In this document: piece by piece, positions 1-64,000 of the stretch
Layout of the letters: the number at the start of each line of letters is the position of its first letter
How positions within the stretch are numbered: position 1 is the stretch's first letter
Assembly (NCBI GenBank): GCA_965207885.1
Contig: OZ242311.1
Span: 5,600,001 to 5,664,000, forward strand
Source of the DNA: Candidatus Latescibacterota bacterium
Lineage (GTDB): Bacteria > Latescibacterota > UBA2968
DNA: 64,000 nucleotides
Direction: 5' to 3'
Position numbers and translations under genes: made by a program
The notes under the pieces: generated by a model
The model's database searches: none
Told to the model about the DNA's origin: nothing
Seen by the model: the letters and a program-made list of their open reading frames with translations, nothing else

Positions 1-20
1 GTTGTTCCCGGTCGGCAGCA

Positions 21-52
21 GGTCCTGGGATCTCTCGGGACCTTTCGTTTTT
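21..52 (+). terminator. GC-rich hairpin plus U-rich tract in the leader of the PhyH gene (terminator or attenuator)
   Basis: GGTCCTGGG/CTCGGGACC stem followed by TTTCGTTTTTT, just before the GAGGTG RBS. Confidence 0.45.
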
Positions 53-64
53 TCGAGGTGTATT

Positions 65-850
65 ATGAAAAACCCAATTCCATCCCTAATGCTCAGTAGA
101 GAACAGATCGAAGCATTCTTTGAAACCGGATTCGTCATCGTACCGGACGTTTTCACACCCACCGAAATCGAAGAAATGCGAGCCGGATTTGACCGTCTGC
201 AAAAAATAGCCTACTCGCTATCGGAACCCGGGATCCACAACGGCTCTGATTTTGCCATTGAGAAAACGGAATCGGGGCGGGTCATCATTCACCGCATCTC
301 CTGGTGCGGGGCAGCCGAACCCGTGCTACTCGCATACGGCAAAGACCATCGCCTCCTCGGAATGGCGAGCCAGTTGCTGGACAGCAACGAAATGAACCAG
401 TTAATCAACCAGGCCCACTTCAAAATACCCGGCGACAACGTGGCATTTCCGTGGCATCAGGACAGCGAACATCGCGGATATGGAAAACCCTGGTGGAAGG
501 ACGTCAACGGACGCGGCAGCTTTGTCCAACAAGCCATCGCCATTGACGATGTAACCGAAGAAAGTGGACCTTTGAAATTCATCCCCGGAAGTTGCAAATT
601 GGGGCATCTGGGTCTGCTGAGTCGCAGCGAAGAAGAATACCCGGCACTCTTCAATCCCGACGACGCCATTACGGGGATCATGAAAGCTGGCAGCGTAGCC
701 CTATTCAACCCATACGTCATCCACGGCAGCGAACCGAACCGCTCGCAGAAACCGCGGCGCGTCTTTATAAACGGCTATGCTTGCCCCGGCGCCAACTCGA
801 GAACCTATCCTGGAAAGGGTGCTGGCAGACTCTTAAAAATCACCGACTAA
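65..850 (+). CDS. Phytanoyl-CoA dioxygenase (PhyH) family Fe(II)/2-oxoglutarate dioxygenase
   Basis: 'FFETGFVIVPDVF', HxD motif 'WHQD', distal His 'IHGS..N.S..RR'; ATG at 65 follows GAGG. Confidence 0.9.
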   Translation: MKNPIPSLMLSREQIEAFFETGFVIVPDVFTPTEIEEMRAGFDRLQKIAYSLSEPGIHNGSDFAIEKTESGRVIIHRISWCGAAEPVLLAYGKDHRLLGMASQLLDSNEMNQLINQAHFKIPGDNVAFPWHQDSEHRGYGKPWWKDVNGRGSFVQQAIAIDDVTEESGPLKFIPGSCKLGHLGLLSRSEEEYPALFNPDDAITGIMKAGSVALFNPYVIHGSEPNRSQKPRRVFINGYACPGANSRTYPGKGAGRLLKITD

Positions 851-862
851 CAACCAAACCTT

Positions 863-894
863 CTGGATCGCGGCTAACACCCTGCCGCGATGAC
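863..894. repeat. CTGGAT-hairpin-ATGAC palindromic intergenic repeat (REP/RPE/dRS3-like), copy 1
   Basis: ctggatcgcggctaacaccctgccgcgatgac; similar copies at 31689, 40464, 42539, 42611, 45638. Confidence 0.85.
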
Positions 895-940
895 GACACT
901 GTTGATAGAGTTGACAGAACGCCTAAGGTTGATCCATTGC

Positions 941-2398
941 TTAATTGAAAGACCTCTCCGCCTGCTTAACAATACCCTTCAACATGCGCTTGAAAATGAG
1001 ATAGTGGATGGGATAAAGGCCATACCAGTAAAGCAAGCCCCCCAGACCCAGAGGATCGAAAATAGCCGTCTGGGTTATCTGGCTACCCCCTTCCACGGGC
1101 TGGACCTCAAACTGAAGCCATGCCCGACCAGGCACCTTCATCTCTGCCTGCAAGCGCAGAAGGCGATGTTCTTCAAAAGCCTCAACGCGCCAGAAATCCA
1201 GGGGATCTCCCGGCCGCACATCAACCGGGTGTCGTCGCCCTCGCCGCATACCCACCCCACCCAGCAGCAAATCCACAAAACCGCGCAAATACCAGAGCCA
1301 TGTCGCAAAATACCAGCCCTGATCCCCCCCAATGCGCTGAACAGGATCAAAAGCTCGGCCGGGTTCCACACTCGCAAAAGCCTGCTGGCGATCAACAAGA
1401 CGAGAACCAAAACGCCTTCCACCCCATAAAGGCTCCTCACCGCTTGAAGACACCGCATCGCTCCAGCGGGTCTGAGCCATCTCCCGGTCCTCCTCCTCAA
1501 GCGCACGGGCCATCGCCTGACGCACATTTAGAGGACGGACGGGAAAACGCTCGCGCGCACCATCATCTCGGACAATCGTCTCATTCCGCAAACTATCGAT
1601 AAGCTTCTTACCCACCCGCGCATAAAGAGGCGTCACCAGCCCCAACCACAAACTGGAAAGACGGGGACTCAAAAAAGGCACCGGAATCATAAGACGTCGC
1701 ACGGCAATCTGACGGGCATATTCGCGCATCAACCCGCCGTAAGATAATTGTTGAGGACCCCCAATCTCAAAAACCGCGCTACCCTCCTCCTCCACATCCA
1801 GACCCCGGATCAAATAAGCAATCACATCCCCAATCGCAATCGGCTGGGTTGGCGTGCGGACCCAGCTCGGCGTAATCATAATCGGCAACTTATTGACCAG
1901 ACTCCGCACCATCTCAAAAGACAGCGAACCCGAACCAATAATAATAGAAGCGCGAAACTCCAGCGTCGCAGGTCCCTCGGAAGTTAGAATAGCCCCCACC
2001 TCCCGGCGACTCGCCAGATGGGAAGAAAGCTCACGATCCCCAACCAGACCCCCCAAATAAATAACGCGCCGAATCCCCTGCTGCAGCGCGACGCGAGCAA
2101 AATTTTGTGCCCCAATGCGGTCCTGCTCCTCAAAATTGGCTCTGGACCCCATAGAATGCACCAGATAGTACGCCGTATCTATCCCCTCCAGAGCAACCCT
2201 CAGCGAATCCCGATCCAGCACATCACCCGCGACAATCTCAGTATCGGAACAAAACCGACCAGCCAGATACTGGGGATTGCGAGCCAGGCAACGCACGCGC
2301 GCTCCTATTTCTTCAAGCGCCGGAACCAGCCGCCCACCAACATAACCGCTGGCTCCCGTCACCAGTACGAGCTTGTCTTTTCCCTTATCCTGAGACAT
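941..2398 (-). CDS. Atypical SDR/NAD(P)-binding oxidoreductase with C-terminal DUF2867-like domain (YbjT-like)
   Basis: TGASGYVG Rossmann motif; 'AYYLVHSM'; C-terminal 'IGGDQGWY...LDFWRVE...AEMKVPGRAWL'. Confidence 0.85.
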   Translation of the reverse strand: MSQDKGKDKLVLVTGASGYVGGRLVPALEEIGARVRCLARNPQYLAGRFCSDTEIVAGDVLDRDSLRVALEGIDTAYYLVHSMGSRANFEEQDRIGAQNFARVALQQGIRRVIYLGGLVGDRELSSHLASRREVGAILTSEGPATLEFRASIIIGSGSLSFEMVRSLVNKLPIMITPSWVRTPTQPIAIGDVIAYLIRGLDVEEEGSAVFEIGGPQQLSYGGLMREYARQIAVRRLMIPVPFLSPRLSSLWLGLVTPLYARVGKKLIDSLRNETIVRDDGARERFPVRPLNVRQAMARALEEEDREMAQTRWSDAVSSSGEEPLWGGRRFGSRLVDRQQAFASVEPGRAFDPVQRIGGDQGWYFATWLWYLRGFVDLLLGGVGMRRGRRHPVDVRPGDPLDFWRVEAFEEHRLLRLQAEMKVPGRAWLQFEVQPVEGGSQITQTAIFDPLGLGGLLYWYGLYPIHYLIFKRMLKGIVKQAERSFN

Positions 2399-2405
2399 CG
2401 CCTGC

Positions 2406-3440
2406 CTAATGCATATCTATGGACAGCACATAACTGAGCAGAGTCACCAAAAGCCACGTCGCCACCAGCACAACCCCAAAAGGGCGCTTCATCGCATTGC
2501 CCGACACAAAAATGCCGCAGCGGAAAACAACGAGAATAAACACCATTGCCGGAAACAAAAATTGGAAAAACTGACCATCTGCTTGCAAGCCACCTGGTGT
2601 TGCCGCGGCCGAGACACCAGCGACAAAGAGCACATTGAGAATATCCGCGCCGATAATATTGCCAACCGCCAGCTCGCCGTGCCCGCGTCTAACAGCGGTG
2701 ATCGCCGTCACGAGTTCTGGGAGCGACGTGCCAAACGCGACAAGCGTCGCCGAAATAATGTGCTTTGGCACGCCAATTCTCTCTGCCAAAATACTCACAC
2801 TGGGAATGAGAATTTGAGCCGAAAGAACAATAACCGCAATCGCCAGGATCAACTTGACAAGCACGAGGGACGCGTTACTCTCCTCCGCATCGGTTGCATC
2901 TTCCTGCTCAGCATCCGACATAGTCGCAGCCCATCGGATCGACTGCCAAATATAGAGCCCCAAAAGAACAACAAAAGCGAACCCGGCGAACTGTGGCAAA
3001 ACCCCACCCTGACTAAACAATTTCGCGGGAGACGCCCACGGAAAACAGGCGAGCACCAGAAGAATACCAGCCCCCACCTGCACATTAGACAACCGCGACG
3101 CCAACTGACGGTTGAGAGGTAGGGGAGCAATCAGAGAAGCCAGACCAATGATAAGGCCCGTATCGCAAATAATCGAACCGACGGCATTCCCAAGCGCAAG
3201 CCCCGGTTTCCCCTGAAGCGCCGAAAACACGGACACCGCCGCTTCCGGCGTCGTCGTACCAATACTCACAATCGTCGCACCGATAACCGCTTTCCCCAGC
3301 CCCCAGCGCACCGAAAGCGTCACAGCTTCATCGACGAGCCAATCCGCACCTTTGCCGAGCGTGTACAGCGTCACCGCAATAATCACAAGCATGTACGGAC
3401 TGGCCAATCCCATCACAAGCTCTTCAATCCACTTTTCCAT
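2406..3440 (-). CDS. Ca2+/Na+ antiporter (CaCA, YrbG-like)
   Basis: Two alpha repeats 'GTTTPE...GNAVGS' and 'GTSLPE...GNIIGA'; about 10 TM helices. Confidence 0.9.
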   Translation of the reverse strand: MEKWIEELVMGLASPYMLVIIAVTLYTLGKGADWLVDEAVTLSVRWGLGKAVIGATIVSIGTTTPEAAVSVFSALQGKPGLALGNAVGSIICDTGLIIGLASLIAPLPLNRQLASRLSNVQVGAGILLVLACFPWASPAKLFSQGGVLPQFAGFAFVVLLGLYIWQSIRWAATMSDAEQEDATDAEESNASLVLVKLILAIAVIVLSAQILIPSVSILAERIGVPKHIISATLVAFGTSLPELVTAITAVRRGHGELAVGNIIGADILNVLFVAGVSAAATPGGLQADGQFFQFLFPAMVFILVVFRCGIFVSGNAMKRPFGVVLVATWLLVTLLSYVLSIDMH

Positions 3441-3456
3441 CTTCTACCTTTCCCAA

Positions 3457-4230
3457 TCAAATAACAAAAATATCACTCGGACGATCCTGCTCTGCCACAC
3501 TCATCGGAAAAGACCGAATACCCTGACCCTGCAACATATCTGCACATGTCTCTCGCGCCAAATCCGGCCGATTATTTTTCTCACTCAAATGCGCCAGAAC
3601 CGCCTGCTGCAACCCCTCTCGCGCCAGATCGCACAACGCCTCGGCAGCCCCATCATTTGACAAATGACCGTGCGTACTATTAATCCTCTGCTTCAAAACC
3701 CAGGGATAAGGCCCATCCATCAGCAATTGCCGATCGTAATTCGACTCAATAATCAACAGATCAGCGCGGCGCATATGCTGATAAACCAACTGCGTCACCG
3801 TACCCATATCTGTAGCAATCGTCACATTGGCCTGCCCATCCGTCACAGAAAAATTCACGGGATCAGCGGCATCGTGAGGCAATTGAAACGCCTGAAAAGA
3901 CAAATCGCCAATTGAAAAAGCCTCATCATTTTCAAACACCCGAATCTTTTCAGTCCCTCGAAAAATCTTCTTCGACGCATTCAGCGTACCCTCCGTCATC
4001 CAAACGGACAACCCGTACCGCCGCGCCAACACCCCCACCCCCTTAATATGATCGGAATGCTCGTGACTCACCACAACAGCCTGCAAACCCGCTGGATCAA
4101 ACCCAACACCTCGCAAACGCTCTTCGATCTTCTTACCCGTCAAACCCGCATCGATAAGCACACTTGAAGAACCATTTTGAACACAAATCGAATTGCCACC
4201 GCTACCACTTGCCAACAAACAAATCTTCAC
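3457..4230 (-). CDS. MBL-fold metallo-hydrolase (YycJ/WalJ-like)
   Basis: 'LASGSGGN', 'SHEHSDH', 'PHDAADP', 'GHLSN', 'AHLSEKNN'; GTG start. Confidence 0.85.
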   Translation of the reverse strand: MKICLLASGSGGNSICVQNGSSSVLIDAGLTGKKIEERLRGVGFDPAGLQAVVVSHEHSDHIKGVGVLARRYGLSVWMTEGTLNASKKIFRGTEKIRVFENDEAFSIGDLSFQAFQLPHDAADPVNFSVTDGQANVTIATDMGTVTQLVYQHMRRADLLIIESNYDRQLLMDGPYPWVLKQRINSTHGHLSNDGAAEALCDLAREGLQQAVLAHLSEKNNRPDLARETCADMLQGQGIRSFPMSVAEQDRPSDIFVI

Positions 4231-4248
4231 CGGTAACTCCTCTATTCA

Positions 4249-6543
4249 CTACTCATTCACAATCCGCGCCACCCAAATACTAATCTCGTACAAAACTACG
4301 AGCGGCAGCGCCATCAAAACCTGAGACAGGGGATCGGGAGGGGTCAAAATAGCGGCGAGTATAATCCCGAACACAAGCGCATAACGCCGTCCCTTTCGCA
4401 TCCGATCGCGTGTTGCAATCCCCATCTTAGCCAAAAAAAACGTCAACACGGGCAACTCAAACACCAGGCCAAAAGCAATCAGAAGGCGCAGCACAAAACC
4501 GATATACTCCCCAATATCAAACTGCGGCATCACAATCGTATCAGCAGCCATACCAACAAAAAACTTCATCGCCAATGGGATAACCAGCCAGTACGCCAAA
4601 ACAGCACCAACAACAAAACACACAGTAGCCGAACCAATCACAAACGTCACAAATCGCCGCTCGCTGGCAAACAGACCGGGCGCGACAAACATCCAGATCT
4701 GAAAAATCAAAAACGGCAGCGCCAGAATCCCCCCACCCACCAGCGCGATCTGCAACTTGACCATAAACATGCCCATCGGTCTTAAGGTCTGCAATATCAT
4801 TTTATCTTCCAGTTCGCGGGTAGGGTGGATCAACACATCCAAAATCTCATTGACAAAAATTCCGCAAAAAACCGCGCCTATAATAATCGCGGCCAACCCC
4901 TTCAAAATGCGCCACCGCAACTCCTCCAGATGATCGAGAAAAGGCATCGGCTTGCCTTCATCGGGCAGATCTTCTTCATCGCGGTCTGGCATAATCGCCG
5001 GCACCGTACCCTCAGGCGGTGCAACATCCTCCTCCACCTCTCGCGGTCGCCGAATAGCCGACACCGCCAACCCCATCAACGCGATCACGCCGCACAACTG
5101 AGAAAACAAATCGCCAAACCGCATATAAAGCGTCTGCTCATTGCTCGGTGCAATAGTCCCTGCCACAACAGCCTCGTGAAACAAACCCGTCTTTTGCTCT
5201 TGCCGCCCATAGGGATCGATAAACATCGACACACCCGTATTGGCACAGCGCACCACCCAACGCCTGTTCTCAACAGCCCTGAACGTCGCAATATCCGCGT
5301 GCTGATAAGGTGCTGACGTGCGCCCGTACCACCCATCATTCGTAATCACCACCAAAAACTCGGCACCCCGAACCATCATATCGCGCGCAAGCCAGGGAAA
5401 CACCGAATCAAAACAAATCATCCCGGAAAACTTTCCACCCGGCACCTCAAAAACCGTAAGCGCAGTCCCGCTCTCAAAATCGCCGCTGATATACCCACCG
5501 CCACTCCATTGAAAATCGCGCAAAAACCCGAGCAACTTGGGAAAAGGCGCCCGCTCTCCAAACGGCACCACCTTCACCTTGTCGTAATGCGGCAAATCGC
5601 CCCCGCCAGGCTCCAACAAAAAAGAAGAATTGTAATAGCGATCCCGCGCCGCGGCCTCGAAGCGATTCGCCCCCATATACAGATAAATCCCCAGCGAATC
5701 GACCAGCGCCTGCACCCGCGCCTGATACGCCTGTTGCGATGCATCATCACGCTTCAAATACGCGGGCAAAGCCGCCTCTGACCACACAACCAACCGCGTC
5801 CCCGACTCCGCGGCCTGAATCGTCAAAGGCTCCAACTTGTTAAAATTGTGATCAAAACCCCAGTAAGATTTCTCAACAGGCGGCACATTTTGCTGCACAA
5901 TGGCAACCTTCAAATCGCCCTCGGCAACCGGCTCTGCCATACGCCACAAACCAAATCCCGCTGGCAGTGCAAAAGCCAGAACCAGAGCACCAACCATCAA
6001 GTCTCGCCGCGCACTTTCCAATGCCTTAAACGCAATCAGATTAACCACCACCACCCAGAACGACACCCCGTAAACCCCTGTCGCCTCTGCAATCTGGATC
6101 AAAGGCAAATAATCCACCTGGCTATGCCCGAGGAGCATCCACGGAAAACCCATATCGCCCAGCGTATTAAAATATTCAAACCCCACCCACAAAAAAGGCA
6201 CCATCCACAACCCCAGCCTGCCAACGCGCGCCATTGCAAACGCCCACAACCACACAAACAGCCCCCGAAAAAGCGACATATACAAAATTGCCCCCGCCAT
6301 ACCCGGGGGGGTAATCCACGCAATCCAATAAACACTCGCACCGTAAAAAACCACACCCTGCAAAAAACCCGCGCCAAAAGCCACGCGCCCACGCAGATTT
6401 TCGGCAACGGGAATCAGAGGCAACAAACTGATACAAGCCAAAAAACCGAGCGGCAAAGGAGGAAAAGCCGCTGCCATCAGCAGACCCGACAAAATCGGAT
6501 ACCCGAGCACCAACCGCCAACCCCACGTATTGTCCTGCGCCAT
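4249..6543 (-). CDS. lnt-tatC: Fusion of apolipoprotein N-acyltransferase Lnt (N-terminal) and twin-arginine translocase TatC (C-terminal)
   Basis: Lnt triad E 'WSEAALP', K 'YDKVKVVPFGE', C 'ICFDSVFP', plus 'TNDGWYG' and 'ANTGVS'; acidic Pro-rich linker; TatC 'MPFLDHLEELRWR', 'APGLFASE', 'FELP', 'TPPDPLSQ'. One open frame; alternative start at 6561. Confidence 0.9.
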   Translation of the reverse strand: MAQDNTWGWRLVLGYPILSGLLMAAAFPPLPLGFLACISLLPLIPVAENLRGRVAFGAGFLQGVVFYGASVYWIAWITPPGMAGAILYMSLFRGLFVWLWAFAMARVGRLGLWMVPFLWVGFEYFNTLGDMGFPWMLLGHSQVDYLPLIQIAEATGVYGVSFWVVVVNLIAFKALESARRDLMVGALVLAFALPAGFGLWRMAEPVAEGDLKVAIVQQNVPPVEKSYWGFDHNFNKLEPLTIQAAESGTRLVVWSEAALPAYLKRDDASQQAYQARVQALVDSLGIYLYMGANRFEAAARDRYYNSSFLLEPGGGDLPHYDKVKVVPFGERAPFPKLLGFLRDFQWSGGGYISGDFESGTALTVFEVPGGKFSGMICFDSVFPWLARDMMVRGAEFLVVITNDGWYGRTSAPYQHADIATFRAVENRRWVVRCANTGVSMFIDPYGRQEQKTGLFHEAVVAGTIAPSNEQTLYMRFGDLFSQLCGVIALMGLAVSAIRRPREVEEDVAPPEGTVPAIMPDRDEEDLPDEGKPMPFLDHLEELRWRILKGLAAIIIGAVFCGIFVNEILDVLIHPTRELEDKMILQTLRPMGMFMVKLQIALVGGGILALPFLIFQIWMFVAPGLFASERRFVTFVIGSATVCFVVGAVLAYWLVIPLAMKFFVGMAADTIVMPQFDIGEYIGFVLRLLIAFGLVFELPVLTFFLAKMGIATRDRMRKGRRYALVFGIILAAILTPPDPLSQVLMALPLVVLYEISIWVARIVNE

Positions 6544-6547
6544 ACTA

Positions 6548-6582
6548 TCACCTGTGTTCATCTGTGTCTATCTGTGGTTAAA
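6548..6582. repeat. Short ATCTGTG(T/G)-type tandem repeat
   Basis: tcacctgtgttcatctgtgtctatctgtggttaaa; a related run lies at 56688-56716. Confidence 0.5.
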
Positions 6583-6676
6583 AATCCCTATTGCAAAAAA
6601 CACAAAGATTACGGAATATAAAGACGGGTCAAATCCCTGTCAATTGCCGTCCAAAAAAACAAACCCGGTCTATAAC

Positions 6677-7891
6677 ATGTTACCCGACCTCAATACAGAA
6701 CTCCAGGCATTGCGCGAACAAAACCTCTACCGCTCGGTGCGAAGTGTGGAAACCAGCCAGGAACCCCGCATCCGCATCAAAGGGCGAGAACTCATCCTCT
6801 TTTGCTCAAACAACTATCTGGGCCTCGCCAACCATCCCGTCCTCAAAGGTGCAGCAATCGAAGCGCTCAACACCTATGGAAGCAGCACCGTAGCATCGGC
6901 ACTCATCTCGGGATACATGCCCCCACACGCCGACCTCGAAAGCAGCATGGCACAATTCCTCGACACAGAAGCAGCCATCGCATTTCCCACGGGCTACACG
7001 GCCAACCTCGGCGTTATACCCGCCCTCATCAACCGCGACGACATCATTTTTAGCGACCAATTAAATCACCGCAGCATCATTGATAGCTGTCGCCTCTCCC
7101 GCGCACAAATCGCCATCTATAACCACTGCGACATCGCCCACCTCGAAACCCAGCTCAAAACCTCATCCGCCCATCGCCGTCGCCTCATCGTCACCGATGG
7201 CGTCTTCTCAATGGACGGAGACATCGCCCCACTGCCCGAACTCGTCTCCCTCGCCGAACAACACAACGCCATCCTCATGGTCGATGACGCCCACGCAACC
7301 GGGGTCCTCGGACCTGGGGGTCGCGGCACCTTCGAACACTTTGGCCTCTCTCCCGAAGCCATCGACATCCTCATGACCTCCGGCAGCAAAGCCCTCGGCG
7401 CATCCGGCGGATTCATCTGTGGCAGCCGCGACCTCATCGACCTCATACGCAACCGCTCGGCAGCGTACATCTACACCACCGCAATGCCGCCCGACGCATG
7501 TGCATCCACCACCGCGGCACTCGACCTCATCCAGCGCGATACCAGCTTGCGCCAACGCCTGTGGCACAACACAACAACCATCAGCCAGCACCTTCAAGCC
7601 CTCGGATTCGACCTCGCCCAATCCCAAACCCACATCATACCCATACTCGTTGGCGACGCCCAGAAAACCGTTGAAATATCCGAACACCTCTACAACCACG
7701 GCATCTACCTCTACGGCATACGCCCCCCCACCGTACCCGAGGGCCAAAGCCGTCTGCGCCTCTCCGTCATGGCAACCCATACCGACGACGACATCGCACA
7801 ATTATTAGACGCCATGGCCGAAGTCCGACACAGTTTTTTTGGAGACCACCAGGTCCAACCCCCTCGACCACATCCGAATCGTCCTGGTTGA
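6677..7891 (+). CDS. bioF: 8-amino-7-oxononanoate synthase
   Basis: 'FCSNNYLGL', 'TGYTAN', 'DGVFSMDGD', 'DDAHATG', PLP Lys in 'SKALG', 'IRPPTVP'. Confidence 0.88.
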   Translation: MLPDLNTELQALREQNLYRSVRSVETSQEPRIRIKGRELILFCSNNYLGLANHPVLKGAAIEALNTYGSSTVASALISGYMPPHADLESSMAQFLDTEAAIAFPTGYTANLGVIPALINRDDIIFSDQLNHRSIIDSCRLSRAQIAIYNHCDIAHLETQLKTSSAHRRRLIVTDGVFSMDGDIAPLPELVSLAEQHNAILMVDDAHATGVLGPGGRGTFEHFGLSPEAIDILMTSGSKALGASGGFICGSRDLIDLIRNRSAAYIYTTAMPPDACASTTAALDLIQRDTSLRQRLWHNTTTISQHLQALGFDLAQSQTHIIPILVGDAQKTVEISEHLYNHGIYLYGIRPPTVPEGQSRLRLSVMATHTDDDIAQLLDAMAEVRHSFFGDHQVQPPRPHPNRPG

Positions 7892-8618
7892 ACCCAAAGA
7901 ACCCGGCAACATCGGCGCCGTGGCTCGCGCGATGAAAAACACGGGCTTATCGCACCTCTACCTCGTCAATCCCCCCGATCACACCAGCGGCGAAGCCCGC
8001 GCAATGGCGCATGGATCGGGCGACATCCTCTACGGTGCTACCGTCGTATCCTCACTACCCGAAGCACTCGCAGACGTATCGCTTGCCGTGGGCACATCCC
8101 ATCGCAAACGCCGCGAATTCGACATCGTACACCCACCTCAAACCGCGACAGACAAACTGTTATCCCTTCCCGAAAATCACAAAGGAGCCATCGTTTTTGG
8201 CCGGGAAGAAAACGGACTGACCAACAACGAAATCCAACTGTGTCAGCTAATCTCCCGCATTCCTTCAGCCGTGCGTTACCCTTCCCTCAACCTGTCGCAA
8301 GCCACCCTCATCTATGGCTACGAACTCTTTCGCGCAACCCATTCCGAAACCCCCTACAAACCATCGGAACTCGATCTGGCTACGCACCGCGAACTCGAAT
8401 CCATGTACGACCACATCCAAACCGCACTCGACAAACTCGGCTTTGTCTCGCGGCACCGCCCCCAGACCTTTATCCGATCCATCCGCCGAATCTTCAGCCG
8501 CATCGACATGGAACACCGCGACGTGGCGACCATCCACCGCGTCTTCCGCCAGGTCGATCGCTTCATCGCGCGGCACGGCCTCAACCCCATCCCATCACCC
8601 GATAAAAAAACAGAGTAA
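7839..8618 (+). CDS. trmJ: SPOUT RNA methyltransferase, TrmJ/LasT family
   Basis: 'IVLVEP..PGNIGAVARAMKN', 'FGRE..GL.N', 'SLNLSQA'; TTG start overlaps the end of bioF. Confidence 0.85.
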   Translation: METTRSNPLDHIRIVLVEPKEPGNIGAVARAMKNTGLSHLYLVNPPDHTSGEARAMAHGSGDILYGATVVSSLPEALADVSLAVGTSHRKRREFDIVHPPQTATDKLLSLPENHKGAIVFGREENGLTNNEIQLCQLISRIPSAVRYPSLNLSQATLIYGYELFRATHSETPYKPSELDLATHRELESMYDHIQTALDKLGFVSRHRPQTFIRSIRRIFSRIDMEHRDVATIHRVFRQVDRFIARHGLNPIPSPDKKTE

Positions 8619-8634
8619 CCGATCTCTGCGGTAG

Positions 8635-9984
8635 TCACCCCCCAAACCCCAGCGTCTCCAAAAGCGACAGACTCAAAGACTCCATTGCCGGCACTGTACC
8701 CACACCTCCCAAAGACGACAGAGATGCCCACGTCTCATACCCTCCCTCTTGCGCCAATGCCTCATCTGTACACACATAACCGATATACCCATTCGCCAGA
8801 CTCACCAGCATCAACGGCGAAACCGACGTCTGCGCCTTAATCCGAAGGCCAGTCTCCACAAAAATCTCCCCCGGCAACGCCAGAATCGCCGCATCGCCCA
8901 ACCGGATCGCTTGCACGGGTGCCGTCATCTGTTCGGGCAACGCCGCCAACCGCTGGCACTGCCTGGCATACACACCTACCCGATCCTTCCGCACCGGTTG
9001 TCCCACCACCCAACTGAATGGACCCTCCTCGTATTCGTATCCACCTGCGAGAATCTGTTCGGCAATATCGAGATCCGTCTCTGTAATCACTTTCCTCGAA
9101 AATTCCAGCGTCCCCGTCACAGCCTCCAATGCCAATTCCTCATCCAAATCCATCAACTGAATCTCTGTCAAAACATGCCCTGCCAGAACATTTGCCATCC
9201 GCCGCGCTCTGGGGTGCCCCCGATCCCGCCAAATCCGCTCGCCACTATAATCGTTGTTATTAATCTGTCCAGACGCCGCATTCCACAAAATCGGCACACA
9301 GTTCCCACCTATATAATGCCGCATCAAATTGAAAAACTGGCCAAAATAATCCGCCGACACCTCCCCGACACTGCCCGTTCCCACATAGTGCAGTGAAAAA
9401 CTCGCCACCACCGAAATCGGCGTACCATCTACCCCCTCCACATACATCATCGCCAACTCCGGATCGATCTCGCCCATCGGCCGCACGAGATCCGGATTGT
9501 TCAAACCCGGATTCATCCGCACGGTCCCATCCTTCATCAACCAGCGCCGATAAAACGAAATACGATCCTCCATCACACTGGCAAATCCCGCCCGGGCAGG
9601 CTGCATTCTCTTAATAGCCAACTCCACTGCATCGGCCACTTTCAGCGGGAGCCAGGTCGTGTACCCCTCATCTTCACCCATACCCAGAAGATTGCTCACC
9701 CCTGCCCCTGAATGCGTATGTGTCGCATTCACCATCACGCACTCAGGAGATATCCCACACCGTTCTTCAATACGCGCCTTCACGGCATTCGCAATCGCTT
9801 CTGGCACCGCGATCAAATCGCAAGTCACCATCGCAATCCTGACATCTCCATTATCGATCACCAGTGCCTTGGCCAGAAGCTCATCGTGTACATCCTCTCC
9901 GTATCGCGGCTGAAAACTTCCCGGCATCGTAACCCCCAGCCAGGGTGTAATATTGGACGTAGCAGCCCCTGCTTGCAATTTCAT
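8635..9984 (-). CDS. Neutral/alkaline ceramidase-like amidohydrolase
   Basis: 'GVHD.L.AKALV'-like segment, 'NATHTHSG', 'LPGEIFVE.G', 'LANGYIGY...GGYE'. Confidence 0.7.
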   Translation of the reverse strand: MKLQAGAATSNITPWLGVTMPGSFQPRYGEDVHDELLAKALVIDNGDVRIAMVTCDLIAVPEAIANAVKARIEERCGISPECVMVNATHTHSGAGVSNLLGMGEDEGYTTWLPLKVADAVELAIKRMQPARAGFASVMEDRISFYRRWLMKDGTVRMNPGLNNPDLVRPMGEIDPELAMMYVEGVDGTPISVVASFSLHYVGTGSVGEVSADYFGQFFNLMRHYIGGNCVPILWNAASGQINNNDYSGERIWRDRGHPRARRMANVLAGHVLTEIQLMDLDEELALEAVTGTLEFSRKVITETDLDIAEQILAGGYEYEEGPFSWVVGQPVRKDRVGVYARQCQRLAALPEQMTAPVQAIRLGDAAILALPGEIFVETGLRIKAQTSVSPLMLVSLANGYIGYVCTDEALAQEGGYETWASLSSLGGVGTVPAMESLSLSLLETLGFGG

Positions 9985-10146
9985 AATAATCCTCCCGTGT
10001 TAGATTTCACATCTTTTCTGTATTATATACCTGATATTTTCGCAACAGTAAAAGAAAAATGGAAACAGGGCGTTTTGTCGAATGAAGTTCAATGCGGTTG
10101 ACAGTGGTTCAGGGAACGCTTATTCTTTGAACAGGAGGTGGTTTTT

Positions 10147-11172
10147 GTGGCCGAATTGACAAAACGCCCCGTGATTGGCGTAACCGTGGGCGACCCGGCG
10201 GGAATTGGACCAGAGGTCGTGATCAAGGCACTGTGTGAACCCGCGCTTTATAACGACGTAAAGCCACTGGTCTTTGCCGACCGATCGATTTTGGAACAAA
10301 CGGTCAAGATGCTGGGTGTGGATATGGATCTGCACACCGTAAACAATCCACACAACGGGCATTATGAAGTCGGGTGTATCGACTTTATTGACGTTGAGAG
10401 TCTGTCTGAGCCAATTGCCTATGGCCAGATCTCTGCCGAAGGTGGTCGGGCGGGATATCAATATTTGGACCGGGCAATTGATGCGGCTCTATCAGGTACC
10501 GTAGCTGGCCTATCCACAGCGCCATTGAACAAAGAATCGTTGCAGGCTGCAAAGTTACCTTATATTGACCACACGGCGATGCTCAATGCGCGAGCGGCAT
10601 TGCGAGTGCCGATGACGCTATTTTTGGTAAAAAATTTGAAAATCTTCTTTCTCACCCGACATATTTCCTTTCGGGAAATCCCAGATGCCATTACAAAAGC
10701 GGGAATTCTGGAAGCATTGCCGCTCTGCGACCTGTATTTGCGGCAACTGGGAACGGAAACACCGACCATAGCTGTGGCCGGCTTAAACCCACACGGCGGC
10801 GAACAGGGTCTGTTTGGACGAGAGGAAATCGAAGTAATCAGCCCCGCTGTAGAAGAAGCGCAAAAACGCGGATGGCTGGTACAAGGACCAATACCAGCGG
10901 ACTCGGTATTTCATCTGGCGCTGGAAGGGCGTTACGATGGGGTATTATCGCTTTACCACGACCAGGGGCATATCGCATCCAAAACGCTGGATTTCCACGG
11001 AACAGTAAGCCTGACAATGGGACTGAAATTTCTGCGCACATCAGTAGATCACGGAACCGCCTTTGACATTGCCGGACAGGGAATAGCGTCAGAACGGGGC
11101 ATGGTAGAAGCAATTCGCGCGGCCGGAAAATATGCGGTGCCAGTACGCGAGCGATTGGAAATGAGTCGATAA
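10147..11172 (+). CDS. pdxA: 4-hydroxythreonine-4-phosphate dehydrogenase family (PdxA/PdxA2)
   Basis: 'GDPAGIGPE', 'TAPLNKE', 'GLNPHGGE', 'YHDQGH', 'RTSVDHGTAFDIAG'; GTG start after AGGAGG (ORF is open from 10138). Confidence 0.92.
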   Translation: MAELTKRPVIGVTVGDPAGIGPEVVIKALCEPALYNDVKPLVFADRSILEQTVKMLGVDMDLHTVNNPHNGHYEVGCIDFIDVESLSEPIAYGQISAEGGRAGYQYLDRAIDAALSGTVAGLSTAPLNKESLQAAKLPYIDHTAMLNARAALRVPMTLFLVKNLKIFFLTRHISFREIPDAITKAGILEALPLCDLYLRQLGTETPTIAVAGLNPHGGEQGLFGREEIEVISPAVEEAQKRGWLVQGPIPADSVFHLALEGRYDGVLSLYHDQGHIASKTLDFHGTVSLTMGLKFLRTSVDHGTAFDIAGQGIASERGMVEAIRAAGKYAVPVRERLEMSR

Positions 11173-11173
11173 A

Positions 11174-11632
11174 ATGCCGTCAAACTACACCATTGCAAAA
11201 GAATTGAAGCGCGTGGCGGATTACCGTGAAATATGTGGTGAGGATCCAGCAGATTATCTCAATGCCGCCTGGATGGTCCAGTCGTTTTCACGCGGCAGGC
11301 TGGACGAGTTGTACCCAGTTGAAGGCAGGGAACTGCTGGAACGCACAAACGAGTTTAGCGACGAAGTGATAGACACAATCGTCGAAGTCATTGAAGGCAA
11401 AGAGATCCGCGCGTTGCAGGAGCGGCAGGGCGTTCCTTTGACCGTGCTGGAATTGGTCGAAATTCGGGGGATCGGTGGCAAAATGGCCAGGCGCCTTTTT
11501 AGCGAGCTGGGCGTGGTTGATTTGCGGGGCTTGCGGGCTGTCGTCGTGAACGGACAAATCAGCCAGGTAAAGGGCTTCAGGACAAAGACCATCGAGAAAA
11601 TCACTGCTTTTCTGGACGAAAAGGGAGTGTAG
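11174..11632 (+). CDS. Stand-alone helix-hairpin-helix protein resembling the PolX N-terminal (8 kDa + fingers) region
   Basis: 'N..IA..L...AD..EI.GE', 'IRGIGGKMARRLFSELGV..L..L', 'VKGFRTKT..KI'; no palm domain. Confidence 0.65.
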   Translation: MPSNYTIAKELKRVADYREICGEDPADYLNAAWMVQSFSRGRLDELYPVEGRELLERTNEFSDEVIDTIVEVIEGKEIRALQERQGVPLTVLELVEIRGIGGKMARRLFSELGVVDLRGLRAVVVNGQISQVKGFRTKTIEKITAFLDEKGV

Positions 11633-11648
11633 ATTTATCTGTATCCAC

Positions 11649-11678
11649 TTGATTTATTTGTGTAAGTATATATACTTA
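11649..11678 (+). promoter_or_regulatory. Sigma70-like promoter with a perfect 16-bp palindrome over the -10 box, upstream of the Mo-enzyme/nuo operon
   Basis: TTGATT-N16-TATACT; palindrome TAAGTATATATACTTA at 11663-11678. Confidence 0.55.
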
Positions 11679-11734
11679 TTGCAGTATTAACTTTTTGCAT
11701 CTCGAAACTCACCTCTCCTTACGAGGACCGCGCT

Positions 11735-14041
11735 ATGGCGATCAAAAAAGAAGACTATTTGGGAATTGAAAATTACAAAGTAGTGGGCACGCGACCCATT
11801 CGGCATGATGGAACGGATAAAGTAACGGGCCGCGCGGTATATGGTCCAGACTTTCACTTAACCGGATCGCTATACGGCAAAACACTGCGAAGCCCTCATG
11901 GACATGCGCGGATCAAATCCATCGACACCAGCAAAGCCGAAGCACTCCCCGGAGTAAAAGCCATAGTACTCGGAAAAGACCTCGTCCAAAATTACGAAGA
12001 CAAAGTCTCCGACCTCGGTGAGGGATCGGTCGATCTGCGATTCTTAATTGCCAATGTACTCGCCGGAGACAAAGTCCTCTACGACGGACACGCCATCGCA
12101 GCCGTAGCAGCCACCTCTGCACACATCGCAGAAGAGGCATTAAACCTGATCGACGTAGAATACGAAATACTCGAACCCGTACTCGAAGTCCGCCACGCAA
12201 TGGAAAACGACGCACCGCTATTGCACGACGATCTGAAAATGAAATCCCTCGGCGAAGAAACAGACCAGGCGAGCAACATCGCAAACCACTTCCAGCACAA
12301 ACAGGGAGATATAGAAAAGGGATTTGAAGAAGCGGACGTAGTCATAGAGCGGGAATTTGCAACCGGAACAGTACACCAGGGATACATCGAACCCCACAAC
12401 GTAACCGCGCACTGGAGCGAAAACGGAAAGCTCACAATATGGTGCAGTACGCAGGGACCATTTGAAGTGCGGGGCCAGGTCGCCGACGTACTCGGCCTCG
12501 AAGTGGGTGACATACGCGTAATCCCGCAGGAAATTGGAGGTGGATTTGGCGGAAAATTCCGCGTCTATGAAGAACCGACCGCAGCCCTGCTGGCCCAAAA
12601 AACCGGAAAACCCGTCAAAATGGTCATGTCCCGCACAGAAGTATTAAAAGCCACCGGACCAACGCCCGCATCCTACATCAAAGTCAAAATGGGCGCAACG
12701 CGGGACGGCCTGCTAACAGCGGCACAAGCCTACATGGCGTATGAAGCCGGAGCCTATCCCGGCTCTGCCGTAGGCGCTGGTGCGGGATGCATTTTCTCGC
12801 CCTACAGCATCCCAAACTCGCTCATCGACGGCTACGACGTCGTCGTAAACAAACCCCAATCGTCCGCCTACCGTGCACCCGGCGCGACCAATGCGGCATT
12901 TGCATCTGAAACAGTAATAGACGAAATATGCGAACAGATCGGAATGGACCCGCTCGAATTTCGATTGAAAAACGCGTCCAAAGAAGGCACGCGACGGGCA
13001 GATGGACCGGTCTTCTTGCGGATTGGTCAGGAAGAAGTCGTAAAAGCGGCCATGGCGCATCCACACTACAGCGCCCCCCTTGAAGGACCGAATCGGGGAC
13101 GCGGCGTCGCCGCTGGATTCTGGTTCAACGGCGGAGGCACATCAACAGTGGTCGCCAGTGTAAACCCGGACGGCACAGTAGCACTCGTCGAAGGCTCCCC
13201 CGATATTGGAGGAACGCGCACCTCAGTCGCCATACAATTTGCCGAAGTCCTGAACCTTCCCATCGAAGACATCAAGCCAAATGTCACGGACACCGACGCA
13301 ATCGGACAAACCGATGGAACGGGCGGAAGCCGCGTGACATTTGCAACCGGCTGGGCGAGCTATGAAGCCGCGCAAGACGTAAAGCGACAAATGATCGAAC
13401 GCGCGGCGACATTATGGGAAATATCAAAAGACGACATCGTCTTTGAAGACGGATCGTTCCGCTCCAAATCGGACGCATCCAAAACAATGACATTCAAAGA
13501 ACTCGCCGGTAATGTCAATCGCGCGGGTGGTCCCGTCGTAGGACGCGCTGCCATAAGCGGCAAGCAAGCCGGCCCGGCATTCGCCCTCTTAATCGTAGAT
13601 GTCGAAGTAGATCCTGACACGGGCAAAGTAGATATCTTGCGAGCGACCATTGTTCAGGACGCTGGCAAAGCCATTTATCCCGGCTATGTAGAAGGGCAGA
13701 TGCAGGGCGGCGTAGTACAGGGAATCGGATGGGCATTGAACGAGGAATTCGTGTACAACGACCAGGGCGTAATGGTCAACGCCTCTTTCCTGGATTATCG
13801 GATGCCCACAACACTCGACCTCCCCATGATAGAAACCGTCATCGTAGAAGTGCCCAACCCGGGCCATCCTTATGGCGTGCGGGGCGTGGGCGAAGTGCCC
13901 ATTGTCCCACCCCCAGCCGCAGTTGCCAACGCGATTTACCGCGCTGTTGGCATACGGCTAAACGAGCTGCCGATGTCGCCATCGCGAGTCCTGAAAGCAC
14001 TGTGGGAATCAGATGGCAGCCATGGCCAGGCGGCGGATTGA
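11735..14041 (+). CDS. Xanthine dehydrogenase-family molybdopterin-binding (large) subunit
   Basis: 'DKVTGRA.Y', 'RSPHGHA.I', 'GGGFGGK', 'AYRAPG', 'GGSR', 'VEGQMQGG', 'DYRMPT', catalytic Glu in 'GVRGVGE'. Confidence 0.92.
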   Translation: MAIKKEDYLGIENYKVVGTRPIRHDGTDKVTGRAVYGPDFHLTGSLYGKTLRSPHGHARIKSIDTSKAEALPGVKAIVLGKDLVQNYEDKVSDLGEGSVDLRFLIANVLAGDKVLYDGHAIAAVAATSAHIAEEALNLIDVEYEILEPVLEVRHAMENDAPLLHDDLKMKSLGEETDQASNIANHFQHKQGDIEKGFEEADVVIEREFATGTVHQGYIEPHNVTAHWSENGKLTIWCSTQGPFEVRGQVADVLGLEVGDIRVIPQEIGGGFGGKFRVYEEPTAALLAQKTGKPVKMVMSRTEVLKATGPTPASYIKVKMGATRDGLLTAAQAYMAYEAGAYPGSAVGAGAGCIFSPYSIPNSLIDGYDVVVNKPQSSAYRAPGATNAAFASETVIDEICEQIGMDPLEFRLKNASKEGTRRADGPVFLRIGQEEVVKAAMAHPHYSAPLEGPNRGRGVAAGFWFNGGGTSTVVASVNPDGTVALVEGSPDIGGTRTSVAIQFAEVLNLPIEDIKPNVTDTDAIGQTDGTGGSRVTFATGWASYEAAQDVKRQMIERAATLWEISKDDIVFEDGSFRSKSDASKTMTFKELAGNVNRAGGPVVGRAAISGKQAGPAFALLIVDVEVDPDTGKVDILRATIVQDAGKAIYPGYVEGQMQGGVVQGIGWALNEEFVYNDQGVMVNASFLDYRMPTTLDLPMIETVIVEVPNPGHPYGVRGVGEVPIVPPPAAVANAIYRAVGIRLNELPMSPSRVLKALWESDGSHGQAAD

Positions 14042-14058
14042 GCAGATAGGAGAACACA

Positions 14059-14433
14059 ATGGACTGGTTTTCGCAATACGGATTTCTCGGTGCCCTGCTC
14101 CTCTCGGGCATCGTTCTCGGTGCAATCCCCGTCGTACTGCCCTTAATCATATCCCCTCGCGCGCGCGGTCGCAAAAGCCGCGAGACCTACGAATGCGGCA
14201 TGGACACAATCGGCAGCGCCTGGGTGCGCTTCGATATTGCCTATTACCTATTTGCACTCATCTTTGTCGCATTTGAAGTCGATGTACTGTATATTCTTCC
14301 CATCGCCGTAATCTACGATTCGGGTACCTACGCCTGGCGCGACTTCATCGAACTCACAATCTTCGTCGGCATTCTTTTTCTCGCCATCATCTACGCCTGG
14401 AGCAAAGGCGTTTTGCACTGGAGAAGTCGATAA
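14059..14433 (+). CDS. nuoA: NADH-quinone oxidoreductase subunit A
   Basis: 'YECG', '[14 protein letters not shown]', 3 TM helices. Confidence 0.93.
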
Positions 14434-14966
14434 TGGCACAAATAGAACTCCCTCTCGTGAAAAGCGATCCCAAAGACATTGAAGAACTGCGTGAAGAGGT
14501 CGGTCCTCTGGTACACATGGACCTGCTGGAAAACCTGCTCAATCACGCCCGGTCTCGATCCCTGTGGCCCCTCACATTCGGCCTGGCCTGTTGCGCCATC
14601 GAAATGATGGCCGCAGGCGCAGCGCGCTTTGACCTCGACCGCATTGGCGCGGGCGTCTTTCGCCCGAGTGCGCGACAAGCCGATGTCATGATTCTCGCAG
14701 GCACAATCTCCCGCAAAATGGCACCAGCCATCAAAACGCTCTGGGATCAGATGCCCTCGCCCAAATGGGCCATAGCCATGGGGGGTTGCACCATCGACGG
14801 CGGCCCCTTTAAGTATCCCGGACAATATGCCATTGTCGAAGGCGCAGACAAAATTGTGCCCGTTGATGTGTACGTACCGGGCTGCCCCCCGCGCCCCGAA
14901 GCGCTCTTCGCCGCACTGTTCAAACTCGAAGAAAAAATCCGAGCCGGAAAGAAATTCAATAAATGA
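14433..14966 (+). CDS. nuoB: NADH-quinone oxidoreductase subunit B
   Basis: '[11 protein letters not shown]', 'MGGC', 'VPGCPPRPE'. Confidence 0.95.
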
Positions 14967-15424
14967 TCGCCGACAAACTCTCTACGCTCGTGATCGACGC
15001 GACCGAGGTCACATACGACGCGCATGGTTTTCATGTACAACACACCGCTTCAGCCGACACGCTCCCTCAGATCGCAGATGCCTTCCTGTCCGAAAATTTT
15101 CACCTCGAAATGATAACCTGTCAGGATCGACGTGAAAACGACAATACTTTTCGTCTGATTTACCAGTTTAACCAATACGGCATTCCCCAACGGCATATCA
15201 TCCACGCCGACATAGCACCCGATACAGCCGCACCCAGTATTGCCACAACCTTTCCCGCTGCCGACTGGTACGAACGCGAAATTTTCGACATGTATGGCGT
15301 CAGCTTTGAAGGCCATCCCGATTTGAAACGCATCTTAATGGAAGAAGACTATTTTGGTCATCCCCTGCTCAAAGACTTCGTCGATCCCCCCAATCCCTAT
15401 CGCAGTGAGGACGACGCGTCATGA
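14963..15424 (+). CDS. nuoC: NADH-quinone oxidoreductase subunit C
   Basis: '[25 protein letters not shown]', 'GHPLLKDF'. Confidence 0.93.
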
Positions 15425-16548
15425 ATCGATTTGAGGTCGAACAAGACCCAAAAAGTCGAGACACCTATTATCTCAACATGGGGCCTCAGCATCCCTCTAC
15501 CCACGGCGTCATGCGGATCAAACTGCACCTGGATGGCGAACGGATAATTTCAGCAGAACCCATCATCGGATATGGGCATCGCGCACACGAAAAAATGGCC
15601 GAAAACCGCGACTACATCCAGTTTTTGCCCAACCCCAGTCGCGTAGATTACCTCGGCGGCATGATCTACAACATAGGCTACTGCCAGGCCGTAGAGCGCG
15701 CGATGGACATCGAAGTGCCAGAACGCGCCGAATACATCCGCATCATCTGCAATGAGCTCAACCGCATCTCCAGCCACCTGCTCTGGCTGGGCACCTTTTT
15801 GATGGATCTGGGTGCATTTACCCCATTTCTCTACGCCTTTGACGACCGCGAAAAAATCCTCGACATCCTGGACCGCATCACCGGATCGCGCCTCACCTAT
15901 TGTTACGCGCGATTTGGCGGCGTCATTCTCGACATCGACGATATATTCCTCGACAACGTCTCCAACTTTTGCACCTACTTTGTCGAACGCTTAAAAGAAT
16001 ACGAAAGACTCGTCATCGGCAACGTCATCTTCCGCGAACGCACCATCGGCGTCGGCATCTTCGCGCCCGACCTCGTTCAAAAATACGCCATAACAGGTCC
16101 CTGCCTGCGCGCCATGGGCCACGAACACGATGTCCGCAAAGACGAACCTTACGGCATCTACGACCGCTTTGACTTTGACGTACCCACACAAACAGAAGGC
16201 GACTGCTTTGCCCGCACACTCGTTCGCGTGGAAGAAATGCGCCAGAGCATTCGCATCATCGAACAAGCCGTAAGCGACACGCCCGACGGTCTCTTTCTCG
16301 CAGCCCGGGTGCCCAGACGCATCCGCCCGCCCGAAGGCGACTATTACTTCTGTGTTGAATCACCCCGTGGCAACTTTGGCATGTACATCGCAAGCGACGG
16401 CAGCGACATTCCCTTTCGCCTCAAATTGCGAACCCCATCGTTCTCACACATCTCGACCATGCCCGCCGTCATGGCCGGCACCATGCTCGCAGATGCCGTG
16501 GCAATCCTCGGTAGCATCGACATTGTCGTTCCCGAAATAGACAGATAA
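15421..16548 (+). CDS. nuoD: NADH-quinone oxidoreductase subunit D
   Basis: '[12 protein letters not shown]', 'RVDY', 'ELNRISSHL', C-terminal 'DIVVPEIDR'; no NiFe CxxC motifs. Confidence 0.95.
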
Positions 16549-16555
16549 CGCACTT

Positions 16556-17530
16556 ATGAAAACAGACGTCATCCAACTCTTTGAAAACCCCTATCTCGCG
16601 CTCGGTGTAACCATTGCCGTCATCATGGCCTATTTGAGCGTCAACGCCATCATGTTGATCTGGCTCGAACGCAAACTCAGCGCGCGCATACAGCGCCGCA
16701 TTGGCCCGCAACGCGGACCCTTTGGCCTGATGCAGCAAATTTTTGACATGGGCAAATTGCTCAGCAAAGAACTCCTCACACCCGAACACGCCAACAAACT
16801 GCTCTATGTCATTGCGCCCATCCTGGTCTTTGCACCCGTGGTCGCCCTCTCGTCCCTCTTTCCCATAACGAGCACCTACATATTCCACGACTTCAACATC
16901 GCCATTGTCCTGATCCTCGCCATCAGCGGCATCAACGTAATCGGCATATTCTTAGCAGGCTGGGGATCCAATAACAAATACGCCCTGCTCGGTGCCGTGC
17001 GCTCAGTCGCGCAAAATATCTCCTACGAAATCCCCCTCATCCTATCGGTCATCCCCATCGTCATGATAACCCGCACCATGTCGCTCTACGACATCACCCT
17101 CGCACAGGAAACCTATCCCTTTATACTGGTACAGCCCATTGCCCTGATCATCTTTATCATATCAGCCACAGCCGAAACCAATCGCGCCCCCTTCGACATC
17201 CCCGAAGCGGAATCCGAACTCGTCGCCGGATTCCACACCGAATATTCCGGCATGCGCTTTGGGCTATTCTTCTTTGCCGAATACTCCAACATGATCTTTG
17301 CATGCGCATTGGCAACCGTGCTCTTCCTGGGGGGATGGCGCGGGCCTCTCTTGCCAGACGCCGTATGGTTCTTCATCAAAGTCTATGCACTCATCGTCCT
17401 CATGATGTGGTTCCGCTGGACTTTTCCACGGCTCCGTTTTGACCAACTCATGAAATTCGCCTGGGTGGTACTCGTCCCCCTCTCGCTGATCAACCTGCTA
17501 ATCACAACACTCATCTTGAAAATCGTATAG
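16556..17530 (+). CDS. nuoH: NADH-quinone oxidoreductase subunit H
   Basis: 'ERK..A.IQ.R.GP', 'AETNRAPFD.PEAESELVAGF.TEYSG', 'PRLRFDQ'. Confidence 0.95.
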   Translation: MKTDVIQLFENPYLALGVTIAVIMAYLSVNAIMLIWLERKLSARIQRRIGPQRGPFGLMQQIFDMGKLLSKELLTPEHANKLLYVIAPILVFAPVVALSSLFPITSTYIFHDFNIAIVLILAISGINVIGIFLAGWGSNNKYALLGAVRSVAQNISYEIPLILSVIPIVMITRTMSLYDITLAQETYPFILVQPIALIIFIISATAETNRAPFDIPEAESELVAGFHTEYSGMRFGLFFFAEYSNMIFACALATVLFLGGWRGPLLPDAVWFFIKVYALIVLMMWFRWTFPRLRFDQLMKFAWVVLVPLSLINLLITTLILKIV

Positions 17531-17555
17531 AACTTTCAGCTCACAGGAAAATCCC

Positions 17556-18095
17556 ATGGCACTTATCAAAGAAATCCTCGACGGCACCAAAACGCTCCTG
17601 ACCGGCATGAAAGTCACACTGGACAACTTTCGCAAACCGCCCGTCACCTCGCAATATCCAATGGAAAAAATCGAGATGTCGGAAGCGTTTCGCAATGTCA
17701 TCGTCCTCATCGAAAAAGAAGACATCGGCTCGCACGACTGCATCGACTGCAAACTCTGTGAGCGCGTGTGTCCCTCCTTCTGCATTTACCTCGACGGGGA
17801 ACGCCCCGAAGGTTTAAGGCGCAAACGCTCGACCAAATTTGAAGTCGATTTTGCCCTTTGCAGCGACTGCGGACTGTGCTTAGACGTATGCCCCACAGAC
17901 ACCCTGGGATACAGCAAAGTCCACGACGAAGCCGGATACAATCGCAGCGACTTTCTCTACGACTTACTCGAACCCTGGGCAGACAAAGAAGAAGCCGCGC
18001 GCGAACGCCTGAAAGAAATCGAAGCCGAACAAGCAGCAGAACGCGCCAAAAAAACCGCAGCAAGAAAAGCGAAAAAGGTGAGACGGAAGAAGTAA
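17556..18095 (+). CDS. nuoI: NADH-quinone oxidoreductase subunit I (2x[4Fe-4S])
   Basis: CIDCKLCERVCP and CSDCGLCLDVCP; Lys/Arg-rich C-terminal tail. Confidence 0.92.
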   Translation: MALIKEILDGTKTLLTGMKVTLDNFRKPPVTSQYPMEKIEMSEAFRNVIVLIEKEDIGSHDCIDCKLCERVCPSFCIYLDGERPEGLRRKRSTKFEVDFALCSDCGLCLDVCPTDTLGYSKVHDEAGYNRSDFLYDLLEPWADKEEAARERLKEIEAEQAAERAKKTAARKAKKVRRKK

Positions 18096-18108
18096 ACGGA
18101 GAACAACA

Positions 18109-18621
18109 ATGCTCGAGCAGGCTGTCATCTACACATTTGTAGCCCTCGTCCTCATCGGTGGAGGCCTGGCGGCATTTTCTCGCCAGATACTCTACGCCAT
18201 TATCGGCCTGGGCATCAGTCTCTTAGGGCTGGCGGGACTATTTCTCAACCTCGGCAGTCCATTTGTCGCGGCAATGCAAGTACTCATCTACATTGGCGGC
18301 ATAACCGTTGCCATTGTATTTGCCATGATGCTCTCAATAGCCATGTCCATTCGCCCGCCCGATCCCGACAACCGAAAACTCGGCTTCGCCATTGCCTGTG
18401 CCGTCATCTTTTTTGGCGCAGTCGCCCATCTAATCCGCGGCGCGCAATTCCAACAAATCGCGCCCCAGACATCTGAAAAAGCCTGGTCTGTGGGCGCATT
18501 GGGCCATGCATTGCTCACGCATTACAACGTCGTCTTTGAAACCCTCTCCCTCGTTTTGCTCCTGGCCATCATCGGTGCCATCTTGATCGCTCGCAAGGCT
18601 TTGCCAAAGGAAAATTCGTGA
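18109..18621 (+). CDS. nuoJ: NADH-quinone oxidoreductase subunit J
   Basis: 'QVLIYIGGI.V...FA.ML', 'FE..S..LL.A.IGAI'. Confidence 0.92.
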   Translation: MLEQAVIYTFVALVLIGGGLAAFSRQILYAIIGLGISLLGLAGLFLNLGSPFVAAMQVLIYIGGITVAIVFAMMLSIAMSIRPPDPDNRKLGFAIACAVIFFGAVAHLIRGAQFQQIAPQTSEKAWSVGALGHALLTHYNVVFETLSLVLLLAIIGAILIARKALPKENS

Positions 18622-18923
18622 CCCTCGAATTTTATCTTCTCGTGGGCGCTGCCCTGTTTTCTCTCGGTTTGATCGGCGCACTATCCCACCGCAACCTCAT
18701 AGCCCTGCTCATCGGCATCGAACTCATGATGAATGCCGCCAGCTTAAACCTGATGGCCTTTAACCGGTTTGTCGTCACCGATCCAACGACCGGCCAGATC
18801 TTTGTCCTCATCATCATTGGGCTGGCAGCCGCCGAAGTCGCTATCTTTTTATCGATCATCCTGCGCATCTATCGGGCGTATCACGAGATAGATGCGGAAA
18901 AACTCACCAAACTGAGCGGTTGA
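18618..18923 (+). CDS. nuoK: NADH-quinone oxidoreductase subunit K
   Basis: 'IELMMNAA..N', 'AAAEVA'. Confidence 0.93.
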   Translation: MTLEFYLLVGAALFSLGLIGALSHRNLIALLIGIELMMNAASLNLMAFNRFVVTDPTTGQIFVLIIIGLAAAEVAIFLSIILRIYRAYHEIDAEKLTKLSG

Positions 18924-20746
18924 TGGACACTCTCTCACTCATACTTTTAACCACAATCTCCCCTCTGGCGTGTTTTGCCATCGCCATCATCTTTCTCATA
19001 CAACAACCCAAAGCCGCTCAGGGATTGGTCCTATTCGGCAGCGCGGTATCCCTCTTGAGTGCCATTGGCCTTCTCGTACAGGGACCTGTTGAACCCCTGC
19101 GATTTTTGTGGTTTCAAAGCGGTGCAATACAACTCCAATTTGGCTTCATCCTCGACGGTCCAAGCCTCCTGTTTGGCGTCGTCGTCGCCTTCATCACCGC
19201 CTGCATCATGCTCTATTCAATCGGCTACATGGCGCAAGACCCGGGCAAAACGCGCTATTTCGCAATGCTCAGTTTCTTTGCCTGGTCCATGCTCAGCTTT
19301 GTCTATGCCGTCGATCTCTTGCAATCTTTCATCTTTTGGGAACTCGTCGGCCTGTCTTCGTTCTTCCTCATCGGTTTCTGGTTTGAAAAACCCGAAGCTG
19401 CCGGGGCTGCGCGCAAAGCCTTTCTCATGACCCGCGTGGGCGACGTCGGCCTCTTTATCGGCATTTTGCTCATCCTCCAACTCGTTTCAAACTTCGATAT
19501 CCCCAGCCTCTTAGACCCTCAAACTGGCCTCTCAACACAGATATCGCCCAACCTGCTCAACGCAATCGCGCTACTCATCTTCATCGGCATCATGGGTAAA
19601 AGCGCGCAATTCCCCTTGCACACCTGGCTGCCCGACGCCATGGAAGGCCCCACCCCGGTCAGCGCCCTGTTGCACTCTGCCACCATGGTCGCCGCGGGCG
19701 TCTTTCTCATGATCCGCCTACACCCGCTCTTTATGGCGGCGCAAGACACAGCACTCATCGTCCTGAGCATCGCCACCTTCACCGCAATTCTCGCATCGAC
19801 CATTGCAATGGTCGATACCGACATCAAAAAAGTACTCGCCTATTCGTCCATCAGCCAACTCGGCTTCATGCTCATGGCACTCGCTGCTGGCAGCCTCTTC
19901 GCAGGCGTATTTCACCTGATCACCCACGCCTTCTTCAAAGCCTTGCTCTTCCTCTGCTCGGGCATCTACATCCACGCCTATCACACCAACAGCATGGCCG
20001 AAATTGGTCGCAGTGGAGGCCGCCGCCTCAAAGCAGCGACCCTTGGCCTCCTCATCGGTGGCGCTGCCCTATCGGGCGTTCCCCCACTGGCGGGATTCTG
20101 GAGCAAAGAAGAAATTTTTGCCCAACTGGGTCACAATGGCTTCAACATCTACATGGCCGGTGCATTTCTCGCGGCCTTTCTCACGGCCTATTACACATTC
20201 CGCATGATTTTCCTCATCACAAAACCCGATCAGGCACCTGCCACCGACCACAGCCATCCCGAACCCCTGAACATGAAAGTCCCCGTCTTGCTCCTCACCC
20301 TGGGCGCAATCGCACTCGGCTTTTTTGGCGCCAGCATCGCCGAGGGCCTGGGCCTCACAACACAGCACCACAGCGTCATCTTGATGATACCCACCGTAGG
20401 CGTCGTCATCCTCGGCATCCTGATCGCCTATTTCGACTACGGACGCGACAACGCGCCGCGCACGGGATTCATCAGCAAAATCGCACCACTCAATACCCTG
20501 TTCACAAACAAATGGTACATCGACGAAGTCTATCGCGTCACCATCGTCGCCATCACCCACGCACTATCTCGCATCTTGCACTGGATTGAAAACCACGTCC
20601 TCGACGGAAATTACGACCGCTTTGGCCTCGGCATCTTGCGCACGGGCGCAAAATCAACCCGCGTACAGGGCGGCTGGATGCAACTTTACCTGGGCTGGGC
20701 AATCATCTTATTGGCCGTTGTCGCGCTTTATCTGGGATTGCGATAA
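18923..20746 (+). CDS. nuoL: NADH-quinone oxidoreductase subunit L
   Basis: 'WELVGLSS', 'TRVGD', 'KSAQFPLHTWLPDAMEGPTPVSALLHSATMV', 'HAFFKALLF'. Confidence 0.95.
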   Translation: MDTLSLILLTTISPLACFAIAIIFLIQQPKAAQGLVLFGSAVSLLSAIGLLVQGPVEPLRFLWFQSGAIQLQFGFILDGPSLLFGVVVAFITACIMLYSIGYMAQDPGKTRYFAMLSFFAWSMLSFVYAVDLLQSFIFWELVGLSSFFLIGFWFEKPEAAGAARKAFLMTRVGDVGLFIGILLILQLVSNFDIPSLLDPQTGLSTQISPNLLNAIALLIFIGIMGKSAQFPLHTWLPDAMEGPTPVSALLHSATMVAAGVFLMIRLHPLFMAAQDTALIVLSIATFTAILASTIAMVDTDIKKVLAYSSISQLGFMLMALAAGSLFAGVFHLITHAFFKALLFLCSGIYIHAYHTNSMAEIGRSGGRRLKAATLGLLIGGAALSGVPPLAGFWSKEEIFAQLGHNGFNIYMAGAFLAAFLTAYYTFRMIFLITKPDQAPATDHSHPEPLNMKVPVLLLTLGAIALGFFGASIAEGLGLTTQHHSVILMIPTVGVVILGILIAYFDYGRDNAPRTGFISKIAPLNTLFTNKWYIDEVYRVTIVAITHALSRILHWIENHVLDGNYDRFGLGILRTGAKSTRVQGGWMQLYLGWAIILLAVVALYLGLR

Positions 20747-20749
20747 AAT

Positions 20750-22225
20750 ATGCCACTTCTCTCATCCATACTTCTCACGCCCGTCATCACGCTCATCATC
20801 CTTTTACTCATGCCCCAAAGGGCCGTGCGGGGTATCCGGCTAATATGCGCCTTCAGTGGCTTATTGACCTGTGTGTTGAGCCTGCAACTCTGGATGAGCT
20901 ATGATCCCACAACCAGCGGTATTCAATTTGAAGAAATAATCCCCTGGGTCGCAGCCATTGGCATCTCCTATCACCTCGGCGTTGACGGATTTGGCGTCAT
21001 CCTCGTCATGCTCAACGCCATCGTCTATTTCACCGGGGTACTCACCATGTGGGACCTCGAAGAGCGCGTCAAAGAATATTTCGCCTTCATGGTACTCCTC
21101 GTCATCGGCGTCTTCGGCGTCTTCATGTCGCTGGATCTCTTCTTCTTTTTCTTCTTTTACGAAATCGCTGTCGTCCCCATGTATCCCCTCATCCTGATAT
21201 GGGGCAGCGGCAACAGAGCTTATGCCGGCATGAAACTCATGCTCTTCCTCCTCGCCGGCAGCGCGCTCCTCTTTCCCGGCCTACTCGCCATCTATCACCA
21301 CGCGGGCCTCAACACCTTTGACATCATTGCCCTGTCCGCACACACATTCGATCCCCAATTCCAAATATTTGTCTATCCCTTTATCTACGTCGGCTTTGGC
21401 GTCTTGGCCGGCCTGTTCCCCTTCCACGGCTGGTCGCCCACAGGCCACGTTGCCGCGCCATCTGCTGTTTCCATGCTACACGCGGGCGTCCTGATGAAAC
21501 TCGGCGCATTTGGCATACTCACAGTCGGCATTCGCCTGCTACCCGAAGGCGCTGCGTACTGGGCACCGACCTTTGTGGTATTGGCCGTCATCGGAATCAT
21601 CTACGGAGCTTATGTCGCCATGCGACAGACCGACTTCAAATTTGTCATCGGCTTCTCATCTGTATCTCACATGGGCATTGTCCTCCTCGGCCTCAACCTC
21701 GCAATCCTCGGCCAGGTCGCTGCAACCGACGCCCTCAACGGCGCAGTCTTCCAGATGTTTGCCCACGGCATCATGACCGCCCTGTTTTTCAGCACCGCGG
21801 GATATATCTACGACAAATCCCACTCAAAAACCATTGGCGACTTTGGCGGTCTTGGCGTGCAGATGCCCCGCGCAGTCTCCATCTTCATCGTCGCGGGCCT
21901 GTGTGGTGCCGGTTTGCCCGGCCTGGCGAGCTTTTGGGCTGAATTACTCGTCTTCCTCGCCGCTTTGAAAACGTACCCCATCGCCGGCGTCATCGTCATC
22001 CTCGGTCTCGTACTCACCGCGGTTTACATCTTGCGCGTCTTCAACCTGGCCTTTTTTGGCGCACCAAATCCGAAATGGGAAAATCTGAAAGCACAGGACA
22101 TGTCTGGCCTGCACCTGATACCGCGCGCCATACTAATCGCCGTACTCGTGATCTTCGGCTTTGTACCCCGCCTCATGCTCGACCTGATCAACAGCACGAC
22201 CATAGCTTTCTTGGGTAATTTCTAA
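20750..22225 (+). CDS. nuoM: NADH-quinone oxidoreductase subunit M
   Basis: 'FYE...VPMY', 'PFHGW.P..HV.AP', 'LMKLG', 'SSVSHMG', 'MFAHG'. Confidence 0.93.
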   Translation: MPLLSSILLTPVITLIILLLMPQRAVRGIRLICAFSGLLTCVLSLQLWMSYDPTTSGIQFEEIIPWVAAIGISYHLGVDGFGVILVMLNAIVYFTGVLTMWDLEERVKEYFAFMVLLVIGVFGVFMSLDLFFFFFFYEIAVVPMYPLILIWGSGNRAYAGMKLMLFLLAGSALLFPGLLAIYHHAGLNTFDIIALSAHTFDPQFQIFVYPFIYVGFGVLAGLFPFHGWSPTGHVAAPSAVSMLHAGVLMKLGAFGILTVGIRLLPEGAAYWAPTFVVLAVIGIIYGAYVAMRQTDFKFVIGFSSVSHMGIVLLGLNLAILGQVAATDALNGAVFQMFAHGIMTALFFSTAGYIYDKSHSKTIGDFGGLGVQMPRAVSIFIVAGLCGAGLPGLASFWAELLVFLAALKTYPIAGVIVILGLVLTAVYILRVFNLAFFGAPNPKWENLKAQDMSGLHLIPRAILIAVLVIFGFVPRLMLDLINSTTIAFLGNF

Positions 22226-22226
22226 C

Positions 22227-23651
22227 ATGGAAAACGCTATCCTCTTCGCACCAGAACTTATTTGCCTGCTCATGGGCCTCGTGCTCTTTTTTGCCACAGT
22301 GCTCAACTGGTCCTATCGCACAACTCGGGGCATTGCCATTGCATCCGGCATAGCGATGATCGCCGCCTGTCTCTGGACCCTATCCCTTGAAGGCGAACCC
22401 TTCTTCCCGGGCATATACGCGGTTGACTTCTTTTCCCAATTGATCAAAACAGCTCTCGCAGTCGGATTCCTATTTGTCGTCATTGCCAGCGCCAACCCCC
22501 TCACAGTTGACCGCAATGGTTGGCTCGAGGTCCCCCTCTTCTTCATATTTTCCACACTCGGCATGATGATGATGGTCAGCGCGACCGAACTCCTCACCCT
22601 CTATGTCGCCATGGAACTGGCTGCCTATCCCGTCTATATCGTCGTTGCCCTTCACCGCAATACCGACATCGGCGGGGAAAGCGCCACCAAATACATGGTA
22701 CAGGGCATGGCAGCCTCGGCCATCTCGCTCTACGGCATGAGCTTTCTCTTTGGCACATTTGGCTCCACCTACTTCTCTGCCATCAGCATCCCACACGCCG
22801 CCGCGCAGCCCATCTTCTACCTGGGCCTGTTGCTCACACTCGCCGGCTTCTTCTTCAAACTCGGCGCCTTCCCCTTCCACTTTTGGGCACCCGACACGTA
22901 TGAAATCGCGCCCCATCCCATCATCACATTCATCGCCACCGTTTCCAAAATCGCCGCCATCGGCATCCTCTGTCGCCTGTTATCCCTCGCCATGCCCGGT
23001 GGCTGGGAATCGGGCCACGCCCAAACCGCGCTCATGTGGGCAAGCGTCATCGCAATGAGCCTGGGCAACCTGGCCGCACTCGCGCAAAAAGACCTCAAAC
23101 GCCTGCTCGGATATTCCACAGTCGCCCACGCCGGTTACGTGCTCCTCGCCCTTCAAACCTTCGCCGAATGGGGTCTTACCGCTGCCCTCTTTTACGCCAT
23201 TGGCTACTTTGCCATGTCCTTTGCGTGCTTCCTCGTCATCTGTGAAGTCGGTCGCAGCGAAGACCGCATCACCATCGACTCCGTATCTGGCCTTTACAAA
23301 CGCGCGCCATTCCTCTCCTTCACCTTGCTCATCGGCCTGTTTGGCCTCATTGGCCTCCCCCCCACTGTGGGCTTTGTCGGCAAATGGTTCCTCTTTTCTG
23401 CCGCCCTCCAGCGCGGTCAATTCTATCTCGTCCTCATCGCAGCCATCAACGCCGCGATCGCCCTGTATTATTATCTTCTCATCATTCGCCAACTCTACTG
23501 GGTAGAACCCACCACACAGAACACCATCAAACCCACGCCCCTCATCGCCGTCACCGCAATGGCGACCATCATCCTCGTAGTCGCAATGGGCACGGTCCCC
23601 GGACCCTTCTGGGACATGGCCGCACGCGCCGCACGCGCACTGATCAGTTGA
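22227..23651 (+). CDS. nuoN: NADH-quinone oxidoreductase subunit N
   Basis: 'E.A.KY', 'FKLGAFPFHFWAPD.YE', 'KRLLGYS..AHAGY', 'GLPP..GF.GK'. Confidence 0.93.
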   Translation: MENAILFAPELICLLMGLVLFFATVLNWSYRTTRGIAIASGIAMIAACLWTLSLEGEPFFPGIYAVDFFSQLIKTALAVGFLFVVIASANPLTVDRNGWLEVPLFFIFSTLGMMMMVSATELLTLYVAMELAAYPVYIVVALHRNTDIGGESATKYMVQGMAASAISLYGMSFLFGTFGSTYFSAISIPHAAAQPIFYLGLLLTLAGFFFKLGAFPFHFWAPDTYEIAPHPIITFIATVSKIAAIGILCRLLSLAMPGGWESGHAQTALMWASVIAMSLGNLAALAQKDLKRLLGYSTVAHAGYVLLALQTFAEWGLTAALFYAIGYFAMSFACFLVICEVGRSEDRITIDSVSGLYKRAPFLSFTLLIGLFGLIGLPPTVGFVGKWFLFSAALQRGQFYLVLIAAINAAIALYYYLLIIRQLYWVEPTTQNTIKPTPLIAVTAMATIILVVAMGTVPGPFWDMAARAARALIS

Positions 23652-23742
23652 TGAGCGCGCGAAAAAAAGAAAAAATATTCACCAAAATTAAATTTGTCTT
23701 ATATTCTATTACGCAATCATTCAACTAAAAGGAGATATGGCA

Positions 23743-24051
23743 ATGGAAACGATTGCCAAAAATAAAAACGCCACTGCTAAACAGGATCAACCAAAAGGAG
23801 ATATAGCAATGGACGCTGACACCACAAATAACAACACTGAACAGAGCCAACGGATAACAACCCTTGAGACAAATTTGGAATTTATCAAAGAACAGCTTTC
23901 AGATGTGAAACAGGACTTAAAAGACCTCAAGCAAGGGCAAGAAAATATTGAAACGCGGCTCAATACCCGGATTGACGATTTGATAAAATGGTATGTCCCC
24001 ACAACGGTTGTTGCGCTATTGCTTTTTGCTGCTGTCATGAAATTTTTATAA
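23743..24051 (+). CDS. Small coiled-coil protein with C-terminal TM helix (DUF1640/XhlA-like); second in-frame RBS and start at 23809
   Basis: Heptad pattern 'RITTLETNLEFIKEQLSDVKQDLKDLK'; hydrophobic C-terminus; AGGAG RBS; AT-rich. Confidence 0.7.
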   Translation: METIAKNKNATAKQDQPKGDIAMDADTTNNNTEQSQRITTLETNLEFIKEQLSDVKQDLKDLKQGQENIETRLNTRIDDLIKWYVPTTVVALLLFAAVMKFL

Positions 24052-24077
24052 AAGGGCATTATAGACATTAACCTTAT

Positions 24078-24124
24078 AAAAAAAAGAACCCGCAATCGTT
24101 CGGTGATTGCGGGTTCTTTTTTTT
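24078..24124. terminator. Bidirectional intrinsic terminator
   Basis: A8-GAACCCGCAATC-loop-GATTGCGGGTTC-T8 between convergent genes. Confidence 0.9.
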
Positions 24125-24169
24125 CGTGCAAATTCGCTTTCACACATCCGATGATTTTGTCATCAAGAC

Positions 24170-24712
24170 TCAAGGCATCGGCTTGTACGGAAATGACGAA
24201 TGATGCACATTGATACGCAACTTGCCATTCTCGTCCTTAAAATAGCCAAACGTGAACTCCACCTTGGCTTCTTTTTCGGTATTTGCGTCTGTAAAATAGT
24301 AATTACCCATGGCAATGGCCGAGTCGCCGTTAATAATAATATCAGCGTTCTCAAATCGGACTTTGCTCCACGGCTGGATAGCAAAACCGCGATCTTCAGG
24401 TACAATACCAGTCACAAAATAAGATATAGCCTCTTCTTTTGTTAAACGAAATTGTTTTTCTGACGCCTTCGTAGGCTTAAACAGAACCTCGCCTTCATCA
24501 TAACCATATAACGTATTGACGGTCTCTTCGGCCAATGCCTTATAGTCCTTTTTTTGCGTATATGCTTCACCGATAGCGACAATTGCTTCGCCCCAAATTT
24601 TTTGGGCCTCCATAACCTCTCTCTCAACAATACCATTATCCTTCATAACATCCTCTGCATATCCCGTCGCCACAACCACCAGCGTTGCCAATATTGCCAA
24701 TTGAATCTTCAT
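24170..24712 (-). CDS. Secreted iota-class carbonic anhydrase-like protein (COG4337, NTF2-like fold)
   Basis: Signal peptide; 'VLFKPTKA', 'SYFV', 'ED.GFA..PW..VRFEN', 'AMGNY.FT', 'KVEFTFGY', C-terminal 'HHSS.PY'. Confidence 0.75.
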   Translation of the reverse strand: MKIQLAILATLVVVATGYAEDVMKDNGIVEREVMEAQKIWGEAIVAIGEAYTQKKDYKALAEETVNTLYGYDEGEVLFKPTKASEKQFRLTKEEAISYFVTGIVPEDRGFAIQPWSKVRFENADIIINGDSAIAMGNYYFTDANTEKEAKVEFTFGYFKDENGKLRINVHHSSFPYKPMP

Positions 24713-24931
24713 TTTTTGCCCCTCCTATTTAAGCAATCGTATCCGATTGCATCGCATTATTTCTTTCTCTTGTATTCCACATATAAAAAAAATTCTCTTT
24801 AATGTCAAATCAATTTTATGCTTTAATCTTCCTGACAAACGGTCTTTTTTTTGTCAAAAAAATCCGTTTTGTGTATCTTTTGCCCTATCGTAACAACTCC
24901 TGCTCCTCTGTGCAAACATTAAGGAATTTTC

Positions 24932-25858
24932 ATGCTCAATAAATTAATCGACAAACTAAAAAAGGGACTGACCAAAACCCGCGAAGGCATGGTACAAAAA
25001 ATCCGCGAAGTCATTCGGCGGCACCCTAAAATCGACGAAGAAACCCTTGAAGAAATTGAAGAAATTCTCATCGAAGCAGACGTTGGCGTAGAACCCACCC
25101 TTCGCATAATTGACCAATTGCGCGAACGCTTTGAAACCGGCGAACCCGTTGAAAATCCGGAAACCGCAGTCCAGGAATTTCTCGAAGAAGAAATCCGCAA
25201 AATCCTCCTGCCTTCAGACACGGCGCCATCTATCGCAATCACAACCAAACCCCACATTATCCTCGTCGTAGGTGTCAACGGCGTGGGCAAAACCACCACC
25301 ATTGGCAAAATGGCTCACAAACTCAGCCGCGAAGGCAAAAAAGTACTCTTTGCCGCGGGAGACACATTTCGGGCAGCAGCCATTGACCAACTCGGCATCT
25401 GGGCCAACCGCACGGGATCTGACATCGTGCAACACCAACCGGGCGCAGACGCAGCATCCGTGGCATTCGACGCCATTCAGGCAGCCAGAGCACGCGACAT
25501 CGACGTCGTACTCATCGACACAGCAGGCCGCCTGCACACCAAAATCAACCTCATGGAAGAAGTCAAAAAAATCCGCCGCGTCGTCGCCAAAGCCATGCCC
25601 GGTGCCCCCCACGAAACCCTGCTCGTACTCGATGCAACCACCGGACAAAACGCCGTCATACAGGCAAAACAATTTCACAGCACCGTTGAACTCACGGGCC
25701 TTGTCCTGGCAAAACTCGACGGCACCGCCAAAGGAGGCGTAATCATCGCCATCGCCGATGAACTCGACCTCCCCGTGCGCTATGTTGGCCTGGGAGAAGA
25801 CATTGAGGACCTGGATGACTTTGACCCCGCAACCTTTGTCCAGGCTCTATTTGAGTAA
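24932..25858 (+). CDS. ftsY: SRP receptor GTPase FtsY
   Basis: '[13 protein letters not shown]', 'DTFRAAA', 'DTAGR', 'KLDGTAKGG'. Confidence 0.97.
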
Positions 25859-25892
25859 TTGACGCCAATGCGAAATCGGGTATATTTTTTTT

Positions 25893-27053
25893 ATGTCCAT
25901 TCAACTGCCCATATATCTCGACAACAACGCCACCACACCCATAGATGAACGGGTACTCAACGCGATGTTGCCCTATCTCAAAGATCGCTTTGGCAATGCC
26001 GCCAGTCGCACACACACCTTTGGGTGGCATGCCGAAGATGCCGTTGATCTCGCGCGGGAACAAATAGCCAGCCTCATCAACGCACAGCCCAAAGACATCG
26101 TCTTTACCAGTGGCGCCACAGAATCCGACAACCTCGCCATCAAAGGCGTGGTCGCCGCAGCCAAAACTCCGCACATCATCACACAAGCCACCGAACACCA
26201 CGCCGTACTCGACTCTTGCCGCGCCCTGGAACGCGACGGCGTCTCAGTCACGGTATTGCCCGTAGATTCACACGGTATTACCGACCCATCAGACATCGCA
26301 AACGCCATCACAGACAAAACCGCACTCGTCTCCATCATGGCGGCCAACAACGAAATCGGCACCTGCCAGGCCATTGAAGAAATCGGGGCAATATGCCGTG
26401 AAAAAAACATCTATTTTCACACAGATGCAGCACAGGCCATTGGCAAGTACCCGATCGACGTCGAAGCCATGCATATCGACCTGCTCTCCATCTCCGCCCA
26501 TAAACTCTACGGACCCAAAGGCGCGGGCGCACTCTATGTACGCAGCCGTCCGCGCGTTCGCCTCGTCGGCCAAATAGACGGCGGGGGCCATGAAAAAGGC
26601 ATGCGCTCTGGCACGCTCAATGTACCGGGCATTGTGGGCCTGGGAGAAGCCTGCGCGCTCGCACAAAAACACATCGAAACCGAAGCAAAACACAGCCAGA
26701 ATTTGCGCCATCGCCTGCAAAACCACCTCTTCAACGCGCTGCCCCAGATACAACTCAACGGCCACCCCGAACAACGCCTGCCGGGCAATCTCAACATCAG
26801 CTTTACCGGTGTAGATGGTGAAAGCCTGCTCATGAGCTTGCGGGATGTAGCCCTCTCATCTGGTTCAGCCTGTACATCCGCATCTCTGGAACCATCCTAC
26901 GTACTCAAAGCCATTGGTGTCAGCAATGACATGGCACAGTGCAGCATACGCTTTGGCATTGGCCGATTCAACACCGAAGCAGAAATTGATTATGTTGCAG
27001 AACGCGTGATTAAAGAAGTCAATCGCCTGCGCGAAATATCGCCAAACTACTAA
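25893..27053 (+). CDS. iscS: Cysteine desulfurase (IscS type)
   Basis: 'YLDNNATTP', '[10 protein letters not shown]', 'SSGSACTS'. Confidence 0.95.
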
Positions 27054-27070
27054 ACATCCCCGGAGCCACC

Positions 27071-27880
27071 ATGCCAACACCAGACCGACCCCAACGCCCC
27101 GAAATCTTACCCGAAGTCAAAAACATCGTCGCAGTATCCAGCGGCAAAGGCGGCGTGGGCAAAACAACAGTTAGCGTGAACCTCGCGGTCTCACTCGCCA
27201 AACAGGGCGCAGCGGTTGGCTTGCTCGACGCGGATATTTACGGACCCAATGTGCCCATCATGATGGGCAGCACGGCGCAACCCAGGGCAATGGGTCAAAA
27301 AATACTGCCCCTTGAAAATCACAATGTCAAATTCATGTCTCTCGGCCTTATCGCCGGAGAAAATGCCCCCATAATATGGCGCGGTCCCATCGTGGGCAGA
27401 ATGATACAGCAATTCATAGTTGACGTGATATGGGGCGCACTCGACTACCTCGTCGTCGATCTTCCCCCCGGCACGGGCGACGCACAACTCACCCTTGCCC
27501 AAACCGTGCCCCTCAGCGGTGCGGTCATAGTCACCACCCCGCAAAATGTCGCATTGGAAGACGTACATCGCGGCATAGAAATGTTCCGCAAAGTCGAAGT
27601 CCCCATCCTCGGCATTGTCGAAAACATGAGCTATTTTCTCTGCCCGTGTTGCGGAGACCACACCCCCCTCTTTGGCGAAGGCGGAGGTCAACACATCGCC
27701 GATGCATTTGGCCTGCCCCTACTCGGACAAATCCCCATCCAGCCCAATATTTGCGAAGGCGGCGACACGGGTGCGCCCATTGCAACAGGTGAAAACAATG
27801 CTTTCCCCGAAATCGCCCGGCGCATTGCCAACGCACTGGAAGAAAGAGAAAGCGACCTGCCCGAAATCACAATTGTCTAA
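27071..27880 (+). CDS. mrp: Mrp/NBP35 (ApbC) Fe-S cluster carrier ATPase
   Basis: 'SGKGGVGKTT', 'DADIYGP', 'DLPPGTGD', 'ENMS...CPCC'. Confidence 0.93.
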   Translation: MPTPDRPQRPEILPEVKNIVAVSSGKGGVGKTTVSVNLAVSLAKQGAAVGLLDADIYGPNVPIMMGSTAQPRAMGQKILPLENHNVKFMSLGLIAGENAPIIWRGPIVGRMIQQFIVDVIWGALDYLVVDLPPGTGDAQLTLAQTVPLSGAVIVTTPQNVALEDVHRGIEMFRKVEVPILGIVENMSYFLCPCCGDHTPLFGEGGGQHIADAFGLPLLGQIPIQPNICEGGDTGAPIATGENNAFPEIARRIANALEERESDLPEITIV

Positions 27881-27966
27881 CTTTTCGGGCTTGCGAATGA
27901 AAAAAAATACCTTACATTAAATTCCCGTGATCACTCAAATCCAAACACCAACCCGAAAGGTGTGCC

Positions 27967-29145
27967 ATGAGTACAACGTATGAAACGCTCGTCGCACAGG
28001 CAGAGGCCAACAACACAGGGCTTTCTCCAGAACGCGCACAGGAGAAAATCAACGCAAATGGAACGCTGCTCATAGACGTGCGCGAGCGCGAAAATTATAT
28101 CGAAGGATATATCCCCGGCGCAGAAAACGTACCGCGTGGCTTTCTCGAACTCCGCATAGAAAGCATGGACAATGACCGCGACCGCGCAATCATTGTCTAT
28201 GGTGCTCAGGGCCAGGGCGCATTGGCCGCACAGGCACTTCAAGACATGGGCTATTCCGACGTCGCGTATATCCAGGGCGACATTGACGCGTGGCAAAATG
28301 CCGATCTCCACATTGACCGCGACCGCGCGCTCAACAAAGCCGAAGTACAGCGCTACTCCCGTCACCTCCTCATCCCCGAAGTGGGAGAACGCGGACAGGG
28401 CAAACTCCTCGACGCCAAAGTGCTACTCATTGGCGCAGGCGGATTGGGCAGCCCAACCGGACTTTATCTGGCCGCGACTGGCATTGGGACACTGGGAATC
28501 GTCGATGCCGACATCGTCGATGTCACCAACTTGCAACGCCAGATACTGCACGGCACATCTGACCTGGGTCGTCTCAAAGCCATCTCGGCTTACGAGACCC
28601 TCAAAGAAATCAATCCCGGCTGCGATGTGGTGCCACACACCGACTATCTCACATCCGACAACATCATGGACATCCTTCCCCAATACGACATCATCGTCAA
28701 CGGATGCGACAACTTCCCAACGCGCTATCTCGTCAACGATGCGTGTGTCTTCTTAAAAAAACCCATCGTGGATGGCAGCATCTTCCGCTTTGAAGGTCAG
28801 GTCACGGTGTACACGTGCGACGGTGAGGGGCCTTGCTACCGCTGCCTCTACCCTGCGCCACCGCCGGCAGACCTGGCACCGTCGTGAGACGAAGCAGGCG
28901 TGCTGGGTGTTCTGCCCGGCACAGTTGGCCTCGTGCAGGCTACAGAAGTTGTCAAACTCATACTCGGTCAGGGGGATCCACTCATCGGCCGCTTGCTGAT
29001 GTACGACGCCCTGCAAATGAACTTCAACACATTTAAAATTCGCCGCGACAAAAATTGCCCTGTATGTGGCGACAACCCGACCATCACCGAACTCATGGAC
29101 TATCAGGCATTCTGCTCCATGGATCACAGCGACGCGGCGGATTGA
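27967..29145 (+). CDS. moeB: Rhodanese-MoeB/ThiF E1-like adenylyltransferase, probable selenoprotein (Sec at TGA 28885-28887)
   Basis: N-terminal rhodanese fold; 'RYSRH', 'GAGGLGS', 'NLQRQ', 'CYRC'; in-frame read-through gives 'APS-U-DEAGVLGVLPG' where homologs have 'PSC.EAGVLG'; second Zn motif 'CPVC' lies after the TGA. Confidence 0.85.
28900..28922 (+). promoter_or_regulatory. Bacterial SECIS-like hairpin
   Basis: Stem GTGCTGGGT/GCCCGGCAC (9 bp including 2 G-U); apical loop GTTCT begins with G(U), 21 nt after the UGA. Confidence 0.7.
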
Positions 29146-29165
29146 CCGTCGCAACACAAAAACAC

Positions 29166-29205
29166 AAAGGGGTGAAACCGATTGGTTTCACCCCTTTTAT
29201 TTTTT
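29166..29205. terminator. Intrinsic terminator (probably bidirectional)
   Basis: AAAGGGGTGAAACC-gatt-GGTTTCACCCCTTTT followed by a T-rich tract. Confidence 0.88.
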
Positions 29206-29218
29206 CCTTTTTGTGCAT

Positions 29219-30286
29219 TCACCTCTGATAATGCCCCCTATCTCTATCCTCCACCACACTATCATCTACAGGCACTTTGAGGCGATCTGCCCATTCGCCA
29301 ATTTGCTCGTTAATCGTACCGGGTATCTCAATACCATGTTTGAGGCGGTGCTTGCGGTTGCGGTACTCAAAATCCCCCGGAACCAGAACTTCATCTACCC
29401 CATCGGCGGGTTCGGTCGTCTTCATCGCATCTAAAAATGCGCGAATATCCTGCTGATAACTGTCCAAATCTGTAAACGCGCTAATATCGATAACCTGCAT
29501 AAACGCGCCTCCAGAACGCCGGCCCTCCCTTTGGGCTCCTGAAAGCAGCCCCATCAAACAGACCATCAGCGAAAGCGCGTAGCCCTTGTGCTCTCCAAAA
29601 GTACGCAAAAATCCACCATCGTAAAAATCGAGGGGATTGGTTGACGGCTTGTTATTCTTATCCACAATAAAAGTATCGGGAATCGACGCATTCTTGCTTC
29701 GCGCGACCTGGAGCTTGCCCTCGGCGACCATAGAAGTGGCAAAATCGATTACAAAAGGTGCCTCATCGCCCGTGGGAACGCCCACCGCAATGGGATTGGT
29801 ACCCAGACTCCCTTTCTTCCCCCCAAAAGGCAAAACTTTCATCGTATTGGGCGAACCCCCACCAACCATGCAAATACCGATAAAACCCCCGCGCGCGGCA
29901 ATCTCGACATATTCTCCCAGACGCCCAATATGGGCAACCCGCGTGAACGAAACCGAACAAATTTCAGAAGTTCGCGCTTTTTCCATCGCCTGATGGACAG
30001 CGCGATAAGCCGTAAGATGCCCCACCCCCCCGTTGCCGTCCAGAACCAGTGTAGTAGCCGATTCCCGCACCGTAGTCGGTTCAGCCGCCGGATTCATACC
30101 CCCATCAGAGATATGAGAGAGATACATGGGAATACGGAGAACACCGTGAGAATCGTGACCGGCGAGATTGGCATTCACCAGAATCTTCGCCACAATACAT
30201 GCGATATCAGGTGTCGCACCAGATGCTTCGAACAAACATCTCGTAAGCGCGTGAAGATGCGCGGGTTGATACGTGTGCATTTGCAT
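29219..30286 (-). CDS. Ldh_2 family (malate/L-sulfolactate/ureidoglycolate dehydrogenase-like) oxidoreductase
   Basis: 'GHDSHGV.R', 'HIGRLG.Y', 'LGTNPI', 'DFATS', 'FG.HKGYAL'; ATG 30286 follows AGGAG. Confidence 0.88.
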   Translation of the reverse strand: MQMHTYQPAHLHALTRCLFEASGATPDIACIVAKILVNANLAGHDSHGVLRIPMYLSHISDGGMNPAAEPTTVRESATTLVLDGNGGVGHLTAYRAVHQAMEKARTSEICSVSFTRVAHIGRLGEYVEIAARGGFIGICMVGGGSPNTMKVLPFGGKKGSLGTNPIAVGVPTGDEAPFVIDFATSMVAEGKLQVARSKNASIPDTFIVDKNNKPSTNPLDFYDGGFLRTFGEHKGYALSLMVCLMGLLSGAQREGRRSGGAFMQVIDISAFTDLDSYQQDIRAFLDAMKTTEPADGVDEVLVPGDFEYRNRKHRLKHGIEIPGTINEQIGEWADRLKVPVDDSVVEDRDRGHYQR

Positions 30287-30296
30287 AAGAAATCTC

Positions 30297-31238
30297 CTAA
30301 AGCCCTGCGGCGAAAAATTCTTCGAACACCTCATCGGAAACCGTTGCACACGCCGCGCGCACATTGGCTTCGAGTTGCGCCTTATTCAGACTACCGAGCG
30401 GATTGCCGTGGATGCGGGTCTCACGAATACAGAATTGCAAAGTCAGCTCGAGCAAGTCGTACCCGCGATCTTCGCACCACAGGCGCATATTCTCAGCGCG
30501 CTCGTGATCTTCTCGCCAGCGATCGCGGGGCAAAAAATTTTCCACTGGCACACCCGTGAGATAACCGCGCATAATCGACCAGCCATTCATCACGCCCAGA
30601 TCGCGCGCCGCCGCAGCGGGCAAAATATCTTCGCTAATGGTCTGCCGCAAAAGATTGTGATCCCCAAAACACAGAAAACAATCCGTGCGCCCCGATTCGA
30701 TCTGCGCCAGGTGAAAATCGTGGGGCCGCATCCCGTATCCAATAAAATTGACCCACCCCCGTTCCCGCGCCTTTTCCAATCCCTCGAGCGTACCCCCCGA
30801 AACCAGCGTAGCCTCGATACTCCACGGATCGTGAATAAAAAGCACATCGAAGTGATCAATCCCCAGAATCTCGAGCTGGTCTTCTATATCGGCAAGCGCG
30901 TGCTCCGTTGAGTAATCCGGGTCTCCATCTCCATAGCCCCCCCACTTCGCGGCACTATGGCAACAAACGCGCCCGCTAATAATGATTTCATCGCGCTCGA
31001 CAACGCCCTGCTTAATCGCAAGACCGAGCTTTCGAAGCGAATCGCCATAACACCGCGCACAATCGAAGTGATTAACCCCAATATCCACCGCAAACCGAAT
31101 GAGATCTGCGGCTTCATCATCGGTAACAGAGCCAAAATTGTTGCCAAACCCCTGCGTACCAAAGGGAATAACGGGAATAGAAAGTTCTGTTTTGCCCCAG
31201 CGACGACGCGGGACTTGAAGAGTGGCTTTTTCAATCAT
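30297..31238 (-). CDS. Aldo/keto reductase
   Basis: 'RRRWGKTEL', 'GVNHFDCARCYG', 'DVLFIHDP'. Confidence 0.8.
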   Translation of the reverse strand: MIEKATLQVPRRRWGKTELSIPVIPFGTQGFGNNFGSVTDDEAADLIRFAVDIGVNHFDCARCYGDSLRKLGLAIKQGVVERDEIIISGRVCCHSAAKWGGYGDGDPDYSTEHALADIEDQLEILGIDHFDVLFIHDPWSIEATLVSGGTLEGLEKARERGWVNFIGYGMRPHDFHLAQIESGRTDCFLCFGDHNLLRQTISEDILPAAAARDLGVMNGWSIMRGYLTGVPVENFLPRDRWREDHERAENMRLWCEDRGYDLLELTLQFCIRETRIHGNPLGSLNKAQLEANVRAACATVSDEVFEEFFAAGL

Positions 31239-31618
31239 GTCAAAGGATCTCCATCATCCAGTGCATATTCCTTCAGCGTGTCCAAATCGACAAACTCAAG
31301 CGTGGAAATATGCGTCCCCGAAAGATAAACGGGAGGAGCAAAACCCGCATTGAGAGCTTCAACCCAGCGCTGAACACACAAACACCAGCGGTCGCCCGGC
31401 ACAAGGCCGGGAAAGCGCAATTCGGGCACAGGCGTACTCAAATCATTGCCCGCAGACTGGGAAAAAGCCAAAAACTCTTCCGTCATCTCAGCACATAGAA
31501 TATGCAATCCCAAATCACCCGGACCCGTGCGACAACATCCATCTCTAAAAAAACCCGTCATAGGATCGGTACAACAATCATCGAGTTCTTCGCCCAAAAC
31601 ATTTTTCCCGCGGTTCAT
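31235..31618 (-). CDS. DUF2237 family protein
   Basis: 'NVLGE.L..C..DP.TGFFRDGCC', 'GNDLSTP', 'PGDRWCLC..RW'. Confidence 0.9.
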   Translation of the reverse strand: MNRGKNVLGEELDDCCTDPMTGFFRDGCCRTGPGDLGLHILCAEMTEEFLAFSQSAGNDLSTPVPELRFPGLVPGDRWCLCVQRWVEALNAGFAPPVYLSGTHISTLEFVDLDTLKEYALDDGDPLT

Positions 31619-31688
31619 TTTCACTCCAAGGGTTAAGCGAATCAACGAATCTGCGAATCAACGAACCCCGCCCATCCTCCCAAAACCT

Positions 31689-31720
31689 CTGGATTGCGGC
31701 TTTAAGCATACCGCAATGAC
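31689..31720. repeat. CTGGAT-hairpin-ATGAC repeat, copy 2
   Basis: ctggattgcggctttaagcataccgcaatgac. Confidence 0.8.
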
Positions 31721-31771
31721 GGCTTTCATATACATTACCTGTTTCATTGATTCGTCTATTCGTCCTTCAGA

Positions 31772-33112
31772 TTAATTTGTATATGGCACAGTACCGCTCT
31801 CATTCACCGTATATCCCCATTGTCGAATATAGTCCGCCCCAGGCAGAAATTCATCGCCCCCCTCATCGAGGCGGCGCTGGAGATAGGCATCCAACTCGTT
31901 GCGCAAATCCGCGCATTCGGGATCATCAACGAGATTGTTCAACTGAAAGGGATCGGCATCGTTATCATAGAGCAACCACGGCCCATCAAGCGAGCGAACA
32001 TACGTGTATTGCCCGGTCCGCAAGCCGCGATACTCACGCGCGCCCCTATCGCGCGTCCATTGTCCAAAGGGCTGCGGACATTGTAAAAGCGCGGCACCAT
32101 CAGATGGATTCTCACCTCCCATAAGATAATCCGAAAAATCTAGCCCCTCAACCGTATCGGGAACATCAATCTCGCAAAGCCCCAAAAGCGTAGGCATAAT
32201 ATCGGGAATATCAATAGGATCAGAAATCTCGCGACCCTCCGATCCAAATTGCGCCGGCCATCGCAACAAAAACGGAATGCGAATAGACTCCTCCCAGGGC
32301 TGTTGCTTTTTCGCACTCCCTTGTGAACCGAGCATATCGCCGTGATCCGAAAAAAAGAGCAAAAGCGTATCGTCGGCTATACCCTTATCATCAAGTGTCT
32401 GGAGCAAATCGCCCATACAATCGTCCAGCGCAGTACAATGGGCGTAGTATCCCGCAATCCATTCTCGGGCATTTGCTTCGGATTCTGGCGGCACATTCTC
32501 GCGCAAAGGCACATCCTCGGGGCGATACATCGCGCGGTATTTTTCCGGCGCAGTCTCGTAAGGCGCGTGCGGTGGACCCCATGAAAGCACCAGCAAAAAG
32601 GGATTCTCCGAATCGCGATTCTGGATGTACTCTTGCACATCGCGCGTCTGTGCAATCGCGTCGTATCCCTCCCATGTGAGCTTCTCGTCGGAATCATTGG
32701 CATAATAAAAAGAATTATTGTAATTGTGCGTACACTCCAGCACCTTCCAATAATCAAACCCCTGCCGATTTTCGGGCGGAATATAATTGGATCGCCCATT
32801 TGCATTCACATGCCATTTGCCCACATAAGCGGTATCGTATCCCGCATTCTTAAAAGCCTGTGCCAGACTAACAGCCCTATCGCTCAAATGCACATCATTG
32901 ACAAAAACGCCATGCGTCAGCGGATATTGCCCCGTCAGCAAAGACGCCCGCGCCGGGCAACAAACCGAACACCCCGAAACCGCGTGCGTCGCATTAATAC
33001 TTTGAGACGCGAGACGATCGATATTCGGCGTCTGCACACAGGTATTGCCGGCATAACCAAACGACTGAGCGCGCCACTGATCGCCAAAAATGAGAATGAC
33101 ATTACTGGCCAT
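31772..33112 (-). CDS. Sulfatase (Cys-type, formylglycine-dependent)
   Basis: 'CCPARASLLTG' (CxPxR), 'GKWH', 'PPHAPY', 'SDHG'. Confidence 0.92.
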   Translation of the reverse strand: MASNVILIFGDQWRAQSFGYAGNTCVQTPNIDRLASQSINATHAVSGCSVCCPARASLLTGQYPLTHGVFVNDVHLSDRAVSLAQAFKNAGYDTAYVGKWHVNANGRSNYIPPENRQGFDYWKVLECTHNYNNSFYYANDSDEKLTWEGYDAIAQTRDVQEYIQNRDSENPFLLVLSWGPPHAPYETAPEKYRAMYRPEDVPLRENVPPESEANAREWIAGYYAHCTALDDCMGDLLQTLDDKGIADDTLLLFFSDHGDMLGSQGSAKKQQPWEESIRIPFLLRWPAQFGSEGREISDPIDIPDIMPTLLGLCEIDVPDTVEGLDFSDYLMGGENPSDGAALLQCPQPFGQWTRDRGAREYRGLRTGQYTYVRSLDGPWLLYDNDADPFQLNNLVDDPECADLRNELDAYLQRRLDEGGDEFLPGADYIRQWGYTVNESGTVPYTN

Positions 33113-33231
33113 GACACTCCTTTACATTAAAGTGTAAATCCCGCAAAAAACCGCGACAATATTATAAACCAAAAAGGCCCTTGTCAATGTATCTGACAAG
33201 GGGCGAAGATGATGTGTTATCCACCACACCC

Positions 33232-35616
33232 TCAAAACCGCACAAACCCAACACTCACAAAAAATCCCGGCGCATCCAAACGCTTTGAAAAATCCAATCG
33301 GAATAAATTAAACAGCCCGTTAATCGACACACCCAATTCGTGGTGAAAACCGTCTGTATATTGCGGCGCGTAATCCAATAGCGTCCGATCTCCAAACCAC
33401 GTGCGCCCGTGCCCGCCGTGAACAATCAAACCAATATTGCGCTCCGCAGCCCACCGCCAGCCGACCAACTCAAACGGAATCGTGCGAAAGTTGTGTTCCC
33501 AGAACATCCCCAACACCTTCTCGCCTTCATAAGGGCGATCCACTCGCGTTCGAAATCCCCCGAATATCGAAACCCTGCTCAATAGCACCCCTAAATCCAA
33601 AATCTCAAAACGCTGCCTGGGCAGTGTCCCCGTAAACGCGCTACCGACAACGCGCACATCGAGCACATTGGGCAACAAACGTCGCTTAAACATTGTCTCG
33701 ATCCGCCAATCCAACAGCACCCGAACCTGTGTAAAATCAAAATCACTACCAAATCCCGACCGGCTGTGTTCAACCTCCAATGCGATTTTTCGTTTCCCAA
33801 AAATGAGTGCGGGTCCCGAATTTTTACCCTCGATATCCGCACGCAAAAACACAGAACGCAAATTGCCCGAATCAATCTCCGGATTGGGCCGTTGCACATC
33901 AATATTCCCACTCAAATGCCAATCCGTCGTCTTCTCCACCGAACTGTGTTGCGCAACATTAATCCCACCGCTCAACCGCACACCTGCCCTTCGCGGACGA
34001 CCAAACCGATAGCCCGCAGTGCCCCTTACACCCTCGCGCCAGAAAAAATCAAAATAATCTTCTAAACCTCTAATCTGCCGCAAACTGACCTCGTATCGGC
34101 TATACAGTCTCGACCGATGGCGCGTATCTGTTCCGCGAAATCCCTCAAGCGAAACAAAACCCCTGTTGCTCGCCCCCCAGCGCACCGTCGCCTCGCCATC
34201 AAAAGACCATCGTTTCAAACCAAAATTATACGCGCTCCCGCCAGCAAAAGCCGCTCGGCTTCGACTCGACCCCGCAGAAATTTTTGAACCCAGATGCCCA
34301 CCATCCACGCGATTGAACCATATATCGGGATCAACTCGAAACGGCAACTTGCGTTTCCTCTCACCATCCTTACTATTTTTTTCGCTTTTCTTCTTTTCCT
34401 CATCTTCCTTCACAAAACGCGCCAAAAACCCCTTTGGCTCATACGCTTTATCCAGCGTCATCGTGCTGTCAATGCGCGCATAAGCCTCTTGCTCGATATC
34501 ATCCAACGGCACGGCGAGTGCTGTTTGAACCAACAAACTATCCTGTTCCACACGCGCAGAATCCACCACTACAATGCGATCCTGTTCATAAAGCGAATCG
34601 GGCAACGCGACATTCACCTCATACCCCGTCAACCGAGAAACGCGTTGTCTCTTAAAAGGCGGAAATTGCAAACCAATCATCCCAACCTCAACATTCACAT
34701 CCGACTGATAGCCCACCGGCAAATAGTAATCACCACCGAAATTGCTAAACTGCTGTCGCATAGTAATGGTAAATTCGCGAACAGGCGGAGGAAACAAAAA
34801 CGTCCGATTTGGCGTCAATTCCACCTCTACGAGCGCGTACACACTATCGAGCACAGCCACGCGACCATTAAAAGCCGTCTTGAGGCTGTGTTTGGGTTTC
34901 ACGTCAATATCGTAAATAATGCGATCATCCATTTTGCGACGGCCTGTGAGCACAAAATCATAGTGATCCAGTGCATCGGGATGCGTAACACCGATCAAAC
35001 GATGACCGACAAGTACTGTCTCATCATCGTACAAATTCACACCTGCAGCCGCAGGCAAAGCAAAATCCAAATCCAAATTCTCTGTCTCGCGTTTATCCTT
35101 AACGACCTCCCGCCATCCCTTTTTTTTATCCCAAAAACCATCGGACAAGCTCTCGACAATCGCGACAATCGCGGTATCCTTGTGCAAAACAAACCGCGAA
35201 TAAGCCTCGACGCGAAACGTCTCCAGACTATCCCACCACGTTTGCTTCTGCGCGATGACCTTACGCATAATATTCGGACCCATATCCTCAGCCGTCACCA
35301 CGAGCGTCTCCAACTCAATCGGCACTGGCTCCAGAGCAAAATCGCGCACATCGGCTGCATCCTCCGTCACATTGTACCGCTGTGATCTGTACCCGATATA
35401 GCGCACCTCCACCACCGCGGGAACAGAACGCAAAGACAGCACATACTTGCCCTCGGTATTTGAAATCGTCCCATCATAAGCCCCCAGAACATGCACCGTC
35501 GCAGCGGGAAGCGGCTCTCCTGTTGACGCATCGGTCACAGTGCCCTGAATCACCTTGGCCTGCACCTGCGTAGCCAATAAAAGAACGGCAAAAAACCACA
35601 CCCATTGCGTTGTCAT
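33232..35616 (-). CDS. Outer-membrane beta-barrel protein with N-terminal carboxypeptidase-regulatory-like domain (DUF5686-like)
   Basis: Signal peptide; 'IQGTVTDASTGEPLPAATV...GT.SN..G.Y.L...YIGY'; C-terminal aromatic strand ending in F; start uncertain (35658 possible). Confidence 0.7.
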   Translation of the reverse strand: MTTQWVWFFAVLLLATQVQAKVIQGTVTDASTGEPLPAATVHVLGAYDGTISNTEGKYVLSLRSVPAVVEVRYIGYRSQRYNVTEDAADVRDFALEPVPIELETLVVTAEDMGPNIMRKVIAQKQTWWDSLETFRVEAYSRFVLHKDTAIVAIVESLSDGFWDKKKGWREVVKDKRETENLDLDFALPAAAGVNLYDDETVLVGHRLIGVTHPDALDHYDFVLTGRRKMDDRIIYDIDVKPKHSLKTAFNGRVAVLDSVYALVEVELTPNRTFLFPPPVREFTITMRQQFSNFGGDYYLPVGYQSDVNVEVGMIGLQFPPFKRQRVSRLTGYEVNVALPDSLYEQDRIVVVDSARVEQDSLLVQTALAVPLDDIEQEAYARIDSTMTLDKAYEPKGFLARFVKEDEEKKKSEKNSKDGERKRKLPFRVDPDIWFNRVDGGHLGSKISAGSSRSRAAFAGGSAYNFGLKRWSFDGEATVRWGASNRGFVSLEGFRGTDTRHRSRLYSRYEVSLRQIRGLEDYFDFFWREGVRGTAGYRFGRPRRAGVRLSGGINVAQHSSVEKTTDWHLSGNIDVQRPNPEIDSGNLRSVFLRADIEGKNSGPALIFGKRKIALEVEHSRSGFGSDFDFTQVRVLLDWRIETMFKRRLLPNVLDVRVVGSAFTGTLPRQRFEILDLGVLLSRVSIFGGFRTRVDRPYEGEKVLGMFWEHNFRTIPFELVGWRWAAERNIGLIVHGGHGRTWFGDRTLLDYAPQYTDGFHHELGVSINGLFNLFRLDFSKRLDAPGFFVSVGFVRF

Positions 35617-36012
35617 AGTCTGTTTTACCACTGTATAGTACCGTACTTTGCTTTGCATATATTTACATTTGGATAAACGCCTACTTATTAACTGGTGTTA
35701 TGCAAGGAACCACTACGATAGCCACCTGGCCAAGCGGCACATATCTTTCACATAACCGCCCATTCATCGCTCAAAATATACACTTTTTTCGCTAACGCTT
35801 GTCCTCCTCCACCTCCGCTTCAACGGGCAATCCACAAATTCAAGTTGTGAACAAAAGCGTAATACTGCATATTGGAAAGCATAATGAGGCGCCTGCGTTT
35901 CTTTTTAGCTCATTTGTCACTCAACTTTGTGATATTTGGCCTGATATTTGCTTGGGTTCTGACTGTTGCGTTTGTCCAAAATACGACCAACTCTTAGACC
36001 AAGGCATCTCAC

Positions 36013-36921
36013 ATGGCTGAATTTGATGCAATATCTAAACACCTCATTCAAACTTATCCCGACGATTTTGCCAGCTTCACCCTCGGACGCGAGGATGTTG
36101 AAGTTCTTGCAGTCATTGACACAGAACAACTCACTATTGAAGCACACCAAACCGATAGCCTGATTCGCGTGCGTATCGATGGCGAGGAGGCATTGGTTCA
36201 CAATGAAATTCAAACAACTGACAGCACCAATCCGCCCATGCCGCGCCGCATGGTGGGCTATATTGGACATGCTATTCGGCAACACGGCCTACCGATATAT
36301 TCCAATGTCATCTATCTACGTCCAAATGCCGGACAACGCGATCCCGGGCACTATATCCAGGAGCGTCTCGGCTACGAAATCGCGATTCGGTATCGCGTGA
36401 TCAGACTGATTGAGATAGAAGGCGAGCGCGTCCTCGAATCGGGACAATCGGGTCTGATTCCTTTCACACCGTTGATGATGCCACCTGAAAGAATGGCCCC
36501 GGAGGCGTGGTTGCATCAGTGTATTCACACGGCTCGGACGCGCGCCATCGCTCGGTCATATAGGGCGGATTATCTGGCTGGCATGGTGGCCTTGAGCGAG
36601 TTGGTGTATGCGTCTGAAACGATTTCTGGTATTATTTTTAAGGAGGGCATCATGGATCTCATTCGCGAATCATCTCTTTTTCAATCCCTTACCCAACAAA
36701 GCAGAGAGGAAAGCTTTGAGCAGGGTAGAGAGCAAGGCATTGAGCAAGGACTCCGGGAAAGTATTCTCGACGTACTGGAAATTCGTTTTGATCTCTCTGC
36801 GTCGCACCCCCTATCTGATCGCATTGCTGGCATCACTGATTTGCAACGCCTCAAGCAGTTGCACCGCACGGCGATACAGGTACCCGGTCTGGAGGCATTT
36901 CAGCGCGTGTTAGATGCGTGA
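36013..36921 (+). CDS. Rpn/YhgA-like PD-(D/E)XK nuclease-fold protein
   Basis: 'D...K.L...P..F', 'DSL', 'HNEIQT', 'MPRRM..Y', C-terminal 'EQGREQGIEQG' repeats. Confidence 0.7.
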   Translation: MAEFDAISKHLIQTYPDDFASFTLGREDVEVLAVIDTEQLTIEAHQTDSLIRVRIDGEEALVHNEIQTTDSTNPPMPRRMVGYIGHAIRQHGLPIYSNVIYLRPNAGQRDPGHYIQERLGYEIAIRYRVIRLIEIEGERVLESGQSGLIPFTPLMMPPERMAPEAWLHQCIHTARTRAIARSYRADYLAGMVALSELVYASETISGIIFKEGIMDLIRESSLFQSLTQQSREESFEQGREQGIEQGLRESILDVLEIRFDLSASHPLSDRIAGITDLQRLKQLHRTAIQVPGLEAFQRVLDA

Positions 36922-36965
36922 CGTGATTTCCATAAGCATGACGAGATATTGGGGAGAGTAAATAT

Positions 36966-37220
36966 ATGGCTCTGCAATCGGATCATTCCACAGAAAAATT
37001 GCTGGAACGCATTACCATAAATCCTGAAATTTGTCATGGCAAACCATGCATACGGGGATTGCGGTATCCAGTTGAGATGATTTTGACGCTCTTAAGTGGA
37101 GATATGTCTGTTGAAGATATTCTGGACGATTATGAAGATCTGGAAAAAGAGGATGTTCTGACAGCACTCGCTTTTGGGAAGAAAAGCCCGAGTAGTTCAT
37201 CCACTACACTATTTGAGTAA
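36966..37220 (+). CDS. DUF433 domain protein (antitoxin-like)
   Basis: 'RITINPEICHGKPCIRGLRYPV..IL..L..', 'ILDDY.DL...DV..AL'. Confidence 0.85.
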   Translation: MALQSDHSTEKLLERITINPEICHGKPCIRGLRYPVEMILTLLSGDMSVEDILDDYEDLEKEDVLTALAFGKKSPSSSSTTLFE

Positions 37221-38786
37221 TTGTATTGCCATCTCTATAACCGGATCTCTCTCCATAACACTATCTGAAGGTGAGACCGCAACGTGAATATCTGGAGGAA
37301 CACCAATGTCTTCATACAGGACATAATCAGCCGAAGACCACTTTCCAGTGGGGATTCTATATTCCCAACCATTGGGCAGTTTCTTGCGGATCGGACTTCC
37401 AAGTGCCCCAAATGTCGTGTCTCCTACTGTCCTGATATAGGGAAATTGTTTCATCGCCATCACAAAATATTCCCCTGAACTCACTACTTTTCTATCTGTG
37501 AGTACAATAATGGGCTTAATAAATTGTTTGTCTCCTGCAGGCTCGACATATTTTTTCCAAATAAAGCCAAAATCTGAATGGCGAGGCCCATTGCGCCATT
37601 GCAGAAGAGCGGATACCCTCTTTTGATCTGCAAAGCGTCCCACTATCTTATCAGCATTGTCGCTATTTCCTCCCCCGTTCCCTCTTACATCCACAATTAA
37701 ACCCTTGTGATCAAAAAATTCGTTCACAATGGGATCTATCGCCTCTACCCAAGCGCGGCCATTCTTGCTGCCAAAAGACGCGATGTGTAAATAGCCTATC
37801 GCATCAAAAATTTGACCAGAAGTAAAAAGACCGTTCCCTGTGGTTTGAAATCCAGCGTTCAAGTATTTACTCTTCACAAAATCCAAATTTAGAGTTCCTT
37901 CGGGTTGTCTATTTGCAGATTTGGAATACTTGAACGGCGCGATTAGATTAACGTGACCATCGTCTAAATGAGTTAGCATTGAAGATAAAATATCAAAAAG
38001 CGCAGAATTATCTGTCTGATCGGTGACCTGTGGCGCATAGATGTCATACAAAGCTTGCCAATTGACATTTTTGGACTCAAAGAAAACATAATAGCGGTTA
38101 AAGTCATCCCACAAAATTTGGAAATTTTTCTCAGGAGCGTCTGTCTTGCTCATTTGGCTAAGGAATGCCTGAGCCCGGGAATCTCCTTGCTCGGCTGCCT
38201 TTTGAAGCCACCTCATGGCCTCCCCATCATCTTGATCTACACCATTACCTTTGGAATACATACCGACAAGGGCAAGCTGAGCACTGATATAGCCCTGTTC
38301 CGCAGCCTTGCGAATCAACTTTAAGCCCTCTATATCGTCCTGATCCACGCCTTCGCCTCTGTAATACATCAAGCCAAGATTGTACCGTGCTTTGGCATCT
38401 CCTTGCTCTGTAGCCATACGAAGCCACTTTTCAGCCTTCGCATAGTTTTTCGCCACGCTCAACCCGAGACGAAACATCATGCCAAGGCGTAATTGTGCTT
38501 TGACATCTCCCTGTTCGGCAGCTTTGCGAAGCCACTTCACGGCCTCCTCGCCGTCTTGATCTACGCCCTGGCCTTTGTAATACATATAGCCGATGAAATA
38601 CTGTGCTCCGGCATGGCCTTGCTCAGCGAGCGGTCGCAATTCTTTGAGTGCCGTCTCATAGTCACCCCGGTTATATGCTTTTCTACCATCCTGATAATCC
38701 CCCCACGCCGATGGCGCAATGAGCAGACATAGTAATAGAATGAAAGTCAAGCATCGGAGTTCAATTCTCCGTCTATTCTCAGTCAT
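37209..38786 (-). CDS. Secreted Sel1-like repeat / S41 peptidase fusion
   Basis: Signal peptide; 4-5 Sel1 repeats ('AEQG...AQ..LG.MY..G.GV.QD...A..W'); S41 motifs 'L.DGHV', 'DVRGNGGG', catalytic 'SSGE', 'G..T.G', 'GV.PDI'. Confidence 0.85.
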   Translation of the reverse strand: MTENRRRIELRCLTFILLLCLLIAPSAWGDYQDGRKAYNRGDYETALKELRPLAEQGHAGAQYFIGYMYYKGQGVDQDGEEAVKWLRKAAEQGDVKAQLRLGMMFRLGLSVAKNYAKAEKWLRMATEQGDAKARYNLGLMYYRGEGVDQDDIEGLKLIRKAAEQGYISAQLALVGMYSKGNGVDQDDGEAMRWLQKAAEQGDSRAQAFLSQMSKTDAPEKNFQILWDDFNRYYVFFESKNVNWQALYDIYAPQVTDQTDNSALFDILSSMLTHLDDGHVNLIAPFKYSKSANRQPEGTLNLDFVKSKYLNAGFQTTGNGLFTSGQIFDAIGYLHIASFGSKNGRAWVEAIDPIVNEFFDHKGLIVDVRGNGGGNSDNADKIVGRFADQKRVSALLQWRNGPRHSDFGFIWKKYVEPAGDKQFIKPIIVLTDRKVVSSGEYFVMAMKQFPYIRTVGDTTFGALGSPIRKKLPNGWEYRIPTGKWSSADYVLYEDIGVPPDIHVAVSPSDSVMERDPVIEMAIQLLK

Positions 38787-38854
38787 CGCAGAACTCCTCT
38801 GTTTTGAGTCTGGAATTTTGGCAGATTCCCGATGGTAGTTGCACAATTCGGACT

Positions 38855-39598
38855 TTATATTTCCGCGCGTTTTTCATATACAACAAGCCCTATAATCATA
38901 AAGACGATACCCACCAGAATAGTATAGACAAAAGATGACAATTCTATTGGTCCAATAGTTGGAGATATTGAAATTTGCCCCAAAAAGTCTAACGCCATCG
39001 TCATTTGCTGAAAAAATCCGATGTATAAAAACACGGCAACAAGAAAAAAAACGACCGCAGTCAATCCCCGATACCGCTTAACCAAATACTTCGCTCCCTC
39101 CATCCCGATAACAAGACCGAATATGAAAACCATGTATGTCGCCAGTCCCAAACCACCGCAAAAAACAAGAACCAAAAATAATGTACCCTCCATGCCCTCA
39201 AATGATAAAATCTGACCCGGCAGGATGGCCAACATCAATAAATACACGCTTCCAATAATAATCCCGTTACCTACAAAGCCAACGCTTGCAACCGCAGCGA
39301 CCTTTGCCAGAATCACTTTGGATCGCGAAACCGGAAGAGCAGACATTTGATAGTGCGTTTCTGATTTCCACTCAGCGTTGAAGGTGTATGCCAACAAAAA
39401 GGGCAGACCGAAAATCAAAAGAAAAATAGCTGCAGTCATCCAAATAAACACCTGCTTAAATGCCTCTTCAAAATACAAAACACCTTCTATGCGGATAAGC
39501 CCATAAGCATTCAACCCCGCGATCAAAAGCAGCACAAATAAAAAAAGAAGGTTATTTGCTTTAAGTTCCTTCACATACAGTGCAAAAAATGATTTCAT
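38855..39598 (-). CDS. ABC-2-type permease, paralog 3
   Basis: 6 TM helices; 'EWKSETHYQM.ALPVS', 'KVAAV'; highly similar to 39649-40395 and 41756-42511. Confidence 0.75.
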   Translation of the reverse strand: MKSFFALYVKELKANNLLFLFVLLLIAGLNAYGLIRIEGVLYFEEAFKQVFIWMTAAIFLLIFGLPFLLAYTFNAEWKSETHYQMSALPVSRSKVILAKVAAVASVGFVGNGIIIGSVYLLMLAILPGQILSFEGMEGTLFLVLVFCGGLGLATYMVFIFGLVIGMEGAKYLVKRYRGLTAVVFFLVAVFLYIGFFQQMTMALDFLGQISISPTIGPIELSSFVYTILVGIVFMIIGLVVYEKRAEI

Positions 39599-39648
39599 AT
39601 CGCGTTTCCGGGTAAAGAGTATTCGAACGTCATGGCATAATTCAGAAT

Positions 39649-40395
39649 TTATATTTCCGCGCGTTTTTCATACATCACAAGCCCAATAATCATAAAGATG
39701 ATACCCGCAAGAATGGTATAGACAAACGGCGCCCACGCTATTTGTCCAGAAGGCGTAGGAAGGATTGAGATCTGCCCTAAAAAGTCCAACGCCATCTTTC
39801 CTTGCTGGAAAAATCGGATGTATAAAAACACGGCAAGTGCAAAAAAAGCGACCGCAGTCAATCCCCGATACCGCTTCACCGAAAACTTTATCCCTTCCAT
39901 TCCGGTCACAAGGCCGAGGATGAAAACCATATATGTCACAAGTCCTAAACCACACATAAAAACAAAATCCCAAAATAAGGTAACCTCCATCCCATCAAAT
40001 GATAGAATTTGACCTGGCAGGTTGGCCAAAATCAGTAAATACAGGCTTCCTATAACAATCCCACCACCCACAAAACCAATACTCGCAACCACAGCGACCT
40101 TTGCCAGAATCACCGTGTATTGTGATACCGGCAACGCAAACATCTGATAATGCGTTTCTGATTTCCACTCAGAATTGAAGGCATGCGCCAACAAAAAGGG
40201 CAGACTGAGAAGAACGAGAAAAATTGCTATCGTCGTCCAAATAAATATCTGTTTGAATGCCTCTTCGAAATCCAAACCATCTTCTATTCGGATAAGGCCA
40301 TAAGCATTCAACCCCGCGATCAAAAGCAGCAAGAATAGAAAAAGAGTTTTATTCGCTTTGAGTTCCTTCACGTATAATGCAAAAAATGGTTTCAT
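39649..40395 (-). CDS. ABC-2-type permease, paralog 2
   Basis: Same motifs as the other two paralogs; identical 'YEKRAEI' C-terminus. Confidence 0.75.
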   Translation of the reverse strand: MKPFFALYVKELKANKTLFLFLLLLIAGLNAYGLIRIEDGLDFEEAFKQIFIWTTIAIFLVLLSLPFLLAHAFNSEWKSETHYQMFALPVSQYTVILAKVAVVASIGFVGGGIVIGSLYLLILANLPGQILSFDGMEVTLFWDFVFMCGLGLVTYMVFILGLVTGMEGIKFSVKRYRGLTAVAFFALAVFLYIRFFQQGKMALDFLGQISILPTPSGQIAWAPFVYTILAGIIFMIIGLVMYEKRAEI

Positions 40396-40463
40396 GTCAC
40401 GATTCCAGGTAAAGGTGGAAAATGATGTTGCATCCCGAAGACGGGCGGACGGCTAAAAACCTT

Positions 40464-40656
40464 CTGGATCGCGGCTCAAGCATGCCCCTGCACGTTTTAA
40501 GCAGGGGACATGCCGCGATGACAAAGCCTGCCCCTGCATGTTCTAACCAGGGGGACCGTCCCCTACAACAGGATAGTACCAAACCCTACATTACCGGGCG
40601 GGCACGGAGGCGTCGCCCCTACATTGATGTAGGGACGTAGAGACACCGCCCTCCTA
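40464..40656. repeat. Composite repeat cluster: nested CTGGAT..ATGAC element, CCCCTGC..GCAGGGG hairpins and GTAG-type REP-like units
   Basis: ctggatcgcggc[...cccctgcacgttttaagcagggg...]gccgcgatgac; gggcgggcacggaggcgtcgcccctac; several CCCTAC/GTAGGG ends. Confidence 0.75.
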
Positions 40657-41346
40657 CATCGCCACCATCTCAAACATCTCCGAAAGCGACTCCCCGCGTT
40701 CCTCACGCAGCGCATCTGCATTGCCGGAAAGCGCGATCTCGCCCTCTTTCATAAACATCACATCTTCGATAAACTCGCCCACCTCATGAACCAGATGCGT
40801 CGAAATCAAAATCGTCTGCTCCCCAAATCGAAACTCGCTAAACAACGCTTCCACAATGCGTTTGCGCGACGGGGGATCAATGCCGGACAGCGGCTCATCC
40901 ATCAAAACCAGATCACTCGGCCAGGAAAACGCACACACCACCTTGAGCCGTCCCTGTTGACCCCGCGAAAGCGCGCCCACCTTCTTATCGCCATCCAGCC
41001 CCATAAAACTCAGCAACTCGCGCGACTTATCCATATCCCACATCGGATAAAAACGCGCCAGAAACTCCACCTGCTCCGTCACCTTCATCCAATCGTAAAA
41101 CGGATTGATCTCAGCCAAATAAGCCACATGCTGTCGGGTCTTCACACTCACCTCTTGCCCCATCACCTCGGCGGATCCCCGAGACGGACGGGTCAAACCA
41201 GCCAGAATGCGAAACAACGTACTCTTTCCACTCCCATTTTCGCCCAACACACCTTGCACGCGCCCGCGCTCAACCTGAAAAGAAACACCGCGCAGTGCCC
41301 ACGCGCCCGGATATCGCTTCCACACATCTCGAACATCGATCATCAT
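40654..41346 (-). CDS. ABC transporter ATP-binding protein (YtrB-like)
   Basis: Walker A GENGSGKST, signature LSRGQ, Walker B 'LMDEP', 'ISTH'. Confidence 0.92.
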   Translation of the reverse strand: MMIDVRDVWKRYPGAWALRGVSFQVERGRVQGVLGENGSGKSTLFRILAGLTRPSRGSAEVMGQEVSVKTRQHVAYLAEINPFYDWMKVTEQVEFLARFYPMWDMDKSRELLSFMGLDGDKKVGALSRGQQGRLKVVCAFSWPSDLVLMDEPLSGIDPPSRKRIVEALFSEFRFGEQTILISTHLVHEVGEFIEDVMFMKEGEIALSGNADALREERGESLSEMFEMVAM

Positions 41347-41714
41347 GTCAAATCCTCCTCTATATCGCGCAACAAATCGGCAATTTGCTCGCTGGAAAGA
41401 TCCAATTCTCCAACCTCTGCAACAAACCGCGCAACAGCGCTCTGTGCCAACGCCCGCTTCTCAGCCTCAATCTTCTTCCCATCCTCTGTCACAAACGAAC
41501 CCTGCCCACGCCGCGTAAAAACAAACCCCTCTCGCTCAAGCTCTGCATAAGCCCGCGCCATCGTATTGGGATTCACGCCCATTTCTTTCGCCATATCCCG
41601 CACCGAAGGCAACTTTGACCCCGGCGAATAAACCCCGCGCACCGAACGCTTTTTGATCTCGCCGATAATTTGCAGATAAATAGGTGCATTTGGATCAAAC
41701 TCATAAGGTGGCAT
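41343..41714 (-). CDS. GntR family regulator, YtrA subfamily
   Basis: 'PIYLQI', 'LPSVRDMA...VNPNT..RAY.ELE.EG', 'RGQGSFV'; short 123-aa protein next to an ABC ATPase. Confidence 0.92.
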   Translation of the reverse strand: MPPYEFDPNAPIYLQIIGEIKKRSVRGVYSPGSKLPSVRDMAKEMGVNPNTMARAYAELEREGFVFTRRGQGSFVTEDGKKIEAEKRALAQSAVARFVAEVGELDLSSEQIADLLRDIEEDLT

Positions 41715-41755
41715 ACAAATGCCTCCTGATTCTTTGTACGGTCATAGATCGGACC

Positions 41756-42511
41756 TCATATTTCCGCGCGTTTTTCATACACAACAAGCCCAATAATCAT
41801 AAAGATGACACCCATCAGAATGGTATAGACAAAAGGTGCTAACGCTATTTGCCCAGAAGGCGTGGGAGTAATTGAAATTTGCCCTAAAAAGTCTAATACA
41901 GTCGTCATTTGGTTGAAAAATCGAAAAAATAAAAACACAGCAATTGCAAAAAAAACAATCGCTGTCAATCCCCGATACCGCTTAACCGCAAATTTCACCC
42001 CCTCCATCCCGGTCACAACGCCGAGAATGAAAACCATATATGTCACGAGCGCCAAACCAGTTATAAAAACAAAATTCAAAAATCCTGTAACTTCTGTGTT
42101 ATCAAATGCTATAATCTGTACGTCTGGCAAGTCGGCCAACACCCAAAAATACATACCACCAATAACAATTCCACCACCTACAATGCCCTTACTCGCAACC
42201 GCAGCGATTTTTGCCAGAATCATTGTGTATTGTGATACCGGCAGTGCAAACATCTGATAATGCGTTTCTGATTTCCACTCTGCATTGAAAGCATGTGCCA
42301 GCAAAAAGGGCAGACTGAGAACAAGGGTAAAAGGAGGAAGAAGAAGAAAGAAGGACAGCTTGAGAAATTCGCCGGATGCAATTTGTTGCGAAATATCTTC
42401 TATTTCGATAAATCCATAGATATTTATCCCCACAAGCAAAAGGAGCAAAAATAAAAAAAGGGTTTTATTCGCTTTGATCTCCTTCACATACAGCGCAAAA
42501 AATGTTTTCAT
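41756..42511 (-). CDS. ABC-2-type permease, paralog 1
   Basis: Same motifs as paralogs 2 and 3. Confidence 0.75.
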   Translation of the reverse strand: MKTFFALYVKEIKANKTLFLFLLLLLVGINIYGFIEIEDISQQIASGEFLKLSFFLLLPPFTLVLSLPFLLAHAFNAEWKSETHYQMFALPVSQYTMILAKIAAVASKGIVGGGIVIGGMYFWVLADLPDVQIIAFDNTEVTGFLNFVFITGLALVTYMVFILGVVTGMEGVKFAVKRYRGLTAIVFFAIAVFLFFRFFNQMTTVLDFLGQISITPTPSGQIALAPFVYTILMGVIFMIIGLVVYEKRAEI

Positions 42512-42538
42512 TTCATACTCCTTTGAAATCGCGATAGA

Positions 42539-42642
42539 CTGGATCGCGGCTCAAGTTTGCCTCTGCATGCTTTAAGCAGGGGATAATACCGCGAGGACAA
42601 CCAAAACCTTCTGGATCGCGGCTAAAATCCTGCCGCGATGAC
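42539..42642. repeat. Two tandem CTGGAT-hairpin-A(T/G)GAC repeats, the first with a nested hairpin
   Basis: 42539-42598 and 42611-42642; the second is nearly identical to 863-894. Confidence 0.85.
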
Positions 42643-42665
42643 ACTCTCTTCTCACGTTTTACGTT

Positions 42666-44060
42666 TTACCCCTGACCTTTTTTCAACAATTCAAGAGCTG
42701 CGTTGATCAAAGGATCATCCTCTGGCTTATCGGGAAATTCAACGTGAACATCAGGTGATATACCCTTCCCTTCTAACGGCTCGCCATCGGGCGTCAAAGC
42801 CACCCACGATGGAAGAAATACAGTCACCTTATTCGCCAGGCGCACAGGCTTTGGATTGCCCGAACTGCCATAGGACTTCTCGCCCATCAGCGTGCATTGC
42901 GGCACCTGCTTCATCATCAACAAAAACGCCTCGCAACTGCTCATATTGACCGGCCCCATCAAAACGACCGTACGCCCTCGAAAACCGGGCCGAATCGGCT
43001 TCAGCGTCCGCGTCTTAATCTTGGAAAAACCAGAAGGACTGGAAGTGTCGCGATTGAGATGACCGGCATATACCACAGAACGCTCGACAAATCGACCAGC
43101 TATCTTTTTTGCCAACCGCTCGTCGCCTCCGCCGTTGAATCGAATATCCAGAATCAGTGTATCATCGGGCGACAGTCCGTCGACCCATTTCTCGGCGGCC
43201 TCAATATTCCGCTCGATATTCCGGGCAGTTTGTTGTGACCAACTTCCAATCATCAGATACGCAGGTCCATCCGGAAACCTCCCGGTAGCCACCACGCGAT
43301 TGACGGATCGAAGCTGAGGTACTATTCGTTTCAGCAACTCTCGATCCGCGTTGGGGCGAACATTGCGTCGAAAACCAGCTAATCGATCACCATCCGCATC
43401 GAGCCAAATATGCGCGTCGCGGGCGACCTCAAGAAGTTGTCCGGCAAGAATGGCAAACTGGCCGGGCGTCTTCGCATCAATCAACCGCGATTCGAACTCG
43501 GCAAACCTGGCGTCCCAATCTATGCCCCGCAGATCGCGATAGGAATACTTCTCCTCAATGGCTGACCTCAACTGCTTCAACGATTTCCGATTCTTTTCTG
43601 GATCCAAGGGTTTCACATCACCCAATGGCGCAGTCCTGAAAGAGATGGGATACGGAACCGCGGGAAGCCCATTGGTTCCTCGAAAATTCTGATGGCGTTT
43701 CGAGTTAATACCCAGGCTGTATTCGCGGCTCGGCTTGAGTTTCACAGGCAGAACAATGGTCGTATCAGAAATCCACCGGGGCTTTCCGACAACCTCTGGG
43801 AGCATAGATTTGTTCCCTATAATCGTAAACGAATAGCCTCTTTTGGTATCCATAGGCTGGTCAAAAGTAACGTGCAATTCCGTCGTAGCGGCATCTACCG
43901 ACTGCGCGCCGTTCTCCGGCACAGTCCGCACCACACGAGGCGGTTCCTCGGCACCTGCGGTCATGCATCCGATGAACAAACAGAAGCCCAACAGTGTGCG
44001 ACGCGCTGTTGCGAACATCCCGAGACCAGAGCGATAGGACTTAAAATATCGAGTAGTCAT
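42666..44060 (-). CDS. Secreted S41 peptidase with N-terminal Ig-like (Big_5-like) domain
   Basis: 'PPRVV.T.P.NGA..V......VTFDQPM'; S41 motifs 'DAH', 'DIRFNGGG', 'SSCE', 'G..S.GSSG', 'GI.PDV'; ATG 44060 follows GGAGGG. Confidence 0.85.
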   Translation of the reverse strand: MTTRYFKSYRSGLGMFATARRTLLGFCLFIGCMTAGAEEPPRVVRTVPENGAQSVDAATTELHVTFDQPMDTKRGYSFTIIGNKSMLPEVVGKPRWISDTTIVLPVKLKPSREYSLGINSKRHQNFRGTNGLPAVPYPISFRTAPLGDVKPLDPEKNRKSLKQLRSAIEEKYSYRDLRGIDWDARFAEFESRLIDAKTPGQFAILAGQLLEVARDAHIWLDADGDRLAGFRRNVRPNADRELLKRIVPQLRSVNRVVATGRFPDGPAYLMIGSWSQQTARNIERNIEAAEKWVDGLSPDDTLILDIRFNGGGDERLAKKIAGRFVERSVVYAGHLNRDTSSPSGFSKIKTRTLKPIRPGFRGRTVVLMGPVNMSSCEAFLLMMKQVPQCTLMGEKSYGSSGNPKPVRLANKVTVFLPSWVALTPDGEPLEGKGISPDVHVEFPDKPEDDPLINAALELLKKGQG

Positions 44061-44097
44061 TTGACCCTCCAATCGAGTGAAAAACCAGTGGCGTCTT

Positions 44098-44140
44098 AGT
44101 GTTCTGCCTAAATAATACACTGATACGCCTCAACTGTCAA
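44098..44140 (-). promoter_or_regulatory. Sigma70 promoter with overlapping YtrA-type inverted-repeat operator
   Basis: Minus strand TTGACA-N17-TATTAT; imperfect palindrome AGTGTT-N12-TACACT (44098-44121) resembles the B. subtilis YtrA box AGTGTA-N13-TACACT. Confidence 0.75.
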
Positions 44141-44150
44141 GCGAAAAAAT

Positions 44151-44186
44151 AAAAAACTCCTCAAAACCCGAAGGCTTTGAGGAGTT
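44151..44186 (-). terminator. Intrinsic terminator of the substrate-binding-protein gene
   Basis: AACTCCTCAAA/TTTGAGGAGTT stem, T-run on the minus strand. Confidence 0.75.
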
Positions 44187-44208
44187 AAATGAGGAGTATG
44201 CTTAATAA

Positions 44209-45585
44209 TCATCGCCCCTTCCACATCCTGGCCCGGTTCATGAAAATCAGAGGATCCTGTCGCCACTCTCCATAGCCGATGCGTTGGTCATCTGTCAGAT
44301 AATTGATCTTATCATCGATGCAAGCAGCGAGATCCGAATCCTCCACATCAAGCGTAAAACCACCATACTCAACCGCAGCATCAAGAGCAGTCACCACAAA
44401 CGCACCACCCGAAGCGTGAACCGCATCGCGGTTGCCGACCTCCCCTCGGGCAAGCGCATCTACCCTACCAGACGCAAGCGCACCGAGTAATTCATCTTCC
44501 CCCAGATAAACCACCTGCGGCATCGTATCTACAGCCGGGAAAATGCGCTGCCTGCCCTCGAGATTCGGCGACGCGCCAGCAGCAGTAATAAAATAATCTG
44601 CACTCCCATCGGCGACCACCGTATCCGTCTGCGTTTCAACGCGCACACCCTCAGCCAAAACACCATCGGCATTGACGAGACCTGTCAGCACCAGCAAACG
44701 CGCCTCACCCGTCGTACTCGCCAGCACCCCCACGCGCACATCGCTCGTCAAATCGTCGTGACTCGCCCAGCGCGCCCCATCTTCGGCACGCACCAAAAGC
44801 GACTGCCGAAACACAATATGCCCCGAAGTAAAAGTCACCACCTGATTACCCATCTCATCGCGGGTTCGAGAATCCAGAATCGTAATACCACCGCCGACAA
44901 CATCGTATTCCGGACCAGCCGACAGCAGCCAGATATTGGGCCACTCCGAGATACCTCGACGGGAAAACGACAACCCCGCACCATCCATAGCCTCAAGAGC
45001 CGTCAACAAATCCGCCTCATAACCCACATGTGTATTAAACCCGGCAGAATTCGGATCGGGATCTGCACTGGAACTAACCGGCGAAAAAAAAGCGAAAAAA
45101 CCAAAATTGAGCACGCGATCCGCACAAGCCGACGACGGAGACATCCTCGTCACCTGCGCCCTCCCCCCAACGGGCAAATTGACCACCACCTCATCGCCGG
45201 CATTAATCGGAATACTCGACCATAAACCGATCACGCGCCCATCCTGCGATACACGCGCCTGATAATAACCCGTCGCATCGCCCGCAATCTCCAACCGCAC
45301 CCGACCATCTTCATCCGTCATCCCCGACCACGCATACTCTGCCACCTGCCCCGCAACAGAACGCGCAAACTCTACCATTGCACCACTTATGGGCGCAGCA
45401 TCCTCTCGCACAGAAGCCACCACCACAGCCCCTGACGCATTGTTTTGCACCGCCAACTTACTCAGCGGCTGTCTAACCTGCTCATCGACTTCCATCATCA
45501 CGCGCTCGCCACCACAGTGCCACATCAATCCAGCGACAAGGACCAGTACAACCACACTACCAAACCCTTTCATCATAACAATCAT
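44209..45585 (-). CDS. Putative lipoprotein: N-terminal beta-sandwich plus family-3-like substrate-binding domain
   Basis: Hydrophobic signal ending in Cys; 'GYEADLL', 'GGITIL..R', 'VGV...TTGE', 'GRVDA'. Confidence 0.6.
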   Translation of the reverse strand: MIVMMKGFGSVVVLVLVAGLMWHCGGERVMMEVDEQVRQPLSKLAVQNNASGAVVVASVREDAAPISGAMVEFARSVAGQVAEYAWSGMTDEDGRVRLEIAGDATGYYQARVSQDGRVIGLWSSIPINAGDEVVVNLPVGGRAQVTRMSPSSACADRVLNFGFFAFFSPVSSSADPDPNSAGFNTHVGYEADLLTALEAMDGAGLSFSRRGISEWPNIWLLSAGPEYDVVGGGITILDSRTRDEMGNQVVTFTSGHIVFRQSLLVRAEDGARWASHDDLTSDVRVGVLASTTGEARLLVLTGLVNADGVLAEGVRVETQTDTVVADGSADYFITAAGASPNLEGRQRIFPAVDTMPQVVYLGEDELLGALASGRVDALARGEVGNRDAVHASGGAFVVTALDAAVEYGGFTLDVEDSDLAACIDDKINYLTDDQRIGYGEWRQDPLIFMNRARMWKGR

Positions 45586-45637
45586 CCTTATACTAATTGG
45601 TCAGTCAAAAAAAATTAGCTAACATTTTTCTAATAGA

Positions 45638-45738
45638 CTGGATTGCGGCTAAAATCATGCCGCAATGACAACCGTCGTTCGTCACGCCCCTGCTTAAGGC
45701 ATACAGGAGCAGGCTCTGCATGTTTTAAGCAGGCGTCC
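45638..45738. repeat. CTGGAT-hairpin-ATGAC repeat plus adjacent CCTGC/GCAGG hairpin units
   Basis: ctggattgcggctaaaatcatgccgcaatgac; ctctgcatgttttaagcagg. Confidence 0.75.
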
Positions 45739-45749
45739 ACCAGATACAC

Positions 45750-45947
45750 TCACTCATCTCTCTTGTGCTTCATCCTTTGATAGCGCGTCACCTGATTTTT
45801 ATTTTTTACAAAAGCAACCACAACGATCACCACAAACACACCAATAGCCAACAGACTTCCCACCTCTTTTTTTGGATGATCCATCCACCACGCCAGAGCA
45901 ATCACTGCCCCAACGGATATGCCAGCCATCACGATCTCGCGTATCAT
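45750..45947 (-). CDS. Small two-TM hypothetical protein
   Basis: Two hydrophobic segments, basic C-terminus, AAGGGG RBS-like site. Confidence 0.45.
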   Translation of the reverse strand: MIREIVMAGISVGAVIALAWWMDHPKKEVGSLLAIGVFVVIVVVAFVKNKNQVTRYQRMKHKRDE

Positions 45948-46095
45948 TTGCTCGCCCCTTCAAAAATGTAATACCTTCAAACCTCTTCGCATCCACCAAA
46001 AAATACACCATCGACAAATTTCAGTCCACACAAAAAGATCAACATAGGCACAGGAACAAGTAACACTATCATTTATATAATTTTATGTGTATCTT

Positions 46096-47293
46096 CATAG
46101 TACACGACAAAAAATAAAAGACCTGTGAAAAAAGCTAAAAAGAGTTAGGTTTGAATGTCCCAAGACAAACCTTTCTCATCTTAACAAGGCACAGGTCTAT
46201 GTCTCCTGAAACTATTGAACTTCAAACGATTATGCAAGGATATTTTCACTGGCATAAAGCCCGAATAACGTTTACCGCTGCGTTCATATTGTCGCTGATA
46301 AAATTGCGTAGCGTCAATTTTATGAAACTGGCAAACGCACTCAATGGAACCGTCAAGCAGAAATCTAATTATCGTCGTATCCAACGCTTCTTTGCCCACT
46401 TTGCCTTACCCTATGCGTGTGTGAGACAATTGATCTTGCACTTATTACCTATAAAGTCGGATTTTATAGTCTCAATAGATCGCACCAATTGGAAGTTGGG
46501 AAAATTCAATATCAACATCCTAACCGCAGGCATTATCTATGAAGGGGTCGCCTTTCCTATCTGTTGGCACTTGTTAAAAAAACGGGGCAATTCCAATAGT
46601 GATGAGCGTATCCATTTGATGCAAGAAATGCTCAACTGCATCTGCAAATCGCATATCCGCGTTGTCGTCGCAGACAGAGAATTTATTGGAAGAGAATGGT
46701 TTAGGTGGTTAGACACACAAAATATACCCTTTGTTATTCGCATCAAGGAAAACGCTCTTGTCTCATCAGGCGGTAGAGAGATCCCCATAAGAAAACGGTT
46801 TGAAAATCTTAATATCCATCAGCAGGTCAACTTGTGCAAACGCCACCGCGTTTATGACCTGCCTGTATATCTGTCTGCACTAAGATTGAAGGACCAATAC
46901 CTCATTCTTGCCAGCAACCAAAAAGGTCAAGCCGCATTGGATACCTATAAAAAACGATGGGGCATTGAAGTCCTTTTTGCCAATCTTAAAAGTCGAGGAT
47001 TTAATCTGGAAGAGACCCATCTTATACATCAAGACCGCATTGAGAAACTCATCGCGCTTTTGGCCATTGCCTGCATCTGGGCGCATATCATCGGCGAATG
47101 GATAGCAAAAACAAATCCTTTGACGATCAAAAATCACGGGCGGATGGAGAAAAGTCTCTTCCGATATGGGTTGGACTATTTGCAGTATGTCCTGCTCAAT
47201 ATAAACCAACAAACCCAACAGTTCCTCATATGCATTCGTTTACTGAGTAATCCGCCACTGTTTAAAACAATTTAAGTTTTGTCGTGTACCATG
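46096..47293 (+). mobile_element. IS4-family insertion sequence (1198 bp)
   Basis: TIRs CATAGTACACGACAAAA (46096-46112) and TTTTGTCGTGTACCATG (47277-47293), 16/17 match; 9-bp TSD GTGTATCTT at 46087-46095 and 47294-47302. Confidence 0.93.
46199..47275 (+). CDS. IS4-family DDE transposase
   Basis: 'YRRIQRF', 'IDRTNW', 'ADREF', YREK motif 'YKKRWGIEVLFANLKS.GF.LE'. Confidence 0.92.
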   Translation: MSPETIELQTIMQGYFHWHKARITFTAAFILSLIKLRSVNFMKLANALNGTVKQKSNYRRIQRFFAHFALPYACVRQLILHLLPIKSDFIVSIDRTNWKLGKFNINILTAGIIYEGVAFPICWHLLKKRGNSNSDERIHLMQEMLNCICKSHIRVVVADREFIGREWFRWLDTQNIPFVIRIKENALVSSGGREIPIRKRFENLNIHQQVNLCKRHRVYDLPVYLSALRLKDQYLILASNQKGQAALDTYKKRWGIEVLFANLKSRGFNLEETHLIHQDRIEKLIALLAIACIWAHIIGEWIAKTNPLTIKNHGRMEKSLFRYGLDYLQYVLLNINQQTQQFLICIRLLSNPPLFKTI

Positions 47294-47309
47294 GTGTATC
47301 TTAAAAACC

Positions 47310-47343
47310 CTTCTAACTTCACACTTCTAACTTCTAACTTCAC
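47310..47343. repeat. Short CTTCTAA-type heptamer tandem repeat before the hen1 start
   Basis: cttctaa cttcaca cttctaa cttctaa cttcac. Confidence 0.7.
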
Positions 47344-48705
47344 ATGCTCTTAACCATCACAACCACATACAACCCCGCAACCGACCTGGGCTATCTGCTG
47401 CACAAACACCCTAGACGAGCGCAAACGTTTGACTTGTCTTTTGGTCGCGCACATGTATTTTATCCCGAAGCCACAGATAAAAAATGCACGGCTGCCCTAT
47501 TGCTCGACCTCGACACCATTGGCCTCAAACGCCGTCGCCAAAACACCTTTGCACTTCGCGATTACGTCACTGACCGGCCCTATGTCGCCTCCTCGTTCAC
47601 CAGCGTAGCCATCGCCCGCGTATTTGGCAGCGCGCTCAAAGGCCAGTGCGCCGACCGGCCCGACCTCGTTACCCGGCCCATCCCCTTGTGCGCGGAAATC
47701 CACGTTCTACCGTGTCGCGGTGGCGACCAACTGCTCAACGACCTGTTTCAGCCATTGGGATATAAAGTCACAGCCAAACCGCACCACCTCGATGAAAAAT
47801 TCTCAGAATGGGGGTACAGCCCGTATTATACCGTCGCACTCGAAGCGAACATCCCACTAAAAGACCTGCTCACCCATCTCTACGTCCTCATCCCCGTACT
47901 CGACGACGACAAACACTACTTCGTCAGCCAATCTGAAATCGACACCCTGATGCGCCGCGGCGAAGGCTGGCTATCAGACCATCCCAAACGCGACCTCATC
48001 ATAGACCGATATCTCAGACACCAGCGCATCCTCACCCAGGAAGCCTATCGCCTTATGGATGAACAACCCTTAGAGCGCAATATCAAAGACAACGAACTCG
48101 TCGTCGAAAACAACCTCAGGCTGAACCAGCAACGGCACAATGCCGTACTCAAAGAACTCGAAATCAGCGGCGCACAACGCGTACTCGATCTCGGCTGCGG
48201 TGAAGGTCACTTCACACAAGTCTTGTCAGAACGCGCCCAATTCACCAAAATCCTCGGCATGGAAGTTTCACACCATGCCTTGAGCCGCGCTCACAAACGC
48301 CTTGAGCAACCCATACAGCGCAACCGCATCGAACTCATTCACGGATCGCTATTCTACCGCGACACGCGCCTCGACGGCTATGACGCCGCAGTACTCTTAG
48401 AAGTCGTCGAACATCTCGACCCATCGCGACTACCTGTCTTCGAACGCGTCGTATTTGAATATGCCCATCCCAACACCGTCATCATCACCACCCCAAACGC
48501 CGACTTCAACACGCGCTGGGAATCTCTTCCTGCCGGGCAATTTCGCCATCCCGATCACCGCTTTGAGTGGTCGCGCAAACAATTTCAACACTGGACACAA
48601 AACGTCGAAAAAAAATTCAATTACCACACAACAATCAAACCCATCGGTCCCGTAGATCCCAAAGCAGGCCCGCCAACGCAAATGGCCGTATTTAATACAA
48701 AATAA
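47344..48705 (+). CDS. hen1: Bacterial Hen1 RNA 3'-terminal 2'-O-methyltransferase
   Basis: 'PATDLGYLLHKHP', 'YV.DRPYVASS', 'LIPVLDD.KHY'; MTase motifs 'DLGCGEG', 'EVVEH', 'TTPN', 'RH.DHRFEW'. Confidence 0.95.
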   Translation: MLLTITTTYNPATDLGYLLHKHPRRAQTFDLSFGRAHVFYPEATDKKCTAALLLDLDTIGLKRRRQNTFALRDYVTDRPYVASSFTSVAIARVFGSALKGQCADRPDLVTRPIPLCAEIHVLPCRGGDQLLNDLFQPLGYKVTAKPHHLDEKFSEWGYSPYYTVALEANIPLKDLLTHLYVLIPVLDDDKHYFVSQSEIDTLMRRGEGWLSDHPKRDLIIDRYLRHQRILTQEAYRLMDEQPLERNIKDNELVVENNLRLNQQRHNAVLKELEISGAQRVLDLGCGEGHFTQVLSERAQFTKILGMEVSHHALSRAHKRLEQPIQRNRIELIHGSLFYRDTRLDGYDAAVLLEVVEHLDPSRLPVFERVVFEYAHPNTVIITTPNADFNTRWESLPAGQFRHPDHRFEWSRKQFQHWTQNVEKKFNYHTTIKPIGPVDPKAGPPTQMAVFNTK

Positions 48706-48716
48706 ACAAATAAACC

Positions 48717-51254
48717 ATGAACATCACACTCCCCGAAATCTCCCTCGTCGTCCTCATCGGCGTATCTGGTTCTGGCAAATCCACATTTGCCAAAACCCAC
48801 TTCAAACCGACCGAAGTCCTCTCCTCCGACTACTTCCGCGGACTCATCAGCGACGACGAAACCGATCAGACCATCACAAAAGAGGCATTTGAAACCCTCC
48901 ACTACGTGGCAGCCAAACGCCTCGCCAATTACAAACTCACCGTTATCGACGCCACCAGCGTACAGGAAAGTGCCCGCAAACCCCTCGTCGCACTGGCCAA
49001 ACAACATCACGTCTTCCCCATCGCCATCGTCCTCGACATGCCCGAAGACCTCTGCCGCGAGCGCAACAAACACCGCCCAGACCGCAACTTTGCGCATCGC
49101 GTTATCGCACAACAACGCCATCAACTCCGCCGCTCGTTCAGACGCCTCAAACGCGAGGGATTTCGCCGCATCTACACCCTGCGCTCAGAAGAGGAAATCC
49201 AGCGCGTGTGTGTCACACGCGAAAAAGTTTGGCCCAACCGCCGCGACGAACGCGGCCCCTTTGACATCATCGGCGATGTACACGGCTGTTACGACGAACT
49301 CCTCGCGCTACTCGACAAACTCGGCTACGACATTCAGTCCAACCATATAGCACCACCGCCAGGGCGCAAAGCCATCTTTCTCGGCGACCTCGTAGATCGC
49401 GGTCCCAAAACACCCCAGGTGCTCGACCTCGTCATGCAAATGGTCGATTCCGGCGGCGCCCTCTGCATCCCCGGCAATCACGACACGCGCCTCGTTCGCG
49501 CGCTACAGGGCAAAAAGGTCAGACCCACTTATGGCCTTTCCGAAACCCTCGAACAGCTCGAATCATATCCCATTGAAGACCACAAACGCTATGCAAAATT
49601 CCTCGACAGCCTCGTCAGCCACTACATACTCGACGACGGCAACCTCATCGTTGCACACGCCGGAATGAAAGAAGAACTCGCCGGACGCACCTCGGGCACC
49701 GTGCGCGCCTTCGCGCTATATGGCGAAACCACGGGTGAAACCGACGAATTTGGTCTCCCCATCCGCCTCAATTGGGCGGCGCGATATCGCGGCACAGCCA
49801 CCGTCGTCTATGGACACACCCCCGTATCCGATCCCGAATGGCTCAACAACACCATCAACATCGACACGGGCTGCGCCTATGGCGGCGCACTCACAGCCCT
49901 GCGCTATCCCGAAAAAGAATGCGTTTCCGTACCCGCGCTCAAAACATATAGCAAACCCTCGCGTCCTCTTACCTCTCAGACCACGCGCTCCGCACAGCAA
50001 ACGCACGACGACATGCTCGACATCGACGACGTCAGCGGCAAACGCGCTGTAGATACCTTTCTCATCCCGCGCATCACCATCCGCGAAGAACACGCCACAG
50101 CCGCACTCGAAATCATGAGCCGCTACGCCATCGACCCCAAATGGCTGATCTACCTGCCGCCGACCATGTCCCCATCAAAACCCAGTTCGCGTCCCAATAT
50201 CCTCGAACACCCCGATGAAGCTTATGCCTACTACAGAGAAAACAACATCACTCAGGTCATAGCAGAAGAAAAACACATGGGATCCCGCGCCATTGTCATC
50301 CTGTGCAAAAATGACGAAGTTGCCCGCACGCGTTTTGGCCTATCCGAACCCGCACCCGGCGCGTGCTATACCCGAACAGGCCGCGCCTTCTTTGACGATA
50401 CAGCCCTCGAAACCGCATTCCTTTCCCGTCTCCAAAACGCCGTCTCCAAAGCCAACCTCTGGAATAGCCTCAACACCACATGGATAGCTCTCGACTGCGA
50501 ACTCATGCCCTGGTCTGCGCGCGCACAACAACTATTGCAAGAACAATATGCAGCTGTCGGTGCCTCTGCCCGTGCCTCGCTCAACGCCACCATCGAGGCC
50601 CTCAACGCCACCGCGACCAACAACATCGACGTCGCCGATTGGCTCGCCAAATACAGAGCCAGTTCACAGCGCATCGACCACTACATCCACGCGTACCGCG
50701 CCTACTGCTGGCCCGTTCACAATCTCACAGACCTCAAACTCGCGCCCTTTCACATCCTCGCCACAGAAGGAAGCGTTCACCACAACCATCCACACACCTA
50801 TCACATGGAAACCCTCTCAAAACTGTGTGTGGCTGATCCCGAACTCCTCCATGCCACGTCATACCGCGTCGTCGATCTCAACGACACACAAAGTTGTGCC
50901 AACACCACTGCATGGTGGAAAGAAAAAACAGCACAGGGCAGCGAGGGCATGGTCGTCAAACCCATAGATTTTATTGCGCAAAATAAAAAAGGCCGGCTGA
51001 TCCAGCCCGCCATCAAATGCAGAGGACGCGAATACCTCCGCATCATCTACGGTCCCGAATACACCACCCCCGAAAATCTCGAAAAATTGCGCTGGCGCAA
51101 TGTCAAAACCAAGCAATCCCTCGCCCTGCGCGAATTTGCCCTGGGCCTCGAAGCCCTCAGCCGCTTCGTTCAAAACGAGCCCCTGCGCCGCATCCACGAA
51201 TGCGTCTTTGGCGTCCTCGCGCTCGAAACAGAGCCCGTGGATCCGCGGCTGTAG
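48717..51254 (+). CDS. pnkp: Polynucleotide kinase-phosphatase-ligase Pnkp
   Basis: Kinase 'GVSGSGKST'; phosphoesterase 'GDVHG', 'GDLVDRG', 'GNHD', 'GHTP'; ligase 'EEKHMGSR', 'EGMVVKP', 'KCRG'; C-terminal 'VDPRL'. Confidence 0.95.
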   Translation: MNITLPEISLVVLIGVSGSGKSTFAKTHFKPTEVLSSDYFRGLISDDETDQTITKEAFETLHYVAAKRLANYKLTVIDATSVQESARKPLVALAKQHHVFPIAIVLDMPEDLCRERNKHRPDRNFAHRVIAQQRHQLRRSFRRLKREGFRRIYTLRSEEEIQRVCVTREKVWPNRRDERGPFDIIGDVHGCYDELLALLDKLGYDIQSNHIAPPPGRKAIFLGDLVDRGPKTPQVLDLVMQMVDSGGALCIPGNHDTRLVRALQGKKVRPTYGLSETLEQLESYPIEDHKRYAKFLDSLVSHYILDDGNLIVAHAGMKEELAGRTSGTVRAFALYGETTGETDEFGLPIRLNWAARYRGTATVVYGHTPVSDPEWLNNTINIDTGCAYGGALTALRYPEKECVSVPALKTYSKPSRPLTSQTTRSAQQTHDDMLDIDDVSGKRAVDTFLIPRITIREEHATAALEIMSRYAIDPKWLIYLPPTMSPSKPSSRPNILEHPDEAYAYYRENNITQVIAEEKHMGSRAIVILCKNDEVARTRFGLSEPAPGACYTRTGRAFFDDTALETAFLSRLQNAVSKANLWNSLNTTWIALDCELMPWSARAQQLLQEQYAAVGASARASLNATIEALNATATNNIDVADWLAKYRASSQRIDHYIHAYRAYCWPVHNLTDLKLAPFHILATEGSVHHNHPHTYHMETLSKLCVADPELLHATSYRVVDLNDTQSCANTTAWWKEKTAQGSEGMVVKPIDFIAQNKKGRLIQPAIKCRGREYLRIIYGPEYTTPENLEKLRWRNVKTKQSLALREFALGLEALSRFVQNEPLRRIHECVFGVLALETEPVDPRL

Positions 51255-51272
51255 TCAGGAAGGAGGTCGCAA

Positions 51273-52433
51273 ATGTTTTTCAAAAAAGCATTCCTATTTA
51301 TTACCACCCTTGCGTTGCTGGCCTTTGTGGGGCAAGCCTCTGCTGGTCCAAATGCAAATGCTATGCTATCGCTCGATCTCATTCCCGATGGCGGGTCGGG
51401 CAACCAGACAGATGATGGCGTTACCTCAGGTACTATCTCTGGACAGGGCACAAAAATTGCCGTTGAAGTCTTCGCAAAAGGTGTGAGCACACCTCTCGCT
51501 GGCGTAGTCGTCATATTCGATTTTGATCCTGCTATTTTGACTTTTGACAAAGCCGAAAACAGTGCGTTCGCCTTTGTTGTTCCAGAACCAGACTCGACTG
51601 GCACAAACTTCGCATCTGCTACCCTTGTCACCCTGCCGGAATCCGGTTTTATAGCACGCGCTGAATTTACCACTGCAGTGGATGTAACGGATAAGGCATT
51701 TACCCTTGGCATTAAAATGGTTACACTTGCTCAAAGCGTGGCATTGATCGACGAAATCACAACGACAAATATCATATCGTTTAACGAGCCTACAAGTGGC
51801 GAATTTGAAGGCATGCTACTCCACCTCGACACACAAATTGAAACACCCGCTGTACAGAACAACAGACTGATCATACCCGAACAAACAGCAGGCGATACGA
51901 TACAATTCCAACTCTTTGTTCCAATGGCCGCAGACAAACAAACTTATGGCTACGAAATAGAACTCGACCTGCCAGACAAGACATTTTTCGACTACATCGG
52001 CAACATATCGGGCACGAGTTTTACAGGTGCATCCCTGCGCCAAACACCGGACCGTCCTGTCTTATCGGCACTGCTCATCTCTACCCCCACTGTACCAGCC
52101 AATGGTTATCTCGGTCAAATTGACCTGCAAGTGACCAACACCCTTGAATCCGAAACAACCCTCATTGTCAAAACCACTTTAATGGCCGACCTCAGTGGAC
52201 AACAGGACTCATTGGATGTGTCCAACGCCGTGATCACTGTTGCTATCATTTCCGGCGATTTCGATGGCGACCACGACGTTGACTTTTCCGATTTTCTCGC
52301 CTTTACCGGCGTTTTTGGATTATCATCATCAGATGCCAATTACGATGCCCGTATGGATATGAACGACGATGGTGTCATTAACTTTGCCGATTTTCTCATC
52401 TTTGTTAGCGTCTTTGGCACCACATACTCATAG
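51273..52433 (+). CDS. Secreted protein with cohesin-like domains and a C-terminal dockerin/EF-hand pair
   Basis: Signal peptide; 'FDFDPAILTF'; 'GDFDGDHDVDFSDFLAF...FG' and 'DMNDDGVINFADFLIF...FG'. Confidence 0.7.
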   Translation: MFFKKAFLFITTLALLAFVGQASAGPNANAMLSLDLIPDGGSGNQTDDGVTSGTISGQGTKIAVEVFAKGVSTPLAGVVVIFDFDPAILTFDKAENSAFAFVVPEPDSTGTNFASATLVTLPESGFIARAEFTTAVDVTDKAFTLGIKMVTLAQSVALIDEITTTNIISFNEPTSGEFEGMLLHLDTQIETPAVQNNRLIIPEQTAGDTIQFQLFVPMAADKQTYGYEIELDLPDKTFFDYIGNISGTSFTGASLRQTPDRPVLSALLISTPTVPANGYLGQIDLQVTNTLESETTLIVKTTLMADLSGQQDSLDVSNAVITVAIISGDFDGDHDVDFSDFLAFTGVFGLSSSDANYDARMDMNDDGVINFADFLIFVSVFGTTYS

Positions 52434-52463
52434 TGCCTGGAAAATACTGGGATGGAGATAACG

Positions 52464-52937
52464 ATGAAAACGCTCATTAAAAAAAAATACCCTTATCAAG
52501 CGGCTGGGCGGACCTGGGTCATTCCAGAATTTCATCTGTCTAAGTTACCGGACGGAACAATCGCCATCCTCGAATCGGAAATTAACCGCATTCACTACGC
52601 AATTGCCAACGAAATCTGTGGCAATAAAGAGGGCTTGACAAAAGAAGAACTGGAGTTCTTGTGCGACATTACCCAAACTTCATTTTCAGAAATCGCAGAT
52701 TATCTGGGCATTCATCGAAGCACACTAACCAAATGGCGGACCACAGGTCAAATCCCCAAAAATGTCATGGGATTGGTTCTAAAAAAATGGTTCTGGTTCA
52801 AGCTCTTTGGACAAAAATTGGGCCAGCGGAAAATACCCATTGCCCAACTCAGAGACGAAGTTAGATTTCTTTCCTTTGCAAAAGCAGAAGCGATCGAGAG
52901 AAATTTGGCTGAACATGTCGAAATAATGAAGGCTTAA
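52464..52937 (+). CDS. XRE/MqsA-like HTH protein
   Basis: 'LT..EL.FL......SFSEIADYLGIHRSTLTKW'. Confidence 0.6.
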   Translation: MKTLIKKKYPYQAAGRTWVIPEFHLSKLPDGTIAILESEINRIHYAIANEICGNKEGLTKEELEFLCDITQTSFSEIADYLGIHRSTLTKWRTTGQIPKNVMGLVLKKWFWFKLFGQKLGQRKIPIAQLRDEVRFLSFAKAEAIERNLAEHVEIMKA

Positions 52938-52984
52938 ATCAACTTAAACCGTCGAGCTACCGCTCACTTAAAAAAGGATGTCAC

Positions 52985-54274
52985 ATGCCAGATCGTCCCA
53001 ATATCCTCTTCATCATCACCGACCAGCAATTCGCCGGGGCCATGTCCTGTGCGGGCAACCCCGATGTACACACCCCAAATATGGACAGCCTCGCCCAAAC
53101 CGGCGTGCGTTTCACCCGCGCCTATTGCACGCATCCCCTGTGCGGTCCCCAGCGCGCCAGCTATATGACGGGCCTCTATCCTCATCAAAACGGCGCCACG
53201 AGCAACGGCACCCCGATCAAAGCCGAACACAAAGGCAAAACCCTCGGCAACTTTCTCAAAAACGCGGGCTACGATTGCGCCCTCTCGGGCAAATGGCACG
53301 TCCCGGGCACCACACCCGAAGAAAGCGGCCTCGAAGTCATCTGCGGCAACCGCGACGACGAAGTGCCCCTTCGCGCCATCGAATTTATGAAACGCGACCG
53401 CGACAACCCCTTCTTCCTCATCGCATCATTCCTCAATCCCCACGACATCTGCCAGGTCGCCCGCAGTCAGCCGCTTCCGCAAGGACCCGTACCAGAACCC
53501 GCAACCATAGAAGAATGCCCGAACCTGCCCGCGAACTTCGCCATCCCACCCTACTCACCCGACATCCTGCAAATGCTGCGCCAGGCCAACCGCCGCGTCT
53601 ATCCCACCATCGAATACACCGAAGACGACTGGCGACGCCTCCGCTTCCTCTATTATCGCCTGTGCGAAAAAGTCGATGCCGAAATCGGCGTCCTCCTCAA
53701 CGGCTTGCGCGACCTGGGCCTCGAAGACGATACGTACATCGTCTTCACCTCAGATCACGGCGACGGACACGGCGCACACAATTGGAATCAAAAAACCAGC
53801 CTCTACGAAGAAGTCATCAACATCCCATTCATCATCAGCCACAAAGGCGTCACGCAACCCGGCGGCGTCAACGACACGCACCTCGTCTCCCTCGGCCTCG
53901 ACCTGCTCCCCACCTTATGCGACATAGGCAGTGCGAGCATACCCGATGGCCTCGACGGATTGAGCCTGCGGTCTCTCGCAGAAGGCAACACATCTGGCGA
54001 ATGGCGTGACGACCTCGTCGTTGAAACCATCATCGACCTCGGTTCTGGTCCAGGCGGTAGCGGTGCTTCGCGCGCCGTCCTCACCGACCGCTACAAATAC
54101 AGCGCCTTTCCCATGGGCCGCCACCGCGAACAACTCATCGACCTCCAAGACGACCCCGGCGAAATGGTCAACCTCGCCGTCAACTCGCGTTTCAAAAATG
54201 AACTCGACGACCACCGCCGCCGCCTGCGCGACTGGTGCGAAAAAACAAATGATAGGTCTTTTACAGGTGTATAG
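52985..54274 (+). CDS. Sulfatase (choline-sulfatase-like)
   Basis: 'PNILFIITDQ', 'CGPQRAS..TG', 'GKWH', 'NPHD', 'TSDHG'. Confidence 0.92.
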   Translation: MPDRPNILFIITDQQFAGAMSCAGNPDVHTPNMDSLAQTGVRFTRAYCTHPLCGPQRASYMTGLYPHQNGATSNGTPIKAEHKGKTLGNFLKNAGYDCALSGKWHVPGTTPEESGLEVICGNRDDEVPLRAIEFMKRDRDNPFFLIASFLNPHDICQVARSQPLPQGPVPEPATIEECPNLPANFAIPPYSPDILQMLRQANRRVYPTIEYTEDDWRRLRFLYYRLCEKVDAEIGVLLNGLRDLGLEDDTYIVFTSDHGDGHGAHNWNQKTSLYEEVINIPFIISHKGVTQPGGVNDTHLVSLGLDLLPTLCDIGSASIPDGLDGLSLRSLAEGNTSGEWRDDLVVETIIDLGSGPGGSGASRAVLTDRYKYSAFPMGRHREQLIDLQDDPGEMVNLAVNSRFKNELDDHRRRLRDWCEKTNDRSFTGV

Positions 54275-54313
54275 TTTTACCGCTTAAATCTTTACCTTAA
54301 CAGGAGTTCCAAA

Positions 54314-55075
54314 ATGGCCGAAAACCTGCTCAAAAATAAACTCTCCGATGGCGGCGTTGCCATCGGACCCTTCGTCAACCTCAGCTCTGGCGCGCTCATC
54401 GAAATCGCGGCATACAGCGGATTTGACTTTGTCATCCTCGACACCGAACACGGGCCGCTCGACATTCCCACCTGCGAAGACCTCTGCCGCGTTGCACACG
54501 GCGTCGATATCACACCCATAGTCAGAGTCCGAGAAAATGATCCCGCACAGATCCTGCGCGCCCTCGACATAGGCGCTGGCGGCGTACAGGTACCGCAAAT
54601 CTGCAACAAAGCCGATGCCGAAGCCGTTGTACGAGCAGCCAAATATTCACCGCTGGGCATGCGGGGTGTCTCGCCCTATACCCGAGCAGCACGTTATTTT
54701 GCAGATGGTGGCGCCATATTTGAACGCCTCAATGCCTCATCGATGATACTCATCCATATCGAAGGCGTGGAAGGTCTTGAAAACCTCGAAGAAATCATCT
54801 CCGTTCCGGGTCTCGACGTCATCTTCCTGGGACCTTATGACCTCTCGCAATCTCTCGGCATACCCGGCCAGGTCAACGACCCGCGCGTGGTTGACCGAAT
54901 GCGCGAAGCCGCAAACTTAATCAACGACGCCGGACTCACCGTCGGCACATTTGCCGACTCTCCCGAAGCCGCCAACCGCTGGATTGACGCGGGCGTGGGC
55001 TACATCTCGCTCTCCGTTGACACGGGCATCTACCTCTACGGCTGCCGCCACATCCTTCGGGAAATCCGCACCTGA
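54314..55075 (+). CDS. HpcH/HpaI aldolase family (GarL-like)
   Basis: 'DFVILDTEHG', 'LD.GA.GV.VP', 'P.G.RG', 'GPYDLS'. Confidence 0.9.
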   Translation: MAENLLKNKLSDGGVAIGPFVNLSSGALIEIAAYSGFDFVILDTEHGPLDIPTCEDLCRVAHGVDITPIVRVRENDPAQILRALDIGAGGVQVPQICNKADAEAVVRAAKYSPLGMRGVSPYTRAARYFADGGAIFERLNASSMILIHIEGVEGLENLEEIISVPGLDVIFLGPYDLSQSLGIPGQVNDPRVVDRMREAANLINDAGLTVGTFADSPEAANRWIDAGVGYISLSVDTGIYLYGCRHILREIRT

Positions 55076-55095
55076 CCTACCATCGCAATAAACAG

Positions 55096-55134
55096 AAAAA
55101 GGAGACACCGTCCGCCTGGTATCTCCTTTTTTTT
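55096..55134. terminator. Bidirectional intrinsic terminator (related copy at 56245-56277)
   Basis: AAAAAGGAGACACC..GGTATCTCCTTTTTTTT. Confidence 0.85.
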
Positions 55135-55329
55135 CATCATAAGCTCTCGGGGGTATCGTGAGTGCTGATGGCTTTATTCGCCTGCACAATTTTTTATAAA
55201 AAAAAGACAGTCAAGGGGAGACCTTGCTCCCGCGGTCCAATAGGTCAGACCTCTCGACTGTGCTGACAATTTTACTCAAAATCTATGTTCAATTCCCGTT
55301 TTCCAACGGGACGGGCTTTGGAAAATCGC

Positions 55330-55680
55330 TTAACCCTTGATGTAGGTCATAAAACTGAGGATAATAACCGCGACTGCAATGAGCAGAGACAACCATTTTA
55401 TGGTTTGCCCTTCCACGCGATTGATATCGCTTTTTAAATTGGTCTCCACGCGGTTAATATCGTTTTTTAAGGTACTTTCCAAGCGATTAAAGCCCGCGTT
55501 CATCTGGGTGATCAGTTGCTCAAAACGGTTGATCGTCTGATCTTCTATACGGTTAATATCTTTTGTGTTCTGTTCGGTCTGGTCGTCAAGCCCAACCCCA
55601 TTTTTTTCAATATTAATTAACCGCTGGTCTTGTTCGGCCACTTTTTTTTCAAGCCGTGCTATCTTCTCGGAATCTGTCAT
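55330..55680 (-). CDS. Small coiled-coil protein with C-terminal TM helix (DUF1640/Bdr-like)
   Basis: Repeated 'KxDINRVE' units; hydrophobic C-terminus 'IKWLSLLIAVAVIILSF'. Confidence 0.7.
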   Translation of the reverse strand: MTDSEKIARLEKKVAEQDQRLINIEKNGVGLDDQTEQNTKDINRIEDQTINRFEQLITQMNAGFNRLESTLKNDINRVETNLKSDINRVEGQTIKWLSLLIAVAVIILSFMTYIKG

Positions 55681-55752
55681 GACAATTCATCTTCCCTTTT
55701 TGTTTTGATACCCCTGATTTGACCACCGATACAGGTTAGACCTCTTGACTAT

Positions 55753-56180
55753 GTCAACTACCACCTGCTGAGCAGGTAGCTTGTCCCTGCCACACCTCCC
55801 GGTGCTTGACCCACCCATTGGAGGCAATGCAGCATATCCGAGCAAGGGCTTAGTGTTAAACCACTCACTGCGTGGCGAGACTTCAGGGCCGTTGACAGCA
55901 GCGGGTTGCGACCGCAGGTTTGGGTGGTCAGTCCCCTAACTGTGCCCCTCGGCTTTGCCAACAACACACCTGCAACCCATACGCCGTTGCTGACAAACCC
56001 GCCTTTCACTAACGTCACAGAAAGGATTTTGTTGCTATCCCACAACCGAAACCGTTTGCTCTCACAAGAGAGTGCCTTTGTGTGGGCCGTGATAGCAATT
56101 ACAATATACTCTCAAAACGGCTTAACGGCAAAGCCGATTATCTCTGACCACGCCCAAAGGACGTGGCTTCTGGAGGAAAA
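55753..56180 (-). mobile_element. Non-autonomous IS200/IS605-derived element (428 bp) with TnpB omegaRNA-like 3' region
   Basis: Minus strand: target TCAC | LE with GAAG + hairpin CCACGTCC-TTT-GGGCGTGG; RE with CAAG + hairpin CTACCTGC-TCA-GCAGGTGG ... TTGAC. The joined flanks match an unoccupied paralogous site at 55242-55285; no TSD. Confidence 0.8.
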
Positions 56181-56244
56181 GTGATAATTTTACTCAAAAT
56201 CTACATGCAAATCAAGGGCGATTGCGATAAATATTTGGAAATGC

Positions 56245-56277
56245 AAAAAGGAGATACCGCCTGGCATCCCCTTTTTT
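56245..56277. terminator. Intrinsic terminator downstream of the TIR gene
   Basis: AAAAAGGAGATACC-gcct-GGCATCCCCTTTTTT. Confidence 0.65.
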
Positions 56278-56315
56278 ATTTTTTTATGGCATCCTTCGCC
56301 ATATTTAATGCCTTA

Positions 56316-56636
56316 TTAAACCGGTGCTTGCAACACAAGGTTAGGCCGCTTAAGTCGTTCCTCGGCATTCTCAATCGGCCAATTCACAATATCTATTCCC
56401 GCGCCTTTAGCCCAGGCTAACTCACGTTTGACCCATTCTGAACGCCGCGAATTTGGCGAATCAAAAAGAAGTACGCTCGAAGATTTGCTAAGAGCCTGAC
56501 GAATTTGATCATCCATAGGTGCATCCAGATTGAGATGCTCGGAATCAATCCACACATCGCGACCCATACCTGCCAATTGCTTTGTCACGTCATGGACAAC
56601 TTCGGCGTCACGCCAAGAATAACAGATGAATATCAT
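56316..56636 (-). CDS. Stand-alone TIR domain protein
   Basis: 'IFICYS..D', 'VWID', 'I..AL..S...L...S.NS..SEWV.REL' with the catalytic Glu retained. Confidence 0.85.
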   Translation of the reverse strand: MIFICYSWRDAEVVHDVTKQLAGMGRDVWIDSEHLNLDAPMDDQIRQALSKSSSVLLFDSPNSRRSEWVKRELAWAKGAGIDIVNWPIENAEERLKRPNLVLQAPV

Positions 56637-56743
56637 GCGTCACCATCTTCCTTTTGCTGATACTTGTGAACCAGGCAGTTGCCTTTCCATCTGTGTCTAT
56701 CTGCGTTCATCCCTGTTTTCACAGGGACATGCCTGCGGATAAC

Positions 56744-59700
56744 TTATAACACAATCTCCGCATCCGGATCACCAGCGGCGAGGGCGTTCATCCATGCGAG
56801 GCAAAGATCGCGGGAAAGGTAGCGGTCATAATCAGCAGTTTCCTGACGCTCGACAATGGGAAAAGTGGAATAGATGTAGCGAATATCGTCTCGGTCAGTG
56901 ATGCCGTAGAGGTGAAAGAACAAGGCATCGAGTTTGGCGCGGAGGTGGAGGCGACGATTTTCGTCCCATTGGAAGGGTGGGCCTTCGTAGCCGAGATCGC
57001 GGGCAAAGGGAGCCATATCGTGGGCAGTGTAGGTAAGTTCAAGGACAGCGTCGCGGACAATTTCGGCGACGGTCTTGGGGCCGAAGTAGGTGGACTCGTA
57101 GTGGCCGGGCAGAACGACGGGGAGTTGTTCCACAATGTACCAATTGAGCGTCGTTCCCTGCATTTTTTGTCGCGTTACATAGTCAAAAACTATTGAGTTG
57201 AAATTCGCTGTGATGAAACACTGTAATGAGGGGTCGCAATCGGCCGGTAAGAGAACATTGTTTGCATTGACCTCGTATGCAGCATAAGGCCCGATAGCCG
57301 CAATCATCGTTCTTATATTTGTCGGCGCGCCTATTCTCTTATAAGAAAGAACATAATCTCGCTTTAATTCAGTAGCGATATTTTCCACATGGAGCCAATA
57401 TTGCGGATCGGGCAACCAATTCGGATCTTGGTGTTGCTCCAACGTCGCCGATACGGGTTGCGCTGGGCGGTGAAGGTTATCTGGATTGATGACGATATCG
57501 GCGGCTCGGTGGTCATAAGCCTGCACCATCTTGCCCTCGTAAAGTGGGATCCACTCTCCGCTCGGACTGTTGAAGCGATTGCCTCCGATAGGATACGCGC
57601 CTTCCTCATCTTCCAACTCCTCCCGCGTGCGAAACAGGTGCGAGTCGTTGGTCATGTGAAACATCGTTGCGTATCTCACTGGCCAGGCCTTGACTTCATC
57701 TCCAGAAGAACGATCCATCAGCACGGGCAGGCGGCGGTAGATCGCGGTCGTCAATTCCGCGTCTCTGCGAGAGCGAAAAATGGGTGCAGTGCCGGTGTTG
57801 GGATTAACGCTGGCAAAATCCTCTGCCGTCAGAGAGAAGCAGCTATTCTCATCTTCCAATTCCGAAACATCCTGAAGGAAGAAGGCGCAGCGGGCGGAAT
57901 CATCCGTTGGCGATGGACTCGCCACAAACGCGCAGAACTTGAAACGGCTATCCACATCTGGGAAAAATGGCGGCACAGTGTAGCGCGTGCGGCGGTTCTC
58001 AAAATCGTACAACGCCCGCAACCGCCCCTCTGTCGCTACTGAGCGGAAAAACGGCGCAGCTGTCTTGTCAGAGGCAATGCCCGAAGGTGTTAGTAAGCCT
58101 ATTACGCCATCCCCCTTCACCAGTGCCATTGCCCGCTCCACAAACAGCGAATACAGGTTAATGTCTCCACGCGCTAAGAAGGGATAATCGCCCCATTTGC
58201 GCGCTACGCGACCCGCGGACTTAGCGCGTTCATCTGCTCGTTCAAACTCGACAAATAACGGATCGCCAGATTTCTGCAACGCCCCAATCATCCGCTTGCG
58301 GTCTGCCGCACGTTGGGCACTGGCAATTTCGGGCTGTCGCGCAGCAAACCACTCCACCTGTTGCAACTTCATCCTATCCCACGGCGGATTGCCGATCACC
58401 GCGTCAAAGCCGCCACGCGGTGTAGCAGATCGCCAATCTTGCCAAATGCCGGGAAACGCCACCTACCAGTTCAGAAAGCCCTCCTGGGCAATCTGCTCAC
58501 GCGCTTCGGTCAGCAATTCCACAAACCGCTTTGCCCCCGGCACATCCATCCTCACCTCGACTGTACCTGCCGCAATCTCCACAGGATTGCCAAACAGGCT
58601 ATCAAAAAAAGCGCGCAGGGCTATCTTATCCTTCTTCCCCCGCACATCCAACCACTCGAATGCGTGAATCAGCGACAAAAACGCATCCAATGGCTGCGTA
58701 CCCTCCTGCATATCCGCAAACAATTCCGCAGATCGCCCAGCCTCCTCAATCTCTGCATCAGTCAATTCTTCGATCAACTGCATCGCCTGTGCGGCCCCTG
58801 TTGCCCGTTGTATTGGCTCATTCAAAAACAGGGGGCTACCCTCTTCCATGGCCTTATCTATACCCTGACTGACCCAGCATCCAAACAAACTATCGCCACA
58901 CCGCAGATGATGATCCAAAAAACTCAGTGGCGCGCCCGCAGTGAATGAGTGTAGCCACAGCGACACCTTAGCCAGTTCCACTGCCATCGGATTCTTGTCC
59001 ACCCCATAAACACACCGCTTGAGCACCATACGTCGCACAATATGCCGGTCATCGAGTTGTGCCTCATCTATAGCCCACTCGCGCTGTTTGGCATTGGTCA
59101 AGATCGTCTGGCGAATGGCATCAATGCGCTCAGTCAGTGGCGAAACATAGCCCGTGCTATCTACTTCGGCCATTGCTGCAATGACGTGGTCGGAAAGGTA
59201 ATCCACCAAACTGACCAAAAAGTGCCCCGATCCCATTGACGGATCGCAAATTTTCAGATCGAGTAACTTCTCTGCTGGATCGACTTGCGCGAGTGCCTTT
59301 CGCTTAAATCCCTCGCCCACCTTACTGCGTGTAATTTCGTCAACCTGTTTGGCAAAAACATCCATACGTGTCTGCACCAATGGCTCAATCGTCTCCTTGA
59401 GAATCAGGCGCACAAGGGCATCTGGCGTGTAATAACTCCCCGACCCCTTCCGCGCAAACACATTCGGACGCACCACAATCTCGTCCTCTTCGCGCACGAC
59501 CTCGTGTTCGAGCAACCGCTCGTAAATCGACCCCAGTTGCTCAACGCTCAAGTCGCGGTAATTGATATACCGTCCATTCTCAAATGAAAGCGCGTCAATA
59601 ACATCGGCCACCACCTGATCGCCCAGCTTAATCTGAGCCAATAGGGGTGTAATTTCCTGGTTAAATAAACCGCCGTTATACGGTGGCAGACCAATGGAAG

Positions 59701-60754
59701 AATCTCCCTCATCAATGGCGCGACAAAGGTCATCAATAGCCGAATAATAGCGTGCAGCAGTCTCGGAGAACACATCATCTCGTGCTTTCCGTCCCCCAAT
59801 GTCATCGCGTACCCGGCGCAAACAGTAATCATCATAACGCTCATCGCGCACCGGCAGCAGGTTGCGATCCTCTGCATACAAAATAAAAAGCAGGCGATAG
59901 AGCAATATCAGGGCTGCATCGCGCACCTCTGACAAGGGTGCATCCGGCGCAACAGCAGCAATAGCACGGGCCAAATCGGGAAAAACCCGAGAAAAGACCA
60001 CCCCGGACAGACTATTCGCCACGCGCTCCTGATAGAACCGTCCCTCGTCAAGCACACGATCGTGAAAGGTACGCGTATCCTCCGCACTCGGCAGAAACGC
60101 ATCTCGCCCGAAAAACAGCGCGAACAACTTCAAACAATAGCGTCGCTCATCCTCGGAGAACGCATCAAGACCGAATACCGCCGCGAGATCTATCTCAAAA
60201 AACTGCTCGGAAACAGACCGCGCCCCCTGATAATAAAGCCGCCACTGCGCGCCATTTGTGAGAATGCCCCAGCGCAACTTGCCTTCCGTCAAATCATCCA
60301 CCCGACGCAAATAGCGAAGCATCTGTGTCGAGGGCGCCGTTACCTGCTGGTCAGACCGGCGGTCAAGTGGCAACCTCCACCGCTTGGACTCCACAATTGC
60401 CAGCCCCCACTCGTAGCGTTTCCACTCCTCAGCGAAATCATTGGCACGCGCCTTGTGTGTATCGTCCTCAAACAAAAGACCATCAGGTACATCAGCACGA
60501 CCCCGAGGCGTCAGATTTTGTTGCGTCAGGTAATCTGTCCATCCGAGGCAGTTGAGGATAGGCCAGATCAAATCGTCTTCGGTCTGGCTTTCATTGGGGT
60601 TCTGATCAATTGGGAAGGCATTGAAGATATTTTGAAGTTCGGTCTCAAATACCTCCCCATCATCCCACCTCTGCCATTCGTCCATCTCCTGGACAGCATC
60701 TATGAGAAAATCGCTCGTGAACAGACCGCCCTGTAACACGCGCACAATATTCAT
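56744..60754 (-). pseudogene. Type IIG (Eco57I-like) restriction-modification enzyme interrupted by one in-frame TAG at 58463-58465
   Basis: N-terminal part: 'PD...ESK' nuclease, 'LTNG..WRLY', 'YNGGLF', 'LGSIYE.LL', 'GSYYTP', motif I 'DPSMGSGHFL'; C-terminal part in the same frame: motif IV 'NPPW' and TRD; junction 'FLNW*VAFPGIW'. Confidence 0.8.
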
Positions 60755-60773
60755 AGAATGATTTACATTCACA

Positions 60774-62072
60774 TCAATCACTCCCACCCGTAAAATAACT
60801 CTTGGTGCCCTTGGCTTGCACCGCATCGCCGATCCGGTTCAAAGCATGCACATAAGCTGCGGTACGCTGAGAAATACCCTGTGTCTGGGCAATATCCCAA
60901 ACGCGCTCCGTCTCCTCGATCATCTTCTGTTTCAGCCGCTGATTGACCTCATCCAGCGTCCAATACAGACCCTGGCGGTTCTGCACCCACTCAAAATAAC
61001 TCACAGTCACGCCGCCGGCATTGACCAGAATATCGGGAAACACCACCACATCCCGCCCGCGCAAAATCTCGTCTGCCTCTGGAGTCGTCGGACCATTTGC
61101 CAGTTCATACACCGCCCTCGCCTTAATATCGCGGGCATTGGACGCTGTAATCTGATTCTCCAGCGCCGCTGGCGCCAGGATATCGACATCGAGCGCGAGC
61201 AATTCCTCATTGGTAATCGTATCGTGATCGACTGCATTGCACACACTACCCTCGCAATAAACAGCCTTAAGCGCGCGAGTCGAATCCTTGAACTGGCGCA
61301 CACTGGGAATATCGAGACCCTCTCGCCGATATATCCCACCCCTCGAGTCGCTCACCGCCACCACCTTGTAACCGGCATTAAAAAGCAACTCGGCAATAAT
61401 AGCCCCGGCATTGCCAAAACCCTGCACTGCCACAGTCGTCGTAGCGGGCGAGCCACTCAACCCGAGCCTGGGCAAAGTTGCCTCCATCGTAAAAAAGGCC
61501 CCCATCGCAGTCGCCTTATCCCTCCCCAGGCTCCCTCCCATGGTCAAAGGCTTACCAGTAATCACCGCAGGCGCAATCTGCCGCTTAATAATGCTATACT
61601 GATCCACCATCCAGCCCATAATCATCTCATTGGTATAAACATCTGGCGCCGGAATATCGATATCCGGACCAATAAAATCGGCCACCGCGTCGATATAACC
61701 CCGACTGAGTCGTTCCAGTTCAAAAGGAGAAAGCGACTTGGGATCAACCGTTATGCCACCTTTACCTCCGCCAAAGGGCAAATTGACCACCGCACACTTG
61801 AAAGTCATCCAAAAAGCCAGAGACTGCACCTCGTCAATAGACACATCTGGATGAAAGCGAATACCCCCTTTGGTGGGACCCCGCGTATCGTCGTAGCGCA
61901 CCCGGTACCCCGGGAAAATACCCAACTCGCCGTTATCCATCCGCACCGGGATAGAAACTTTCAAACTCGACCTGGGCAATTTGAGCCGCTCAATCGCCTC
62001 CTCGGAAATAGAAGCATAAGCCAGAGCTTCGTCGAGCCGTTGGCTGGCATCGCTGAACAATGATTCGGACAT
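60774..62072 (-). CDS. gdhA: Glu/Leu/Phe/Val dehydrogenase (glutamate dehydrogenase)
   Basis: 'GPTKGGIRF', 'MTFKC', 'PFGGGKGG', 'DIPAPDV', 'QGFGNAG', 'NAGGVTVSYFEW'; ATG 62072 follows AGGAGG. Confidence 0.93.
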   Translation of the reverse strand: MSESLFSDASQRLDEALAYASISEEAIERLKLPRSSLKVSIPVRMDNGELGIFPGYRVRYDDTRGPTKGGIRFHPDVSIDEVQSLAFWMTFKCAVVNLPFGGGKGGITVDPKSLSPFELERLSRGYIDAVADFIGPDIDIPAPDVYTNEMIMGWMVDQYSIIKRQIAPAVITGKPLTMGGSLGRDKATAMGAFFTMEATLPRLGLSGSPATTTVAVQGFGNAGAIIAELLFNAGYKVVAVSDSRGGIYRREGLDIPSVRQFKDSTRALKAVYCEGSVCNAVDHDTITNEELLALDVDILAPAALENQITASNARDIKARAVYELANGPTTPEADEILRGRDVVVFPDILVNAGGVTVSYFEWVQNRQGLYWTLDEVNQRLKQKMIEETERVWDIAQTQGISQRTAAYVHALNRIGDAVQAKGTKSYFTGGSD

Positions 62073-62093
62073 CGTACATCCTCCTGAACACAT

Positions 62094-62119
62094 AAAGCCG
62101 TCAGGATATACCTGACGGC
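62094..62119 (-). terminator. Hairpin terminator after the dksA-like gene
   Basis: GCCGTCAGG-atata-CCTGACGGC followed by TTT on the minus strand. Confidence 0.55.
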
Positions 62120-62148
62120 CATAGGGTAATCATCTGCAAATTCCAAAA

Positions 62149-62589
62149 TTACTCATCGTCATCTGTAGAAATGGGCAAATCCTCGCGCTTCAAAACGCGG
62201 CGGCGGGGCCGACTACGCTGTTGGGGTGTGCGCTCGAGCCGTTCCTGAACCTGCACCGTATAACGCGCCGTGGGCATCGCCTCGAGCCGCATCGGATGAA
62301 TCGGTTCGCCGGATTCCTCGCAGAATCCATAAGTCCGATTTTCAATTTTTTGCAAGGCATTGTCAATCTCCGCCAATTCGTTCCGTTCGTGATTGCCCAG
62401 CGTCGTCATCAACTCCAGCGACGACGCATTGCCCGCCGCATCGAGAGGATCGGCTGCGACATCGCCTCTAATTTCATCGAGATCTTCATCTTGACTGAGC
62501 ACCTGCTTGAGCAACTCGCGCTTGCGCTCAGTCAAAATCTTTTTATAAAACACGAGCTGTTCATCACTCAAAGATTCATGCTTTGTCAT
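62149..62589 (-). CDS. dksA: DksA/TraR family transcription factor, single-Cys type
   Basis: Coiled-coil tip 'DPLDAA'; 'EID.AL.KI...TYG.CEESGE.I...RLEA.P.ARY'. Confidence 0.8.
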   Translation of the reverse strand: MTKHESLSDEQLVFYKKILTERKRELLKQVLSQDEDLDEIRGDVAADPLDAAGNASSLELMTTLGNHERNELAEIDNALQKIENRTYGFCEESGEPIHPMRLEAMPTARYTVQVQERLERTPQQRSRPRRRVLKREDLPISTDDDE

Positions 62590-62713
62590 TACCTATTGGT
62601 CCTTTTTTTGTTTCCCAGAAATCTGCTCCCCATAAATTTGTCCGCAATTATATGTCAGAGGCAAAATAATGTCAAGTCTTCCAAAACAAAAGTAAATCGC
62701 AATCCCAGGTATT

Positions 62714-64000
62714 CTATCCCCCAAGCGCAGCCAAAAAATCTTCTACAGAAAGCGCATTGAGCACACCATCAGCCATCAGACCACCCTTTCTGGCAATCCC
62801 CAGCCCAAAGCACATATCTTTCAGTCCCTCGGCACTGTGGGCATCTGTATTAATCGGAATTTGCACACCCTTCTCCCGCGCATAAGATAAAAATCGCCAA
62901 TCCAACTCCAAACGCGCGGGATTGGCATTGATCTCAATTGCCGTACGCGCATCGGCCGCAGCGTCAATCACAGCCTTCATATCGAGCGGATAGCCCTCAC
63001 GAGACAATAACAAACGGCCTGACGGATGCCCCAAAATATCGACATGGGGATTCTGAACCGCGCGAATCAACCGATCCGTAGCCTCTGTTTCAGTCATTGA
63101 AAACTTCGAATGCACAGACGCAACCACCAGATCAAACTCGAATAAAAATTCATCGTCGAAATCCAACCGCCCATCGCTCAAAATATCCACCTCAATACCC
63201 TTCAACACCCGAATATCCTCCACCGCATCGTTGACCCGATCGATCTCATCCCACTGCAACCGAACGCGATCTTCATTCAGCCCATTGGCATAAGCCGCGG
63301 CCTTGCTGTGATCGCAAATACCGATATACGCATAACCCAGCGCCTTTGCCGCCCGTGCCATATCCTCCACACTATGCCGCCCATCGCTATACGTCGTATG
63401 CACATGAAGCGTACCCTTCAGATCGGATTGCGCGACCAACTCCGGCAACGATCCTTGTGCAGCGCGTTCAATCTCATCCCGTCCCTCGCGCAACTCAGGC
63501 GGAATATAATGCAAACCCAATGCACCAAATAACGCGCGCTCATCGGCACAAACCGCGTTTTCATCTCCCTTGAACAAACCGTATTCATTAAGCTTCATAC
63601 CCCGGTCTTTTGCCCGCTGCCGCATCGCGGTATTGTGTTCTTTGCTCCCCGTAAAATGGTGCAATGCATAGGGAAACGCCGCATCCGGCACAATCCTCAA
63701 ATCTGCACGCATACCCGAATCCAGCACAACACTCACCTTTGTCTCGCCCCGCCCCGTAACCTCTGCCACACCGGGATACGCGACAAAAACCTCGGCAAGC
63801 GCGCGCCCGTCTTTCGCGCTCGCAACAATATCCACATCCTTGCTCGTCTCCATACATCGCCGCACACTGCCCGCCACCGATAGACGCATCACCCCCGGTT
63901 GATCCGACAGATAAGCGCGCAACGCCTCTGCTTCATCTCGCGCCGTGCGGCTCAAAAAACGCCCGCGATGTTGCTGCAAATAAGACACCCCATGCAAAAT
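62714..64000 (-). CDS. polX: DNA polymerase X / PHP 3'-5' exonuclease (5'-partial, continues beyond the window)
   Basis: 'AGS.RR....KDVD', 'RADLR', 'HFTGSKEHN', 'LNEYG'; PHP motifs 'HVHTTYSDG', 'DHS', 'GHP.GR', 'NTDAH'. Confidence 0.92.
   Translation of the reverse strand: MLHGVSYLQQHRGRFLSRTARDEAEALRAYLSDQPGVMRLSVAGSVRRCMETSKDVDIVASAKDGRALAEVFVAYPGVAEVTGRGETKVSVVLDSGMRADLRIVPDAAFPYALHHFTGSKEHNTAMRQRAKDRGMKLNEYGLFKGDENAVCADERALFGALGLHYIPPELREGRDEIERAAQGSLPELVAQSDLKGTLHVHTTYSDGRHSVEDMARAAKALGYAYIGICDHSKAAAYANGLNEDRVRLQWDEIDRVNDAVEDIRVLKGIEVDILSDGRLDFDDEFLFEFDLVVASVHSKFSMTETEATDRLIRAVQNPHVDILGHPSGRLLLSREGYPLDMKAVIDAAADARTAIEINANPARLELDWRFLSYAREKGVQIPINTDAHSAEGLKDMCFGLGIARKGGLMADGVLNALSVEDFLAALGG

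Follow-up and report, generated by a model that had tools for sequence, protein, structure and literature searches.

The locus described here raises the question of whether lipoprotein N-acylation and twin-arginine (Tat) export are joined in one protein and, if they are, whether the joining serves either process. Apolipoprotein N-acyltransferase (Lnt) and the Tat receptor TatC are canonically separate; here they are encoded as one polypeptide with a 35-aa acidic tether, and the genome carries no separate copy of either. The window, the whole stretch of 64,000 nucleotides that was analysed (C1:5600001-5664000), comes from the 6.23 Mb single-contig genome of Candidatus Latescibacterota bacterium. 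A sequence-only reading of it, made earlier, described the fusion and proposed that it forms a coupled export-and-acylation station.

Gene structure

The lnt-tatC gene is a single open reading frame on the minus strand (4249..6561; stop codon 4249-4251) that runs for 770 aa from the ATG at 6561 without an internal stop. The ATG at 6543, giving 764 aa, is probably the true start. It is preferred because a Shine-Dalgarno-like AGGTGA (6548..6553, minus strand), recognised from the 3' tail of the genome's 16S rRNA and its Shine-Dalgarno usage, sits 4 nt before it, and because a promoter-like site lies further upstream. This sigma-70-type site, TTGACA-17-TATATT (6615..6643, minus strand), agrees with the consensus at 11 of 12 positions and is a consensus match only. 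The uninterrupted frame of about 764 aa reported by the sequence-only reading, which left the strand unnamed, was recovered. As encoded, the polypeptide is about 85 kDa.

The Lnt module

The Lnt half is a full-length match to its family (NCBIfam lnt TIGR00546, 327.4 bits; cut-off 132.9). Pfam searches placed LNT_N, the N-terminal membrane domain (PF20154, 110.5 bits), at residues 25-175 (6037..6489, minus strand) and CN_hydrolase, the periplasmic nitrilase-like domain (PF00795, 121.2 bits), at residues 218-473 (5143..5910, minus strand); comparison with a solved Lnt chain gave an E value of 1e-33. The catalytic triad of Escherichia coli Lnt is listed in the literature as E267, K335, and C387. 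Residues E262 (5776-5778), K328 (5578-5580), and C383 (5413-5415) align with this triad in PDB chain 6q3a, and all three are invariant in 42/42 fused proteins with identity down to 38% (alignment A1). An N-terminal Lnt of about 500 aa with an intact E-K-C triad, as claimed earlier, is thereby confirmed.

In the AlphaFold2 model of this half, helices extend to residue 208, a mixed alpha/beta fold occupies residues 217-480, and a further helix spans residues 485-503; the hydrophobic segments agree with the modeled helices. The last of these (5053..5109, minus strand) is the putative equivalent of TM8, assigned from the model, the hydrophobic segments, and the topology of E. coli Lnt, for which both termini are described as cytosolic in PMC5500890. 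By analogy, the Lnt half would consist of a membrane domain, a periplasmic Nit domain, and a final transmembrane helix, with both termini in the cytosol. It shares the full-length family match, the catalytic residues, and the cytoplasmic termini with the solved enzymes of E. coli (PDB 5N6H, 5XHQ, and 6Q3A) and Pseudomonas aeruginosa (5N6M). The module looks functional and is predicted to carry out N-acylation.

The TatC module and its partners

Residues 539-770 (4252..4947, minus strand) constitute a complete TatC, as had been claimed for the region beginning at about 4947. The Pfam profile PF00902 is covered from position 1 to 208 of 208 by residues 543-753 (223 bits), and NCBIfam tatC TIGR00945 gave 212.6 bits (cut-off 132.7). 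The match to Aquifex aeolicus TatC chain 4b4a had an E value of 4.5e-43 over residues 1-230, with M539 (ATG 4947) aligned to residue 1 of that chain. It has been reported that H12, E15, F94, Y100, and E103 are key signal-peptide contacts of E. coli TatC (PMC13323110). Alignment of residues 539-767 with residues 7-235 of chain 9dzz, together with motif spacing, maps H544, E547, F625, and E634 to H12, E15, F94, and E103, and an aromatic residue, F631, stands in place of Y100; E702 was also marked. H544, E547, F625, and E634 are invariant in 42/42 fused proteins to 38% identity, and F631 is not (alignment A1). The full-length match, the substrate-binding residues, and the cytoplasmic termini are those of canonical TatC (A. 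aeolicus 4B4A and 4HTS; E. coli TatBC 9DZZ and 9E02), so the TatC half also looks functional, with a predicted role in twin-arginine binding.

The only TatA-family gene of the genome (PF02416, 70.7 bits) is located at C1:1597004-1597153, well outside the window, where tatA and tatB had correctly been noted as missing. The PF02416 profile search of the genome returned no second TatA/TatB-family gene.

The linker

The two modules are joined by residues 504-538 (4948..5052, minus strand), a cytoplasmic linker of 35 aa that is acidic, proline-rich, predicted to be disordered, and hypervariable in relatives. Its boundaries coincide exactly with those of the acidic stretch quoted in the sequence-only reading. 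In the AlphaFold2 model its pLDDT is below 50 and it is flanked by two well-folded modules. Linkers of fused relatives range from 17 to 97 aa (median 37), P, E, A, and D account for 58% of their residues, and the net charge is negative in 111/114 fused proteins. No internal signal peptide that could be cleaved was evident in the acidic linker. The earlier judgment that the topology is compatible also stands, given that both termini of E. coli Lnt are cytosolic according to PMC5500890. The linker meets TatC merely 2-5 residues ahead of the twin-arginine pocket. A complex prediction for Lnt 1-505 against TatC 539-770 (alignment A1), run without controls, scored 0.00 and counts neither for nor against a contact between the modules.

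Authenticity of the fusion

Could the fusion stem from an error of assembly or sequencing, or be a pseudogene in decay? A near-identical contig from a DNA run (X8), which may be the source assembly, spans the whole stretch with zero differences, including positions 4900-5100, across which the sequence-only reading had proposed mapping reads. In contigs from RNA libraries of other strains, linker indels add up to multiples of three; X2 and X3 leave about 5410-6210 of the gene uncovered, and contigs of this kind cannot show transcript ends. The open frame is kept in 53/53 genomes of the window's order, many of them single-contig assemblies, and all key residues are invariant. Profile searches of the genome found one TatC, one Lnt above cut-off, one TatA, one Lgt, and one LspA; the genome therefore encodes no lnt or tatC other than the fusion, which settles the earlier question about separate copies. 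Nothing was found that speaks for an artefact or a pseudogene; we give this reading practically no probability, and it is refuted.

Two further observations concern the genome. An untrimmed overlap of a circular contig was suggested by two identical predicted proteins near both ends and was rejected, the identity at the offset (0.296) pointing to a repeat. The lptD profile (PF04453) had no match in the genome; this model matches just 2/14 control genomes and is thus uninformative.

Conservation and origin

TatC lies within an open frame of 764-841 aa in 53/53 genomes of the window's order (two frames, of 506 and 713 aa, are clipped by contig ends), and the same frame recurs in the independently assembled genomes of 52 further species in the order. 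Among 71 sister-family genomes, 63 have lnt next to tatC, either fused, separated by one in-frame stop, or set in different frames. Thirty-one of these 71 genomes are fused, six have a single in-frame stop, and 24 have adjacent genes in different frames; three have lnt and tatC 1.4-6.7 kb apart, five lack lnt within the locus retrieved, and two were missed by the regular expression (G156, fused; G100, in-frame stop). No lnt-tatC linkage was found in other classes of the phylum. Conservation in related genomes, proposed earlier as a check, is thus present. The sequence-only reading had also named separate genes in relatives, with a stop or indel in the linker, as grounds for doubting the fusion. 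Split pairs do occur in the sister families, some with an in-frame stop; within the window's own order, however, the frame is open throughout.

A tree of the 71 rows requires at least four changes between the fused and split states (the starred branches force four). In genus g25, a fused clade of 24 species has an in-frame-stop clade as its sister, and both states coexist inside genera g25 (24 fused species against the split G116, G120, G121, and G131) and g31 (five fused against the split G158, G161, and G162). No clear reversion from fused to split was seen in the tree or the sister-family loci. On these comparisons, the fusion is old and arose at least three to four times from neighboring genes in one class-level clade. 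The split pairs (e.g., G112, G121, and G078) resemble the fusion in gene order, strand, the N-terminal motif of TatC, and an acidic stretch before that motif. In these pairs a stop codon or a shift of frame keeps the two proteins apart; a single point mutation or an indel of 1-2 nt would be enough to fuse them. In nearly all split forms, an in-frame ATG occurs 15-32 codons ahead of the TatC motif; that of G112 overlaps the end of lnt. The lnt-tatC pair is a clean, datable case of repeated fusion of adjacent genes, with sister species caught as intermediates.

Possible internal initiation of TatC

The fusion might exist at the gene level only, with TatC also or exclusively made as a separate protein, either from a start at Met539 (ATG 4947) or through proteolysis of the linker. 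Met539 is invariant in 42/42 fused proteins and aligns with residue 1 of A. aeolicus TatC; however, its neighbors P, F, L, H, L, E, E, L, and R show the same invariance, so Met539 belongs to the conserved motif of the signal-peptide pocket. This motif is also kept in the split forms, where the likely start is the in-frame ATG upstream. In the window, ATG 4947 has a weak AAGG 7 nt before it, and GAGG-type cores precede 7/29 distinct junctions in the window's order, compared with 8.8% of internal ATGs genome-wide. In sister-family fused genes, such cores precede Met539 in only 3/31, which equals background, whereas they are present at 55% of the genome's unambiguous gene starts. Shine-Dalgarno sequences before Met539 are thus not conserved and lend an internal start no support, and no promoter-like site was found ahead of 4947. 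We regard separate production of TatC as quite improbable, and its exclusive synthesis from ATG 4947, which had been named as a refutation of the fusion, finds little support.

Clients of Lnt and TatC

A coupled station would be expected to share its clients. About 105 lipoprotein signals were predicted in the genome; twin arginines are present in nine by a loose motif and six by a strict one, and about four to six are convincing by eye (e.g., genome positions 749650-750759, 5701164-5702123, 2552359-2553447, and 3236852-3237496). Genome-wide, 58 strict Tat-motif matches were found, mostly in non-lipoproteins. This census used a home-made regular expression on home-made gene calls, with false positives in 19/2860 control genes. 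Since few lipoproteins carry twin arginines and most Tat signals are not lipoprotein signals, the one Lnt and the one TatC of the genome must have largely distinct clients. The count of Tat lipoproteins called for earlier, crude as the predictor is, therefore indicates that the two sets do not largely coincide.

According to PMC3850990, Lnt acts third in lipoprotein maturation, after Lgt and LspA. Both lgt (C1:5456115-5456825) and lspA (C1:4680004-4680411) are single-copy and far from the fusion. Given the small share of Tat-type lipoproteins, the unlinked lgt and lspA, the hypervariable linker, and relatives that work with split genes, the proposed coupled station is unsupported.

Class-wide adjacency and repeated fusion still leave room for a functional link. 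Selection may have stationed Lnt at the Tat translocon, for instance as three Lnt around a TatC trimer, with faster maturation of Tat lipoproteins or coordinated envelope biogenesis as the gain; alternatively, the acidic tether could tune signal-peptide capture. Consistent with this are the adjacency kept across the whole class, at least three to four fusions with no clear reversion, a few convincing Tat-type lipoprotein signals, the nearly universal negative charge of the linker, and the entry of the tether just before H544 and E547, the equivalents of the E. coli signal-peptide contacts H12 and E15. It is countered by the position of Lnt at the third step with Lgt and LspA unlinked, by more than 90% of predicted lipoproteins being non-Tat and most Tat signals being non-lipoprotein, by a hypervariable and disordered linker, and by the mixture of fused and split states within genera g25 and g31. 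Functional coupling appears unlikely on balance. A stronger form, which we offer as speculation and rate as doubtful, is that the covalent link itself is adaptive. Lnt tethered to each TatC of a trimeric receptor would form an envelope-biogenesis hub that finishes Tat-exported, or all, lipoproteins beside the translocon, and the acidic tether, 2-5 residues from the pocket, would serve cationic signal peptides as an electrostatic antenna or as a gate. On this view, the repeated fusion would reflect selection, not opportunity.

A probable bifunctional polypeptide with independent modules

The explanation we favor, with moderate confidence, is that Lnt-TatC is a bifunctional polypeptide derived from an adjacent lnt-tatC pair, in which the modules act independently; a single mature polypeptide and the independence of its parts are both presumed. 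Lnt, with seven transmembrane helices, a periplasmic nitrilase-like domain, and a TM8 ending in the cytoplasm, would be tethered in the inner membrane to a six-helix TatC through a cytoplasmic linker that is flexible and negatively charged. Downstream of Lgt and LspA, the Lnt module would N-acylate the lipoproteins of the cell, most of which are exported by Sec. The TatC module, with the single TatA, would make up a TatAC translocase of minimal composition, whose substrates are folded and for the most part not lipoproteins. The fusion arose as the adjacent genes, which overlap in some relatives (e.g., G112), lost the stop codon or the shift of frame that had separated them, and the linker combines the old Lnt tail with an acidic N-terminal extension of TatC or a spacer. 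The fusion was kept; it carries no topological cost and fixes 1:1 co-expression and co-insertion.

Independence of the modules is argued from the variable, disordered linker, the client census, and the precedent of mycobacterial Ppm1 (Rv2051c/BCG_2070c), in which an Lnt domain is joined to polyprenol-monophosphomannose synthase. The two activities of Ppm1 are described as separable, and its halves as separately encoded in Mycobacterium smegmatis and Corynebacterium glutamicum, in PMC3850990. In both cases an N-terminal Lnt is naturally fused to the product of an operon neighbor. The partner in Ppm1 is an enzyme of lipoprotein glycosylation with an evident pathway link, whereas that in Lnt-TatC is a translocase receptor with a small client overlap. 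Adjacency in 63/71 and 53/53 genomes with at least three to four fusions nevertheless exceeds the expectation for an unrelated pair; by Rosetta-stone reasoning, it is what a functional link would produce. The tether enters beside the site where, as reported in PMC13323110, TatB helices pack on E. coli TatC, so that it may plausibly affect how Tat works to some degree. If the link is functional, it would be an unrecognised tie of Tat export to lipoprotein maturation in diderm bacteria. In either case, a sole TatC tolerates an eight-helix enzyme of 500 residues attached within a few residues of the start of its signal-peptide pocket, and this natural arrangement constrains models of Tat receptor oligomerisation and substrate docking.

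No published description of an Lnt-TatC fusion was found; the literature search on TatC fusions was uninformative. Public records label the fused proteins plainly as apolipoprotein N-acyltransferase. With only this name on record, automated surveys will count tatC as missing from such genomes and may conclude, wrongly, that the Tat system is absent.

Gene structure and domain architecture

The lnt-tatC fusion is encoded by a single minus-strand open reading frame (4249..6561; 770 aa), with no break between the Lnt and TatC parts, in line with the uninterrupted frame of about 764 aa described in the sequence-only reading. Translation probably begins where that reading placed it, at 6543 (764 aa). 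This start is preceded 4 nt upstream by AGGTGA, and the 3' end of the host 16S rRNA carries the usual anti-Shine-Dalgarno tail. In the host genome Shine-Dalgarno (SD) cores were found at 289 of 525 unambiguous ATG starts (55%) versus 2731 of 30983 internal in-frame ATGs (8.8%). A promoter-like TTGACA-17-TATATT (6643-6615, minus strand; 11/12 matches, a consensus match only) lies upstream. In its longest form, the ORF of the divergent aminotransferase (6530..7891, plus strand) shares positions 6530-6561 with the 5' end of the fusion; the actual aminotransferase start probably lies further downstream. In a genome of the same genus (G019:C1:5245416-5247715) the match splits at the N-terminus into two overlapping segments (residues 5-101 and 61-770) that lie in different frames, which suggests a frameshift or small duplication at the 5' end of that gene.

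Pfam matches, numbered from the ATG at 6561, comprise LNT_N (residues 25-175), CN_hydrolase (218-473) and TatC (543-753, entire profile covered), and the protein scores far above the cut-offs of both NCBIfam equivalogs, lnt and tatC. The Lnt part aligns over its full length with the solved E. coli and P. aeruginosa structures (E about 1e-33). E262, K328 and C383 occupy the positions of the triad described for E. coli Lnt (E267, K335, C387) and are invariant in 42/42 aligned fused proteins, at identities down to 38%, so that the E-K-C nitrilase triad noted earlier is indeed intact. The TatC part is complete, as had been proposed: M539, with which it begins, pairs with the first residue of A. 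aeolicus TatC (chain 4b4a; E 4.5e-43), and E547, E634 and E702 fall at the positions of E9, E96 and E165. Key signal-peptide contacts reported for E. coli TatC in a 2026 Tat core-complex structure (H12, E15, F94, Y100 and E103; PMC13323110) correspond to H544, E547, F625, F631 and E634; all are invariant among the 42 proteins except F631. Judged from these residues, both halves look functional.

In the sister family, TatC is longer by ~60-100 aa inserted into its first periplasmic loop, which follows TM1 (alignment columns about 800-870; fetched loci such as L061 and L063), and some copies have long acidic C-terminal tails. Unrelated periplasmic inserts are described for TatC of N. salsuginis and M. 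xanthus (PMC13323110).

Linker and topology

The linker quoted in the sequence-only reading corresponds to residues 504-538. Among the 114 of 128 proteins with both anchors, linker length ranged from 17 to 97 aa (median 37), Pro/Glu/Ala/Asp made up 58% of the composition and net charge was negative in 111; the sequence cannot be aligned across families. An AlphaFold2 model (mean pLDDT 83.3, pTM 0.68) predicted the two modules well, with helix 485-503 corresponding to Lnt TM8, pLDDT <50 at 510-538 and the first TatC helix from 541. E. coli Lnt is described as having seven TM helices ahead of the Nit domain, then TM8, and cytosolic N- and C-termini (PMC5500890); continuation into the cytoplasmic TatC N-terminus would therefore be topologically sound, and the compatible topology suggested earlier agrees with both this layout and the model. 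In nearly all split forms an in-frame ATG precedes the conserved TatC motif by 15-32 codons and is followed by a comparable acidic stretch; in genome G112 this ATG overlaps the lnt 3' end. The most plausible reading of the linker is therefore the tail of Lnt joined to a putative pre-existing acidic TatC N-terminal extension or spacer.

Separate production of TatC from the fusion gene would fit the invariance of Met539 in the 42 fused proteins; however, the nine conserved residues that follow are equally invariant and form the signal-peptide pocket as described in PMC13323110, and the motif is retained in split forms whose likely start is further upstream. An SD core within 17 nt before the Met539 equivalent was detected in 11/30 adjacent and 0/3 separated split forms, 3/31 sister-family fused genes and 7/29 distinct window-order junctions; the window itself has AAGG only. 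These frequencies match the 8.8% background or exceed it modestly, and fall well short of the 55% seen at true starts. The sequence comparisons do not support internal initiation at Met539, and we regard separate production as improbable.

Genome setting and expression

The host genome, 6.23 Mb in size, is assembled as a single contig. Genome-wide, one TatC and one Lnt match exceeded the cut-off, both inside the fusion gene; separate copies, whose presence the earlier reading had left to be checked, were not found, and the fused protein must therefore provide both functions. The sole TatA-family gene (C1:1597004-1597153) lies outside the window, in agreement with the reported absence of tatA/tatB there, and, judged by PF02416 matches, the Tat system would be the minimal type with TatA and TatC. 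Sole copies of lgt (C1:5456115-5456825) and lspA (C1:4680004-4680411) are likewise away from the fusion gene. Its neighbours, an MBL-fold hydrolase and a Na/Ca exchanger downstream and the divergent class I/II aminotransferase and SpoU methylase upstream, are unrelated to the Lnt and Tat pathways.

Metatranscriptomic contigs from two studies (labelled as coral and sponge metagenomes) with 90-95% identity to the window cross the Lnt-TatC junction. In three contig sets these are X1 record 1 (4000-5265), X3 record 10 (4000-5403) and X2 record 5 (4805-5091). Their linker indels add up to multiples of three, which supports well that other strains keep the frame. The libraries may contain DNA and the contigs carry no transcript ends; they weakly support transcription across the junction.

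Strand asymmetry was very strong at window 1-10000 (plus-strand GC skew about -0.3, AT skew about +0.3, independent of gene orientation) and reversed near 10000. Genome GC skew in 100-kb windows ranged from -0.22 to +0.20 and changed sign about ten times, an unusual pattern for a chromosome with one origin. A two-gene module is duplicated at C1:90699-92071 and C1:6197939-6199311, with identical predicted proteins (245 and 198 aa); a terminal assembly overlap was rejected (identity 0.296 at that offset).

Distribution and origin of the fusion

Lnt-TatC is a real, conserved domain architecture of two textbook proteins. All 40 nearest genomes gave one full-length match in one frame, and throughout the window's order (53 genomes including the window's) TatC always occurred in a 764-841 aa frame, apart from two frames of 506 and 713 aa that stop where the contig does. 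The TatC part was detected in 162 of the 168 phylum genomes surveyed (E < 1e-10). In other classes TatC frames are about 250-300 aa, and no lnt-tatC proximity was seen among the 19 genomes with both matches listed; in single-contig G050 the genes are 2.4 Mb apart. Free TatC lies in open frames of 406-464 aa in family f10, 553 aa in G065 and 653 aa in G042, where the upstream part looks non-coding; the long f10 and G065 frames might be extensions or other fusions.

At loci taken from 71 genomes of two sister families of the same class, 31 junctions were fused, 6 had one in-frame stop and 24 were adjacent in another frame; 3 were separated by 1.4-6.7 kb, 5 had no lnt in the fetched stretch and 2 were missed by the motif (by the phylum-wide survey, G156 is fused and G100 has an in-frame stop). 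Eight further sister-family genomes fall outside this survey (5 without listed rows, 3 without a TatC match). Relatives with an in-frame stop or separate frames exist in the sister families; the window's order is fused throughout.

A maximum-likelihood tree of concatenated Lnt and TatC parts was built from 71 rows (62 sister-family genomes and 9 window-order proteins; 5 genomes without lnt, the 2 motif misses, and G094 and G126, whose Lnt is truncated, were omitted). It implies at least 4 state changes, and well-supported branches by themselves force 4; shuffled labels gave a mean of 23.6, with 0/500 as low as observed. Split forms separate the fused rows into four groups, namely the window's order, 24 species forming a clade of genus g25, five species forming a clade of g31, and G157 of g30. 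The in-frame-stop group is the exact sister of the g25 fused clade. Given unlinked genes in outgroup classes, the simplest history would be a single gain of adjacency at the base of the class, then tight stop/start arrangements (overlapping in G112), then three to four independent fusions.

The architecture is apparently undescribed. Among the titles and abstracts listed by literature searches, no description was found, and "fusion" and "fused" are absent from the main text, supplements aside, of a 2013 TatC diversity survey (PMC3827258). Public records label fused proteins solely as apolipoprotein N-acyltransferase. An exhaustive HMMER search of 1.84 billion cluster representatives returned 40,499 matches; among the 150 listed, only P0038 (904 bits) and P0082 (555 bits) cover both halves, and a fused protein from other lineages would be expected above about 400 bits. 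Longer Lnt proteins among the matches listed were Lnt-SNase, PAP2-Lnt or Lnt with unnamed extensions, and TatC was absent from them. P0208, P0230, P0138 and P0171 represent such other architectures: a staphylococcal-nuclease domain fusion, a PAP2 phosphatase fusion and two with ~350 extra C-terminal residues without a Pfam match. In the ESM Atlas one cluster of 53 members has all three domains, most commonly in Candidatus Latescibacterota.

Coupling of the two halves

The sequence-only reading proposed a coupled export-and-acylation station for Tat-exported lipoproteins. Clients were counted in 4940 roughly called ORFs, with N-termini scanned by home-made rules. A lipoprotein-type signal was found in 105 ORFs (control at internal positions, 19/2860 genes), of which 9 (loose) or 6 (strict) had a twin arginine; 4-6 were convincing by eye, making candidate Tat lipoproteins a small share. 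A strict Tat motif with a hydrophobic stretch occurred in 58 ORFs (control 4/2860), 16-20 of them classical by eye and most non-lipoprotein. The two halves would therefore share few clients. Lnt is described as working after Lgt and LspA (PMC3850990), whose genes are unlinked to the fusion, and closely related species carry lnt and tatC split; together these points argue against an obligatory hand-off. They also weigh on the main rival, a genuine functional link of some kind between Lnt and TatC, for which class-wide adjacency and repeated fusion, unusual for unrelated genes, and a tether adjoining the twin-arginine pocket both speak; we consider such a link unlikely. Two independent modules working on one chain would be the most likely arrangement, at somewhat better than even chances. 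The nearest documented analogue is mycobacterial Ppm1, described as Lnt fused to an operon neighbour with separable activities (PMC3850990).

Among the weaker candidate Tat lipoproteins is an ORF in the window itself (42666-44120, minus strand), at whose N-terminus a twin arginine precedes a lipobox-like Cys.

Follow-up and report, generated by a model that had tools for sequence, protein, structure and literature searches.

Gene order at the locus

The window analysed here is a 64,000-nt stretch of contig OZ242311.1 (5,600,001-5,664,000); positions are those of the window, values in Mb are those of the genome, and the features of the window described below lie on the + strand. The first gene (11735-14041, with its TGA stop at 14039-14041) encodes the 768-aa Mo-binding (L) subunit of a xanthine-oxidase-family hydroxylase, assigned by Pfam and by its position in a tree to a 'coxL2' paralogue. 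Three domains exceed their Pfam cut-offs, namely Ald_Xan_dh_C (a/b-hammerhead, PF01315, 93.4 bits), MoCoBD_1 (PF02738, 249.5 bits) and MoCoBD_2 (PF20256, 211.6 bits), and these place the protein among the L subunits of the molybdenum hydroxylases. Its closest solved structure is the alpha subunit of 4-hydroxybenzoyl-CoA reductase (1rm6, E 1.1e-90, residues 14-756). The segments QEIGGGFGGK and RGVGEVP align with their equivalents in 1rm6 and 8uem and are invariant in a 28-row alignment of Mo subunits, the catalytic motifs being intact; we take GGGFGG to be the cofactor-binding motif and the catalytic glutamate to be the one near the C-terminus. The same reductase subunit and XdhA are the best NCBIfam matches, but no NCBIfam equivalog exceeded its cut-off for this protein, and since the scores fall far below the curated values (TIGR03194, 482.5 against 994.55; NF043082, 464.7 against 780) we assign it no substrate. 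Form I aerobic CO dehydrogenase has a CoxL loop of the form AYxCSFR, with a copper-binding cysteine. The active-site loop found here, SSAYRAPGATNA, contains AYRAPG and no cysteine, and the protein scores 329.1 bits with TIGR02416 against a cut-off of 991.15, which rules out form I CoxL, as the original prediction had held from the loop.

Downstream lie eleven nuo genes, all recognised by their domains: nuoA (14059-14433; PF00507), nuoB (14433-14966; PF01058, with NF005012 above its cut-off), nuoC (14963-15424; PF00329), nuoD (15421-16548; PF00346, with NF004739 above its cut-off), nuoH (16556-17530; PF00146), nuoI (17556-18095; two 4Fe-4S motifs), nuoJ (18109-18621; PF00499), nuoK (18618-18923; PF00420), nuoL (18920-20746; PF00361 and PF00662), nuoM (20750-22225; PF00361) and nuoN (22227-23651; PF00361). 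The gaps between them range from -4 to +25 nt and thus leave no room for further genes, and Pfam detected no NuoE, NuoF or NuoG domain anywhere in the operon (14059-23651), so that the tightly coupled nuoABCDHIJKLMN set without nuoE/F/G, as first read from the sequence, is borne out.

NuoB carries Cys53/54/119/151 in the N2-ligand pattern, and NuoD, which starts with GPQHPSTHG and ends with DIVVPEIDR, has no CxxC pairs and none of the NiFe-hydrogenase cysteine motifs; together these are the features of a complex-I-type Q-module. A relative of NiFe hydrogenases, already set aside in the original prediction, is likewise rejected here on motifs and scores. The best model for NuoD is PRK12322, with a score under the cut-off. 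The nuo genes most likely encode an ordinary 11-subunit complex I without an N-module, probably fed by ferredoxin. Complex I-like enzymes of this kind are described from the Bacillus cereus group, Desulfitobacterium hafniense and Dehalococcoides, and, as far as the available parts of those papers go, they have the same genes in the same order, no N-module, the N2-type cysteines of NuoB and a NuoD devoid of NiFe cysteines (PMC3144371, PMC11238625). In contrast, the first gene of the operon described here encodes the L subunit of a molybdenum hydroxylase, and no such head gene appears in the parts of these two papers that were available.

The junction between the Mo gene and nuoA

The Mo gene and nuoA are separated by a spacer of 17 nt (14042-14058) containing a GGAG ribosome-binding site and followed by the nuoA ATG at 14059, exactly the arrangement originally proposed. 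Fifteen of the 16 related species have a spacer of exactly this length, which hence is no chance feature; in the sixteenth (G009), about 107 nt have been inserted. A sequence scan of the spacer found no terminator-like or promoter-like site, and a consensus scan found no promoter-like site on the + strand within 11677-14058. The sole such site on that strand between 10636 and 20876, TTGATT-16 nt-TATACT (11649-11676), matches the consensus at 9 of 12 positions by a scan that is crude, the promoters of the phylum being uncharacterised. It lies in an AT-rich gap of 102 nt on the 5' side of the Mo gene, and the element is kept in 16 of 17 orthologous loci despite differing upstream genes.

In all four metatranscriptome runs that were searched, from three studies, contigs from RNA libraries bridge 14042-14058 and reach 53-933 nt into the nuoA side. 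These contigs are assembled and come from close relatives (92-99% alike), and DNA carry-over into the libraries is possible, so that they suggest co-transcription of the Mo gene and nuoA rather than prove one transcript. One may also consider that the adjacency has no transcriptional meaning, i.e. that transcription of nuoA begins within the 3'-terminal part of the Mo gene, which would then be a mere neighbour. The crudeness of the promoter scan, the impossibility of proving a single transcript from contigs and the varying head gene of the nuo operon among species of the genus all leave room for such an explanation, yet the stretch before nuoA is free of promoter-like sites, the junction is free of terminator-like ones and the spacer is spanned in every RNA run, and we consider it unlikely. 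The Mo gene and the eleven nuo genes are very probably transcribed together.

At the upstream end, RNA-library contigs begin at 11697, 11807 and 11849, and cover is low at 11473-11663; the low cover would fit transcription beginning around 11690, although missing cover proves nothing.

Partner genes, electron routes and distribution

The FAD and 2Fe-2S partners of the Mo subunit had been noted as absent. This is correct for the window, in which neither CoxS (PF01799) nor CoxM (PF00941) has a match, but not for the genome (6.23 Mb in one contig, 97% complete), where a search found three CoxS and three CoxM matches, all at 3.22, 3.23 and 5.56 Mb; L genes number five in the whole genome. The locus at 3.22 Mb, 2.4 Mb away from the window's L gene, reads methyltransferase-coxM-coxS-coxL1-OMP, while in the sister family the corresponding locus reads methyltransferase-coxM-coxS-coxL1-coxL2-YchF-OMP, and it is the second L gene of that operon that is the orthologue of the window's Mo gene (75-77% identity). 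In a tree of 26 rows the L proteins form three paralogue clades, L1, L2 and L3; that of the window clusters with those encoded in second position in the sister family (SH-aLRT 99), and the one encoded at 3.22 Mb belongs to the L1 clade. Since the syntenic coxM-coxS-coxL1 set, which includes the ancestral partners, has been retained, the genome still encodes candidate FAD and 2Fe-2S partners in trans. Another M-S-L set, at 5.563-5.566 Mb, is closer to the Mo gene (about 46 kb away, on its upstream side) but is a less likely source of partners, because its L protein is just 32% identical to that of the window and the locus is not syntenic.

An L gene without an M-S pair of its own is not peculiar to this genome: among 66 loci outside the clade, 32 have one M-S pair followed by at least two L genes, and 16 have an L gene without adjacent M and S genes. 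The window gene resembles the L genes of hydroxylases with several L per M-S pair, found in the sister family and in similar form in Binatia and others, in being an orthologue with domains and motifs intact, and differs from the sister-family coxM-coxS-coxL1-coxL2 arrangement in that L2 has been split off and joined to the nuo transcription unit. The molybdenum-hydroxylase family is described as strongly expanded in sponge symbionts, with substrates mostly unknown, in the part of PMC8941161 available.

As regards complex I, the genome contains a single NuoD match, that of the window, and we found no second nuo cluster in its 6.23 Mb. Nor was a canonical NuoEFG N-module found genome-wide (97% complete, one contig), and PF10588 has no match in the genome, so that a complex I of 13 or 14 subunits was not recovered. 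The sole NuoF and NuoE domains are fused in one 544-aa protein, which is encoded at 1.645 Mb next to the gene for an alpha subunit of the formate dehydrogenase type; in the sister family and in genus g2, a separate NuoF of 438-447 aa adjoins a NuoCD-type gene. NqrA, NqrB, NqrC and NqrF exceed curated cut-offs, as does the alpha subunit of a 2-oxoacid:acceptor oxidoreductase encoded 19 kb downstream of the window. As judged from these genes, NADH would have an ordinary route through Na+-NQR, and ferredoxin one through the 2-oxoacid:acceptor oxidoreductase.

Conservation of the adjacency, also part of the original prediction, holds within narrow limits. Of 20 species belonging to one genus, 16 have it, with Mo proteins at least 95% identical, and four do not; in a survey of loci carrying relatives of the Mo protein, it was found in none of the 66 more distant ones outside the clade, and it was also absent from 20 genomes searched from other genera, where the Mo and NuoD matches lie apart. 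On the evidence of these genomes, it does not extend beyond a single shallow clade of sponge-associated Latescibacterota. In the four species of the genus that lack it, nuoA is preceded by a small membrane protein (with a gap of 13-16 nt) or by a Na:alanine symporter. The ORF on the 5' side of nuoA in one of them, G016, encodes 147 aa with hydrophobic stretches; a profile scan placed it in no family above cut-off, and a copy 45% identical occurs at 4.727 Mb of the window genome.

The 16 species with the linkage differ by a dS of 0.24-0.36, and the Mo gene has a dN/dS of 0.025-0.047, similar to that of nuoA and nuoB. The nuo-linked clade has changed at two of 190 otherwise invariant columns, compared with 0-1 in the other paralogue clades, and its branch length (0.13) may be set against 0.18 for the L2 clade of the sister family. 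The DNA just upstream of the Mo gene has been rearranged repeatedly, while the junction has stayed intact in the 16 species. This could reflect selection acting on the linkage because of some function; the alternative to selection is that a 17-nt spacer is also a small target for breakage.

Interpretation of the linkage

Taken together, the evidence speaks for a young relocation, restricted to one lineage; the subunit concerned would be one of several interchangeable catalytic ones, with its partners encoded elsewhere. The explanation we favour, with a probability of about 60%, is that a relocated coxL2 paralogue is expressed together with an 11-subunit complex I of the ferredoxin type, that L2 works with CoxS and CoxM supplied in trans, and that no new input module is involved. 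The Mo gene is one of three old L paralogues of a heterotrimeric xanthine-oxidase-family hydroxylase; by tree and synteny, L2 has left the coxM-coxS-coxL1-coxL2 operon in one sub-clade of the genus, where it is now found just before nuoA and behind a putative promoter of its own. From its ancestry and from the gene counts, we infer that L2 still assembles with the CoxS (2Fe-2S) and CoxM (FAD) encoded beside L1 at 3.22 Mb, and its enzyme would presumably be an ordinary hydroxylase, soluble or membrane-associated, with electrons leaving from the FAD. The 11-subunit complex I, in turn, would be fed by reduced ferredoxin, e.g. from the 2-oxoacid:acceptor oxidoreductase, with Na+-NQR taking over the oxidation of NADH. 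What the linkage would bring about is co-expression, and perhaps a regulatory tie of an oxidative catabolic enzyme to the respiratory chain, but not a new physical input module.

A different explanation is that L2 with CoxS, with or without CoxM, is dedicated to supplying the 11-subunit complex I with electrons, which would pass directly to its NuoI face or by way of ferredoxin. Hydroxylation of the substrate would in that case power proton pumping, and through the fusion of the operons the donor's catalytic subunit and the pump would be made in a set ratio. Other input modules of complex I are FpoF of the F420H2 dehydrogenase and the ferredoxin-binding NdhS of cyanobacterial NDH-1; like the Mo gene in this explanation, they stand for the supply of an 11-subunit core by a donor other than NADH, but they bind the core and are conserved across whole lineages, whereas the Mo gene is lineage-restricted and its binding hypothetical. 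A specific partner is possible, since the available parts of PMC3144371 and PMC11238625 treat the electron donor of the widespread 11-subunit complex I as an unsolved question and view the Q-module as a place where different donors might dock. The tight and conserved linkage, the position of the promoter-like site before the Mo gene only, the RNA-library contigs across the junction and the genome's lack of an N-module for the nuo-encoded complex would all fit such a donor. Against this, the linkage occurs in one shallow clade only, sister species without L2 have Nuo proteins about 90% identical and the same NuoI tail, L2 shows no shift in constraint, and the S and M genes are not located with it; a dedicated donor therefore appears improbable. 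Still less probable is its stricter form, in which the L2 hydroxylase with CoxS (and perhaps CoxM) in trans is a dedicated, substrate-specific input module of the N-module-less complex I. If that were true, oxidation of an aldehyde or heterocycle would be coupled directly to proton pumping, with the operon fusion as its genetic trace.

In xanthine-oxidase-family enzymes the L subunit has no iron-sulfur cluster and passes its electrons to the cluster of the S subunit. The original suggestion was that the Mo subunit acts alone, with neither FAD nor 2Fe-2S subunits, and takes the place of NuoEFG by docking in the vicinity of NuoI. It drew on the window without partner genes, the Mo gene at the head of the operon and the basic NuoI tail, and is very improbable given that partner genes persist in trans at the ancestral locus, that orthologues sit in M-S-L1-L2 operons, that the linkage is shallow, that L2 is constrained like its operon-bound orthologues and that the tail (44 aa, charged, C-terminal, with 15 K/R), although present as described, is older than the linkage and is kept independently of it in species that lack it. 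When the Mo subunit (28-row alignment) and NuoI (8-row alignment) were modelled as a complex, the score was 0.00 in two runs in which controls were not folded, a result that speaks neither for binding nor against it.

The gene order is real and unusual, but a relocated coxL2 beside a complex I without its NADH module is probably not a new respiratory machine, and the locus, being a young relocation with its partners elsewhere, is a weak lead rather than the new coupling first proposed. A full-text literature search found no report of coxL-nuoA linkage (judged from the results as listed) or of a xanthine dehydrogenase family gene in a nuo operon, and no paper on complex I in sponge-associated Latescibacteria; complex I of Latescibacterota is not treated in the available parts of PMC12993501 and PMC13200403. 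Had the nuo operon gained a true donor gene, the question of what feeds the 11-subunit complex I would have become directly testable; the locus supplies a specific and cheap hypothesis for proteomics of the sponge holobiont. It is also a clean example both of molybdenum-hydroxylase L paralogues dispersing in sponge symbionts and of an operon gaining a new head gene.

The Mo gene and the nuo operon behind it

The molybdenum-binding catalytic (L) subunit encoded at 11735-14041 on the plus strand, here called L2, is a 768-aa member of the xanthine oxidase family (ORF listing, Pfam), with all three molybdenum-binding-subunit domains of that family above their cut-offs. Between its TGA and the start of nuoA at 14059 are 17 nt that include GGAG, an arrangement that had been read from the sequence in the original prediction and that we confirm. 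In CO dehydrogenase the copper-binding cysteine sits in the active-site loop; an alignment to solved relatives places AYRAPG at that position in L2, bearing out the earlier statement that this is not a CODH motif, and matches the GGGFGG stretch and the C-terminal catalytic glutamate with theirs. Every NCBIfam equivalog scored far under its cut-off against this protein, the best being 4-hydroxybenzoyl-CoA reductase alpha (482.5 vs. 994.55) and XdhA (464.7 vs. 780), so these models assign it no substrate. The family is described in one source as strongly expanded in sponge symbionts, with mostly unknown substrates (PMC8941161); "sponge metagenome" is the label of most RNA and DNA runs in which the stretch occurs.

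Downstream, nuoA, B, C, D, H, I, J, K, L, M and N occupy 14059-23651 on the plus strand (ORF listing, Pfam) with intergenic gaps of -4 to +25 nt. Pfam scans found no NuoE, NuoF or NuoG domains in this operon, and NuoD has no NiFe cysteine pairs, both as originally noted. The four cysteines that would bind cluster N2 are present in NuoB. NuoI carries two 4Fe-4S motifs and ends in a 44-aa tail that contains 15 K/R and 10 D/E. A 104-aa ORF at 23737-24051, 85 nt past nuoN, has weak coiled-coil-type matches (XhlA, GrpE) below cut-offs.

Origin and distribution of L2

The source genome, a single contig of 6.23 Mb, has five L genes, three for the 2Fe-2S subunit CoxS and three for the FAD subunit CoxM. 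Complete L-M-S sets lie at 3.22, 3.23 and 5.56 Mb, so the reported lack of CoxM/CoxS-like partners holds for the window but not for the genome; the two orphan L genes are that of the window and one at 3.73 Mb. L2 is 67% identical to the 3.22 Mb protein, 66% to the other orphan and 27-32% to the remaining two, while the closest sister-family protein (75-77%) is encoded by the second of the two L genes in coxM-coxS-coxL1-coxL2. We built a maximum likelihood tree (55 L proteins, LG+G4, quick search, support by SH-aLRT alone) with the genome's two distant L genes as the root. It resolves three clades: L1, to which the 3.22 Mb gene belongs; L2 (support 99), which joins the window gene to the second-position genes and to an orphan from genus g2; and L3 (support 99), with the 3.73 Mb orphan and a third gene of genome G029. 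The sister-family order is MTS methyltransferase-coxM-coxS-coxL1-coxL2-YchF-outer-membrane beta-barrel, and that at 3.22 Mb is rhodanese-MTS methyltransferase-coxM-coxS-coxL1-beta-barrel. The clades, the second-position orthologues and the matching flanks show that L2 moved out of an operon that still holds M, S and L1. The L3 orphan (G000:C1:3733727-3736027, L013 4727-7027, minus strand) is flanked by a 3-hydroxyisobutyrate-dehydrogenase-like gene and an M20 peptidase gene; its G029 orthologue lies about 4 kb upstream of coxM-coxS-coxL1-coxL2.

The adjacency to nuoA is real and stable, but young and limited to part of one genus, as its distribution indicates. An orthologue of L2 at 95-99% identity occurs in 16 of the 20 other species of the genus, always followed by nuoA, B and C, and with the window's spacing in 15. 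In the exception, G009 (L054 8226-8450), one inserted nucleotide close to the 3' terminus of the Mo gene alters the last residues, and about 107 nt inserted before nuoA displace the GGAG site. The remaining four species, whose NuoD is 89-90% identical, lack the orthologue, their best matches being 65-67%, and have no L gene close to nuoA. In three of these the gene ahead of nuoA, separated from it by 13-16 nt, encodes a 143-147-aa hydrophobic protein without a Pfam family; the fourth has a Na:alanine symporter there, at a distance of 116 nt. The nuo clusters of the window and of G018 are unbroken; in three of the four species (G001, G016, G011) the cluster is split, with nuoI 0.1-2 Mb from nuoD. 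In the 20 genomes searched from other genera, NuoD is encoded far from the L2-like gene or on a different contig. Among 80 loci from a species-representative collection, nuo genes were found within 6 kb at 14, all in the clade of at least 95% identity and largely the same as the 16 genus genomes, and at none of the 66 outside it. Conservation of the adjacency, proposed as a check, held within most of the genus and not in the genomes and loci covered beyond it. Those 66 loci comprise 32 with one M-S pair and then two or three L genes, which makes this a common arrangement, 18 with M-S and one L, and 16 (some on short contigs) whose flanks contain neither M nor S.

Literature searches brought up no description of a nuo operon led by a hydroxylase gene. 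As a gene order the arrangement is new; its parts are ordinary.

Transcription across the junction

Between 10636 and 20876 the plus strand has a single promoter-like site, TTGATT-16-TATACT (11649-11676), and no terminator-like site was found at the Mo-nuoA junction. The promoter-like element belongs to a block of about 85 nt ahead of the Mo start that 16 of 17 loci conserve (the first hexamer being TAGATT in five), while the abutting genes differ (HHH, pdxA or others). In each of four metatranscriptome runs from three studies, a contig placed at 92% likeness or more spans the junction (13903-14159, 13468-14182, 13478-14991 and 13600-14111), and Mo-gene contigs start at 11697, 11807 and 11849. 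Co-transcription from a promoter ahead of the Mo gene is therefore likely, although contigs cannot prove a single transcript and DNA carry-over is possible.

Upstream, at 11174-11632, lies a gene for a 152-aa helix-hairpin-helix protein resembling the PolX N-terminus (below cut-off), present in some orthologous loci and missing from others; in run X9 one contig connects 11163 with 11709, consistent with a strain variant without it. The plus strand, mostly coding, shows a strong asymmetry towards C and A (GC skew -0.14 to -0.34, AT skew mostly positive), near-uniformly across 1-64000 with breaks near 10-12, 36-38 and 56-58 kb.

L2 and the electron supply of complex I

The Mo-nuo linkage is supported at the operon level, and is most simply explained by relocation of one among several interchangeable L subunits. 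L2 would assemble with CoxS and CoxM from the 3.22 Mb locus and oxidise a substrate, the nuo genes would encode a ferredoxin-type 11-subunit complex I, and the gene fusion would couple L2 expression to the respiratory chain. L2 is under purifying selection (dN/dS 0.025-0.047 against four orthologues, dS 0.24-0.36), in the same range as nuoA (0.023-0.052) and nuoB (0.023-0.065). In a 28-row alignment of L proteins, 190 columns show no variation among the 23 sequences outside the nuo-linked clade, and two of them differ in every member of that clade; the same test gave 0/187 for operon-bound L2, 1/199 for L1 and 1/192 for L3. At 0.13, the stem branch leading to the nuo-linked clade does not exceed the 0.18 of the operon-bound L2 clade, and nothing in these comparisons suggests that L2 has lost its S and M interfaces or acquired a new one.

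One may also consider that an L2-containing holoenzyme has a dedicated functional partnership with complex I; we regard this as unlikely. Such a partnership of the lone L subunit is very improbable, and its direct docking near NuoI, originally raised as a possibility, is not supported in view of the relocation of L2, the retention of M, S and L1 at 3.22 Mb and the unshifted constraint. The basic NuoI tail, once offered as a docking hint, is kept in all four species without the linkage (85-87% identity over residues 1-178) and recognisable in another genus, so it did not arise as an adaptation to the Mo subunit.

The originally proposed search for a second nuo operon brought none to light: the genome has a single NuoD match, making the window cluster the only one found. 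Its only NuoE and NuoF domains are fused in a 544-aa protein at 1.647 Mb, adjoining a formate-dehydrogenase-type alpha subunit with a NuoG-like N-terminus (together G000:C1:1643946-1648389, L012 3946-8389, minus strand). An in-frame TGA (V-TGA-H-A-P-T-V) splits the latter into 370-aa and 573-aa ORFs and looks like a selenocysteine codon rather than a break; PF10588 had no match in the genome. The sister family and g2, another genus of the same family, have a separate 438-447-aa NuoF beside a NuoCD-type gene, one of two NuoD-type genes (G039, G029, G021), whereas the window genus has no separate NuoF and a single NuoD, 48-50% identical to theirs. The window genus thus seems to have only a complex I without the N module, which points to loss of the NADH-dependent enzyme and a different origin of the remaining one.

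The electron donor of 11-subunit complexes is considered open in two sources, where a docking platform for several donors is speculated (PMC3144371, PMC11238625). Na+-NQR (NqrA, B, C and F above curated cut-offs) provides another route for NADH, and a 2-oxoacid:acceptor oxidoreductase 19 kb beyond the window end (alpha subunit 633.3 bits vs. a cut-off of 482.75) could be a source of reduced ferredoxin.

Follow-up and report, generated by a model that had tools for sequence, protein, structure and literature searches.

A MoeB selenoprotein family was predicted from ocean metagenomes by Zhang, Fomenko and Gladyshev in 2005 (PMC1088965). The same family, Sec-MoeB, appears in the 2008 GOS survey, whose table keys it to pfam05237 (PMC2398784), and in reviews (PMC9312934, PMC13188914), with the status 'Predicted' in the review of 2022. 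An earlier note on the DNA described here, made from its letters alone, had stated that Sec-MoeB was predicted computationally and knew of no biochemical characterisation; the surveys and reviews bear out the first point, and our literature search likewise found no biochemical work on Sec-MoeB. MoeB, ThiF and Latescibacteria are absent from the main text of the BSepDB and deep-Sep papers, and no title among the papers listed for Latescibacteria and selenocysteine concerns the protein reported here. For related E1-like enzymes, Cys202 of Uba4 is described as making a thioester with Urm1, Cys397 being the persulfide Cys of the Uba4 rhodanese domain (PMC7527816), and Cys184 of ThiF as making an acyl-disulfide with ThiS (PMC12596934).

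The window analysed here, the whole stretch of 64,000 nucleotides from a Latescibacterota genome, carries a gene of this kind, bounded as follows.

27967 to 29145, + strand: gene for a rhodanese-ThiF/MoeB E1-like protein of 392 residues, with predicted Sec at 307
28885 to 28887, + strand: UGA codon 307, predicted Sec; TGA in 21 and TGC in 19 of 40 orthologues
29166 to 29197, no single strand: bidirectional intrinsic terminator, with a 14-bp stem and T-runs on both strands

The gene starts at ATG 27967 and ends at TGA 29143-29145, and the frame stays open over 392 codons once its sole internal TGA (28885-28887) is read through; the terminator closes both this gene and a convergent Ldh_2 gene. 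In the list of open reading frames, made with table 11, the single frame is split into 27967-28887 (306 residues) and 28900-29145 (81 residues, GTG start), and reading the sequence from ATG to TGA confirmed the earlier observation that both share a frame interrupted only at 28885. The sequence around this codon is PPADLAPS-[TGA]-DEAGVLGVLPG. Homologues had been said to carry PSC.EAGVLG, and the Cys orthologues do read LAPSC[AN][ED]AGVLGVLPG. Scanning the window for further frames joined across a TGA gave 60 candidates, mostly in non-coding frames.

The predicted protein has the following parts.

28024 to 28302, + strand: N-terminal rhodanese-homology domain without Cys, from Pfam and the genome search
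28201 to 28221, + strand: rhodanese active-site loop in degenerate form, G79-AQGQGA (CxxGxRS in relatives)
28354 to 29064, + strand: ThiF/MoeB adenylation domain, with the nucleotide-binding motif GAGGLG at residues 156-161
28834 to 28845, + strand: first zinc motif, C290-Y-R-C293, aligned with CYRC of E. coli MoeB and ThiF
29056 to 29067, + strand: second zinc motif, C364-P-V-C367, 3' of the UGA, aligned with MoeB and ThiF

Pfam places a Rhodanese domain at residues 20-112 (4.6e-18) and a ThiF domain at 130-366 (4.8e-81), the latter scoring 271.9 bits against a curated cut-off of 28.1 for PF00899. Glycines 156, 158, 159 and 161 are invariant in a 44-sequence alignment, as are C290 and C293 (44/44), and C364 and C367 are each conserved in at least 90% of the 44 sequences; the Gly-rich motif and both CxxC zinc motifs of a ThiF/MoeB E1-like adenylyltransferase are present. 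Over residues 6-385 the protein matches positions 4-385 of the 387 in NCBIfam NF006444 (512 bits, cut-off 449). The assignment to MoeB/ThiF-like E1 enzymes made from the sequence alone stands for the ThiF domain, whereas a plain MoeB does not fit the N-terminal rhodanese domain, the NF006444 architecture and the replacement of the catalytic Cys by Gly. Residues 1-218 are free of Cys, C219 being the first in the protein. An AlphaFold2 model, used for fold confidence and loop flexibility and with inter-domain geometry left out, gives the rhodanese domain pLDDT values of 86-96 in blocks past the first ten residues. VYG or LYG occupies the rhodanese active-site loop in 44/44 orthologues of families f1 and f2 (40 in the first set, to which a second set of seven adds three Sec and four Cys forms). 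Families f4, f8 and f13 and two of the three sequences of f3 have YCxGGxRSA, and the Cys is retained in 62/62 homologues from genomes outside the Latescibacterota. By this comparison the catalytic Cys of the fused rhodanese domain is lost throughout the bacterium's order, a new detail.

Alignment with solved E1-like enzymes puts residue 307 in the column of E. coli MoeB Cys187, E. coli ThiF Cys184 and Chaetomium Uba4 Cys202. The AlphaFold2 model places it in a loop flanked by helices 291-294 and 315-333, where confidence is low (mean pLDDT 56 over residues 301-310). A report that E. coli MoeB can dispense with Cys187 indicates that what the crossover-loop residue does chemically differs among family members. 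The proposal of Sec at the catalytic Cys holds as to the crossover-loop position; Uba4 and ThiF justify the word 'catalytic', with the MoeB residue as the exception.

The TGA is no sequencing error, as 20 genomes of the genus and four of two sister genera share it. It is also unchanged in contigs that bridge it in three of four public runs, one of them an RNA library, and the TGC or TGT in reads that could have spoken against Sec was not seen; a further RNA-library contig (X15, 28867-29143), with only 18 letters 5' of the TGA, was left out of the bridging count. No differences are listed for 28866-28941 in the four runs. Presence of the TGA in RNA-library contigs is no proof of transcription or translation.

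Among 40 full-length orthologues from 41 related genomes the Sec column is TGA in 21 and TGC in 19, the alternation at one codon that the earlier note had proposed looking for, and a further 62 genome homologues have TGC or TGT; the in-frame UGA is thus aligned with the Cys of homologues. Across 168 genomes of the phylum, TGA at this position is found only in the bacterium's genus (20) and the sister genera g9 (3/3) and g5 (1/1). One sequence of family f4 (G104) was considered as a TGA form and rejected: its Sec column is TGC, and its TGA, where the match ends, is the terminal stop. The two forms are clade-structured, so these counts are not independent events, and as judged from the sequences compared the Latescibacterota Sec forms are a single clade nested among Cys forms, which is a new detail. 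TGA also stands at the Sec column in 79/79 metagenome contigs that cover it (80 fetched), all ThiF homologues, although the contigs were picked by a pattern that includes the TGA. These homologues suggest that the Sec form recurs widely. The main text on published Sec-MoeB states no Sec position and no domain make-up; from these 79 contigs we infer that the position there may be the same.

The genome encodes the machinery for Sec. A tRNA-Sec scoring 70.1 bits, for which ARAGORN gives tRNA-SeC(tca), was found, as were SelA (492 bits) with a 647-residue SelB frame beside it, and selD (369 bits), which adjoins tRNA-Sec and itself contains one in-frame TGA. With selA, selB, selC (tRNA-Sec) and selD all encoded, the first check suggested in the earlier note turned out in favour of Sec. 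The selA gene was found in 40/41 relatives, including 16/16 Cys-form genomes of family f2, which suggests that the machinery is old in the clade and was available for a switch from Cys to Sec.

Downstream of the UGA lies a hairpin.

28889 to 28934, + strand: predicted SECIS element, from folding and the bacterial SECIS criteria

The apical hairpin comprises a 5' arm (28900-28908), the loop GUUCU (28909-28913) and a 3' arm (28914-28922); its stem of 9 bp includes two G-U pairs and has an energy of -16.4 kcal/mol over a 30-nt stretch. Below it, 28889-28899 pairs with 28924-28934 in an interrupted lower stem. A published bacterial SECIS model has a loop of 3-9 nt, an upper stem of 4-16 bp, G in one of the first two loop positions, 16-37 nt from UGA to loop and a minimum free energy of -7.5 kcal/mol or lower (PMC13188914, Fig. 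2 legend). The hairpin fits in each respect, with a 5-nt loop, a 9-bp stem, G at loop position 1, a spacing of 21 nt and -16.4 kcal/mol, as the match to bacterial SECIS geometry first claimed from sequence alone would lead one to expect. The 9-bp stem and the loop beginning with GU were correctly described there, but the 21 nt given for the stem is the distance to the apical loop, the stem itself starting at 12 nt.

Energies of the hairpin range from -14.4 to -18.7 kcal/mol in the 21 Sec forms and from -3.3 to -16.4 kcal/mol in the 19 Cys forms. Because the conserved GVLGVLPGT codons dictate six of the nine apical pairs, part of the hairpin also folds in Cys forms, down to -16.4 kcal/mol. The 76-nt fold after the UGA showed no extra stability against shuffled sequences (z = -1.2, 24 of 200 shuffles folding as well or better), and a comparison of pairing at synonymous sites took the place of this whole-stretch test. 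Pairs 18-36 and 21-33, the stem pairs built from third-codon positions alone, are both complementary in 16/18 unique Latescibacterota Sec sequences and in 0/23 Cys sequences of families f1 and f2. Judged by this comparison, the hairpin is under selection, at synonymous sites, specific to TGA forms. When the same register was applied to all 85 unique Sec and 97 unique Cys sequences the mean energies were -12.6 and -11.7 kcal/mol (Mann-Whitney p = 0.026), a difference between non-independent sequences that we do not count as support; other metagenomic Sec clades may use another hairpin register. An Rfam scan of 28700-29250 with E up to 10 gave nothing on the hairpin and weak matches on the terminator alone, and is uninformative; we know of no general bacterial SECIS model in Rfam.

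Taken with the alignment, these features indicate that the gene in all likelihood encodes a selenoprotein, the UGA at 28885-28887 being decoded as Sec in a 392-residue rhodanese-ThiF/MoeB E1-like enzyme. Readthrough without Sec, by near-cognate insertion of Trp, Cys or Arg or by insertion of Cys through the Sec machinery when selenium is scarce, seems improbable to us. Sequence data do not distinguish the inserted residue and homologues function with Cys at this site, but selection at synonymous sites for a SelB-type hairpin, at the right distance and in TGA forms specifically, argues against such readthrough, as do the encoded tRNA-Sec, SelA, SelB and SelD, the old machinery that SelA in 40 of the 41 relatives implies was at hand for a Cys-to-Sec switch, and the use of TGA as the terminal stop of the same gene.

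We regard it as very improbable that the TGA is a true stop, leaving either a pseudogene or a 306-residue protein cut off before the crossover-loop residue and missing the dimer helix and second CxxC motif as well. This is how standard gene callers would truncate the gene, table 11 yielding two ORFs. The loss of the second zinc-binding motif had been remarked on before, and C364 and C367 do lie downstream, with CYRC (C290/C293) upstream. In 20 sequences of the genus, however, variation in the 85-codon part beyond the TGA touches positions 1/2/3 in 13/6/53 codons, 41 codons differing only synonymously and 14 altering the residue, and the 306 codons before it show the same purifying pattern (66/31/221; 173 synonymous-only and 67 residue-changing). 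By these substitution counts the frame 3' of the UGA is under coding selection. The TGA is moreover kept in 24 genomes of three genera, is followed by a SECIS-type hairpin and occurs alongside full Sec machinery, and a stop would fall in the sole ThiF-family gene of a genome that has ThiS/ThiG, MoaD/MoaE and CysO/CysM. Least probable of all is a split enzyme made of the 27967-28887 product and a second polypeptide from GTG 28900: a same-frame 81-residue ORF with that start exists, but the GTG lies within the 5' arm of the hairpin and encodes the conserved Val of GVLG, Cys forms included, the split would cost the enzyme its reactive residue along with the conserved x-EAG, and Cys-form relatives are continuous in 19/19.

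The Sec-containing enzyme would be encoded downstream of two genes on the same strand.

25893 to 27053, + strand: iscS, IscS-subfamily cysteine desulfurase (NF010611, 586.8 bits; cut-off 548)
27071 to 27880, + strand: mrp/apbC-type Fe-S carrier P-loop ATPase (Pfam PF10609, 330.8 bits)

A promoter-like site (25859-25886) precedes iscS, and the ATPase gene sits between iscS and the E1-like gene. The ATPase scores below the NCBIfam equivalog cut-offs for MrpORP (299.8 against 450) and ApbC (292.7 against 348), and the proposed iscS-mrp-moeB cluster is upheld with its neighbours as an IscS-subfamily desulfurase and an Mrp/ApbC-type ATPase. The iscS gene is upstream of the E1-like gene on the same strand in families f1, f2 and f3 and immediately adjacent in f4; this synteny holds across the class and is a new detail.

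One ThiF-family gene and four ThiS/MoaD-family genes were found in the genome, together with MoaE and ThiG: ThiS is beside thiG, MoaD beside moaE, a CysO-like carrier is in a cysM-JAMM cluster and one further carrier, of 90 residues, is MoaD-like. A sole ThiF-family enzyme with four carriers would have to serve several of them, not molybdopterin synthesis alone, and very probably adenylates the C-terminal Gly of several sulfur carriers for thiocarboxylation. In this it resembles Thermus TtuC, which serves several carriers. With its own rhodanese domain free of Cys, sulfane sulfur would have to arrive in trans, the candidate sources being the IscS encoded at this locus and a conserved stand-alone rhodanese of 157 residues whose Cys loop is intact; that IscS is the direct source is conceivable, if somewhat doubtful.

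In the mechanism we propose, SelB and tRNA-Sec would decode the UGA at 28885-28887 as Sec, under the direction of the hairpin whose stem begins 12 nt 3' of it. The Sec307 selenolate would then take the role of the aligned Cys in Uba4 and ThiF, attacking the carrier acyl-adenylate and/or resolving an acyl-persulfide intermediate, so that the thiocarboxylate is freed via an easily reduced selenenyl-sulfide. By analogy with those enzymes we lean modestly towards this role for the selenolate. A more far-reaching reading, which we consider unlikely, is that with its own rhodanese dead Sec307 is the sole chalcogen nucleophile to reach the carrier C-terminus, is loaded from IscS or the stand-alone rhodanese, holding the sulfane sulfur as an enzyme-bound Se-S species, and thiocarboxylates all four carriers. 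Were this so, thiamin, molybdopterin and CysO-dependent cysteine synthesis would all hang on one Sec, and central sulfur-cofactor metabolism would be obligately selenium-dependent.

Automated annotation truncates the gene, and the organism then seems to have no enzyme that activates sulfur for the thiamin-thiazole, molybdopterin and CysO-type pathways; reading the gene correctly restores all three. For about twenty years Sec-MoeB has figured among the predicted selenoproteins with its mechanism unstated. The present case gives a precise structural position for the predicted Sec, that of the crossover-loop residue Uba4 Cys202 or ThiF Cys184, and a natural Sec/Cys pair in sister genera with 70-76% identity, in which the fused rhodanese domain cannot confound the chemistry. 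It would be a clean system for asking what selenium gains in an E1-like sulfur relay. It also points to one sponge-associated lineage in which Sec is predicted at several points in the handling of sulfur and selenium, namely in SelD, in a tandem rhodanese and in this E1-like enzyme.

On its sequence, the protein adds a member to the Sec-MoeB family, computationally predicted since 2005. Like the published members it belongs to COG0476/PF00899, has Cys homologues that are widespread, and is interrupted by an in-frame TGA with a stem-loop downstream; those come from ocean-survey sets, whereas this one is encoded by a Latescibacterota genome and its rhodanese domain lacks Cys. It shares the full-length architecture of NF006444 (PRK08762, N-terminal-rhodanese 'molybdopterin-synthase adenylyltransferase MoeB'), which is common to homologues of 50-60% identity in Latescibacterota families f3-f4 and Actinomycetota (Gaiellales/Thermoleophilia), but these have CxxGxRS in the rhodanese domain and Cys at 307 where GAQGQGA and predicted Sec stand here. 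As in Uba4, MOCS3 and MoeZ, a ThiF-type domain is fused to a rhodanese domain and the crossover-loop residue aligns with Sec307; in those enzymes, however, the persulfide Cys sits in a rhodanese domain at the C-terminus, while here that domain is N-terminal and Cys-free. With VYGAQGQGA as its rhodanese loop, lacking the catalytic Cys, and an NF005902 (MoeZ) score of 406.6 against a cut-off of 647, the protein falls outside that group. E. coli ThiF and MoeB (PDB 1zud, 1jw9) resemble it in the adenylation fold, the two CxxC motifs, the aligned Cys184 and Cys187, and sulfur supplied in trans from IscS via other proteins (for ThiF, PMC12596934), but have no rhodanese domain and serve one carrier each, whereas here a sole family member faces four.

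Read through its lone internal stop, the gene is a single frame encoding 392 residues. Under table 11 it becomes 27967..28887 plus 28900..29145, two ORFs that agree exactly with the split described in the earlier note. The read-through product matches NCBIfam NF006444 along its whole length (512 bits; cut-off 449), a family with the rhodanese domain at the N-terminus that goes under the name MoeB. Four genes lie upstream on the same strand, among them ftsY and the IscS-subfamily and Mrp/ApbC-type genes of the proposed iscS-mrp-moeB cluster.

24932-25858, + strand: ftsY
25893-27053, + strand: IscS-subfamily cysteine desulfurase (NF010611, 586.8 bits against 548)
27071-27880, + strand: Mrp/ApbC-type ATPase
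27967-29145, + strand: read-through gene (ATG at 27967; lone internal stop TGA at 28885-28887; terminal TGA at 29143-29145)
Residues 20-112 of the read-through product: rhodanese domain (E 4.6e-18)
Residues 130-366 of the read-through product: ThiF domain (E 4.8e-81)
29166-29197: strong bidirectional terminator 3' of the E1 gene

Further upstream of the cluster are two neighbouring Proton_antipo_M genes (20750-23651; NuoL/M/N or Mrp-antiporter type). The C-terminal tail beyond FCSMDH is variable, ending 2-3 codons sooner in the orthologues of G017 (L033), G018 (L037) and G011 (L038). The terminal stop also varies: it is mostly TAA, with TGA in the window gene and a few others and TAG in G017.

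The source genome, a single contig of 6.23 Mb, contains the full Sec machinery: a tRNA-Sec gene (70.1 bits; tRNA-SeC(tca) by ARAGORN), SelA (492 bits) with an adjoining 647-aa SelB frame, and selD (369 bits; G000:C1:5699077-5700198, loci L001 and L016). The last lies approximately 35 kb past the window's end, directly adjoining the tRNA-Sec gene, and carries one in-frame TGA of its own, and is therefore a Sec-type selenophosphate synthetase. Full-length orthologues were found in 40 of 41 related genomes, the exception being G007, where a contig end leaves a 49-residue fragment. Relatives alternate at the aligned codon 307, with TGA in 21 (20 within the genus and one from a sister genus at 76% identity) and TGC in 19. 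Homologues at E up to 1e-40 are present in 140 of the 168 genomes of the phylum, and among these 168 a TGA at the Sec position occurs in only three genera of one family (20 in g1, the gene's own genus, 3/3 in g9 and 1/1 in g5). A TGA flagged in G104, as a fourth case, proved on inspection to be the terminal stop codon.

The 85 codons 3' of the TGA, compared across the 20 genus sequences, are variable at positions 1, 2 and 3 in 13, 6 and 53 codons respectively, with 41 codons changing synonymously only and 14 changing the residue. The 306 codons 5' of the TGA show the same pattern (66, 31 and 221; 173 synonymous-only against 67 residue-changing), and the tail is therefore translated. Contigs from three public runs, one RNA library and two DNA runs from other studies, span the TGA with zero differences at 28885-28887, rather than showing TGC or TGT; a fourth contig over the TGA has too little upstream sequence to count as bridging. 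Public runs holding 0.60-1.00 of the sampled words of 27900-29200 come from 12 studies and are labelled as sponge metagenome, marine metagenome and sponge metatranscriptome, which suggests that the lineage is sponge-associated.

Counting the U of the UGA as base 1, the stem has 9 bp, between bases 16-24 and 30-38, and encloses the loop GUUCU (bases 25-29), with an energy of -16.4 kcal/mol over the 30-nt stretch. In the published bacterial SECIS model the loop has 3-9 nt, the upper stem 4-16 bp, a G falls within the first two loop positions, the UGA-loop distance is 16-37 nt and the MFE does not exceed -7.5 kcal/mol (PMC13188914, Fig. 2 legend); the hairpin lies within all of these bounds, as its proposed SECIS geometry implied. 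The whole 76-nt fold was no better than shuffled sequence (z = -1.2). Because six of the nine stem pairs are fixed by the conserved GVLGVLPGT codons, the fairest comparison is of pairs in which both bases are third-codon positions. Two such pairs, 18-36 and 21-33, are jointly complementary in 16 of 18 unique Latescibacterota Sec sequences, against 0 of 23 Cys sequences from the same order and 3 of 13 in more distant families, counts that are not independent events since the sequences are related. The closing pair 24-30 is U-G, U-A or C-G, and the hairpin's energy lies between -14.4 and -18.7 kcal/mol for Sec forms (21) and between -3.3 and -16.4 for Cys forms (19). Such a contrast at freely varying sites is what would be expected of a SECIS under selection. 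Together, the machinery, the TGA/TGC alternation, the translated tail and the hairpin contrast support the reading of the gene as a Sec-containing E1-like enzyme, and it is very probable that Sec is inserted at this UGA.

Presence of the machinery does not explain the Sec/Cys difference, because SelA occurs in 40 of the 41 relatives, and family f2, with its Cys forms, has it in 16 of 16 genomes. From 108 of 164 near-full-length sequences we built a quick maximum-likelihood tree under LG+G4 with SH-aLRT support, dropping 14 rows from the genus (of 20) and two thirds of the 61 other-phyla genome homologues. All ten Latescibacterota Sec rows group together (support 95) within a larger clade of 33 (support 100) in which the remaining 23 are Cys forms; metagenomic Sec forms are placed elsewhere. 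At least three state changes are needed, a lower bound because the metagenomic rows were picked by a TGA-containing pattern and their Cys relatives are unsampled. The metagenome scan, with a degenerate pattern for P-[ST]-U-x-E-[AG]-G-V-L-G, gave at least 120 matching stretches. All 80 loci retrieved from these are ThiF homologues (46-84% identity), and the 79 that cover the Sec column all have TGA there, a codon that the pattern itself contains.

The source genome has exactly one ThiF-family gene, that in the window, and four ThiS/MoaD-family genes.

Carrier 1: adjoins moaE
Carrier 2: adjoins thiG
Carrier 3: 94 aa, C-terminus ...AGGCSF, in a cysM - JAMM peptidase - carrier - Rrf2 - cysK cluster
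Carrier 4: 90 aa, C-terminus ...IAGG, adjoins a molybdenum-hydroxylase subunit

With one ThiF-family gene for four carriers, the encoded protein is best read as an activating enzyme that several sulfur carriers share, rather than as a dedicated MoeB. The carrier-3 cluster (L060, G000:C1:2430557-2433817) comprises cysM, a JAMM/desampylase-like peptidase, the carrier, an Rrf2-type regulator and a second cysteine synthase. Its layout is that of the mycobacterial CysO/CysM/Mec system, and it looks like a CysO-type locus for carrier-dependent cysteine synthesis.

The rhodanese loop of the window protein reads G79-AQGQGA (28201-28221) where relatives have CxxGxRS, and its first cysteine is residue 219. 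Every orthologue examined from f1 and f2, the two families of its order (44; Sec 21+3, Cys 19+4), has (V/L)YG at the loop, sharing the Cys to Gly change and the loss of the loop Arg. YCxGGxRSA is kept in families f4, f8 and f13 and in two of three f3 genomes, the Cys-containing loop in 62 of 62 homologues of other phyla (mostly Gaiellales and Thermoleophilia), and the loop in 47 of the 48 metagenomic Sec forms that reach it, the remaining one being an alignment gap. The third f3 genome, G077, has VYGDNGIRSA, with the Cys gone but the Arg kept, so the loss may have arisen more than once. The Cys-less domain is still predicted by AlphaFold2 to fold confidently; to judge from its sequence, it is dead.

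With the catalytic Cys lost, sulfur must therefore arrive in trans, and candidate donors would be IscS and a stand-alone 157-aa rhodanese with an intact VICAGGVRSL loop (G000:C1:5974869-5975339, - strand; L287:167-640). In families f1, f2 and f3, every locus long enough to include the region has an IscS gene upstream in the same orientation. In f4 it is directly adjacent in 9 of 9 loci examined, and it is absent from the E1 loci of other phyla examined. Full-length orthologues of the stand-alone rhodanese occur in 29/30 f1, 22/22 f2 and 3/3 f3 genomes, and at equal threshold f4 gives only 10/76, with weaker and partial matches. This clade-level co-occurrence is weak evidence. The stand-alone protein may be a paralogue to which the dead domain's chemistry has passed; in G048 it matches best the intact N-domain of the E1 encoded there (49% identity). 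A tandem-rhodanese sulfurtransferase (G000:C1:5310005-5310748, - strand; L288) has TGA in place of the catalytic Cys codon in the second domain (VPY-U-QGGYRS); it seems to be of the known 'rhodanese-related sulfurtransferase' selenoprotein type (UxxG), and would be a second Sec in the sulfur-transfer network of the source genome.

Computational prediction of Sec-MoeB, mentioned in the earlier note, dates from 2005, when 'Molybdopterin biosynthesis MoeB protein' was described as a new selenoprotein family with 11 sequences from the Sargasso Sea (PMC1088965). The GOS survey counted 19 Sec and 2,262 Cys forms of the MoeB family (PMC2398784), and reviews from 2022 and 2026 place MoeB among predicted selenoprotein families (PMC9312934, PMC13188914). 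Published text on Sec-MoeB, supplements aside, states neither the position of the Sec nor a mechanism, and a full-text literature search found no experimental study of a Sec-containing MoeB, ThiF or MoeZ enzyme, agreeing with the earlier statement that no biochemical characterisation was known.

Sec307 aligns with Cys187 of E. coli MoeB (1jw9), Cys184 of E. coli ThiF (1zud) and Cys202 of Chaetomium Uba4 (6yub), which places it at the conserved E1 active-site Cys, as had been proposed; the same column holds Lys in 6yuc, the C202K trapping mutant of Uba4. Cys202 of Uba4 lies in the crossover loop and forms a thioester with Urm1 (PMC7527816), while Cys184 of ThiF forms an acyl-disulfide with ThiS (PMC12596934). 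The selenol at 307 may have a comparable role. In an AlphaFold2 model from a 44-sequence alignment (mean pLDDT 88.8, pTM 0.80), residue 307 falls within residues 301-310, the sole internal stretch of low confidence (mean pLDDT 56), flanked by the CxxC helix and helix 315-333. This agrees with the apo structure of Uba4, in which the crossover loop is disordered (PMC7527816). The finding is real, and the gene is a further member of a selenoprotein family already known from computational prediction, to which it adds a Sec pinned to the Uba4 Cys202/ThiF Cys184 position, a sole E1 for four carriers and, in its lineage, a fused rhodanese domain without the catalytic cysteine.
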